A stretch of DNA of 64,000 bases, taken from contig NC_092670.1 in the NCBI RefSeq assembly GCF_964355755.1, positions 4,206,201 to 4,270,200 of the forward strand, written 5' to 3'. Shown here one piece after another: positions 1-64,000 of the stretch. Positions within the stretch are counted from its first letter, which is position 1. Every line of letters begins with the position of its first letter. The position numbers and the translations under genes are program-made. The notes under the pieces are model-generated. The model was not told where the DNA came from, searched no databases, and was given only the letters and a program-made list of their open reading frames with translations. Source of the DNA: Antedon mediterranea. Lineage: Eukaryota; Animalia; Echinodermata.

Positions 1-3000
1 GCTTGTCCATTCAATTCCATCTCAGTCGTTGTTTCTAGTATTGTGTCAGCTTCAGAAACAAAAAGAAACCTGTCAAAGCGAAGATCCGACATCACTACTG
101 GGCGAGAATCTGTAAACAACTCACGATGAGCAGCAATGGCTGTCTCTATAAAGCCAGCAGCTGGAAGTACGACACTTCCTTGGAGAATATGATCGGCAAT
201 CCACGGTTCTTTGTGAGTTCCAATGTTTGATTTCCAAACTCGAAGTTTCTTGTTTTCGTGATAGTTTGCGGATGATTCTGACTCCCCTAATAGAGGATGA
301 CAATGATGTGGATATCTCATATTTATATCAGCTGCTTCAGTTGCTGCCGAACATGTAATTCGTTGCCATGGATACAGAGGTAAAGACTCTACTTCGACCT
401 TAAACCCTTGAAAATACGGTGACAAATCGACTTTGTAGCCACTTACGAATAATTGTGCTATTGACATATTAAAACTCAGAATATCGTTGGCAGAGTTACT
501 AACATCACGGGGTCTTTTGAGAGAATGAGTAATGAACTGAATAGTTGGTTTGTTCGGTGTAGAAGCTATGGTATCTTTAATTGCCGGTGCCAATGCAGGA
601 TGGGCACCTATTTCAAGAAAACTGTTGTATCCATCCTTGAGTACAGCATCCACTGCGTCTTTGAATCTCACTTTATGGCGAATATTATTCCACCAGTACT
701 CGGAGCTATTTGCTTCTTGCAGCGTAAGATACCGGTTTGTGACGGTTGACATCATTGGGAAAAGAGGTCTGTGACAGTTAGACGACGATGACTTACGTTT
801 CTTTAGAAAGCGTGTTTCTTTAAAGAATTCTTTTTTAAGAATTTCCTGTTGACGGCTGTGGAAGGCGTTATTTACCTTTAGTTCTCTTGCTTGTATACCA
901 TCTTGTTTAAGTTTTGAAGTGAGCTTGTTGATAGATAGTGTTGTACCAGAAACCACTATCTGAGAAGGACTATTAAGAGCAGCTACGTCCAAATCCGTGG
1001 ATTTTAGTTGATCTTGTATATCATCAACATCATGAAGAATTGCTGCCATTGTTCCTGACCCACTAGTTTTTACAAGAAGATGACCTCTTGTAAAAATTAT
1101 TCTAACAGCAGTTGACATAGATATGAGTCCGGCTGCGTATGCTGCTGCTACTTCGCCCACACTATGACCGATTATGGCACTCGGAGTTACTCCATAATGC
1201 TTGTACAGTTCGACTAATCCGATCTGAACGCTACAAATGCAAGTTTGGGAAATTTCTGTGAAAATATAATATTTTTTATGTAATTAACAATAATAATAAT
1301 TATGTTATAAAACGGAATAAAAACATAAAATAATATAAATATTTGCTTTATTGCTTCTTTGTGTCTTTTCTATTGTGTATTACAATTAATCAGAGACTAA
1401 ATAAAAAGAATTATTATTTTTTATTATCAACGAACAGAATTAATGCAATGAAATAAAAAAGTTGTTTAACTTTTAAGGTTTGGAGTAATTCCGGGTCAAC
1501 TAGAGGTTCATATTCCCATCATTTTTTCACCATATTCATTCAACCCAAACCACCGGCCATTATATATGTATACTCCAAATAGACCAACAACATTAAAAAG
1601 AAAAAGTTGATTATGTGTAATCGTTAAAACAAGTAACTTACCCGTATTGTTGATTCTGTCTTTGTCATTTTCTTCTGACAGCATTTGTACAAGTGACCAT
1701 GTTGCACCGTATTTACCAAGTATTACGTCTATTTTCTACATTAGCAATAACAAATTTCTTATATTCAATATATTTATTTTGGGAATTTTAATCATTTTGA
1801 CTAAATATTTTAACAAATCATCAATTTTAAACGGACATCTATACTATCACTCGTGCTTTATCCTTAAAACCTACATGGACATCAACTAAACGTTTCTTAT
1901 ATAAAAAAATTAACTAACAAATAGAAATTAACAGCCTGAATGAATTGTACGGTAACCAGTAAAAGTGTAAATGTATTTATAAAAAACATACAATTTTTTA
2001 CGAGAGAAGATGTATGTTAAGGTTTTTAGTGACAGTCTCTTTACTAAGGTAGGAAGTTTTACATCAAAATGGAACCATATACTTACCTTTATAACACTGT
2101 TGAATATCAGCTGAGTGTTCATTAACTGCCTAGCCATGCCCCACCATTGAGTGCCCATACCAGAAAATACAAACACTATTCTGATGAATGTATTTCCCTC
2201 TGGTGCCTTTCCTTCAAACGTCATATTAGAGTTTGAATTTCCTTTCACTCTATCACGAAGAAGTTTTACCAACTCATTTCTAGATTTTGCCAGCAATGCC
2301 AACCTGTCTGAATGACGATGGGATCGTACATTTGCTGTATAAAGTGCATTTATGAATGCATCAGATCTCATTTCAAGGTCTTCCACAAGAAAATCCACCC
2401 AGTTGGAACATCTCTCATCAAGCGCTTCTTTCGAAGATGCCGATAATAATAACGTGTGGTATTCACCGTCATTACCATTCATGTTATCAATTCTGTTTGG
2501 TAAACTGTTAAATGGTTTTAATGGTGCGGCTTCAAAAACGACATGCGCGTTAGCCCCACCGAATCCAAACGAGCTGCAACCTGCGAGAAATTTTGAACCA
2601 GTCGGCCAGGGAATGCTTGTTGGTGGAACTTTCAGTTTCAGATCCTTGAAATTGATGTTTGGATTACCGCGTTTGAAATGCACAACACCCGGAATTTCTC
2701 GATGATATAATGACAATGCTGTCTTAATAACACCTGCTATTCCAGCAGCACCCTCTGCGTGTCCTACATTTGATTTTATGGAACCAATATACAGAGGTGG
2801 CATGTCATCTGAACGTTTTTTACTCATGGCTTCACCAATAGCATTCGCTTCTGTTTTGTCGCCTACCTTAGTACCAGTTCCATGTGCTTCGATATAAGCA
2901 ATATCACATGGGTCAACTTTTGCAGCTGTACAAGCTCTATACACAAGATCAATCTGGGCATCAAAACTTGGGTTTGCAATACCTGGAGTTCGTCCATCAT

Positions 3001-4307
3001 TTGTAAGAGCTCCTCCTCGTATCACTGCATAAATTCGATCTCCATCTTCTACGGCACGTTTGAGTGGCTTGAGTATCACCGAACCCACCCCTTCACTTCT
3101 ACTGTAACCATTAGCGGATTCATCAAAACTTCTGCATTGTCCATCGGGAGAGAGCATACCAGCTTGACAAAATCCAATTGTAACCAATGGTGTAAGTATG
3201 ATATTGACTCCACCGGCGATCGCTGTATCACAGACCCCTCCTTTCAGGGCATCACAAGCAACTTTCACGGCATAAAGAGAGGATGAGCACGCAGTATCGA
3301 TGGAAAAACTTGGCCCTCTTAAATCAAACTCGTACGAAATTCGATTTGAAATCATGCAAGAGTTGGTTCCTGAATTTGTATATTGACCAATGTTGCTTTG
3401 AGGAAATCCAGTAAGGTGGAGATACTCATTGGCTGTTACTCCCATATACACACCGGTGTTTGAGCCTCGGAGTGATGATGCCGAAATACCAGCATCTTCA
3501 ATCGATTCCCATACAACCTCAAGAAGAATTCGAATTTGAGGATCCATATGCTCGGCCTCTTCTACAAAAAGATAATTAATTCTTCTATAAACATTTGGGT
3601 GTGAAATATTGACATTTTAAATTAGTATATTTTTTTGGAATCTGGGTAGTTATTTTCTTCTGAAGGACGATAGTAAAAAAAAATGAAGAATACATGTTTC
3701 GTTGTATATATTCCGTATAGTGTTTCTTTAGAATGTATCTGTAGAAGATCATTTACTATGTATCACATTGAATTTAATTCAATAAATTAAACATTAGATC
3801 AGAATTTACAGTAAATCTTACATAACATTTAGAGCAATATATTTTCTTTAATAAATTTAAGTCGTAACATTATTACTATGCTACGCTTGATTATTTTTCA
3901 AAAAATGTTATTGTTTCAACTTTATAATACTTGTGTTACTGTACTTCTACGCAAGGAAATTAATTTATATAAATTATGATTAAAATGAATTTACCTGGAG
4001 ACATCTTAAAGAACTGTCGGTCAAACATCATAGGATTCTGTTCCAAGTATCCTCCTGCTTTGGTATAAAGTTTTCCCTTTTGCTTTTCACCAGGGAAAAA
4101 GTATGTGGATTTATCAAAACGTTGAGGAGGCGGTGGACCAGTACAATCCCGTTCCTCCATAAGCATTTCCCACATCTGGCGTGGGCCTGCAACTCCATCG
4201 CCGTACCTGCATCCAATTCCTACTATGGCTATCTTGTTTTCATCGTCAAGAGAATCGTCCACTGTTACTTGTGGTTTTATAGAACGGTAGAGGTTCCGTA
4301 TACTCAT
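1..4307 (-). CDS. Animal iterative type I polyketide synthase, 5' part (KS-AT-DH; continues beyond position 1). Coding exons 4307-3995, 3561-2087, 1735-1642, 1255-<1
   Basis: Exons join in frame through GT-AG introns (SP/EEAEHMDPQ; NSVIK/KIDVILG; INNT/EISQT). KS: IAIVGIGCRY, DTACSSS, EAHGTGT, KSNVGH, SSFGFGGANAH. AT: VFVFSGMGTQW, GHSVGE, NAFHS. DH: HPLLG...DHILQGSVVLP. Confidence 0.95.
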
Positions 4308-4356
4308 GATTAACACTTACTGAAAAATATAAAATTATAATTAACGAATACGTTGT

Positions 4357-4492
4357 TGTTTGAAGGTTTGCATGGCGAAATAAAATATTGATATAAAGTT
4401 TGCGGTACACCACGTATATTAGTTCTGAAAAGAACTGTTGAGTTTCTCGACGTTTCGATCAATATGCTTTGATCGTCCTCCGGAATGAGAAT
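4357..4492 (-). mobile_element. Penelope-like retroelement terminal fragment with minimal hammerhead-like motif (related fragments at 19148-19193 and 37178-37292)
   Basis: Dispersed repeat TGTTTGAAGGTTTGCATGG...AGTTCTGAAAAGAACTGTTGAG seen three times, two with internal inversions. Minus strand reads CGGAGGAC-GATCAA-AGCATA-TTGATC-GAAACGTCGAGAA. Confidence 0.6.
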
Positions 4493-4852
4493 ACAAGAAG
4501 TCCAGAAGTCAAATCACAAATAAAATAATAGAATGTACAATGATTCAAGAAAAATATGAAATGGGGTCTTAAGAAACCAGGAGGTGTAATAGAGACCCTA
4601 GATTACTTTAACAAAATAATATAAAAATTGGTTAACAAAATAATAGTATTTAAAAAAAATAATGAGGGGAGAAGACCAAAACATAGACAAGCTAATTATT
4701 TACAAACAAAATAAAGGAACAGATAAAAAATATTAATTTATTAACGAACAAACAAAGATTTGTGTTTTACATAAATGTACAGTAGTAGTTTAATATATAA
4801 TATGCATTATTCAAATTTCGTATCGAGGCAGAAGAAAAAAAAGAAAACTTAC

Positions 4853-4960
4853 CGGTGTGTGTATACATCTGACACTACAGTTCAACACTGATTTGCCTCA
4901 TTATAAAGAAGATACTAGGATGTTATACAACCTTCTGTTTACTTTCCACCAATCACAGAA
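4853..4960 (-). promoter_or_regulatory. Probable non-coding first exon and core promoter of the PKS
   Basis: On the minus strand, a TTTATAAT TATA-like element at about 4907-4900, a CCG/GTAAGT donor at 4852 pairing with the TTTTCAG acceptor at 4320, and CCAAT at about 4950. Confidence 0.5.
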
Positions 4961-7099
4961 TGGCATGATAATTTCGAAAAAGTCACTGTCACTGTGAATA
5001 CGTCATGCAATGTGTTCTTAAGACTTATAAACATAGTCACACTTCAGCATTGTAAGTAGTTTAATCCTCAACTAACGTCAATAGAAATCAATAAGTGAAG
5101 TATGGTAATAAAATTTTATTTTGTAATTTGTTTGATATTTTAGCAATAAAACATGTTACTATTTTCTTACTTTTTCAACAATGAATAGAGCATGCATCTA
5201 ATTATGGCAATATAGTAATAAGATATAGTTAATTAATTAATCTATATCGAATTTTAAAAATTTATAATATCGGAGAAAATCCAATTTCCAGTAATCATGG
5301 GTTTTACAGCCGGACACGTTTTCAAAGAAAATTAGCAATTAACCTGATTGTTGGTAATCCTTCCTTGACTCGAGTAGTATATACAGTATAATCAATTATA
5401 CTGAAACCGGAATATCATTATTAAATCCGTATTAATAATGATTAACAAAAATAGAAATTTTCAGTTAATGAAAATGTTGTTAATGTCATCAAATTTATTT
5501 ATAGTGTTATGGAGTTTTTTAAGTCAAAAAGAGAGATTTGTAGTAACTAAATTTATGACAATTTATTAACATTTTTAAAACTGTTTCATAAAGTTTTGAA
5601 TTTCCTACAATAGTATAATTGATACATACTATAATAATAATAATAATATTTATTGATGAATATCTGCAGACTAACTAGAGAAACAATAGAAACTTATTCA
5701 ATGATTGGAATAATATAATACTTTGAATATAACTTATTCCATTCGTCTACATGTTGACAATGTGAGTGAGATGAGATAGTGATTTTAAAGATGTATTGTC
5801 TCTTGAAACACAACAAATGAAGGTCAAAATATTCTAAATTTAAATTGGCCATATCAAAGTAATATTAAAGTTAAAAATTCGAGCCAAAAACAACATGTTT
5901 ACGTAAACAACAGGTCAATTAATTTGATTACATTTCGTCTGGAAAATTGTCGCTAGCGAAAGTAAACAAAGATTTCAAACGACGAGTATGCATTTTGCAT
6001 GATGCTAATTAGGATTGTTTACAACTCGTCACGGTTGGGAAGGTGTTTTCACACAGATCGCGAGGAAGTTTTATGATTTTTATGATTATTCATACAGAGT
6101 AGCCAAACAAGCGCGTTGCATTATAAGATTATGTTTTGATCGAAACTTTGACTGGAAATCAAAGTTATTTTTTGAAAAAAAAAACGTCTGTATTTCAGTT
6201 AAATGATTTTTTTCGACTAATTTTTGATGAAAGTTTTTTTTTGTCTTGTGTGAGTTCATCTCACGTTTATTTAAATTCTCATTGGTGAATATATTATATA
6301 CATATAAGTACATTTGTGACAATTAAAAGTGTTTAAAGTAGTAAAATACAGGTATATTTACATAATAAGATGCTTGAATTCAGTATTAACCATATTTGTT
6401 TTCATTAAAATTTTAGATACGATGTTAATTAAAATGTAAAAATGAAAAATGGCGGTAAAATGCATGATTAAAATTTTCTTGTTAAACTATCTTATTTGTG
6501 ATCTTATTTGTGTTCGAGTAGAGAGGCTATAAACTCAGGGGAGGAAAATGTAGTATCCTCCCTTTTCACCAAGATAAAAAGGATGAAATGAAAAAAGAGG
6601 AATGCAAAAGTTTGAAAGTTAAATATTTAGAATGATAGCATGCAATGATATATTTAATGAAAACTGTAAGGTTAGAGTCCATACACTGTGCAAGTCCAAG
6701 ATGCGATTTTGGCTCTGTGCGTATGTGAGACGCTTCATACCCGATGTCACCTTGGTACAACTACTACTTACAATTTGTATTTACGATATAAAATATTGCA
6801 AATATAGAAAAATATATATATTGGACAAATACAAATACATGCAGATAACATTGACATGTATACAATATAAATATTGCAAATATAGAAAAAAATATATATA
6901 TTAAAAAATAAATACCAATAATTACAGATTTCATATAAGTTATTAAAATTGTCTAAAAATATAATCAAGGGTTAAATAAAAAAGGGCTACACATTTATAT
7001 TAAAACTTATACAGCATATGTCACACTAACATAAAATACAATTGTAAAACGTAGGGATAGAGATCTCCAGCACATATATATTTTAATTATTCAATAGGT

Positions 7100-7720
7100 C
7101 TGTCTTTACTATTTTTCCATTTCTGATCAGCAGTATAAAAGTTTTACGAATACTCATTATTTATGAGGTTTATAATTTCATTTTTAAATAGCCCCCAAAT
7201 ATTTGCAGATTCTTTTTTTTCTGTCGTTTCTAGTTCTTTATATATTATGGAGGATTTATATATACAAAAAGTAAAACTGAAATTAATTCGTTTACAAGTT
7301 TGTTTGTTGTTCCCAAGATTACATTAACCCACTTTGGGAAGTCTTGCTGTACTGTAACCTCATTTGGAAGACACTGAACCAGCATATCTTTAAACTTTTT
7401 CCAGACTGATTGAATAGTTTTACATGCAATTAATAAGTGTTTTTCATTTTCTATATGATTCTTACACTTATTACATTTGTCTGTTGTAGATAATTTCCAT
7501 CTTTGTAGTCTTTTTTTACATATAAGGATTCGATGTAACAACTTAAAATTAAATTGAGCTACTTTTACCATGTGTTTCATTCTACATATACTTTTCTATT
7601 CCATATTTCATTCCAGTCAATAATTTCATCTCTAAATTCTATTTCCCATTTCATTTGAGGATTTGGAATAATACATATATCATTTATAAACTGCTTATAA
7701 TAGTAAGACGATCTTATCCT
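7100..7720 (-). mobile_element. Degenerate L1/Tx1-type LINE ORF2 3' remnant (zf-RVT zinc knuckle); boundaries approximate
   Basis: ORF 7245-7580 reads FNFKLLHRIL...CNKCKNHIENEKHLLIACKTIQSVW, the C-x2-C...H-x4-C motif of non-LTR RT C-termini; the frame is disrupted on both sides. Confidence 0.8.
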
Positions 7721-10477
7721 ATTATGAAATATATTATGTTCTCTTGTATATCTATGCGTACATTTTCCAACCCTTTTTACTTGTTTTTATGTGATTTTGA
7801 TCAAATGAATGAATGAATGAATGAATGAATGTCGACTGGTGGACACAAAATTGTTACATGTTTACTTGCTAATTCTTAGCACAGATGTTTTTATTTCCCG
7901 AATTCTTGTATAAGATAATTGCTGTAAATAATCACAAATGCATTCTAATTCGTATGTAATGATATTGTATTCATGTATTATTATAATCAAATACTTATTA
8001 TAATCTGTCCATACAAAATGACACGTATTGTACTGGAATCATCATAAAGCAAAATACTAAACTTTTTAATTTAGTTTTTAAACTCAATTTAAAAATTCCA
8101 TACCGGAGCTTAAAGCAATTATGCATTATTATAAGTGAAATAGCCATAAATTCATTTTAGTTAAAAAGGAAATGGGAAGCCCCTTTTCTGATTTTTTAAA
8201 ATTATATATATTTATAGCTTTACCTCCGGTTACAGATTTTACAATTCAATTGAAGACACGATTTTGTTGAAGAATTTAATTTCAAAAGCCTAAGCTATGG
8301 TACTATTAAATCAACTACTTGAGCTTGGCCGTTGCTTGTAACAATTAACTGTGTACAATATGTACCAGTTTTTTATGTAACAGGACAGATCATAGCATAT
8401 ACAGGTAATAATAGAACTAATTAATTTTATAATAATCTTCAATGTAAGAAATAACGCCTTTTTAGTCAGATAATGCCTTTGTTTTAGGTGACAAACGAAG
8501 TAATAAAGCAATAAGTGGATTTCTCATTACCTTTAATTTTCATTATTTCTTAAATAATTGTTTTCTGTAGCGTTTTTCTACAATTGTATCAATTAGGCAT
8601 GGCCTACTTATTTTATAAATTATATTTGTCATAACAATTATTCGAATTCGTAAAAACATTTCACCTAAAATACTAAACGGCCAATAATGCACCCGCTTAT
8701 TATTGGTTATTCTTTTTTGCTGCTCAACTGTGAAATTCTAAATGTGTTACACAGTTTCGAGCAGACACAGAGGCCTATATGTATAGTTATTATATATGTT
8801 TGTCTTAAAATACAACCTGCTCATCATTCCAAAAAATACAGACATACGTCATTATTTTCATAGTATAACCAATGATTTGTATTTGTCTATTCTACCATCT
8901 TGAAAGATGATAAACACCTGATATTAAGTGGTTCTATAAATCTAAATAATACATGAGCAAAGGCGTAAAAACGTAGCACTACTATAAGATAAAACAATAC
9001 ACAACAGGTTTAAGCAAAACAAATGAAAGGATTTAGATGACAAAATCATTATTAAATTATTGAATTCATTGTTGATTTAATCTGAGTTCATGTTTAAATA
9101 ATTCAATGTAATGTACAACAACGGAGTTCATCAGAGAAAGAATAATATTAAGCGAGATAATTAAAACTACATTAAGTAAAGTTTGGTTAGATATTCTGGC
9201 GTGCTCATCAAGAAAAGTTTGAAATCAGGTTAAAATGTCAATTACCTATAGATCACCTGTTGGACCACAGTAATCGGGAGATGAAATGCAGAGAGGAGAA
9301 ATCGGTAGGAGGTAAGAGAAGAACTGAGAAATAATTATGAGAAGTAATTATGAGTAATGATGGAATAAAACACCTTCAATAAAAAACTTCTTGAACTAGA
9401 AATGCCGTCGTCCATGAAGGTTTAGTATTTCAAGTACTTTCTTGGATATGCTTTTCCTTGTTAATACACCTTATTATCCTAGTTGTGTGTTTTTAGGTCA
9501 ATGGGTTATACATTTTAAGAAAGCTAAGCATACTAGTGTTGTTACCAAGTGTCTTGAACAAATATGGGTCTACTTGAACTGAGTATCAAGTATAGGCCTA
9601 AGCGATTAAAAAATCATCAATTATCAACAACAATAATTACCCGAAAAAGGGATCACTACTTGGAAAAACAAACAAAGGGAAATTTCAACTCAAAACACTG
9701 AAAAGGCATATGTTGGAAAACAATGCAACTTCAAGGAAAAATCAATCATTAAGATTAATAAAAATTCTAATTAAATTTTACTAGTGTTTTGGCTCTAATA
9801 AAATGATGAGTAATGGTTATTTGGCATAACTAGAATATAGACAGTATAATAGTATTCAACACGTACAACACCCAGAGACGTCCTACAAAGTAAAATCTTA
9901 GAGTCAAAGCACTTCTGATGATCATACAATATTTCTTCAACAATACCAACAGTAAGGGTAAGTAAAGATTCGCCACCCGGCTTTCGGCCACCTTGCATCT
10001 TGCCAACTTTGGTATTTTGCAACCTGACCTGTTGCCACGGGCCTAGACCACAGAAAAAGGTGACCTAGACGAAAAATAACAATTGATAAGTTACAATAAT
10101 GATTTTCTAAATCTGGTGGTACAATATCTTTTATAAATTTATGATATATTATGTGTAAAATTGAAAAAAATTTGTCTTTTTTTTGTAGACTTTATCTTTT
10201 TATCGTCCTGTGTAAACGGGCCTTAACCTATCTGATGTTTATTTTTATTTACATTTCAAACAATTACTTAATAAATAGTAGAAACATTAATAAAGGTATA
10301 AAAGGATAAAAAAAAGTATCAATATTGAACACGAAATTGCGATTTTCAATGACAATTTCTTTCTCACGAAAAGTTTAAAATCATAGATATTTTACTTTCA
10401 AATCTAATTCTTTTATTTGTAAAACTCTTTCCCATTACTTTGTAATCAACTAGAAATATTGTGAACACGTCTTTCAG

Positions 10478-10802
10478 TGACGTCAGATAATAACCATCAC
10501 CTATATTATTCTTTTCTTTAACAACCTTCGGTTCTTTCAATTGTATTATTTGCGTGAAAATACTATGCAGATATTCAAGTAGGTGTGTTATTGTTATATT
10601 GTTATGTTTAAATCCGGATGACGTCACTCACAATAGTGAAGTATTCAGACTTGGCTATAATAATACGATTGGTCCACTAAACGACGACGACGAACGTACA
10701 TGCGTAGTGCATTCAGGTCAACATCATAAATTAAGTCTGATTATAGGTTTCTGTGAGTCTAATGCTGTAATACACGAGAAATTCAGTAGGCCTACGGTAA
10801 GT
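10478..10802 (+). promoter_or_regulatory. Probable promoter and non-coding first exon of the PTCHD3-like gene
   Basis: Two perfect TGACGTCA (CRE) palindromes at 10478 and 10619, TATAAT at about 10656, a CG/GTAAGT donor at about 10797, and a polypyrimidine-AG acceptor at about 12176 just before the ATG. Confidence 0.45.
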
Positions 10803-11397
10803 ACATATTATTCATTTACACAACCATTTCTGTGGATAAAAAAAAAGAATAATGTTTAGTAGGCCTACAAACGTCTGGATTTACATCGTATATTAAACGA
10901 TTAAATGACGTTGTGTCGCGTTTAAATGTATGGAACTAATGGAATGGACCTAATTTATAGGTCCATTGTATATATTATATCGGTGCATAGTACGTATGCA
11001 CCTAAATGCCAAAAAAATAATCGATATTAGGCCCTATACTACCTCAACAATCGAACAATCAAAGCCATTTTCGTAGAAATACTCACGTGAAGTATTTCAT
11101 ATTGGTATCTATCAAATTTAATTAACTGCGGCACAGAAGAAAACAAAAAAACCCTATTTTAAAAATTCGAGTGGTCCTATCTATAATTGTGTACATGCTT
11201 CATGGTCGATAGTATAAACTTTACAGTAAGCCAGAAGTACGTTATCTCCCGTATTCAAGTACAGATATATATGCTACAGTAAGGCCTACCTTAGGAATAT
11301 AAGAATAGACCCAATAATAAAATGAACTACAATACAATGCACGTCATTTTTAATTTGATTTTTTATTTTCAATTTTATAGTATAAAATATTGTATAA

Positions 11398-11576
11398 AGC
11401 TTGGTTCCCACTAGAACGTAACGCAAGGACGTAAACGCAACGCAAGCGTTTTAACCAATGACAAGCGAAGTTATAGACAGTTAGCAATCACAAGCGAATA
11501 AGCCATCGCTTGTGATTGGTCAATTCACTTGCGTTGCGTTACGTCCTTGTGTTCCGTCGCTAGTGGGAACCACGCT
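11398..11576 (+). mobile_element. MITE family A (179 bp, long TIRs AGCKTGGTTCCCACTAG..., PIF/Harbinger-like)
   Basis: About 45-bp imperfect terminal inverted repeats with TAA on both flanks; further copies at 11728, 47724 and 48716. Confidence 0.85.
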
Positions 11577-11727
11577 TAATGCAGTACAACCCAACATTAT
11601 TGTTCAACTTTCCATAATTATTTTTTTTATCTATAAACCATTGTTTACACAGAGAAAAGTGAAATAACCTCTTCCCTGGTAAACATGTCTATTTTATACT
11701 TTATACTACTTTACACTGTTTTTCTAA

Positions 11728-11906
11728 AGCGTGGTTCCCACTAGCGACGCAACACAAGGACGTAACGCAACGCAAGTGAATTGACCAATCACAAGCGATG
11801 GCTTATTTGCTTGTGATTTCTAACTGTCTGTAACTTCGCTTGTCATTGGTTAAAACGCTTGCGTTGCGTTTTTGTCCTTGCGTTACGTTCTAGTGGGAAC
11901 CAAGCT
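11728..11906 (-). mobile_element. MITE family A, second copy in inverted orientation
   Basis: Near-exact reverse complement of 11398-11576. Confidence 0.85.
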
Positions 11907-12194
11907 TTAATAGTCAATCAGTACACCACATTTGTAAACAGTAAATGTCCGTAATGTTATTTATGGAATTAATATTGGTTGGCACTTTCTAAATTACGTA
12001 ATTTTGGTATAACTTGCTGGTTGCTAACCCGAACTGACAGAATCCTCCGGTACTGAAGGAGAGATGAATATACAATGGTTTTCCCAGCTTCATCTTATGG
12101 TTACTGATCAAAATATGACATATTATTTTATTTTCAACTAACTCCCAATAACGTTGCGTTTTTTTGTTTTTTTTAGATTGTTTATTTTGTCAAA

Positions 12195-14900
12195 ATGGTA
12201 CACTTTGATTGTATTGCGAAGCCACTATCTGTATTTTTTGGGCGCTACGGCAGGTTTGTAGCTCGTTATCCCATCGTGTTTCTAATTATTCCTGTGATAA
12301 TTACAATAATATTGGGTTGCGGTATGGTATACCTTGAAAAAACCACGGATGTAGAAGACCTGTTTACACCCAGAAATGGTCGAGGAAAAGATGAAAGAGA
12401 TATTGTTGAAGATGTATTTGTCACAAAAAATAACCTTACTATCAACCGATTGACAACTTTGGGTCGCTTCGGACGGATGTTAATCGTTGCGAAGGACGGT
12501 GGAGATGTACTTCGAGATGATGTTATGTTGGAAGTGTATAGAGTACTTGAAACTGTACACAATTTTACAATTGATCATGAAGATAAGATATTAACTTTTA
12601 ACGATATCTGCTTGCAGTGGTCAGGTGACTGCATTACGAACGATATTTCCTTGATTGCTCCAAAAGGCATAGAACGATCTATGGTCAATATTACATATCC
12701 GATATATAACGACTTATTTATTGGTTCTGCACTAGGAGGTGTGGAATTAGAAAGTGATGAAAAAACTGTTAGGACAGTCTATGTACTTCAACTAAACTTC
12801 TATCTTAGAGTTGATGATGAAATAGCTAACAAATGGGAAGACCGGTTTCTGGAAACCGTTGAATTGTTTACAAGTGATGAAATTGATGTTTACCGATACG
12901 CCTCTATGTCCATTGAACTTGAACTTGAGAATGCCAGTGACGAGGTATTTAGTTCGTTTACAATCGCGTTTACAATTATTATTAACTTTGCAATTTGGTC
13001 CAGCATTCGACTTGACAATGTTCAAAACAAACCATGGTTGGCTTTGATGGGAGTCGTGTCATCAGGATTTGGAGTTGTGTCAGCCTATGGGTTGCTGATG
13101 TACTGTGGAGTGCCATTTATAGATATTGCCGCCACGACACCTATTTTGATATTAAGTAAGTAAAATTACGAAATAGTCAATACTTTAAAATTATCATTAT
13201 TTTATATTGTTAATTATATGTGTTATATTTTACTTTATTTCATAGGCATTGGTGTGGATGATATGTTCATTATGATAGCATCCTGGAGGAAAACGAATAT
13301 TAGGGACACAGTTGAAGAGCGTATGGGGGAAGCAATGTCTGAAGCTGCTCTATCTATAACCATCACTACTGTTACAGACGCTCTTGCTTTTGGTGTTGGC
13401 GTCTTAGCTGTTTTTCCATCAGTACAAATTTTCTGTGCGTATACAGGACTGGCCGTTCTCTTTGACTATTTCTACCAAGTAACCTTCTTTGCAGCATGTA
13501 TGGCAATAAGCGGTAAACGAGAAAGAGCAAATCGACATTATGGTACGTGCCTAAGAGTTAGACCGAACGACGAATCACCAAGCAAGTTTTATGCAATATG
13601 TTGCTCGGGAGGTCCATCTCGAAAGAAAAGTGATAATTCCAGAGAGGAATCTCCTCATGCTGTTATGATTTTCTTCAGAGACTTCTTTGGTCCATTTATC
13701 ACTCATTCAGTCACTAAAGTCGTTGTAATCATCTCATATATAGCTTACATTGGGGTATCAATCTGGGGTATGACAGAGCTTCAACAAGGTCTCGACTTAC
13801 GAAACTTAGCTTGGGATGATTCGTATGTGGCACCATATTACGATTTGGAAGAAAGGTACTTCACAAGTTATGGGCCAAATGTGTTCATTGTATTTCCAGA
13901 AGAACTGAATACCTTAGAGTCTAGTAATAATGAAAACTTTCTGGTCACATTAGAAATATTTGAGAATTCAGAATATACATATGGAGACAACTTTACTGAC
14001 TGCTGGTTAACAGCATTCATGGGGTATCTTAATTCGCAAAACATATCTCAAGATAGCAACACCGATGTATTATTAGATGTCTTGAAGAACGAATTCATTG
14101 CTAATCCTTCATTCAAGCGTTTCTCTTTAGATGTTGTGTTTGGAGATGATGGAGATATCGTTGCATCAAGGTGCCTACTTATAACTCGAGATATAGATTC
14201 GTCGAATAGACAACGAGATATGATGACTGAAATGCGTGACAAGGCCGATGATTCAGATTATGACATCACAGTTTACCATCCAGCCTTTGTTATCTATGAC
14301 CAGTACACGGCAATTTTACCAAACACACTACAAAATCTTGGTATTGCTCTAGCTTCAATGTTGCTAGTATCTTTGATCTTCATCCCTCAGCCTATTTGTT
14401 CTGTGTGGGTAGTGTTGTGTATCCTATCTATAGAGGCAGGGGTTATTGGGTTTATGAGCCTCTGGGATGTCAACCTTGACTCAATATCCATGATCAATAT
14501 CATCCTATGCATTGGGTTCAGTGTCGACTTTTCAGCGCATATTGCTTACACATTTACAATTACAGAGGGTTTATCGAAGAACGCACGTGTTATAACTACA
14601 CTATTTACATTAGGCATGCCGATATTACAAGGGGCTCTATCCACTGTGGCTGGGATCTCAGTACTATCAACTACAAATGGATATATCTTTCGTACTTTCT
14701 TTAAAACTCTGTTCTTAGTGATAGTGTTGGGTTTGCTACACAGTATGTTTTTTCTTCCAGTTGTCTTAACATTACTTGGAGGTAATTCCAAAAATGACAA
14801 CAACGAAGTAGGCCTATCATCAGTTACTAAAAGCAAAGAAAAATCACTAGAACCCAATATTGTTGCTCATCAAAACCAGGCGTACGATGCACGTGAATGA
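12195..14900 (+). CDS. PTCHD3: Patched domain-containing protein 3-like (PTR/RND-fold, sterol-sensing domain), about 871 aa; exons 12195-13155 and 13246-14900
   Basis: N-terminal TM (RYPIVFLIIPVIIT), luminal loop, SSD with KPWLA...IGVDDMFIMIASWRKT...SITITTVTDALAFGVG, second half with LDSISMINIILCIGFSVDFSAHIAY...FRTFFK. One 90-bp phase-1 GT-AG intron joins the two ORFs in frame. Confidence 0.92.
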
Positions 14901-17866
14901 TATCAACACGGCAACAATTTATAAAATGTAACTTTGTAATGTATCTGGAACTATTTTTTAAACTCGAAACTTCCAAATTAAACACAATATCACAATTGCT
15001 ATGTAACGTCCGATGCCAATTTCCACTTGGTTAAAAATAGATTCCAGGGCTAAAAATCTGCAATTCAAGTTGAATACTTCAACCGTGTATGCTTCAACCG
15101 AGCCCATCTTTCCATCTGACATCCAATGAAATAAAGTAGGCCCACGCATCTGAATACATTAAAAAAAAAGTGTAGGCCTAACACAAACTGATCCAGATTA
15201 TCTGTGAATCGTAGGCCTATCCCGTGAGATGACACAATTGTTGGGATGGTATTTGTAACAATGAAAGGCCCATGTATCTTAGTGTATATGACATATTAAC
15301 ATTATTTTCAATATGTTTTTTTGTAAATTGTATATTATGACTAATCTCACTGTTCACTGTATATAAATAAATATATATTAATTTTATTAAATCGTCAGAG
15401 AATTTAAAAGCAAATGATATGCATGTAATGTAAATAAGGCTCACAAATGGGATAATTTGAAATAAACAATTAAATTTTTTTTTAAATTGAAATGTCTTTA
15501 AGTTTTTATTTTTATAGATAAAACTTCAAAAGTATATATTCTATAGACTTTTTGTTATTATTATCTTTATCTGTAATGATTATTATTTAATTTTTAATTT
15601 TTTTTATTATTAAAATTAGTTTCGCCCACAAAAGGAAAACAAATTGTAGGCGTTATATGAAATCACGAATTAGGCTATTATTAGAAATTATTTATTATTA
15701 CGTTTTATACTATAAGGCCTCTCGTTTTCTTATTAATAAAAAGAAGACTTGTTCAGAGTTGTTAATTAGTTAATTAGCCACTGATTAACACCACCCTTGT
15801 TTCAAAGATGTATTGTAAATTAATTAAAAAATTAATGTGTAACATAATTACCACGTCGTAAAAACATACAATACAAAAGTACAAACGGTTTTTAATTATG
15901 TCAGTGATAACATTTTGTTGGCACACTGTTTATTTTTCAAAATGCCTCTTTTTACATTGTACAAGTAAAAACGAATAACAAAGTTACATACTGATATAAG
16001 AAAGCGGCAATTTTCAAAACAAATCTTCTATTTTTTTAATTCCCGGTGAACGGCGTATTTTTCGCAGCACTACACAACGATTTAGGAAAAACATGAAAAG
16101 GAACAACAGCCAGATCATCAAAGATGTTTTAGCATAAAATGTGAGGGAATCGGGTTGCGGACATCGACAAAAGATAGGTAAGAAAAGAATAACTTCTCCC
16201 TATTTCGAAAAAAAAAATCTTAACACAACCACCATAGTAGGCCTACTTCTAGCAAAATGAGTTACTTAAGTAAGTCCAGTTTACTAGATTATTCTTTCAA
16301 ATACTACTGGATGAATGCAACTGAAACAGCTAGGTCCTAGTATCCTTTCCCAGATAAACTATAGAACGGTAAATTTGGCACAAAATGATCAATAGCAAAT
16401 TTGTTTGCATTGCACCTGGCATTTAAAGGTCTATAGAGACTATTCGTTTTACATTTATGATGAAGTTGTTGACTCCAGTAGGCCTACTGTACGTATTTTA
16501 ATTTACTATATCATTTGAGGCTCAGATTTCTTGATATTGTGTCAACAAACACCAACCCAACCAAGCCTGCCATCAACCAGGTGTACATAACCAGGAGTTC
16601 ATTTGTATGTAAACAAAAGCAGCCTTTAAAATTCAATTGTGTGGTTAATGGAGCGAAGCATGACATTGTTTACTATTACCTAGCAACAAGTTGCTCGTTA
16701 ACTCCGGTATAATCTACTTACTCCCCTAACATGAAAATATAATTTAAATATTTAAGTTAAAATATCACAAAGTAGGCTAAAAATGAAAATAAATATAATT
16801 TAAATTGTCCTTCTTATTAGCAGAATAATTTAGGTAAAACTATTCACAACTATTTTAACTTAAATGTGAAATTAAATTATACATCGGAGGGTGTACGTCT
16901 TTTAAATCAAATGGCTAATTTTGTCGAAGTACAAGACTTTTGAGCGAGTGGTAGCGGCTAACTTTTACTGTGGGACAACATGATTGTGAACTGGTAAAAC
17001 CCGTTGTTTTTGTATATTTTGAAATTCATTGAATATGCACAACCTCAGTCATAAGGTATTTTTCTTGTAAAATCCGTGTTTTTGTTTTATAATGATCCTT
17101 GTTGATTTATACTGGAGTAAGTGACTGAGTGACTGTTAACCCGACCGATATGATCGTCTTGTTGGCCTACTACAGGATAGCCTAATCATCATGAAGCCTC
17201 AATCAAGTGTTCAGCGGAGTCTGTTGACTTAACTATAGGGCCTAACTTTGTCTGATTGCTGGATCAGTCCATGTGAATACTATGGTTTTAATATAAATTC
17301 AAAGGCAAATAACTGAAAAAATGACAATACTGTGGGTATCAGTGGCTGGATCTCAATGGAGATACAAAAAAAAAATCGAAAAGCTATTTTTATCAAAACG
17401 ATAAAGTACTGTAAAACAGCCAGAAAAAAGTTAGCTGAGCTTTCGGGCAACACTAGCCCTTCATCAGTTGAAAGTGAAGGAATTTGGATACGTCATGGTT
17501 TTAATATATGTACATTTTATTTTTATATAAAATAAAAAGCTTGTTTTAGTTTAGAGTTAAATGTTATTTAATGACAATTTTTTTTTATTGCATTACAAAA
17601 TTACTTTTGGACTATAAGACGTGCTGAAAATTATTAAAATGCTGGTTTGTGGTCATACTAATCTTTGCCCTGTAGGACACGGTATCGCACGGTATGGTTG
17701 TACGATATAAAATGTAATTGTATAATTTTGTAATTGATAATATTCAAACTAACATTAATATTTTTGTTAATTTTTTTTTTTAAATATTGTACAATCTAGA
17801 TATAGTGTTGCATCCTAATCATAAAGTATGAATTTTGTGAAATCTGTTAATTGATGTCAAACAATA

Positions 17867-20800
17867 ATGTCACCTAAGCAAAAAGATCCAAGAACTTACA
17901 TTCAAGTGAAACCTCTTCCTACTGAATCAGACCAGGGTAAGCATGTGTTAGCCCGTTCGGACACGCACTATAATTGCGCCGTTCCAACAAGGGAAACCGT
18001 TTTTCAACAAAACTTTACAAGAAGAAAGAAGCAGAGAAATGAGCAAGGTTACAATTCTGTTAATTATGAAGCATATAAACTTCTCGGAGAGCCTCTATAC
18101 CTGGATGAGAAAAGGTTTATTCTGCATGCATTAGGACAATTGGATGAGGTAAAGCAATGTTGAATACGGTATATAATATAATTTAATAATTATATATTAT
18201 AATTTGAATACATATGGTTTCTTGTTAATTCTTAATACTAGAAAACAATACATAGTGTTATAAACATGTAAACATTATTCTTTTTAGTCTTTTTTTCAGT
18301 ACATTTTGATTGTCTAGTTTGTCAAACTAAATAAGAAACTTTTATAGTCTTTATTATAACAAACCATGACATTTTGGCATTTGATTGGTTAAAAATGTGT
18401 CACATCACAAGCCGTTCATTATTTGCACTAATAAACGATGAACATGACTATTGAACATTCAACTTTTTGTTAACATTTTTTATACTTTTCACCACATAAG
18501 ACTGTTGGGACATATATAGTTTGCACCTTCATTAACTGTTTTATTCCACGCTGTCTTTTTGAATAGTCTAGATTCACTGTCTTGACTATGATCTGGGTTC
18601 ATTAACAATTTAGATTAGACACAGTATAGTGGATTTGAAACACATAATGAACATTGTTCTGTATGCTGTGAATTCCATTCATTGAAAGATTGACTTCACT
18701 CTATGATAATGCATGGTTCTATAAAACACCATGTTTTACAGATGGTAAATTGTGCAGCAAATAAAAAAACAGTGTAATATACAATACAAGACTTAGACAG
18801 CCATAAGAAACCACAAAGCGTAAAATAAATACCGTAAATTAACCACACATTAAACAAGTAATCTCTAATTAAAATGCGTAATAAAAATTATCAATTATTT
18901 GTGAATTTAACATAGCAATCAAATGCTTCAACAAGCATCATTGTCATATTCATTATACAGTATTTTTTTTTAATTTATCGAGTGAGTTGTATTAGAAAGA
19001 AGATTTGATGTTGCTAGGTAGCTCAACCTTGGGGAATTCAATTTAAATAATTTATTTAAAAGCAAATAGAGTAGTTTGTTACTAGTAGTCAATATGTTAA
19101 TTGTATTGTAAACAGTTTATCTGATATGAAATTTGCACTGCACCATCTATATAGTTCTGAAAAGAACTGTTGAGTTGCCATGCAAACCTTTAAACTATAT
19201 GATTATTTGTTTAATATATTATATATTATTTATGTTTTAGAATAATATTGAAGACTCAGCTAGCAGTACTGATGAAGAAGAAGAGAAAAAGAAAGACAAA
19301 GAAAAGAAAGATTCAACACCTGGACATAAGGAGACCTTAGCTCCTAAAAAATTCGTCCTTACAAGACGGACAAATAAAAACCAGAAATCATTATCAAAAG
19401 AAGTTGCTTCTGGAAGGTTTGGAAAAAGTTACTAATTATTAATTTGTTGTCATGTGATTCATTTCAAATTATGTAGAATTCATGAGATACTATTATGATT
19501 ATCATTGTTCACTTATAATCACTGTATGTACAGAAACAGAAAAAAAAACATAGTCAACTTTTATTCTAAATATACTGTAATGTTGAACGTTAAGTTAATC
19601 GCGAAGGGTCTGGCAACAGAAGATCGTAATTAATACAGTACCTATATATTGTGTTGACATGGCATGAAACACTTCTGACTGCCTCCTTCAAACCTCATGT
19701 TTTTCTTTGTGCCTTGTTTATATTATTATGATGGATTATCCGCTCGCAAGATGTGAACGCGGTAATAATGTATTTTATTATGAAAGCGATTATGCAAATT
19801 TACATTAAATAAAAGTGACTGATACGAAGATACTGATTGCAAGTTGAGAGTTTAACAGTGAACGTGTTGATTATTAACACAGTAGTATTAAAAGAATAAC
19901 TTGCATTTTAAGCCAAGATGATGATGAAAAAGTTGTAAAGTTATGCAGATTGCAAATTTTATTATTATATTTTTATTATTTGTTGCGATATAAATGTTAT
20001 TACAGTTCAAGTGTAATTCTGATTTAAATTATGTTTATTTATTATAGGAAAATGGTACAATCAGCAAAACTTGGCCATGGTGTATTTAGTATAATTCGTC
20101 AGAAAGATGAAGCAAGGGTGAGTAAGCATGTACTCAATAGATTTTACACATTATACAATCTATTGAAAAAAGCTATCCCTATTCTAGATAGGTGAAAAGG
20201 GAATAAAACATAGGAAAGGAGGATAATACTTGTACGCATTATGAACTGTTTATTCTCTGGTATAATCCCACCCCTACAGTAGAACATGAAATAGGGTCAA
20301 CTTAGGAGTGTAGGACTATACCCGGGGAAACCATGGTTCAGGAAAAAAGTGATTGTTAAAGCTTGTAAAAACTCATCTGAACTGGCTGGAGAGAGGCCTA
20401 CATCCAGACCAAAAGTCAATACTGAGACTACACCCGAATGAGCTGTCTAGGAGTTACAGCTGTTGCTACAGTACATTGACTGGCACAACCAGCGATAATC
20501 ATCATACTCTCTGTGACATTTCTGAGTTGGTTTGAACTACTCTAGGTCCCAGTACATCACTAGCAGGGAGTGGTGTATGACTCTAAAGTATTGTCACCTG
20601 GCATAAACAGGCCACTGTGTGGTTGACCCCTTTCAGAAAAAAGCAGACCTCTGACAACCAAAAGAACTCTTTTTAGTATGGCCCCAGCTCAATTTTTGAA
20701 CAGATCTGACCTCATCTCGTTGTAGTACATTAAGAACTATTAAAACCTCTCGACATTACAGTGACTACTGTATAATGTAAGCTTTATTTGGAGTATAACT

Positions 20801-23800
20801 GTTGAAATGCTTATGGCTTATAAAATGAAGGATATAGAATCTAAAAGAACATTCAATAAAATAAAGATTGAAACAGATTAAAATGTGCAAGATTTTTGTT
20901 AAGTGGCTTGAGTTAGAATAAAAAATAATTGATATATAAAGACTACTTAAAGACTACTTTAAGTTCAATAATTCAACTCCATTTATAAACAGATCCTAGT
21001 TACTAAGCCAAGAGGCGTTCACAGAAAAAAAAATGTATAAAAATTCCCAAATGCAAAAATAAATCTTTAGTTTAAGCTGTTCAGATTATGATAAAGCCTG
21101 GTTTTCATTATTTAGTTTATTCTTTACTTCGGCTGAATTATATTTTTAGTAACATTCAGTTACAAGGTTTAAAAGTATTTGAAGTAATACTTAAAACTTA
21201 TCAGTATTATTTCGATTTAGAAGCATACTCCTTGACTTTGCCAATTAATCATCTACTGTATGCAATAACTACCGACGATGATGCAGTTTTTATATGGAAA
21301 TCAGGCTTAACAAGTTTGTGTAATATAATTATTAAATTTAGTAATATTTTATTAATCCAGAGGAATGCAAAAGAAATAGAAAGGCTGAAGAAAGAAGAGC
21401 AAAAAAGACGAGAATGGCAGCCAGCATCGCAGGATAGTTCTGAATATGAGACTGATGATGATCTTAATCATGACATTGAACTTAAGTAGGAATAATAATG
21501 TTGCTTGGTGCAATATTTGATACAATATTTCATAGCATACAGTAAATACAGAATAGACTATACCAAATAAATATTTTGTTCAATGCCTAATTAAAATCTG
21601 TCACAAATGTCTTCATTTTGTTTATTGATAGAGACATTTTTTGCTATGAATAATATACCAAACTCTCATTAAATGGTATACTTGTGACATGAAACCAAAA
21701 AGCGTAAATGTTTCTTCTATAAAGTTCTCTAAATATATTATCATCTCTTGTTTTTTAAAGTTCAATGTGCTAAAAAAGTGGAAAGTGGTTTATTTTGTTA
21801 TTGTCATACGTAATTTAAATATATCAGTAAATTTAGTTGAGACCAAAAAATACTTATGATCTTCTTTGTATTTTATATACTGTACAGTAATCACTCTAAC
21901 ACTCTAGATGTATTATGGATAATTGTTTTTATTTTTCTTACTATTATTATTTTTAAATATGTGGTTTTAATTTTCAGAAATTACTTTTTAAAAAGCGGAA
22001 GAAAAAGTGTAGTTTTTTCATCAGGGTAAGTTTGATATTTTTAATGTAGAACAAACATGTTTTGTATCCATTGTTAAATAAGTATTTATGTAGTTATGAT
22101 GTGTGTTAATTTTGTTTTGTTTCATACAAGCATTAAGCTTTCTGTCCTTCTGTTTCTGTGTCATATTTAGAAGTGCTATTCAAGATTTTTAGCTTTAGAT
22201 ATGTAAATGTCAGAGAATAGCAGTACTGTAACTATTGGCTGAATTGCGCCAGATGTGAACATTGGACCGTCAGTCCTTTCTGAAAATTATAGTAAAAGTT
22301 GGCCGAAGCTTGAACGTGGGCCAACTTTATGACTTGGTTTACAGTACCCTGTTTTACTTAGCTACTATATTATTTACCTAATAAATGGGTGTGTTTCAGT
22401 ACATCTCCTAGTTAGATTTGCCAGATTCTTATATATTTCTATTGTATTTATAGTATACAGATATATTTATATATTCATTATTTATTAAAAGTTCCGAACA
22501 AGGCAAGTTTGAAGAGAAGGAAAATACATCTGACAAGTCTTTAAATAGTGATATAGTCTGCAAGTCACCTAATACAGTCCATAAAAGAAGAAAGTGTAAG
22601 AAGAAAAAGTTATCTGAGCCTCCTCGTCCGTACACACCATACACTGCAAACATCAATTGTGGAATGCCACATACAGATTCTTCTGAAAGGCAAGTTGCTA
22701 CACATACAAATTGCAGCATCAAATCATCTCTTTTGTTGTATCATTATCATATCATTTGGTGAGCTTGTTCATCAATTGGTGAGCTTGTTCAGATTCGACT
22801 GCTCTGGCAGAGAATACAGATCTTAGGTTTCTAATGCAGATTTACAAAATGTGTAAAAACATTCTGAGAAATTCAAGTTTGAATAATTACAATTCAAAAG
22901 ATTTGCAAGGAAAAGATTTCTCACGGTAATAATGAATTCGCTTGGATAAAGTGTAGCCAAATAATTAACAAAATTATAAGTAAAGAGCTCTACGTACATT
23001 TTTAAATATTGAAACAAATTTTTTTTTAAATCACAAATTTTGTTGAATTAAAATTCATTTGACGAACCAGACATTTTTGGTTCAGCCTAAATGATGTCTA
23101 GTTTTTAGACAGTAAACTGCCGTGCCATGTAAAAATTCCATATTTTATTTTTAAAAATACTTTCAATAATTTCATAGGAGAGCAATTTTCCGTCAACTAT
23201 GTGCTCTGAACTGGCTACTAGAAGCAATGATGAGTGAGCCTCCAGGTGCAATGATGCCAATCTCCTTATGTTGGAACATCAAATATAAGTAAGTAATAGG
23301 ATTGTTATATTCAATAGTCATACGCAATTTAATGCATTGGTTTGAAATTTCACCCAGGTGAATTGACTATTTTTCCCCAGGTTAAAGCTGCATTCACATC
23401 TCACCCGGATTCGGTCTGGTGCCCTGAGAAAAATATCGTGGAAAATGGGTTCAATGGTAAATTTTTACGATTTGAATCTGTACCTGATTCGAACTCCGAA
23501 TTTGTAGCGATGGATCAAGAAGCCCTTTCTTTTTTAACTTGAGTATTCAAATTGTAACAAATTGTTACATTAATCAAGAAGAGAACACTCACAATTTAAT
23601 TTAATGTTTTAAATGATAATTTTACTAAAACGTTGATATTCATTTTTATTTCAGGGAACTTGAACAAAGTACATTTTGTAAAACAACTTTAAAAAAATTG
23701 AACAAAGATAAAGCCCACGAAACCATATGGATGCATTTTGTAACTAATCCTGTTGAACATATTGTAAGTGTAATCTGTAATACAACATACTAATGCAGTA

Positions 23801-26800
23801 ATATTGTATCCTAAAATTTATAGATTTTAAAGATGAAAAATTAAAAGATAATTAAGATTAATTAAATCAGACTTTGAATAAGATATTTTGTAGTTTGAAT
23901 AAAGTGAATCACTTCCGTAGAAAAAAAACGGAAACAAATAATATTTTTACATAAAATAACATGATAAATGGTTAAATTCAACCAAAAATTCATTGGCTGG
24001 CAGCCAATTTGACAATTTTTTGCTTTAAATTTTAATTTTCGATTCAATTTTCCAATTACAGTACTATTATGTGACATTAAAATTGCATATTCAACAACAA
24101 TGTGTTTAAATTTTTTTTCAGGGGGACAATACATCTTTAACATATTGTATTTTTTGCCACACCTGGCCTTTAATATTATATAGTAAATATATTGTATGCC
24201 TTTTTATTTAACTGGATCTTCAATTGGAATTTTATATTTAGTTTTCCAATATGGATATTACTACTCGATCAAAAGTAAGCAACCACGACATGTTTTGAAT
24301 ATCTTGTTTGAAGTGGTTTGAAATAATTTATTTGTTTTGTTTTCCTAAACTTAACTTATAAGCTCTATGTTTTCTTATGTTCTACACAATTCAATCTACA
24401 ATTGAAATTTTCTAAATAATGTGATCTCAATCAAAAAAACTATAATATTAATATCTTTGATGAGCCGGAATGGAGTTTTTTATGATTTAAAAAAATTGAT
24501 AATCATGAATTTCTTTTAGAATGTTCTGTCAATTTTAGATAAACACATTCTTTCCAATTCAGCTTTGTCACTAATGTTGTAAGCAATATGCTAGTATACA
24601 AATAATGAATGTTTATTATTCAACGATTGTTTAATAGTGCATATTATATTATTGCACGCCATGTGACCCACAATCGTCCAATCAAATGACAGGAATTTAT
24701 TTAAGTGTTATATATTTATCTTTATGTTAGCCTATGATAAGTTTTAAAGTAGTAAGTAATATCAACTCAAAACAAAGGAAGGCCTTATTACATTACATTA
24801 AAAATACACCTAATTGTTGTTTTATTTAGGGAACAAAAACAGCTGGTAGGTTAAGTACATTAACGGCTACAACGCGGTTTTATCGAAGTGCTAGACGAGT
24901 GTCTACAAATGGACCAATTCAAGTACCTAGTAAAGCTCTGTCTGTTGTTTCAAGTTCATCCCCAACATCAAACATGTTTGCAACAGCACAGCCAGAAGAA
25001 ACTACAAAAAAGGCTGTAGAAGATGAAAAGGGTATAGGCTTTTAATTACATTCTTACATACATGCACAATTTGGATTAAAATAAACTTGTGAATTGCTTT
25101 TCAATGGGGGTATCCCAACCATCTACCACTATCAGTGTTAAGCTCTGTCTACACTATCAAATTTGGGCACATCACACTTTTTTTTGGTCAAACTACACTA
25201 GATAGTGTAGACAAAGCTTAAACTAATGTTTTGGCCCTGTGGAAATGTATTACTGTGAACTGTTAATTTTGAAGGCAATCACTGCTCTGTGAAATAACTC
25301 TTAAAATAAACATGCTTTCACAAATTAAAGTTTTCCGACAGTAAAACCTATGTTAATTTGACATTTAAAAACATTTATAGAACTTGAGGTTTAAACTTTA
25401 TTTTTTTTATTCCCTATGCAGCTATAAATAGCTCACTGATAAATATTCAAGAAGACACCAAATATCACGATGAAAATGATCCAGAAGCTACTAGCCGAAT
25501 TGACAAACGGGAAAGGTGAAACTATTATTCATTATTTTGAAAGCGCCTTTCTAAAGATGATCAAAGTACTGTAATTAACAAAATCAACAACATAAAAAAT
25601 TTATAAATGTGCTACTTAGGAAACAAAAAAAAACACAAGAACTAGGAGCCTATGTATTGACCAATTATTTATTATTCATTATTTATAAAGTGCCAATCAC
25701 ACTTAATTGACATATTTCCCTTAAATATTAAGTATTTCACTTTAACTCAATAAAATTGTATTCAATCAGGAGATTTTTTTAAATGTGTGTGTTTCCCTAG
25801 CCTAAGTGTAGACTAGCAAATTTCCAAGGGGATGCTATCCCTAGTTTAGGAACATGCAATTTATAATAATTGGTAACCATTTAACAGTATTTTGTTTTTC
25901 TCTGTAGGTCAGCTTCAATGGTTAGTAATAAAAGTAATCATTGCAATCCGCAGAAATATGTCTTCAAAAAGCAATTATCTGTAAGTACAAATTTAGTTTT
26001 TAATGTATTGTACATGTAATAAGTTTAATTAATAATTAATATTTTTAATTTGATATAGAATTTATTTTTCAGCTGTCAGAAGCATGTATTCATGAAACTA
26101 ATAACAAAATTTAAGATACCTTAGTTTAAAACTAAATTATCTTTATTTCCAAATAACAGCATTTATTCAATATGTTTAAGAATTGTAGAAATGTCAGTTT
26201 TAACCAAAAGTTGTATTAGTAAGCCCGATCCTATCATCTTTACATTCTATCCCATCAAATTCAAAAGTACATCAACTTGCTCATTATATAGAACTAGTCA
26301 ATTTTGAGCAGCCTTACTATCTGATTTCGGAAAAATAAATTATCATCTATACTTTACCGATGTATCTACCAATGTTCTAAAATGAAAGAAATTCAATCAT
26401 TTTATTTCACAATGCATCATATTCAGATTGTCAGTAACAAATACAATGTTCTTTTTCGTCAATCGTGGAACTGTGATTTTTATGTCCTAATAGTAACACC
26501 AGAATGGTAAATTGGTCTTTGCAATAAAATTATTAAAATATATTGTAATTTTGTAGAGGCAGCAATTGGAGGAACAGGATAAGGTTCTGAAAAAGAAGAC
26601 ACCTAATGTGCAAGTTGAAAAATGGGTAAAGTCTACTAACTGGAAGCGAAGGTCAACAAGGTCAGTTAAACATGTTAATATAGTATACAAATAATGAATG
26701 TTTATGCATTGAAAAATTGACTGCTTTATTTTTAACCAGGCAAAGCTGAGTTGAAAATACAGCAGTAAATCATCGAATGAAATATTCTCTCCATTCAAAG

Positions 26801-28788
26801 AATACAAAACATTTATTAAATATTTTATTAAATATTTTTTTTCCCGAATTGAGTTTGGCTTCCCTATACTTCCCATCAAATACAATAAACATGCCTAGGC
26901 TAATTATTTATGCTCATATTAATTTTAAATAAAGTGTAGTCCTAGGCTATTTTTCCTTCAAAATAGGCAATATAATTTCAAAATAATGTTTTTTCTGAAT
27001 ATTTGTTATGGATGCGCGAGAAACAGCCAGGTATGCGTGATGCATAAAAAAATTGGCCCTCATGCGTGAGACTCGTGCATTATGCATGAGAGTTGGCAGG
27101 TGTAGATTTCTTTTTAGTTGTATTGTTGGTAAATTAATGTTTTTCTGTATTTAGTGCACCTGCCCAAGATTTTAAAATGGTGCTACCTAGCAAAAAATAT
27201 TCTTACCTTCCTGTTGACTTGAGGTTGAAGTTTGGAGATGTTGTGGAGGATAAAGATTTGATGCTCCATGATCAACTTGAGGCGATGGAAAAGTAAGTAA
27301 TGTATTACTTTGTTCATGAGCAGTGCCGAAACGGCTATGAGTGCTCAATGGCTAAACCCAGAGGCCCTGGAGCTTATGGGGCCCCTGGGCAGTTCCCAAA
27401 GAAAAAACAGGCATTAAATATGTCGAAAAAGGCTAAAAACACTTTCAAACATACATAAATTAAACTAAAAAGTTGTGTCCTGTAAATACAACTACCACTA
27501 AAAATGCTTTTGAGTGAGCCACACAATGCAAAATTAATAAATTGACTATTTTCAGAAAAAGGCTTTGGAGAAGTGAGGAAAAATTTAAAGCTATCAGTAC
27601 AAAGCTTCATATAAGTACACAACTTGATGAACTGAAAAAAGCAGGACAAGACCCTGAAGAAACTGCAGAGGAGAAGAAGAAAAAGAAAAAAGGAGAAAGT
27701 GAATGCAAATGGTTAGGTTACAAAATGATAACAAACCATAATTTCTATGTATATTTATGGAAGTAATTTTCCACTAATGAATGAATGTAGTTTAGGTCAG
27801 TAATTGATTGGAGTGGAGTAATGAAAACAATGTGGTGTTTGCAGGTTTTGCCCGGCAGAGGAATGGGTCCCTATATGCAACCTGAAAAGCAAAATAAAAA
27901 ACAAATTACAAAAACTGTATATAAATCAAATGAGAAGAAAAAGCTATGTATTAAAAAGTTTTAAATCATCTACTTTTTTTCTACAGGTTCCATACTTTGA
28001 AGGAAAACCTTTCTCAAGATATTATAACTGAAATGCAGTGCAGTGCAATTATTGACAAATTGGAAAGTATTGGTAATATTGAGAGTAGAAAGGTAACACC
28101 ACAGAAGTTCCTTAGTGTTCTATCAGGACTTAGGCACTGGGAAATGTGTTCACCAGATATAAGTGCAGCAATAGAGGTGAGCTTACAACTGCCATAAACG
28201 GCCACTTTACATTGCGTTTACGTCCTTCACCTGGGAACGACGCTACAACACTGAAAAGCACTGTGTATAAGCATGGAGATGTTAGCACCACAAATAATAA
28301 TAATAATACCTGTAGTTCATTCTTATATAGCGCACATATTCAAGCTCTCAATGCGCTGCACATTATTACCCTGGTCATTTTGGATCAAACACGTATGGAA
28401 ACATACTCCTACGTATGGAAACATAGCTAGTAATCAGCACAAAGTTGTGTCTTGATCTAACCCGTACTCATTTTATACACCTGGGTGGAGGCAGGCAAAT
28501 GTAAGTAAAGTCTCTTTCCTAAGGATACAAGCAATGCAGTGAGATTTGGATTCGAACCACGATCTCACAATCAGTAATCCAACGTCCAACACACTGCACC
28601 ACACGCATAATGTTTATTATGTTTTCTTATGTAGACGTCGCCATTTCCATTATTATATTAAAAATATTTATTTTCATTTTCAGTTTATCAGGGAGAATGT
28701 TGTCAATATGAGTATTGAAGATTTTGAGAATTGGTTTCAGTCTGAGATGCCGAATATATTGAGATCCCAGAGTGCTCCACCAATTTAA
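17867..28788 (+). CDS. CCDC60: Coiled-coil domain-containing protein 60-like, about 737 aa; exons 17867-18148, 19241-19416, 20048-20117, 21361-21485, 21978-22025, 22492-22689, 23178-23288, 23655-23763, 24242-24274 (optional), 24830-25031, 25422-25515, 25908-25980, 26557-26660, 27155-27292, 27556-27711, 27987-28176, 28684-28788
   Basis: Continuous frame across all junctions. Recognisable blocks RPYTP...IFRQLCALNWLLEAM...PISLCWN and LRHWEMCSPDISAAIEFIRENVVNMSIEDFENW. Confidence 0.8.
23885..24140 (+). mobile_element. TTAA-flanked non-autonomous DNA transposon family (Kolobok-like), right-hand part; related copies at about 43352-43520 and 44628-44897
   Basis: Shared internal sequence (TTTGTAGTTT.AATAAAGT.AATCA...GGTTAAATTCAACCAAAAA) and terminus GGGACAATACATCT-TTAA. 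Confidence 0.6.
25141..25218. mobile_element. MITE family B (AGCTCTGTCTACACTA TIR), short copy
   Basis: TIRs AGCTCTGTCTACACTATC / GATAGTGTAGACAAAGCT with TWA flanks; family also at 31716, 32225, 37079, about 44320, about 46650, 48279 and 56691. Confidence 0.75.
28290..28606 (-). mobile_element. tRNA-derived SINE in the last CCDC60 intron
   Basis: Minus strand shows A-box-like TGGTGCAGTGTG, B box GGTTCGAATCC, core CTCCACCCAGGTGTATAAAATGAGTAC, LINE-like tail GCGCATTGAG...GCGCTATATAAG and a (TTA)n end. Confidence 0.75.
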
Positions 28789-29377
28789 AGTTGCACGAAA
28801 TGTTTACGTACCTATTAAGGTCGAACTCTATAGAGGGTGAACTCCTAACAGGGAAGTGATTCTAACAGGAAGTTTACACGCGCAATACAGGCGTAGTAGT
28901 GCGCAACTGTGTAGGACGCATGACTAACGTATTGATTGTTCAGTCATGGTCTCACGGCCCTGTATTGTAGTTCGCTCTCTAGCCAGTTAATACCTCAGTG
29001 ACTATACCTCAAATACCATATGCATAAAATCTATAATTACATATATAGATACTTGAAGTGTACCTGCTGCCAACTGAAAAGCAGTCCATCAATACAAAAT
29101 GATTTAAAAATTATATTGACACATAATTTACTAGCAAAATAGTATAACGTATTCAGAAAGGAAGAAAATAATACATATATTTTCAATTTAAATGCTTTTG
29201 AAAATCAGGTTGGATTTGTTGAACTAAAAGAGAAATGAATCGAGAGCACTGATTACATTATGTTTTTTTATATATCCAAGATCAAATGGTATTGCACAAA
29301 TGTTTATTTTAATTTTATAAATATTACAAATATGTAGAGGTCTAAATTGTTACATTTAGAGGTTTTTTAATTGTGTA

Positions 29378-29635
29378 AGACCCCATGATTGGGTCCTGGG
29401 CCGCTGCAGGATCATCACAAAGACCCCATGATTGGGTCCTGGGCCGCTGCAGGATCATCACAAAGACCCCATGATTGGGTCCTGGGCCGCTGCAGGATCA
29501 TCACAAAGACCCCATGATTGGGTCCTGGGCCGCTGCAGGATCATCACAAAGACCCCATGATTGGGTCATGGGCCGCTGCAGGATCATCACAAAGACCCCA
29601 TGATTGGGTCATGGGCCGCTGAAGGATCATCACAA
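29378..29635. repeat. Minisatellite, 43-bp unit x6
   Basis: AGACCCCATGATTGGGTCCTGGGCCGCTGCAGGATCATCACAA repeated head to tail. Confidence 0.97.
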
Positions 29636-29740
29636 ATTATACGTTAAAATGAAATCCACAATCACTGCTTTATATTTTAAAATAAAGTTCATTTATAGAT
29701 TATTATTATTATTTACAGTAGGATAGTGCAGACCACAAAA

Positions 29741-30194
29741 TATAATGATCCTTGTGAGTGATAGTAGTACTAGTATATAATGATCCTGGTGAGTGATAGT
29801 AGTACTAGTATATAATGATCCTTGTGAGTGATAGTAGTACTAGTATATAATGATCCTGGTGAGTGATAGTAGTACTAGTATATAATGATCCTTGTGAGTG
29901 ATAGTAGTACTAGTATATAATGATCCTGGTGAGTGATAGTAGTACTAGTATATAATGATCCTTGTGAGTGATAGTAGTACTAGTATATAATGATCCTGGT
30001 GAGTGATAGTAGTACTAGTATATAATGATCCTGGTGAGTGATAGTAGTACTAGTATATAATGATCCTTGTGAGTGATAGTAGTACTAGTATATAATGATC
30101 CTTGTGAGTGATAGTAGTACTAGTATATAATGATCCTTGTGAGTGATAGTAGTACTAGTATATAATGATCCTGGTGAGTGATAGTAGTACTAGT
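29741..30194. repeat. Minisatellite, 35-bp unit x13
   Basis: TATAATGATCCTKGTGAGTGATAGTAGTACTAGTA, with two variants differing at one base. Confidence 0.97.
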
Positions 30195-31080
30195 GTGTAA
30201 ATTGTATGTTTTATATCATGATACTACAAATTAAAACTATTCAGGGAGTTGTGTTCTCAAAGTAAAAATATTTTCTGTAAATATTCATCAAAGTGCGCCA
30301 AATTCAATTATCAAGTTTTATTGATAAGTGTGTGATTTGTAATACTACTATACTACTAAATGAACATTCCATCTGAAAATCTTTTAAATGAGCTGACTAT
30401 TTTTTATAAGTATAGTTGTAAATAAATGTTCTTAAAATAGTGATATATATTATTATGCAATATTATACAATATGCAATTATTTCAAGATTGATTTAAATC
30501 GTAATACAGTAGTATGTTATTTATAGTTTTTATTTTGTTTGTGCATCTAAATTTGAGTTTGATTTAATATCTCAAAAGAACAAATTAAGAGTGACAGAAA
30601 ACTAGTTGAATTCACTGACCGAGAGTATTTGACCGATAAGCCATTTTGTTTCTATGCTACAGTTTCACAAGGGAGGAGTGGTTTTAATTGTATTAAACTA
30701 CTGTGGAGTAGCTTTGCATCAGGGAGTTGTGTAACTGGTTAGATGTTTTGCCCTTCTCTGACATAATTTGTACTATATATTGAGAAGTGGTTGTCACTAT
30801 TAAAAGAGGTGTTTGAGGGAAAATAAAAAGTACTTTTTAATAATATAGTATTCGTTTTTATGTATTTTGCAGCATATTTATATTGTGAGATAAGCTATTA
30901 CTTCTAGCACGGGCCCCAGTTATTGTCAAATAACTGAATGTGTATGAATGAATGAATAAATGGGTGTAAACTGGATATTTTTTAATTTGAGAGTAAAAAT
31001 AATTGTGGGCCATACATCAAACAATTATACTGTACATACACAAGATGCGAATGTTCGCTACTGCATTACAGTTTATTAAA

Positions 31081-31272
31081 ATCATCATCTAGACACATGG
31101 TTATCATCATCTAGACACATGGTTATCATCTAGACACATGGTTATCATCATCTAGACACATCATCATGGTTATCATCATCTAGACACATGGTTATCATCA
31201 TCTAGACACATCATCATGGTTATCATCATCTAGACACATCATCATGGTTATCATCATCTAGACACATGGTTA
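31081..31272. repeat. Compound minisatellite (ATC)n-TAGACAC-ATGGTT with variable unit length
   Basis: About 8 units of ATCATCATCTAGACACATGGTT with variable ATC number. Confidence 0.9.
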
Positions 31273-31556
31273 TTATAAACTGTAAAGAGTGTAGGGATAA
31301 CCGGCGAAATTGTCTGTCAACAAAGTGTTCTGTCGGCCACATGTCCTGTAGACCTAAATGTCTGTCGACGAAATGGCAATCCATGAACCCCCGCCTCAAA
31401 TGGGAGAATCCCATCACATTTCTATTCAAATCATCACTACATACATTAACACAAATGATTAGAAACAAAATGAAACATGAAAACACATACTGTATCACCA
31501 TCAGGGTATTTTTAATATGAACATTTTTTTTTAGCAGATTACAGCTGATTAGTTAT

Positions 31557-34936
<3,380 letters not shown>

Positions 34937-35115
34937 GATTACTGGATTGCTATAACGAAAAGGCCGTGCATGCTGGGATCGGAAAACACAAACACACAAA
35001 CAGGTTTATGGAAAATTAGAGGGCGGCAAATTGCGAAAAATGTAAAAATGTCCGCCGCGCGCGACGATTAAAATCCGATCAAAACATTATCATTATTTAT
35101 TTATTCTTAGTTTAA
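34937..35115. promoter_or_regulatory. Compact bidirectional promoter for RPS8 and TUBGCP5, with 5'TOP/TCT-like start for RPS8
   Basis: Start codons at 34936 (minus) and 35116 (plus). Minus-strand CCTTTTC pyrimidine tract at about 34963-34957; local CpG-rich patch CCGCCGCGCGCG. Confidence 0.75.
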
Positions 35116-38100
35116 ATGGCTCCAATTTTTATGACCAATGAAATAGAATCCAATGTTAAAAAACTAATACAATCACTTTCAGGTTTTCAGGTAAGATTTG
35201 TTATCTAGGCCTAGATCCTAGGCTAGGCCTACGAATCCAATTCGCTATCTAGCTAGGCCTAGAGAGTACTCCACCATCCCCTGACCTAGCTTCCCTAGCA
35301 GGCTAGCGGTTCTGCTTGGGACGGTTCGGCCCAGGCAGGGGAACGTGTAGACCCAGTGACTTTTCGGCCTATTTAAGAGGGACAGCAGTATGTAATAGTA
35401 AATAATAATAAAGTCCTAGGCCTCCCTCTAGTACAAATAAGTTTAAGATGAATTTCATTCTATTTTCACTAAACCTGAAACCACCAGTCGATCCGAAATT
35501 GAAAACAAACAACAAACAGCACAGCAGGCTATGTGGTATTGTATTGGATTTCTCACAGATTTTTATCCTGTAATGCGAGAAGATTTTTTTCCCGTAAACA
35601 AAATTAAAATCACACGATCTTTAAAAAAATAATATAAATAAAACCAAAACATAAATTTTTTTATTTTATTCAATTTATCCATCGTATTAAATCATTGATG
35701 AATGCTAGGCCATTAAGTAAAAAAGACAGTGCCCCAACTTTATACGTGAAGTAGAACAGTTTATAGACAACACAAGTTGATTTCCTCTCGCATGGCAAAA
35801 ATTCTCAAAATGTTTACAGAAACCTGAACGTGCATTAGATCGCATTATTAATTATCACCTTTAGATATCACTTTTTTGTTGGATAGAGCTAATTCCAAAT
35901 TGCAAGAATACAATCAGGTGTGTTATAAAGGCTATTGTTAATTATTAATTCAGTAAATAAGGTGTCTCCATAAGCCTACATATGATAAAGGAAAGTTTCA
36001 ACTCTGTTTGTTTTGATCTTTCAGGAAAAATCTGAAAATTTTCAAACCTGTCTTCAGTTTGTTTTATCAAATTTCCGATTTCATCGTTTCTTAGATGTTG
36101 ACAGTCACAAAGTTGAGCGGCAAATCAAAGGGTAATCTACTGTTATATTTGATACATTAAAGCCCCATTCCCTACGTTTTTTAGATCTAATTTAAGATCA
36201 CAAACTATATTTAATGTAAAAATAATACTATATGGTCCTATTGCGATAACTTTTTTCGTCTTTAAACGGTTAAAAATGTGAAAAATAAATCGATTTTAAT
36301 AATTATAGCGGCCCGCTATAAATCCCAAAATGCATTGCGCGCGGATTGATATTTTTGTTTTTCACCTGTAATTCGCCCACTTTTCGATCGATCGTGAAGC
36401 CAAAACAAATGGAAGACTCCTAACTTTTCAGCGAAAATACCGGGTGTTCCCCAATTTGTATCAACGGAGTCTGGCAAAAATAGAAAGACAATTAATGCAG
36501 CAACTATACAACGTCAGCCTAGGTATATAGCTAGCGTACGATGTTCGTACGTTACCGATGTTTACCAGCTAGGCCTACAAAACTAAGCCTAGCTAGGCTA
36601 GGCCTGAGACCGTCCACGAGAGGTCGATCGCCGCGAGCTACTTAGGTAGTGCATTGTTTCTCACTTTTTATCATAATTTACCATAAAACGTACATTTAAG
36701 ACAAGGAATGACATGGTTTAATGTTTTTAAAGTGATATATATGTATTATTTTCCAAAAAACGTCCAAAATTGCAGGGAAGGGGTCTTTAAGTATTTACAT
36801 GAGTATTTTTTGCACTTTATAAACTTTAATAAAATAATTGCCTTTCTCCTATACACACAACTACAGTAAATACAACTTTTCTTTCAATTCAAATCATTAA
36901 TATCATTTATTTAATTTTTGTTTTCAGAATATGTCAAAAATTATCCATTCACTCCAGAGGCCATAAAGCAGATTGTTTGAAATCTTTATCTGAAACGTTT
37001 TTAGACTCACCAATTTTATTAACTCAGCACCCTAAGGTAAAACATTATCTCATCATCTCTCTGATACAGTACATCTTTAGCTCTGTCTACAAAAAAAGTG
37101 TGATGTGCCCAAATATGGTAGTGATATTATCACATTTTTTGTCACAAAGTTTGGTAGTGTAGACAGAGCTTTATTTCTGTTTGAAGGTTTGCATGGAGAA
37201 ATCAATATGTTGAAAAAGTTTGGGGTACACCACGTACATAGTTCTTAAAAGAATTGTTGCGTTATCTCGAGGAAGATGATCAAAGCATATTGTTCTTTTC
37301 ATGCCTGGTGTACTGCAAACTAAATGTCAACTTTATTTCTGATGACCTGATATATATTTAGTATGGATGTGAATGTTTATTTGAATGTGGGTCACAAACT
37401 AAAAGGAGTTATTCTTAACAAGATCTTTTATGTTTCAGACTGACGTACATTATGGTCTTCTATCTCTGCTGATTTGTCTGGCGAACACACCAACTGAAAA
37501 TGATTATCAAGAACCAGAAAAGCATGTGGAAATTGGTAAATTTATCAATCTACAAAAACCAGTAAAATAGTTTGGTTTGGTCATTTAATAATTGTCCCAT
37601 CTAAGGCTGTGTTTATACAACACTCTAAATTTGAACATGTCTTTAATTTTTAGCGTGTTGCACGGGCCGAGGTCAACCCCACAAAAACCTTGCAGTTATA
37701 CATGAAATCGTAATACCGTGTTATACCGTAGTTCATAATCCTAAGTTGTACATATACTTGCATTATGAATTAATATGAGTTTATATTAAGGATTTCAATA
37801 AAGGATGATTTCGTTTAAAATTTAGTTTATTCAATTATTGATTTTTTAAATCTGCTTTTGAAATTAAAAAAAAAATGTTTTAGAATTAGGATAAAACTAT
37901 GCTACATTTTGCCAAATTATGCCAACATTTGATTAGCGTTAATGTTAAGTGCTAAATAGGTTAAAATATGCAAACAAATCACAATTATCTACTAGATTTG
38001 GTCAACATTTTCACAGCACATACTTTTATTTAACGAGAGGTCAAAACAATACCCTGAGGACACTTCCAACACGCCAACAGCAACCGGGAATCCACAAAAT

Positions 38101-41100
38101 TTTAGGATTCAGCCAAATAGCCTTTTTTGCAATTAAAATCTCATTACACGGAATCTCTTCGATGTTATACAACACACTTCTCGTAGTCGTGTTGAATATG
38201 CGTGTAATAACGTGTTGTATAAACGCGCCCTAAGGTGTGGCACAATAAAACTAATTATGTAAATTCTATTTTTCTCCAAATTCTAAAATAACAGTAATAT
38301 TTCTATATTTTGTTAAGTTGAAGAGCCAGAGTTTGATTGGACAAGCTACCTGTTGGAAGGAATAGAGCTTGATGGACCACACCTGTATCCTGACTCCCCT
38401 GAGGTAAAGATAATACTATTGGCCTTCATATGTTATAGCAGATATGATATGACTTTTAAAATCATTATAATATACAGTATATATTAAATATTAGTACTTT
38501 TATATAAATGTAATGTATATTTTTAACCCTGATAGTTATAATTATATTTATAATAAACTAACATAGGAGTGGTCTGAGGAAGATGATGATGATAAAGATG
38601 ATACTAGTTTAGAAGATGTATCTATCACTCAAGCAAGCCATAAAGAAACTGAGCTGAAGCCTGACACAGTGCACAACTGCAGAGATTGGTTAGAAAAAAA
38701 TGTTACTGTTCAGTACTGGAAAGATAAAGTGGATATCCCAGTACCTAACTGCTACATGGAAGGCAACATAGCAAATATTTGGTAAACTAACAACATATTT
38801 TTTTTTTTTTTAAACCAATTTAGCATCTGTTCTGCACAATTTGAATCAAAGTACTTAATTCAAATTGCGCAGAAAAGTATTTTTCAGTATTTGATAATAA
38901 AACCAAATCTCAATAATCTTACTTAGGCCTACATTGATAATGCAAGTAATAATAACAGTCTGTAACAGAATAAAATGTTATAAATATTAATAAAACGATT
39001 GGGCTTACCTAGGCCTATGTTTTTATAAAAGAGACAATAAATTAGGCGGAAAAACAGTGATCCTCTCGCAGCCACATGGATGGGTGTTGAGCTAACTTTG
39101 CCAAGGAGTGCCGATGAATGAATACGGGGTTTGGCCTTTTATGCTTAGACCTACTATGATTCTTGTTATTAATATTATTTTGGAAAGGAAATCATTGCAC
39201 AATTTCAAATTGATTTAATTATGTGTTGTGAGCTATGCTACTAGGTGAAACCATTGCAATTTAACACTATATTACTTTTGTTTAAATCTGAATGATATAA
39301 TTATAATGATTTTTAAAGGAATGCATACGCCAGTGCAGTTAACCCTATACATGTATCAAGCAAAATTAATACTGTTACAGAGACACAGCTCATCCGAGAA
39401 ACATTATGGTAAGTTGTCATATTCATTTCAATTTGAGTGAACATGCTTGAAGTTCACATCCACATGGGTTGTAGTCGACTGGTACTCATCGACAGGTATG
39501 TGAAAGTTGCAATTTAAGTGGACATTCATGTTGACGTGCCAGTGAATGTATGACGTAATTTGACTTTGTAATCTAGCGTGCGGGGTGCCATTCCACTGCA
39601 GGGCCAGTGGGTACATGAGTATAAGCTAGGTGCCATGTATAGGCATAGCTTGGTAGTTTAGGCCTAGCGTAGATCTTAATTTCTTTGTGTTGTAATGTGT
39701 TCACTCTTGTTCACAGGATTCTAATGGGAAGTTCATGTTCATTTGCTTTTGATGTCAAGGGTTACATTGTATCTCCTAGAACTGATATTAAAGTCTCACA
39801 TTTGACACCTGTAAGTTTTAAATATATATATAAATAAGATTGCTAATTGCGAAGGGTGTAGGCCTACAAAGAAAACGACATTGTTCAATTAATAATGTTT
39901 TTATTTATTATTATGATATAATTATATGCATTGCTTTTACAATGTTTTTTAGGCATGCTTATATAATTTTCTTCAACTGTTTGCCAAATATGGTAGTATA
40001 GTTCTACAAATTCAAATGTTTACAAAAGAAGTGACAGCAGAGATTGGCAATGATGAGAATAGCCCAAGTGAAACATACCAGGCATACGCTTGGTCCATGT
40101 CAGAGGTCATACATAAACTACAAGCAGATTTAACATCTATTGAAAAAGAAGTCATTAGCCAAGGTAACTAAAACGACACTCATTAATCAGTGTTTGATTC
40201 ATAAGAAATTAAAAATTGGGATAAATAGTATAGAGACCAACCAAAGTCCCATTGCCTCCTGTGAAATAACCCAAAATGTTTTTGTTTTTTTTATAGATGG
40301 TACATTAACCTTGGCTCAGTTATCCTATCGTTTACATTCCATGTTTGTTGAGCTTGATTGTCTGTTTGCCATCTTTAATCATGGCATTTTGAAATGTCCT
40401 GCAGGAAGCAGTCAAGCGCAGCGCTCGTGCCATCTTCTTGAGATACTCTATGAAAATTTATTAGAGAAAGATACCATTGGATTGGAGGTGGAACAATCTG
40501 TGAGTTGCATATTATGTAAAAAGGTTTTATGACAAATATCATCTACATAAGGTTTATTGCAAATTGCATGCGCGATGCATGGTGGGAAGGATTTGGGAGC
40601 TTCACAATGCGTACGTACATGATTTGTGTTTATACGTACACGCTGTGACGCATGCTCCCAAACCCATCCCATCATGCATTGTGCAATGCCGTTGCTCGTG
40701 AAATCAAGCTATTTGCAATAAACCTTATTCTCCAAATCTGCATACCATAATTACCATAATACCTCATTCATTAGTTTGTGGAGTCTTATTTATTTTTTTT
40801 ATTTTTGAGGGATAGTTTTAAGTGAAATTATATTCATAATTGTCATATTGAAATTTCTTTTTATTTACAGAAAAATATCATGATGTGTGTGTGGTTGAAG
40901 TCTATCAAACCATACATGGATATGGTTGACACTTGGATCTCACAAGGGGTGTTGCCAACTCACTCTCAAGAGTTTCTCATCAGAAGGTAATGCTATTATG
41001 ACTACTGGCAGTGTTAAATGTGTTGGTTGGTCCCATTTCTTTCCGTACCTAATTTTGTTTGTGTCTAGGATTTATAAAAAATATTATATGCATTATTATA

Positions 41101-44100
41101 GTCATTAAAATGAAAAGAATGCTAATAATAGCATCTGCGATCATGGCCTCATTCCTAGACCCCTCCCTTGCCTGCAGTTGTATTGATCACTTTCACAAAT
41201 GGCAATGAAATTGACAATAACCTTTTTAATACTATAAATTGTTTATTTTATAGAAACCAAGAAGTTGAAATAGACAGTGAATTATTTTGGTCTAAGGGTT
41301 TTATACTTCAAGCAAATGATGTTAACCAAGATGATGCTAAGTCATCCTCTCAAAGTGGTGTTCCAAGTTTCCTCCAGCCTATAATTCAACAGGTACTTGT
41401 TGCTGGCAAGTCCATGCAACTCATGGAAGCCTTGGGTAAACTCTCTGGATCAATTAAAAGTAAGTTTTTTAGCAGTTTTTTTGTCTTTATTACAAACTGA
41501 AATGAAATGTTATTTTATAAACTATAATATGTATGATCATAATGTAATATGTAGTAGTATTAGTGCAGTTGGCTAATTTGAATACATATGTTTCGAAATT
41601 TCAGTGTTCAACTCTCATACAAATTTGAGATCAGAATGAACAATGTGCTATTGTAATATGTATACTGTATTTGTAAAAGTTGTGGGTTTTGCTAATTTTC
41701 CTTTCTGTAAAATATACTTTTACTTAATTTCTTGAGTTTCTGTGAGAAAAAACATTTTATATGAATAAATTATTATATTATGCCTCTTATTTATTATCTA
41801 TTGTCACTTCAGCATGTTTACCAATGTTATGTATATGATATTTTTGGGTTTTTTTTTTCTTTTCTTTTTTATCTGTCTGTTTAAATATCATCTTTGTATA
41901 TAGGCATGTCTTCACAAGCATTCTGCTTTTTTTTAACATGCCTTCTTCCACTCATTTTTACCTACATTAACTTTTTTGAAGTAAATAATTGTCACTTTGA
42001 GTTGAATTGAGTCAATTTTGACAATCTGTCAATGGCTTCTTTATATTCCAGGTAGCCGGCTTTCTATTTACTCAGATTTTATCGAATCACTCCAACAAAA
42101 GTTTGGAGTGAACATAAGTAGGAGTGACTCACAAATTCAAACGACAGAAGTAACAAAGAGAGATACTTGGACAACACCTTGTGATGACATATTACTTAAT
42201 CAAAACTTCATGGAATTGTTCTCATCAGACTGGTTCAAAGTAGAGAAAAATAAGCAACATGAAAGGTATAGTATGGTAACATTTTGAATAGTTATGTTAA
42301 TTATTTATCTAAAAAAACACATTCTTGTTGAACTTTTAACTGGCATGCATGCATGTTCAATCTAAAGGCGAATTTACAAAGACGAGCAGTAACGGTAAAC
42401 CATGTGGCTTGTCCAATTTACAAAGACGAGCAGTAACGGTAAACCATGTGGCTTGTCCAATTTACAAAGACGAGCAGTAACGGTAAACCATGTGGCTTGT
42501 CCAATTTACAATATCATGTAGAATTTGTAGGTCTCGAGGCTAGTGCAAGTACTGCTGGCCTAGACTAGACGTATTATGACTGACTGTCAGTAGGCTTAGA
42601 GCAGTAGCCTACGCCAAGCCTAGGCCTGGTTTTAAAGGGCCAGTATACTAATAATGTCACAAATGTATCTTTTCTTTACACTATCCTTATACAATCAGTC
42701 ATGTTTTGTTTGTATTTATGAATAATAAAATGTTGTGAAACAAGTCTATGCCTACTGTGACATAGATGATGTCACATCAATCATGTCGTTGATTGGCCAG
42801 AATCCAAAATTACCGCATAGTATTTTGAGAAATGTGTTATGTGTTTTTTTATTTTATTTATTATCCTGAGTGGATTTGCACCTGTCCGCTCCTCGTTCGC
42901 TCCTCGAATAATTCTATATTTTTGTTTTCCACTTACCATTACCACTCATCTGTGTAAATTGGCCTTAAGAGTAAACACCAGGTTTCAATACAATATACAG
43001 TACAGGATTATAATTGATTTCAGAGACATAACTGTATCATCTGAGGTAAGCCTTCAACCTATACAACTAATGCTGTTTAGGTGTTTGTATCCATACATTG
43101 AATCCAAATGTACAACAGCATGCCAATCACTTATCGACTTGTTAAAGAAAGACTACAGAATTCTTTATTTTCTTACATCTCTTAGGGTAAGTATACAGCA
43201 GATTAATATATTATAGCCATAAAACTGTATTAAAAATATTTATTTTTGTGTAAAGATATGTCATTTCTTAATTATTGTGTTTTTGCACATCATTTTTTAG
43301 TTGTTGGCATCTCGACATGTGTTCTGTCTTTTTATTTGGAGTTATTTGTTCAAGATGTACTGTCCTCCAAAAACAGGAAATATGATTAATAAAAAAAGAC
43401 TTTGAATAAGTTATTTTGCAGCTTTAATAAAGTTAATCACTTCTGTAGGAAAGAAAACTTTTTAAAAACATAATGTTTTTACTTATTATAAAAAGACAAA
43501 ATAAATGGTTAGATTCATTTATGTAAAAAAAAAGTCATAATAGTTTTCTTTTTTCCAATATAGAATTTTTATTTGCTAGAAGCTGGTGACACAATGTATG
43601 ATTTTTACTCGGATTGTTTTGATAAGTTGCGATTTAATGAACCATGGCAAGATTTGACGTATTTGAACCTTCAGCTGCATGAAGCCTTACAAGCAAAGTA
43701 TCCAGAAGAAACAGAGAGGTATAACAATGATTCTTGTCAACTTTACACCTTCATTTATTTCAAAGCAATGTGGATATAAAAGTTGTTTTTATGTGACGTA
43801 AAAAGGAAATGGTCCCGTATTCAATTCTGAACATAGGGTAATGAGCTGTTAGGAGCTCATTTTACTAAGCCCTGCCATTATGTGGTAGGGTGGCCAGTTC
43901 CTTTCCACGCTGCATTATCCTTCCTAGTATTTTTAATCAGATATCATTTACAGCTTAGTAGACTGAGAGTAATTGAAGTCTCAAGTCTCTATGTATGACA
44001 GTCAGGTGTCCTAACCACTCGACTACCCAACCCAACTGAACATCTGCAGAAATAGTTATCTTTTGAATGGCAGATTTAACATTCCAAATTAAACGCCACT

Positions 44101-47100
44101 TATCTTTTTTTTCTGATACAGATATTTAAACTTATACTGTTTGTAATCTTTCTAAGCTAGACCGGCTTGTTACTTCTATTTTTGACATCCATGCAACCAT
44201 ATTTGGAGTGGTGCTTGTGTCTGATTGTCTACTGTAAAAGGAGGTTACACTCTCTGGCATTGTAATGTGAATACAATATGTGAACACAAACATGCAGGTT
44301 TATACAAAAATAGTGACAAAATGTGATGTACCCAAATATGGTAGTGATATGCTCAAATATGGTTGTGATATGACATCATCATGTCCATATATGGGCACAT
44401 CACATTTATTTTTCACATAAAGTTTGTTAGTTAGTTAGACAGAGCTTTAGAATAATTTATTTCCTTTTATACAAATATATTACTACAGACTGACAGCTGG
44501 AATAGGAGAAAAACAATTTATGACTAAGAAGTTGACTCAGCCCATTTACGCTCTTGATGGCCTTTCCTTTCATTACAAGGTAGTATTATATTATTTAATA
44601 TCCTTTTATAAATACGATGAACATTAAAGATGTATTTTCCTCAAAACACATAAAAAATGAAGATTAATAAATAGACCATTTTGTAGTTTTAATAAAGTTA
44701 ATCATTTCCACAGGAAAAAAAATGGGAAAAAAATGTTTACACTTATAAAAAGACAAAACAAACCGTTAAATTCAACCAAAAACCTGCTGGCAACCAATGT
44801 GACTATTTTTGGCTTTAAATTACAGTTTTTTCAGTTTAATTAAAAAAAATAGAACATCAAAATGGCATATTCAACAAACAAATTTGACAATATATCTTTA
44901 AATAAGCCAATTTTTGCTACTGTAATATCGGTCTTTTCTACTGTTAAATAATTGCTGAACATTTTTATAATAGGTTCCATGGCCTGTTAATATTATAATT
45001 AATCCGGAATGTTTGAAGATATACAACCAAATACATACTTTCCTAGTTCAAGTGAAAAGAGCTAAATATGGTTTGGATCAATTGAGGGCTGTAGGTATGC
45101 ATCTTAATTTTATGTTAGTAAGTTTTCTACTTGACAATTTTATTCACTTACATCAAAATCAGAAATAATCAAAATTATTATGTTGCTCGATCCATGCGTC
45201 AATCAAGGGTTTATTTATTTCAATTGTTCCTGCAGTTTAAAAAAAATGAATTTTTACAATCGTGACAATTTGTAAAAATAGAAAAAAATTTGAAAAACAA
45301 AATAATAAAATGTAACATTAATATTAACATCACCATCATACAAAATAATAAAATGTAACATTAATATTAACATCACCATCATACAAAATAATAAAATGTA
45401 ACATTAATATTAACATCACCATCATACAAAATAATAAAATGTAACATTAATATTAACATCACCATCATACAAAATAATAAAATGTAACATTAATATTAAC
45501 ATCACCATCATACAAAATACAATAAATGTAACATTAATATTAACATCACCATCATACAAAATACAATAAAATGTAACATTAATATTAACATCACCATCAT
45601 ACAAAATACAATAAAATGTAACATTAATATTAACATCACCATCATACAAAATACAATAAAATGTAACATTAATATTAACATCACCATCATACAAAATACA
45701 ATAAAATGTAACATTAATATTAACATCACCATCATACAAAATACAATAAAATGTAACATTAATATTAACATCACCATCATACAAAATACAATAAAATGTA
45801 ACATTAATATTAACATCACCATCATACAAAATACAATAAAATGTAACATTAATATTAACATCACCATCATACAAAATACAATAAAATGTAACATTAATAT
45901 TAACATCACCATCATACAAAATACAATTGCAATTTATAAAAAAATACAATAGATAATCAAATACAAATATTAAAAAAAAAATGAATGAAAATGATTTTAT
46001 TTTGATTAGATTTGAATAATTCTGACAAGCCTCATCCTGTTGGCAAGGACAGCGGCTACAAAATGCACACGGATAAATTGGATCTCTTTCACAAGATGTT
46101 CATAATGAGAATGAAATTATTGCATTTTGTCAACAGTCTTCACGTCTACCTCATGACCAGGGTTTGTATCTAGCTTCTTACCTCTCATTTTCTTTTCTAC
46201 TTCTACTACTATTTTGAGAATATTTTGCACCTGTGACACATGTTCCTATTCAATTCCGTGTTTACAAACAATTTTTTTATTGAAAAATAAAGTGAAGTTT
46301 CATTTAAAACTATTTACATGAATTTTCAGGCAATATATAATGGATTTTTGCAAAATGTATGTCTTCTAAATCAGCATTTTTATACCTGAATGTCGCCCTC
46401 TAGAGATATAATATTTGTTGCCTTTCCCTCAACCGCCCACAAGTGTTTCATTATTATTATATCATAATTAAAAATTAAGTATATGGATGTCAAACATTTT
46501 GTTAGGTTTACTTTTTTTAATAATCATCAAAGTATCATTACAAATTTTGCAGAACATCATTTTCCAAATGTATTAGCATATAATAACATTATTATTTATA
46601 AAGACAATTGGAAAATGTATGTATAAAAATAGTCTAAAATCAAACTAGCTTAACAAAAATAGTGTGATGTGCCCAAATATGGTAGTGATATGACATCATC
46701 ATGTCCATATATGGGCACATCACATTTTTATAATATGTCTAAGTTTTGTTTCATCATTACATTTTAAGATATTACATGGCACTGGGTTAGAATACCAAGG
46801 TCGTCTAGAGAAAGCTGCTGACATGGATGAAGTCATGGAGGTTCATCAGGAATACATGATGGTAATTTTTGAGCGATGCCTTCTGCATAAAAAGGTTGGT
46901 TTTGTAAAAGAGGCCATAATGAAAGTATTGAATCTTGCTGTTGTTTTCCAACGTACCTGGGATGCTGGTATTATGAACTTGAGGTGAATATTGCTTCTTG
47001 TGTGTTTATTCAGACTGCCATTAAAAATAATATTTTCTTTGTTTGGCATAAGAATATATTTATTTTTAATATTTAGAAAGAAAGTTTTTTTTATTGCTTT

Positions 47101-48020
47101 TTTTTGTATGTGTGTGTGCGTTGGGGTATGTTTGTATATATAATATGTATATATTTTTTTCTCATTTGTTCAAAAAATGCTATTTAAACAAGAAAAAATA
47201 TTTTTTATGTTATATGGGCTGGACTGAATAAGTATTTTACTTTTTTCTAGCTTCTTCCTTTATTAATGACATTAATACTATTATTTTTATAATTTTATCA
47301 AAAAAAGGAAGTAATAATAGTATAGCAATGTATGTTTCCTAACTGTATGATAACATATATTTGTTTTATAGTCATGAACGCTTTTTAAAGATGGCTGATG
47401 AGTTGAAGAAGTGCAATACATTCTTGATAACACTTTTAAGCAGTATAGTGAAGCGAGGTGCCTTTCCACACCGTAAGTTTAACTGATAGTAAACCATTCA
47501 CACTTTTAAGCAGTATAGTGAAGCGAGGTGCCTTTCCACATCGTAAGTACTGATAGTAGACCACAAGTTGATGTCTTATTTACAGGATTTCATGAATAGG
47601 CATTATACTATTATTATACAGTGATAACAATTTATAAGCAGAAACCAAAAGATGCACTGATTTTGTTTAAATTTAAACATAGTTTAAAACTGACCTTAAA
47701 TAACAACAGGGTTGGACTACTAAAGCGTGGTTCCTACTACAGACGCAATGCAAGGACGTACGTGCAACGCAAGCGAGCTGACCAATGACAAGCCACTGTT
47801 CGAATAATCTATCGCTTGTGATTGGCCAAATCACTTACGTTGCGTTTACGTCCTTGCATTGCGTCGCTAATGGGAGCCAAGCTTTTTGTAGCAATAATAC
47901 AGCGAATCAAATGTAATAAATGTTTTAATGATTGTGTTTTTTTAAACAGTGGAAGGGTTAGCTCTGGTTCTCACTTACAAAAATGAAAGAGAAGAGGATA
48001 CTGCTATAGAGAAAGCATGA
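35116..48020 (+). CDS. TUBGCP5: Gamma-tubulin complex component 5, about 963 aa, 21 exons: 35116-35190, 36025-36131, 36928-37036, 37439-37535, 38318-38403, 38567-38781, 39319-39408, 39717-39810, 39953-40163, 40297-40499, 40871-40986, 41254-41459, 42052-42265, 43024-43186, 43564-43718, 44489-44579, 44974-45094, 46010-46161, 46769-46983, 47372-47472, 47950-48020
   Basis: SNFRFHRFLDVDSHKVE, FDWTSYLLEG, TETQLIRETLW, VSHLT, VPSFLQPIIQQVLVAGKSMQL, LRNFYLLEAGDTMYDFY, YKVPWPVNIII, RGAFPHLEGLAL; exon lengths sum to 2892 nt. Confidence 0.93.
36161..36786. mobile_element. Non-autonomous DNA transposon (about 626 bp, Kolobok-like) in TUBGCP5 intron 2
   Basis: TTAA-AGCCCCATTCCCTAC...GCAGGGAAGGGGTCT-TTAA: imperfect 15-bp TIR and TTAA target duplication; interior richer in CpG than the flanks. 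Confidence 0.75.
37079..37170. mobile_element. MITE family B short copy, directly followed by a Penelope-like fragment
   Basis: AGCTCTGTCTACA...TAGTGTAGACAGAGCT. Confidence 0.75.
37605..38230. mobile_element. Harbinger-like non-autonomous element in TUBGCP5 intron 4
   Basis: TAA-GGCTGTGTTTATACAACAC...GTGTTGTATAAACGCGCCC-TAA. Confidence 0.7.
40549..40726. mobile_element. Small MITE
   Basis: TIR AAGGTTTATTGCAAAT / ATTTGCAATAAACCTT with TA-rich flanks. Confidence 0.7.
42371..42511. repeat. Tandem repeat, 44-bp unit x3
   Basis: AATTTACAAAGACGAGCAGTAACGGTAAACCATGTGGCTTGTCC. Confidence 0.95.
43810..44030 (-). mobile_element. Degenerate SINE (related copy on plus strand at about 63450-63592)
   Basis: Reverse complement ...AATACTAGGAAGGAT...CACCCTA...GGCTTAGTA...AACAGCT...CCCTATGTTCAGAAT matches 63490-63580; A-box-like TAGTCGAGTGG at the head. 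Confidence 0.6.
44628..44897. mobile_element. Kolobok-like MITE, full-length copy
   Basis: TTAA-AGATGTATT...ACAATATATCT-TTAA. Confidence 0.65.
45297..45927. repeat. Minisatellite, 43-45-bp unit x14, in a TUBGCP5 intron
   Basis: ACAAAAT(AC)AATAAAATGTAACATTAATATTAACATCACCATCAT. Confidence 0.97.
47724..47883. mobile_element. MITE family A, diverged copy in the last TUBGCP5 intron
   Basis: AGCGTGGTTCCTACTAC...CTAATGGGAGCCAAGCT with the same internal CCAATGACAAG/GCTTGTGATTGG motifs. Confidence 0.8.
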
Positions 48021-48715
48021 TGTTCTATGGAGATATCACAATATACTAGACCTTGTATTAGCAGACCATTGTTTATTCAAAAAACATTTGGTAATGAATA
48101 AATGTACAGTAATTAGATATAACATACATCATAAAAAGATATAAGAAATGTCAACTCATAAAATGAGTATTAAGATTCTAAAATAAATAATCATAAATAA
48201 ATATCAGTATATATCTCATTTAATTTATTTAGTAGTGAACAAAACATTTTATACAAATAGACACAAAAGTTACTACAGTAAATTATACCTTAATCACCTG
48301 GGATAATAACCTGAGATAAATAGACTCTTGAATTCTTAAGCTATCTACACTATCAAACCAGATGTGCCCATATATGGACATATCACTACCATATTTGGCC
48401 ACATTACATTTTTTTTGTCAAACTAGTTTGATAGTGTAGAGTGGTGGAGGACAATGTTGGGTTGGCTTGTTGTAGCTGTACAATAACAATTACAATAGGC
48501 TACATTGTTCGGAAAGAGGTACACTGTTACAGATTGATAACCATCAATTATTTAATTTTGTTAAAAACATTTTGATGTTCTTTTGATATTGACCGTGTGA
48601 ATTTTAAATATACTGTTTTAATATGTTTTCTATGTTAACAAATGGGCATTATGTTGCCCATGAAAAAAAAAACGTTATGTGCAAAATCGGTCTTTACATT
48701 AGTTATGTGGTGTGA

Positions 48716-48887
48716 AGCTTGGTTCCCACTAGAACGTAACGCAAGGACGTAAACGCAACGCAAGCGTTTTAAGCAATGACAAGCGAAGTTATAGACAGTT
48801 AGCAATCACAAGCGAATAAGCCATCGCTTGTGATTGGTCAATTCACTTGCGTTGCGTTACGTCCTTGTGTTGCGTCGCTAGTGGGAA
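48716..48887 (+). mobile_element. MITE family A, right terminus truncated
   Basis: Nearly identical to 11398-11568. Confidence 0.85.
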
Positions 48888-49275
48888 AAATATACACAAT
48901 TTTAAAATGGCCTGAAACATGCACTAAATTGGTTAGAAATTGATTTTTCATATTTCGAATTTTAAAACACAATAATTAAGAAAAAAAATTCTTTTTAGAA
49001 TTGTGACTTTGACTTTTGAGTCTCCTTTAGATTTTGGGTCCTTATACCTCCAAGCGTACAATGTTTTTAAAATTGTTAACAAGTTTTATTTTCCCTGAAG
49101 AATAATCTAGATGTCCTTGTATACTATATATTATTATTATTGTACAGCGCTTTGGTCTTTTTTTTTTTTTTTTGGAAAAGCGCTTTTTAAATCCATATAG
49201 TACAGTATTGTTATACGTTTCGTAAGATATTCGGCTAAAAACTGAGCAAGTACCCACAAACAGACACGGGTGCGA

Positions 49276-49432
49276 AAACATAATAGGGCCTAGTCGAAGG
49301 TGGTAAAACATAATAGGGCCTAGTCGAAGGTGGTAAAACATAATAGGGCCTAGTCGAAGGTGGTAAAACATAATAGGGCCTAGTCGAAGGTGGTAAAACA
49401 TAATAGGGCCTAGTCGAAGGTGGTAAAACATA
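49276..49432. repeat. Tandem repeat, 30-bp unit x5
   Basis: AAAACATAATAGGGCCTAGTCGAAGGTGGT. Confidence 0.97.
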
Positions 49433-49830
49433 CCATAAAGCATGTGGAATGGGATATCCCTTTTGTGGTTTTATGGACAATAAGGTTGTTTTTACAAGAA
49501 AGGGTATGCACAGCCATTCAGCCATATCATGAAAAATAATTTGACGGACCATAAACTATTCCGTACTGACATCAAAAGGCCCTTTGAGACACATTACGTA
49601 AGGCAGTATGAAATCTGGCTATGTGCATTTTAACATGCCTATTTAGTACATAATACCAAAACAAATATTTTTAGGTTGACCTCATAAATTTTCAAAACAC
49701 AAAATGGACGCCAAAATAAATTTGTCGTGGTTTTGGCAAAAAAGAACTATATAGCAAAATGTCAATATCCTACCTAAACATTGGTGAAATAGGTAAGAAA
49801 AAAATGTATAATTGTGTTACTGATTACTCA

Positions 49831-50353
49831 GAACGCCGCCCGATACCTGAACACCACCCGATAGCTAACACCACCCGATACCTGAACACCGCCCGCTACC
49901 TGAACACCACCCAATACCTGAACGCCGCCGGATACCTGAACGCCACCCGATAGCCAACACCACCCGATACCTGAACACCGCCCGATAGCTAACACCACCC
50001 GATACCTGAACACCGCCCGATACCTGAACACCACCCAATACCTAAACGCCGCCGGATACCTGAACACCACCCGATACCGAACACCACGCGATATCTGAAC
50101 ACCACCCGATACCTGAACGCCACCCGATACCTGAACACCACCCGATACTTAACACCGCCCGATACCTGAACACCGCCCGATACCTGAACACCACCCAATA
50201 CCTAAACGCCGCCGGATACCCGAACACCACCCGATACCTAACACCACCCGATATCTGAACACCACCCGATACCTGAACGCCGCCCGATACCTGAACACCA
50301 CCCGATACTTAACACCACCCGATACCTGAACACCGCCCGATACCTGAACACCG
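49831..50353. repeat. C-rich minisatellite, 17-18-bp unit, about 29 copies
   Basis: GATACCTGAACACCACCC and variants. Confidence 0.95.
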
Positions 50354-52334
50354 ATATTGTTTGTTACTTTATTTACAGTTTCTCAGTTACTATTAATTAA
50401 GAATCTTCTAAATACTTTCAAATGAATTTGTTGTGTGAGCAATCTTGTCAACCTATTTTAAAACGCATTGGTAATACTTCCAAATGTTTTTCTTGAAATC
50501 TCACATGAATCTCTGTTTGAAGATAGGCCTACTTATCTTCACAGACCGTAGGACACACCATATTACATAGTATCCTATCATTTTGTGTGCTTCGAAAACT
50601 TTAGGCCTACCTGATATTTACCTGATATCCAATTTTAATTTCATATATTTCTTCTTTTCATCAAAATGAAATAGATCAATTCAATTGATCTATATCCCAA
50701 ATTGGTTTTTTTTTTTGCAATTCCATTCCGAGCAACTGGTTAAAATTATTGTTAGTGTTAGTGTTTAACAGGAGGCCTGGTTCATCTTCAGTAGGCCTAA
50801 GTATCTAAACATTTGTCCCGATACATTGGTGTTACAAACTGAAAATTCATCATTAGAAAATAAATATTCTTGACTTATATCATAATAAGTTTATTTATTG
50901 TCAAATTAAATAATCGAATAATAACATTGATATTGTTAATTTTTCCGCCTAATTTTTATAAACATGTTTCAGGCAACCCCTTATGTCCCGATCGTACATT
51001 TTCTATTTTATGATCACAGTATTTATTTGAAAATATTTTAAAGTTAGGATTTTCCTTCGATTTTATTACTCAAAATACCTTAATTCATACTTTGAATACC
51101 AAACTACAAAGTGTTTGTTTGCAAAAAAAAAACAGAATGCGTCACACTAATGTGCATATATCTACTGTTATAGTTTAAGTGGTGCGATGGGGAAACAAAT
51201 GGATTGTGTGTAGTAAATACGTGAAGAGATGGAAATACAACTAGCCGCACATTATTTTCAATAAAGAAAAAAAAAGCTTATGTTCAAATTATATATCGGA
51301 CTCTTAAATATACTCAAACCAAATGTCAAAGTCATTTTTTTTGTCATTTCGTCACGGATCTCCTTCACATCAGGGAAGAGTGAAATGAATGTAGGGCCTA
51401 ATTTCACTTTTCACTGTTCACATTGATATTTTATCCTTTTAAATTAAAAAATATTTCCAATGAACTATTTGATATAATTGAAAAATAGTAATAGGCCTAT
51501 TAGTTTTAAAGAATGTGTAAAACATACTAGGCCTATATTCTAAAAATTAACACTTTTTGGAATAGTAAATACTAGTATCAAAGAAATATGGAAATTCCAA
51601 ACCTGTTATTTTTTCTCTACCTTTGTTTATTACTTAAATGTGACGAATATGAAGCAAAATTGAGCCATGTATCTACAAATACGAATAAAATACGAAATAT
51701 TATAAAAATTGCGCCAAACAAAGGCTTGTAATTTAATACATAATCGTTTATCTGGAAAAAAAGTTTTAATCGTTTTTATATAACCGTTTATGACCCGTCT
51801 ACTCATTTTTCAACACAGTAATGATAGCAATAAACGATCTTTAACATAGACTTAAAATTATAAAACATTTAGGCCTATAAAGTAACGATGTAAAAGTATG
51901 CCAACAAACTACATAACATAGACAGTAAAGTGTTGAAAAAACCCATTGAAGTATATCCGGTCTTTTGATAAGCTCGCGATCTAATCCTAAGAATCAATCA
52001 AAATCACGACTCTTCACAAGTCGAATTACACATGTCTTCTTCCGCAAATAAACAACTTAAATGCTGTTCCTCATTAGATAAAACAAAACATTTAGAAAAT
52101 AAGCATGTATGTACGTTTAGAAATATATAATGTATGTGTTTATTAAAATATAATTAGTTTATTTAAAACCTTTTTTTTTGTAAGAATGGCGTATTGATAT
52201 TTGTGTGGTTAAGTGCTAGAAGAGTATCTTTCTTGTTTCTTGAACTGACGTACTGAGGCAGTGTTTTGGATAAAGTTGGTTCTTGTCATTTCTTGAGAAA
52301 GTTCTTCGAAGAATGGGATATCAGAAGTGGCATA

Positions 52335-55300
52335 ATGTATATTCAAATGGCTAGTATTCGCCTTATGCTTTTTAGTTGGATTTTAGTGCTATGTTTTATC
52401 AAGTCGTGTTTCGGTAAGTGATGTCATCTTTAGATTTTGTTATTTAAATGTTCTGCGGTTTGATCAAAGATCTACGGGAAGCTCTCGCTCGCAATGAGTG
52501 GTGGAGCGGTTTCGTCCAGTGTACTAAACTTAACTACCGCTATGGTGATGTGCCTAGAGCTGGGCTTAGCTTGATACAGTATGTGTTAAAATAAGGGTCA
52601 AATATAACAATAGAAAACAGTATATATTATTATAATAATTACAAATCAGTCACAAGAAAGTTAAGTCTCTATCGATTGGTATTTTAGTCATTATTTACTT
52701 TCATAAATATTAAGTGTAAACATCCTATCTATTATGTAAATATAAAGTATTCATTCTGCTGAGGCTCTGCTCTGTCTGAGTTTACTGCTGCTGTAACAAC
52801 TCCAAAAGGTAAATACAGCATAACACCGTCACCACTGCGCAGCGGGTGAATGAAAATTGGGTAAGTTCGGGAGATTGTGGATGTGGTGCAAAAGTGCAGC
52901 AACACAAAAAAAAAGGGGTTAGGGGATTTTCATGAAGAAACATTTCTGTAGTTTCGTGCTACAGGCACACACACGTTTTTCGCCGATGTTTTATCGCGAT
53001 ACAGTCGCAGTACCTATTAGATTATTTTTTCTATGAATTTTAGTGATGTACATTGTGCAGTAGGCTGGAAACTTTTAATTTAAGAAACATTTTACACTCA
53101 TTTTCTTACACACTTCTCTTTTATGATTTTTAAAATAACCCGGTGTCCTTAAAATCCTATGAAAAAGTTATGTTAATGTTATTTTTATGTTCATGAATGG
53201 CTGGGCATGACGTTTGTAATCTGCCACCATTTTCCAACCAAGGTTTTCATTTCATAAGTGAAGACATTTTGTTAGTAGTTAACTTGATAAAAAAAATAAA
53301 AAACCATCTTCAATACTTATTGGATTCAACAACATCACAACCACAACTTTACATTTAATAATGTATACCCAAAATGTATCACAAACTGTTTTAGCTATTC
53401 ACATTGACCCTAAATTAAGTTGTTCCACACATGTAAAGTAGTACTGTAAATCATCTCAACTCAACTTGGTTTTTCCAGCTATCTTTACTGTAGTGTATGT
53501 GCTCGACAATTCACTCATCCATACTCCATTATTCTTCCTTGCATGGACTATTGCCGTAGTGAAATCAACATTGACCGAATACAGACAATTCAAAATAAAG
53601 CCTTTTGCATCATCCCTAAAGCTCATCTTCTCACACCACCAATCAGAACATTACAAAGTTTTCCTTCATCTTCTTGCAGTACATTTCTTAATCTTGTCAC
53701 TAAATCATTTTAAGTTTGTTTTTAACAAATACCCTGATACTGAAAGAAAAATTGCTACTTAACTCCAACTGAGGTCTTCTCCAACCAGAATAAATTATAT
53801 TTTTATGGAATTCTGAATACAATGAATTAAATATTAATTATTAAATTAAATATTTATAAAATGTATACAACCTTAGCTTCCATTTTAAAGAAAAAAAAAG
53901 TTTTTTTTAAATAAAAATGCGACCGGTTAACATTCTGAATACAATTATTATTTAATGAATTAAATATTAATTAATTATTAAATGAAATATTTATAAAATG
54001 TATACAACCTCCAGCTTCCATGGAAAAAGTTTTAAGGAAAAAAAATGTTTTAATAAAAATGCGACCGGTTAAAAATTTCTTAAAAATGAATGGACTTGCC
54101 CAACAATTTAGGTTCCATATTTTTTCTATGAATTTGTTTCATTTCATGTCAAAGGTCATAGTGTCTTAAACGTACTGTATATAAAAGTGATGAATTTAAT
54201 GGTATAATGGCTGAATGGAGTACTGTAAAAGGACAAAACTGAATGTTACAATATAAGAATACTGTAGAACAGTGTCTGACACAAGTAGTATTTTTCTTAT
54301 GAAAAATATTTTGTTTTATAAAAATCTTTACTCTACTGTAGTTTACTGTATACCAGAAAAAACAACATGTTCGTGATCATTTTTGGAGCAGCTCAGTAGG
54401 TATGTCCTGGGAAAAAACATATCAACAATCCTAAATTCTCAATTGTCAACTTTTTAAAAACATTTTGATAAAAAACAGTGCTTCACTTTGATTTATAATC
54501 AAAGGAAGTACTTTGGAACCATTCATTGCAATAATTTCCTTAATAGATATCGTAGAAAGATAAATGATGTCCATTGATAGTTTAAATTATTTGCATGCTG
54601 TGCACATCCTTATCTACAATGCATATGCATATCACTATAGGAAAATCCAATACATTAGATGTGTATCATGGAGTTAAAAACTGTAGTCTATGTTTAGACC
54701 TAGAACAAATGACATGTCTGTTTTTATAATGTATTGTTTATTGTACAATTATTACAATCATGAAAGAAAACAATCAAACGTACTATTTGTTTGTGCTTTT
54801 ATAGTACTGTAATATTACTAATTGTTTATCTTGAATAATTTCATTACCAGTCACAACAGTCTGTTGTGGACCAGATATTTTTTTTTTTAATTTTTAAAAC
54901 CAAATACAACAGCAAAAACAAATCCGCTTCTTACAGTTTGGTTTCAGAAACAAAGACATCAAGACAATTACAACAACTCAGAAAACTATTATAATTTGAT
55001 AATCAAATCAACAAAAATAGACACAGTTTTCTCCTAAGAATAAGTTTTCATAACTTTCTATGACAAACAAATTACTAAGCTAATTATTAAAATACCATGA
55101 TTGATAAACAAGTTATTTCATTTCACACATTTTATTTCCTAAGCTCATTTGAAAAATAACAAATATTTGACCTAGAATCTAAAACCCATTGTGTTTGGGT
55201 TTGTTCTCACCAATTTTCAATTCATTTGAGAGGCATATGCCGCAATTTTCTATTCAAATTACTTAATTAACTCAAGTTGTTAATGAATAGTCCTGTCAGG

Positions 55301-58300
55301 ACTTGCTTTACCCTTGCTTCAGTGAGTATAGTATGTTAACAGGGTAAGTGAAACGTGTTTAATGTCTGTTATAAGATCCAACAAAGAGGATCATTGTGTC
55401 CTAGCCTAGCATTTTAATTATTTTTCACACTTACAGAATTGTTTTTGATTTTGACTAGTAGTGCCCACTGTAGCTAGACCACATAGGATCTAACAAATGT
55501 TGATCTAAAACCACCTACAGTACATAACGCCTAAACCATTATTATTTTTGATAAAGTTAGTCAGACTTTATACAGTACTCTCAGCTGTCAGGGGTAGATC
55601 CAGCATTATAGATTAGGAAGTGGGGAGCTAAATATTTCACAATGATAACAAAATCCGTCAAGTTGAAGAAAAATAAAAAATTGTTTTTAAAAAGTCATGG
55701 CTGTTTAATTTTAGGGGCTAAAGCCCTTTGTAACCCCCACCTGCCGCCTACAATTTGAGTTCTTTTTAATTTTGGCAATCCGGTACACAGCCCAATTACA
55801 ACATTGTAATACTGGCCGGCAAAGTTACAGGTTTTGTTTTTTAATTTAAAAACTGATACTAGTACTATAGAGATTAAATATTTTTTTAAAAGATGTACAG
55901 TAGTAGGAACTGGACTGTTAAATCAGTAGGTGGTAAAATAGTTAGAAAATGGTAGCTGGGTGGACGGCAGAATGTAACTCCCTATTGGATAGCTTACAGT
56001 ATGGGAGAGAGCTAAATGACGCTTTAAAATGAAAAAGTGCAGTTACCTAACACATGGAACCAAATGGAATATTATATTAAATTTCTATTGAAAGATGTCA
56101 ACATTTTTTTATAATGAAATCAATTGTTTAAAAATATGTTTTAATGAAATTACTTTGAATGTTTTAAAATAAAAAAGTGCAGTGACATCGGTTTGGAAAA
56201 GATGTACCTGAGTACTTTCACTTGTAAATTGAGGTTTCTCCTGATTCCTTACGTTATTCATGACCGACATATGAACCTATTAGCATAAGGATGTGGTATT
56301 ATTTTACTCTACAGTAATAATATTTCTTCAAATTAATCTAGTAATGATTGTAATTTGTTGTCCAGACAGAAACCATATCACCTTTCCAGTTTACAATTTG
56401 TTATTTATTTAATTTTACTATTAAAATCATTTTCTGCTGAGTGTGTTTATTTAGCAACTATAATAAAAGCATCTTAATAACATTCCATAAATACATATTT
56501 TAATTTTATCGTACTGAAAAACCAAATTGTAGTCAACATTTGAACTTCATTTTGGCACAAAACCAAATGTGATATAGACTCAAGTTATTAAGTTTCCAAA
56601 ACAAAATGCGTCTTATACTCCAGTTATCACGTTCGTTATTTTCAGCCGTCTTTACACATCGCACATTCAGGTCATAACATAGAGGTCTAAAGCCCTGTCT
56701 ACACTATTAAACTTTATGTGACAAAAAATGTGTCCATATATGGACATGATGATGTCATATCACTACCATATTTAATCATATCACTATCATATTTGGGCAC
56801 ATCACTTTTTTTTGTCAAACCCGGTTGATAGTGTAGACAGAGCTTAAGGCTATACAAGTATTTGCTGTTACTTCAAGACCTACAGTACTGTAATGAACAA
56901 TTCATCATGTCTCCGTAATCAAATTTCTAATTTAATAAAATACACTTACAATGAAAGTTGTCTTGCCTTTGATTTTGAACACCGGTAAACAACTTAGAAA
57001 TAAAAGAATTAAAGACTTTACAATCTGGTATAGGAAATCACATCACTCTGTTTGCCTAACAGCTGAGCAGAGTATTGAACTCACCTCCAATTGTAAATGA
57101 ACTCTGTATGCAAAACTACTTTGTGGAAACAAAAGATAGATAAATAACGCAATTTATCAGTTTATTAATACTATGAATTACTTTAATAAGAAGTAGTTAA
57201 ATAAAAGTACTACACATTGCAAGTACTGTACATAAAAATGTCCAATGAAATTCAAAAAGCTTGTTTACTATGAAAAAAAATTATTCACTGTCCCATATTA
57301 AAATCATAATTTTATAGAATAATATTTACTAATAAAAATAATGATGTGTTTATATTTGTTGTAGGTTTGTGGTACATGGGTTGTTACACTGAACTTGAAT
57401 CATCCAACTTTACTCTATATGGCAACTCAACATCACTATCATCTGGGGTAGCTTGCTCTTCTTTATGCTACTCTGAAGGGTAATTTATTTAATTTTTTAT
57501 TTTATTTTCCTCTACTGTATGCCACTGTGTTTTTTTTAAGGAAAAAGATGATTCTGTTGGTTGTTTAACATTTAGAATTTACTGATTTCAGGTATTTTGT
57601 TTTATTTTATGTTTTCAGGTTTCTATATGCTGCTGTGAGTAATGGTGCTGAGTGTAAATGTAATAATGTTATTGAGGGTGTTGTAACAGTTAATAATAGT
57701 GATTCCTGTTCTATAAGGTAGGTACAGTAAATGTTATGATACAAGTAATGGATGTTTATGAGTTTAATATGGAGAGTTGGGGAGAGGAGAGGAGGGGCAT
57801 GTCACAATTGCAACATCAGTCCATGAATTTATCAAGGAATAACTGATAATTGTAGAAGCAGCACAGAACTTCGTAATGTCCATGACACGAACATACTACT
57901 GTAGGTTACAGTCGCATTAAAATATTTTTGTTATACCTACTTAAACTACAAAAAAATGAAATGTTTTTAAAATTCTAAATTGTAATGTCCATGACTAAAC
58001 AAGAAACTGTTTTCTGAATGTAAATTGCACAATGTTTACAAAAAGCAGAACATGCAATAGAACCGTTTAATAGAACCGTTAAATATGACTTTTCCATGCG
58101 GTAGAACCAATATTCAGATAGTAAGGGATATACAGTACTTATTTGTTATAAAAATCACATTAACCTTCCATTGGTGGATTGATATTTTCTTAAATCACAT
58201 CTTGCACATTGTTTACAAAGTTTATCGCATGCCCAGTTCAGTTTCTAAAATTGTAAAAGTTTAATGTTTTGTCAAGTGCATACATGGTGTTTTAACCGGT

Positions 58301-58556
58301 GATAAAAAGGTTGAAATCATCATATTGAAAACCTCTTCCAGTAACATATTTTTAACACATCTTTGTATCTATTGTAGGTGCTTAATAGGTTATGGGCAAG
58401 TATGTGGAGGCAACTCAAGTTTAAGTATTTATTCTGTCAATGGACCGTTTATCCGTGATATTAATATTAACAGTGAGCATACATTAGTTCAAGAAAATAC
58501 TCAAGTTTACATTCAAGCTCAAGCATTGTTTGCTGATAACCTAGACAGTCTTACAG
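52335..58556 (+). CDS. 5' exons of a signal-peptide plus WSC-domain protein (possibly polycystin-1/REJ-like); exons 52335-52413, 57365-57479, 57619-57717, 58378-58556, continuing beyond the window
   Basis: Signal peptide MYIQMASIRLMLFSWILVLCFIKSCFG joins in frame to WYMGCY...CSSLCYSEGFLYAAVSNGAECKC...CSIRCLIGYGQVCGGNSSLSIY, the 8-Cys WSC pattern. Confidence 0.8.
53812..54072. repeat. Local direct duplication of about 120-135 bp
   Basis: TTCTGAATACAAT...ATTTATAAAATGTATACAACCT...AATAAAAATGCGACCGGTTAA occurs twice. Confidence 0.85.
56691..56844. mobile_element. MITE family B, full-length copy
   Basis: TAA-AGCCCTGTCTACACTAT...ATAGTGTAGACAGAGCT-TAA. Confidence 0.85.
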
Positions 58557-58645
58557 GTGAGAATTGATTGAATTAAAATAAAATCCCTAATAACACAAGG
58601 GATATATACATATTATATAGGTAATGTGCAGGTGTTTAGTAGGTA

Positions 58646-58807
58646 CAGTGGTGTAAAGCAGAGCCTTGAGGTCCCTGGTTTAGTTTTTAGCCTTTTTCGA
58701 CATATTTTGTTGCCTGTTTTTTCCTCTAGACACTTCTCAGGGGTCCCCATAAGCTCTGGGCCCCTGGGTTTAGCCAGTCAGCTGCGCTCATAGCCGTTAC
58801 ACCACTG
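58646..58807. mobile_element. Small hAT-like MITE (related partial inverted copy at about 27321-27400)
   Basis: TIR CAGTGGTGTAA / TTACACCACTG; GGGCCCC-rich subterminal sequence shared with 27321-27390; no clear 8-bp TSD. Confidence 0.55.
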
Positions 58808-61800
58808 GTTCCATCCCCAAAATCCTGTTTTGATGGTTGGCATTCTCTAAAGTTTAGGAAATCTTGTTACTAGGCTTGCAGGCTCGTCGGAGATCCACCC
58901 ATGATATACTACTATAATTTTTTTCCACACCCTGTGCATTATATGCCCACATGTTCCAAGTGACAAAAGCTGTTTAAGCACATGTGATTCTTCATGGACT
59001 TTCAATAACCCTAATATTATATTGTGTACATTATATGATGACACATGCATGTTAATGTTTTCTATTGTTTTGGAATGTACAACATTAAACATACTAGGCC
59101 TACAGTATATAAATTAGTTAATAATTAAGTCTTACTAATATTATGATTAATGTAACATCAAAAATAAATTATTTATTTCAACTATACGATTTAGAAAAAG
59201 CATACACAAAAAATGAAGCATATAAAATGAAATAAACACAGTTAAAAAATATAGTTTATAGACTTGTGTAATTGAAGATTTCCTATTAAATGTCCTTGTA
59301 ATTGATTGTTACACCTGTTTCTGATGGCTTATCAAGCTCTTGGACATTGGATTAATTCAAGATCAAATGTTGACCTACCCCAACTGTATCAATATTTAAT
59401 AGTATTACTTATAAATGGTAAACCATGGAGACTGTAAGGTTACATAAAATGGAATACTTTGTTGCATTGACTTTATATATTTACATATCTTTGTTTTTGT
59501 TCTATGAGCTGTTAAATTAAGATTTTTTTTTTCTCTCTTTTGCTATGGATATAATATTATGTCACCATGATATTCCGAATAAAAAGATAAATGCATGTAA
59601 TGTTACAAGAATACTATTCTATACTCTTCTTTTTAACTTGGCACCTAGTACCGTAACTTAGTATTGCCAGATAATATACCCACATACAAAACTAGAGCTC
59701 TAAAAAAAGTAAGAAAATACCAGACCTGTTGGAAGACCAGAGAAAATATGCAGTAAAATGGGGAAAAAAATATACAGGTTCACAGAGACATACCCAACCC
59801 AGGAATTTTTTTAAGTGTGTTATAAATGTACAGTACAATGTTTGTATGATGAGTGCAGTAATCAGATAATTCAATTCAATTCAGTTTTCATAGCCTATGC
59901 CCTTCATACCAATGGTGAAGACAAGAAGTGCCCCTTTAATGATAAGCTTTGCCCTTTCAGAGGAATTAATTACCCTGGAATTGGTAGCTGATAGGTATCT
60001 TTAAATCTACAACTCCATTCCACAGTAAACGTACTGAGAACTTTTATTAATTACAGCATAGATATCAATAAAATGATGGCATGTGCTATTTTTCACAATC
60101 TGTTGTTTTGTAACTGCTACAACCGCACATGTGGAGATAAAACTGTGTACCAAACTTGAGTTACTTTCCATAAACACATTTTCCAATCAAACGGCACCAA
60201 ATCTCTTTATTTTTTACAGAATTTAGCTACACAATTACAACTTAAAAGGTGGAGTCCATGTTATCTTATAATGATTCTATATACAGTAGTACAAAGCAGT
60301 ACAAATATTTACTGCGCAGTAAAAGTATACATGAATGTCTCCCTCTATAGACATCTGTAAAAGACATGTCTTGAATATAGAGCAATTAAAATATAAAAGT
60401 TTGCACAAAATCTAAGCTAAAAATAGCCCTACATGGTGGGCATGAAACAATGAACAACCATGCCGAGGGCAACATTTTTTCAAATCCACACATTTTTCTA
60501 TAAATGTTGAGAAAAATTCACACTTTTATAAAATCAGATATGTACAGTACAATGATAGATTATTTCGTGGTTACGAATTATTTTGTAAAAAAAATGATAA
60601 CATGTTTTAAAAATTATGATTCTTTCCTATCTTGTGTGTATTTATTGTACTTTTTTTTAACTTAGATATTTATATTTTATAGGAACTTGATTTAGATTTA
60701 GATTATCGAAATAGATTGTCTACTGTATCTTGGTGATATCCTATTCAACATAAAATAACCTTTAATTTGATACCAAAATTAATAACTTGTTTGATTAGAA
60801 AAAAAAAATTCCCTTTTTCACTAATCTCAAAAAGAAACCCATCTTGAAATAAAGCTGCCTGGTTTTCTTTTCAAGATAATACTAGGCTTCCAATCCTGTA
60901 GGAAACAATTTTAAAGTGGGAGGGCCATCTAACGATTTTTTTTATAGATGGGGTACGTAAGAGAGTTTTGGCCTGTGGAGCCAGCAACTTTGGGAAGGGA
61001 GCCAGCAACTTTGGGAAGGGAGCCAGGGGCCGCAAGGAAACCTGGCATTCTATAGCAATTGAGAATGATGGGTTTTAACGGGCACATAATACGTTGAGGC
61101 GAGAATAAAATGAACCACTCACTGATTTAAACGGTTATTTAGGAACAAAAATTTTGCAGAAATGTGGTCGATATAAAAATTATATTTTAAATCTATTTTG
61201 AAATAAATGGTTTAATTTTGGCACTATGCAACAGAAACAGACCCAAAGACTTACAGTAGGATTATTATTACATGGGTTTCACAGCTTATCGATACTGTAT
61301 GGAATGACTAAAGTTTTTGCATCATCCAGGTTTAATAAGCTGCCATGTTAGATTTTAAATATCAAAATATTCAAAAAATGTCAACCTCTCTATGACTGTG
61401 TATGGAATTTTGTCTATTGAGTATTGAAATGATAGTTGATATGTTAGCTGTGTACACAGAACACCTCATCTATAGGGTCATTATCAATAATTATCATTAC
61501 CTTGAACTTGATGGGCTGTAAGGCAGGTGTCTTCTTCATTCTAACTTCAAAGTAACCTTTGTAAGACCACCTAATGCTGGATACAATCTATTAGATGCAT
61601 GCTTTTGAATATCTGCTTTAATAAGTTCCATTAAAATACCTAGTCTGTATTAAATATATGTTATGTACTGTAAGGCTAGATTTTAGCAAATTACGAAAAA
61701 AAACTGAATAGGCTCTTTTGAAAGTTGGTACATACATTTATGGCAAACAAAAATGATTGTCCTTTTCTTTTTTTTTTTATTATTTATTACCAAAAAAAAA

Positions 61801-64000
61801 TCAAATCTGTCTTGATTCAATGCTACAGTAGCATGCTAAAGTTTGTGGGGAAAAAGAAATACACAATTCCTTACAGATTTTTAATGTCAACTGTAATGTA
61901 TAATGTATGTCTTTTAAATGTTTTACAATCTTGAATTTGAACCTGTGTATAACCTTGGCTTAAATGTCAAAGTCAAATTTGTTTCACAGTGTACAACAAA
62001 TAATGCAGTTTACTGTAGACTGCGTTCACACGTAGTGTACACTACAGCCAGCATGAGATTGGCGTGACAACGCAAGGGGTAAAGTAATCGACAGATTAAA
62101 ATACTAAGGTGTTCACACATAATATGTCGTTTCTTCACAGAAGTCCAAGTTTCTTAAGTACAGTATTTGCAGTGGTTGATTTCCAAATCCTGCGTTCACA
62201 GCTTTGCCAAATGACACTACAGTATGCTTTTGGCTATTATTACACTTTCTTACGATTATTTATGATTTCTTAATACGTCAGAGTAGGGCAAAACATCTGA
62301 CCAATTACTCAATACAATGACGCAAAGCTACTCCACATTAGTTACAAAATTACAAACTGCCTTTCCTCTGGTGAAGGTAGGCACTGGACAAGAGAAGCCC
62401 ATGATTAATGTTAGGACCAATCAAGGTGCTTTAAACAGTCCTGGCTTTGTATCAATCCTGTTAGTGGCGGTAATGTTGGTTTTGATTGAATAAAATAAAA
62501 AAAAAAACTTTTATTTCATCCTAAAATTTTAATTTGCTTTCTAATCGAAGTGCAGAGAGCATCAAATTTATAATACTATACTATACAATTTTTCAAGCAA
62601 TGCTGGAGGCTTTAATTAAGATGGGTAGCTGTCGTACATAACTCCAAAGAGGTGCAGGCAAAGGCGTAGGTTATGTAAGGTCTACGCCAGCCTTATTAAT
62701 TTAATATACCCCATGGTTTACTTTTTTGCATCTGTGGTGTTTTTGTGATGATAAAAATTGCATCAGGGGGATTAACCTTTTTAGGGAAGGCTTCTGTTTT
62801 AACTAGACCATGCAGATTAAGATTATGATGGTCAGAATACGGCCAGCACTTTTCATCCTGCACTATATCGATTTGATTTATTAACTTGAAATATCAGAGT
62901 ATATAATGGTACAGATGGATATGCAGTATAGCAATAATTATTTAAATCAAATATATTACTGTATATTATATCATGTCATTAAATAACAGAGGTTATTGGT
63001 AACACATGTTTCAATTTGGTCTCTTTATACTTGAACCATTGAAAACATCAATAACTGGATTAACTTTGTTCCCAAAAGTATTACATGTACAGCCCAGAAG
63101 ACTTGACAGTTTTATGGTTCAAATACAATTGTTCTCTTCCCTTTCTTGCAAGAATACTTTTCAGTAGTCAGTCCTTTGACCTGCTCAAGTGAACCAGTAT
63201 AAAAAGATATTTTTGGTTTACTTGTTTAATTAAAGCCATACTTGTTATTTTTTTGTTTGAATTATATATTTGTTCCTTTTCAATTAATGTTTAATTTCCA
63301 AATGTGTTAAATTGCTGTTGTAAAAGTTTAAATTCTGCCATTTCTCAAATCAATAAACAGCTAGATGTATGTATATAATATAAGTACAATTTTGCAATAG
63401 GAGTTTATATAAGGAGAATATAATAATGATAATCACACTAAGGGGTTAACTCCCAATCTACTCCGCAGAAAATGAGTACCTTGTTGAGAAATACTAGGGA
63501 GGATCAGGCTACCCACCCTAAAACATTCCAAGGCTTAGTACAATTTGCTCATAACAGCTAATTTCCCTATGTTCAGAATGAATTTAGGACTCGCCTATAA
63601 GTAAGCCTACAGTAACATAGTAACATAGTTTTAAGAAAAAAATATGTTATTATCTACAAATATATAGGCCTGGAGACCGGAGATTCTTAGTGAGTTTAGA
63701 AAAGTACTTTTTATCATTTATTTCACACCAAGTTAAAGTGCCTGGACATGGAATTCTTTGAGGTAGTCATGGGAATATTATTGCTTTTATTGTTTCAACC
63801 AAAATACATGAAATTCACAAACAGAAAAACAAATTCCAAAGTTAATTTTTTTTTGTAGGAAATCCAATCATAAAATGTATCCCAGAAGAAATGATCAGGT
63901 TTATTCAATACCCCACTATTAGTTTTCTGTCATTTCATCATAATGTTCAATTTATACAAATTAATTCTGATTGCTACCACAGGCAGCAACATTTAGGGTT

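What the first reader, a model, noticed from the sequence alone, without database searches (positions are those of the whole stretch)
1..14900. Divergent PKS plus patched-domain (RND-fold) transporter pair: candidate animal polyketide synthase-exporter gene cluster
Seen: a type I PKS (minus) and a PTCHD3-like gene (plus) are immediate neighbours, transcribed divergently across a gene-free spacer of about 6 kb. Both have unusually long exons compared with the 17-21-exon neighbours. Known: Patched/PTR/Dispatched/NPC1 proteins are RND-fold lipid transporters, and mycobacterial MmpL RND exporters are clustered with the PKSs whose lipids they export; PTCHD3 has no established substrate. From memory, to be verified: the parrot pigment PKS lies in the RAB18-YME1L1-MASTL-ACBD5 block, which in human also contains PTCHD3. 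Here the other neighbours differ (CCDC60, RPS8, TUBGCP5), so the two-gene link would have survived reshuffling. Inference: an ancient synthase-exporter module for a pigment or biomineralisation lipid.
Basis: partly seen in the sequence, partly recalled or inferred. Interest (0 to 1): 0.85.

Follow-up and report, generated by a model that had tools for sequence, protein, structure and literature searches.

The report
Feather-star polyketide synthase–exporter gene pair
In a feather star, a gene for a polyketide-making enzyme sits head-to-head with a gene for an orphan Patched-family membrane pump, a pairing that recurs from brachiopods to vertebrates and is reported as one fused protein in cnidarians, so the pump likely exports the enzyme's still unidentified lipid product.

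Summary
Observation confirmed. An intact PTCHD3/PTR-type gene (ATG 12195, +, 871 aa) faces a reducing type I PKS (ATG 4307, −; full record KS-AT-DH-KR-ACP-TE). The ATGs are 7.9 kb apart, with only transposon remnants between. The proteins match Antedon mediterranea records. The link is not species-limited: near-consecutive accessions or shared small scaffolds in Lingula, amphioxus, Acanthaster, Diadema, Anneissia and a second Antedon cluster. Papers report it in clams, vertebrates and lizards, and a 2026 preprint finds most cnidarian PKSs carry a patched domain. The transporter folds like NPC1/PTCH1/MmpL and keeps the cation-coupling aspartates. Correction: this PKS is neither the crinoid pigment synthase nor the strict orthologue of skeletogenic SpPks2, and those orthologues showed no linked PTCHD3 among my hits. 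Export, cargo and co-expression are untested. The linkage is in print as a synteny marker; the exporter reading was not found in four searches. The scan noted the same pair earlier in shark, abalone and fish. Best reading: ancient synthase–exporter module (0.6).

The parts
3995..4307 (-). PKS coding exon 1 (ATG at 4307; start of the KS domain)
2087..3561 (-). PKS coding exon 2 (KS with DTACSSS, EAHGTGT and GHAEG motifs; linker; start of AT)
1642..1735 (-). PKS coding exon 3 (94 nt, AT domain)
   Evidence: tblastn of P0121 plus AG/GT sites
1..1255 (-). PKS coding exon 4 (AT with GHSVG and NAFHS, DH with HxxxGxxxxP); runs off the window. KR, ACP and TE are known only from record P0121
4308..12194 (.). 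Divergent spacer, 7887 nt, no host protein gene found; holds transposon remnants and probably the untranslated first exons and promoters of both genes
   Evidence: untranslated exons inferred from acceptor-like sites
7245..7595 (-). LINE remnant (zf-RVT)
   Evidence: E 9e-8
11395..11909 (.). Two inverted copies of a 183-nt self-complementary high-copy element (MITE-like), 97% complementary
12195..13155 (+). PTCHD3-like coding exon 1 (TM1, first extracellular domain, start of the sterol-sensing domain)
13246..14900 (+). PTCHD3-like coding exon 2 (TM4 GVDD, second extracellular domain, TM10 SVD, stop)

Best explanation
The two genes likely form an ancient make-and-export unit, in which an iterative PKS is predicted to build a partly reduced, unsaturated fatty-acyl polyketide and the neighbouring PTCHD3-type RND pump would move it out of the cell. 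Shown: gene anatomy, intact KS, AT, DH, KR, ACP and TE motifs with no canonical ER motif, a 12-helix RND-type fold, the TM4 Asp-Asp plus TM10 Asp triad, and repeated linkage across phyla. Inferred: (1) malonyl-CoA extension with ketoreduction and dehydration but no enoyl reduction gives a polyene-type chain released by the TE; (2) the pump uses an inward cation (probably Na+) gradient, as DISP1 and PTCH1 do, to lift the amphiphile from the membrane into the apical or extracellular space; (3) head-to-head placement keeps both genes under shared control, so they duplicate as a unit. The crinoid cargo is unknown; a secreted surface, matrix or defence lipid is more likely than the aromatic pigment.
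For: Linkage beyond this species: Lingula PKS XP_013403201/2 and PTCHD3 XP_013403203 on one 534-kb scaffold; B. lanceolatum CAH1261350 and CAH1261352; B. floridae C3ZQX0 and C3ZQW9; Diadema XP_071478045 and XP_071478040-42 on a 305-kb contig; second Antedon cluster XP_071966186/187 PKS with 188/191 PTCHD3; PKS1 and PTCHD3 in one 56-kb Acanthaster window (PMC12330192). PTCHD3 is the neighbour of 'almost all' PKS homologues (PMC9894158). Five full-length copies of each gene lie between Rab18 and Acbd5 in wall lizard (PMC10990284). Lineage-wise co-expansion in crinoids, sea stars, Diadema and acorn worms. Most cnidarian PKS proteins reportedly contain a patched domain (bioRxiv 10.64898/2026.04.08.717340). 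Model pLDDT 92.7, TM 0.73-0.81 to NPC1/PTCH1 and 0.59-0.63 to MmpL3/4/5. Ion triad kept in all directly linked copies; mammalian PTCHD3 keeps the DISP1 Na+ ligands. Medaka PKS is apical and its lipophilic product is secreted (PMC4604110). Zebrafish ptchd3a is widely expressed in otic progenitors and pks1 in the otic vesicle. Ptchd3 is dispensable in mouse, which has no PKS.
Against: No transport, knockout or co-expression data for any linked pair were found. The five strict PKS2 orthologues, including skeletogenic SpPks2, sit on contigs with no PTCHD3 among my best 120 of 1333 hits. 15 of 33 PKS-bearing contigs had no PTCHD3 hit, and only 5 of 12 accession pairs were within five numbers. PTCHD3-like genes persist where the PKS is reported absent: frog PTCHD3 hits, while Xenopus, human and mouse lack PKS. 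0 of 80 metagenome loci with a PTCHD3 relative held a PKS, though only 13 exceeded 10 kb. No PKS-patched fusion among the 502 proteins held, so the fusion rests on a preprint sentence whose figure I could not see. Bath-applied medaka PKS extract rescues otoliths, so the product can cross membranes unaided. The family's known cargo is sterol or Hedgehog.
Confidence: 0.6

Rival explanations
1. The genes are functionally coupled but not by export. The PTCHD3 protein anchors the PKS at the apical membrane, re-imports or senses the product, or adjusts membrane sterol in the same secretory cells.
For: Fusion and linkage show partnership, not direction. The closest solved relatives are NPC1 and NPC1L1, which move sterol inward, and PTCH1, a receptor. 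Family members transport in either direction. Medaka PKS is soluble yet apical.
Against: The full acidic triad is kept as in the exporter DISP1. The vertebrate product acts non-cell-autonomously and needs to reach the lumen.
Confidence: 0.2
2. The link is regulatory or structural only. A shared divergent control region or tandem duplication of the whole block keeps the genes together, while the transporter handles sterol independently of the PKS.
For: Head-to-head anatomy. Each gene occurs without the other. Co-duplication follows automatically from proximity.
Against: Other flanking genes differ between lineages. A 7.9-kb transposon-filled spacer is not a tight bidirectional promoter. A reported protein fusion in cnidarians is not predicted by this model.
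Confidence: 0.16
3. Chance adjacency: many PTCHD3 paralogues and several PKS paralogues happen to meet here.
For: Antedon has at least 8 PTCHD3-like and 5 related PKS records.
Against: 5 of 12 small scaffolds shared against 0.31-1.17 expected, P 4e-6 to 2e-3 (rough, scaffolds not independent). Near-consecutive accessions in three phyla. Published linkage in clams and vertebrates.
Confidence: 0.04

Closest known systems
Mycobacterial PKS-MmpL coupling (PpsE-MmpL7; PMC1238737, abstract read)
   Same: A type I PKS paired with an RND-fold membrane protein; the window's transporter model aligns to MmpL3/4/5 at TM 0.59-0.63.
   Different: 11-13% identity; the animal protein is far closer to NPC1 and PTCH1 and has a DISP1-like acidic triad. 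Export and physical contact are shown for MmpL7 and untested here. It works like this system at best and is not a member.
Sea urchin SpPks2 and medaka OlPKS / zebrafish pks1 (biomineralisation PKSs; PMC4604110, PMC6531356)
   Same: Reducing animal PKS group; 40% identical to SpPks2 over 2532 columns, same KS-AT-DH-KR-ACP-TE order.
   Different: The window gene lies in a crinoid-only expanded clade; the crinoid SpPks2 orthologue is another gene, P0249. OlPKS lacks the TE. No exporter is named in the passages read.
Vertebrate Rab18-Pks/Ptchd3-Acbd5 block (wall lizard, budgerigar; PMC10990284) and clam MpES-PTCHD3 synteny (PMC9894158)
   Same: Same two gene families adjacent and co-duplicated.
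   Different: Other neighbours differ here. Those papers treat PTCHD3 as a synteny marker or developmental receptor, not as an exporter, in the passages read.
Cnidarian PKS with a patched domain (bioRxiv 10.64898/2026.04.08.717340, passages read)
   Same: KS, AT, DH, KR, TE plus patched domain: the same parts list.
   Different: Reported as one polypeptide, whereas here two divergent genes. No function is proposed in the passages read; Fig. S15 not visible.
Echinoderm pigment synthases SpPks1 and CrPKS (PMC11414698)
   Same: Animal iterative type I PKS in a crinoid.
   Different: They lack the TE and the KR tyrosine and make aromatic pigments; the window PKS has both.
DISP1, PTCH1, NPC1 and C. 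elegans PTR proteins
   Same: Sterol-sensing domain, RND fold, TM4/TM10 acidic residues.
   Different: Their cargo is sterol, lipidated Hedgehog or unknown; none is reported as tied to a PKS in the papers read.

Membership tests
Animal iterative reducing type I PKS (PKS2-like group) | KS-AT-DH-KR-ACP(-TE) single module with intact catalytic motifs | tested here: met
   Pfam order and motifs on P0121; the KR-ACP-TE part lies outside the window
Animal iterative reducing type I PKS (PKS2-like group) | Groups with animal PKSs, apart from bacterial PKSs | tested here: met
   quick tree, SH-aLRT 100; no vertebrate PKS or FAS rows were included
Animal iterative reducing type I PKS (PKS2-like group) | Product is a partly reduced polyene or fatty-acyl chain | not testable with these tools
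   Inferred from KR and DH motifs and no canonical ER motif and from the MuPKS product described in PMC6334511
Strict SpPks2 orthologue (skeletogenic) | Sister to SpPks2 and the asteroid and holothuroid PKS2 in the tree | tested here: not met
   Anneissia P0249 holds that place; the window gene is in a separate crinoid clade of 10
SpPks1/CrPKS aromatic pigment synthase | No thioesterase and inactive KR lacking the catalytic Tyr | tested here: not met
   TE E 2e-27 with GHSLG, and KR GQASYCAAN present; definition
PTCHD3/PTR (Patched superfamily, RND fold) | Sterol-sensing domain and 12-TM, two-extracellular-domain fold | tested here: met
   Pfam Patched 7e-50; 11 long membrane helices in the 828-aa model plus TM1 in the 871-aa window model; TM 0.73-0.81 to NPC1/PTCH1
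PTCHD3/PTR (Patched superfamily, RND fold) | TM4 Asp-Asp and TM10 Asp cation-coupling residues | tested here: met
   SIGVDDMF and GFSVDFSAH; role of the triad
PTCHD3/PTR (Patched superfamily, RND fold) | Best hits are PTCHD3-like records | tested here: met
   All named rows of the best 120 of 1333 are PTCHD3-like; deep orthology to vertebrate PTCHD3 is unresolved
PKS-MmpL type synthase-exporter system | Transporter gene linked to the synthase gene | tested here: met
PKS-MmpL type synthase-exporter system | Transporter is an MmpL-family protein | tested here: not met
   MMPL Pfam only weak (E 3e-4); nearest structures are NPC1 and PTCH1, MmpL ranks 38 and lower
PKS-MmpL type synthase-exporter system | Transporter required for product export | not testable with these tools
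   needs knockout and LC-MS
PKS-MmpL type synthase-exporter system | Physical contact between synthase and transporter | not tested
   no complex prediction was obtained
Biosynthetic gene cluster | Conserved co-localisation beyond chance | tested here: met
   with
Biosynthetic gene cluster | Co-expression in the same cells | tested here: inconclusive
   No crinoid data; both zebrafish genes are reported in the early ear in separate papers

The most novel reading that the evidence does not exclude
PTCHD3 is the dedicated exporter of animal polyketides: a two-gene biosynthetic cluster older than the cnidarian-bilaterian split, fused in cnidarians, co-duplicated in crinoids, sea stars, urchins, acorn worms, amphioxus and lizards, and left without a job in placental mammals after the PKS was lost. 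It would be the missing secretion step for the otolith-nucleating medaka/zebrafish product and an animal counterpart of the mycobacterial PKS-MmpL hand-off.
Probability: 0.45. Interest if true: 0.85.

Novelty: new variant of a known kind. Interest (0 to 1): 0.62.

Why it matters
It ties together two open questions with one cheap test. PTCHD3 is an orphan transporter whose function 'remains elusive', and the secreted PKS product that starts otolith mineralisation has no named exporter. If true, animals keep a microbe-style synthase-plus-exporter cluster over more than 500 million years (date recalled), a linked PTCHD3 becomes a marker for finding secreted animal polyketides, and the dispensability of mouse and human PTCHD3 gets an explanation. 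The linkage and the fusion are already mentioned in print; the exporter reading and the clade-level co-expansion are what is added.

Tried and rejected
Expression: no RNA holder listed. Run X1 (kind only guessed) has contigs that stop at 13156 and start at 13246, the predicted intron ends, and three short exact pieces in PKS exons, but no joint was listed and another contig crosses the 12177 acceptor unspliced; not used as evidence. Single-sequence fold failed (pLDDT 33); the 120-row alignment fold was used instead. Kyte-Doolittle found only 9 segments at threshold 1.6, so the helix count comes from the model. Search for a PKS-patched fusion: none in the 14 long representatives scanned out of the best 150 of 18451 hits, none among 502 held proteins; the three homologue searches had length limits or bacterial crowding, so this is weak. 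Metagenome scan: 0 of 80 loci held a PKS, most were short transcripts of unknown organisms. Accession order was uninformative or negative for 7 of 12 pairs (Ptychodera, Anneissia, Antedon 22-Mb, Acanthaster, A. rubens, Glandiceps, and B. lanceolatum 38.5-Mb, 2551 numbers apart); RefSeq numbering is not strictly positional (recalled). Supplement searches for ptchd3/pks1 expression values found nothing usable; the data tables were not held. No complex prediction of transporter with ACP was obtained. Rejected readings: crinoid aromatic pigment synthase; strict SpPks2 orthologue; chance adjacency; bacterial contamination (introns, animal neighbours, even DNA cover).
Full report
What is there. The minus strand carries the 5' part of a type I PKS: ATG at 4307, coding exons 4307-3995, 3561-2087, 1735-1642 and 1255 to the window edge. 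These match record P0121, 2442 aa, with Pfam order KS, AT, DH, KR, ACP, TE. Catalytic motifs are intact (DTACSSS, EAHGTGT, GHAEG, GHSVG, HxxxGxxxxP, GGTKGFG, YCAAN, GVDSL, GHSLG) and no canonical ER motif is present (motif patterns recalled). The plus strand carries a two-exon, 871-aa PTCHD3-like gene, 12195-13155 and 13246-14900. Its exon 2 is 100% identical to a record named from the feather star Antedon mediterranea; that record starts 43 residues later and lacks TM1. The ATGs are 7888 bp apart. The spacer holds a LINE remnant, an inverted pair of a 183-nt element and other high-copy repeats, but no host gene that I could find. Downstream neighbours are a DUF4698 gene, RPS8 and a gamma-tubulin complex gene.

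The transporter. With a 120-row alignment the model reaches pLDDT 92.7. Foldseek ranks NPC1-related proteins, NPC1L1, NPC1 and PTCH1 first (TM 0.72-0.81), then Dispatched and MmpL3/4/5 (0.54-0.63). TM4 reads SIGVDDMF and TM10 GFSVDFSAH. These match the three acidic residues that coordinate Na+ in DISP1, and the DISP1 preprint says mammalian PTCHD3 conserves all of them (10.1101/2020.09.05.284026, passages). So the protein looks like a working cation-coupled lipid pump; direction and cargo are not shown.

The synthase. In a quick tree of 51 KS-AT-DH regions (47 animal-type, 4 bacterial; no vertebrate PKS or FAS rows), the window gene groups with two Anneissia genes inside a crinoid-only clade of 10. 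The crinoid orthologue of sea urchin SpPks2 is a different gene, P0249. It is 40% identical to SpPks2. It is not the pigment synthase: CrPKS and SpPks1 lack a TE and the KR tyrosine (PMC11414698, first of six parts and passages read). Active KR and DH without ER predict a polyene-type acyl chain, as described for parrot MuPKS (PMC6334511, passages). This step is inference.

Is the link conserved? Matching contig lengths between the PKS hits and the best 120 of 1333 PTCHD3 hits, 18 of 33 PKS-bearing contigs in 14 of 19 species labels also hold a PTCHD3. Bacterial hits, unnamed hits and rows without contig length were left out. Sharing a 20-100 Mb chromosome is weak evidence. Of 12 pairs with accessions, 5 lie within five numbers: Lingula, B. 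lanceolatum 31.7-Mb, B. floridae, Diadema and a second Antedon cluster. The other 7 do not, and one of these (B. lanceolatum 38.5-Mb) is clearly far apart. The Acanthaster pair falls in one 56-kb window in PMC12330192 (one table passage); that this is my 1.81-Mb scaffold is inferred from the gene names. The PTCHD3 tree (75 rows, quick search) shows lineage-wise expansions on the same contigs as the PKS expansions in crinoids, sea stars, Diadema and acorn worms, and the window gene's Anneissia sister lies on the scaffold of the window PKS's sisters. Deep nodes are unresolved. I could not read orientation in any other species.

What is in print. Yue et al. (PMC9894158, section 6 read, figure not visible) state that PTCHD3 is the neighbour of almost all homologues of the clam PKS and use this only as proof of animal origin. 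A 2026 preprint (10.64898/2026.04.08.717340, passages) says most cnidarian PKS proteins contain a patched domain besides KS, AT, DH, KR and TE; its supplement is closed, and I did not find such a fusion myself. Hojo et al. (PMC4604110, section 18, first part of section 17 and passages) show medaka PKS is apical, its lipophilic product is secreted and acts non-autonomously, and they cite the mycobacterial PpsE-MmpL7 paper (PMC1238737, abstract) without naming an exporter. Zebrafish ptchd3a is widespread in otic progenitors and lost in dlx3b/4b mutants, which also lack otoliths (PMC10261724, passages); pks1 is in the otic vesicle (PMC6531356, passages; no mention of ptchd3). Mouse Ptchd3 knockouts are normal (PMC7285965, abstract); human nulls exist (PMC3072306, search listing only); both species lack the PKS. 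Four searches that paired PKS terms with PTCHD3 or patched returned no paper proposing export in the passages I read; the library lacks most subscription papers. Two expression searches gave no echinoderm co-expression data.

Results against the reading. The five strict PKS2 orthologues, the class with a shown role in urchin spicules, share no contig with a listed PTCHD3, although my list is partial. PTCHD3-like genes are abundant without a PKS: frogs, placental mammals, and 80 of 80 metagenome loci, of which only 13 exceed 10 kb. Extract added to the water rescues medaka mutants, so a dedicated pump may not be essential. Co-duplication follows from proximity and is not independent proof. Nothing here measures transport.

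Mechanism and odds. I put 0.6 on synthase plus exporter, 0.2 on a coupled but non-export role, 0.16 on regulatory linkage only and 0.04 on chance. The fusion report and the survival of the pair while other neighbours change are the main reasons to prefer a functional tie; the intact ion site and the secreted vertebrate product favour export. The crinoid cargo is open. The amphioxus partner is a PKS-NRPS hybrid (C and A domains), so cargo may vary between lineages.

Novelty. The scan noted the same pair before in elephant shark, abalone and a fish; these are unchecked notes and gave me the fusion lead. The linkage is published, the function is not. It works like PKS-MmpL at best and is not a member of it. 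Verdict: new variant of a known kind, interest 0.62.

Noticed in passing
PTCHD3 hits P0001-P0120: TM4 motif splits by clade: all directly PKS-linked copies read Asp-Asp, while three clades (acorn worm, echinoderm, amphioxus) read Asp-Asn and none of these was shown adjacent to a PKS. By contig label 32 of 37 PKS-sharing rows versus 10 of 18 non-sharing rows have DD; kin share labels, so this is a lead only.
   Followed up: partly
P0270, P0262, P0283 (Branchiostoma): The amphioxus PKS next to PTCHD3 is a PKS-NRPS hybrid with condensation and, in some copies, adenylation domains.
   Followed up: partly
window 12195-12323: The public record P0001 begins 43 codons downstream of the in-frame ATG at 12195 and so lacks the first membrane helix.
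   Followed up: yes
window 11395-11909: Two inverted copies of a 183-nt palindromic element, extremely high-copy in both runs laid, 290-800 nt upstream of the PTCHD3 ATG.
   Followed up: partly
window 4388-4480: A high-copy repeat lies about 80 nt upstream of the PKS ATG, likely inside its first intron; a donor-like site sits near 4853 on the minus strand.
   Followed up: no
P0121 clade; contigs of 41.4 Mb and 22.3 Mb: Crinoids have an expanded private clade of TE-bearing reducing PKSs (5 Antedon and 5 Anneissia records) with no described product in the papers read.
   Followed up: partly
P0185 (Ptychodera): PKS record with ankyrin repeats and no KR; may be a gene-model join.
   Followed up: no
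P0442: Unnamed 2159-aa representative joining a PTCHD3-like part to Par3/PDZ domains, probably a gene-model join.
   Followed up: no
window 45297-45927 and 49831-50352: Near-perfect minisatellites: 45 nt x 14 (99% matches) and 18 nt x 29; several smaller ones between 29377 and 31978.
   Followed up: no
PDB hits of model mbeed8098e406: Several MmpL5 structures are bound to the acyl carrier protein AcpM, which suggests a carrier-to-pump hand-off to test for the animal pair.
   Followed up: no
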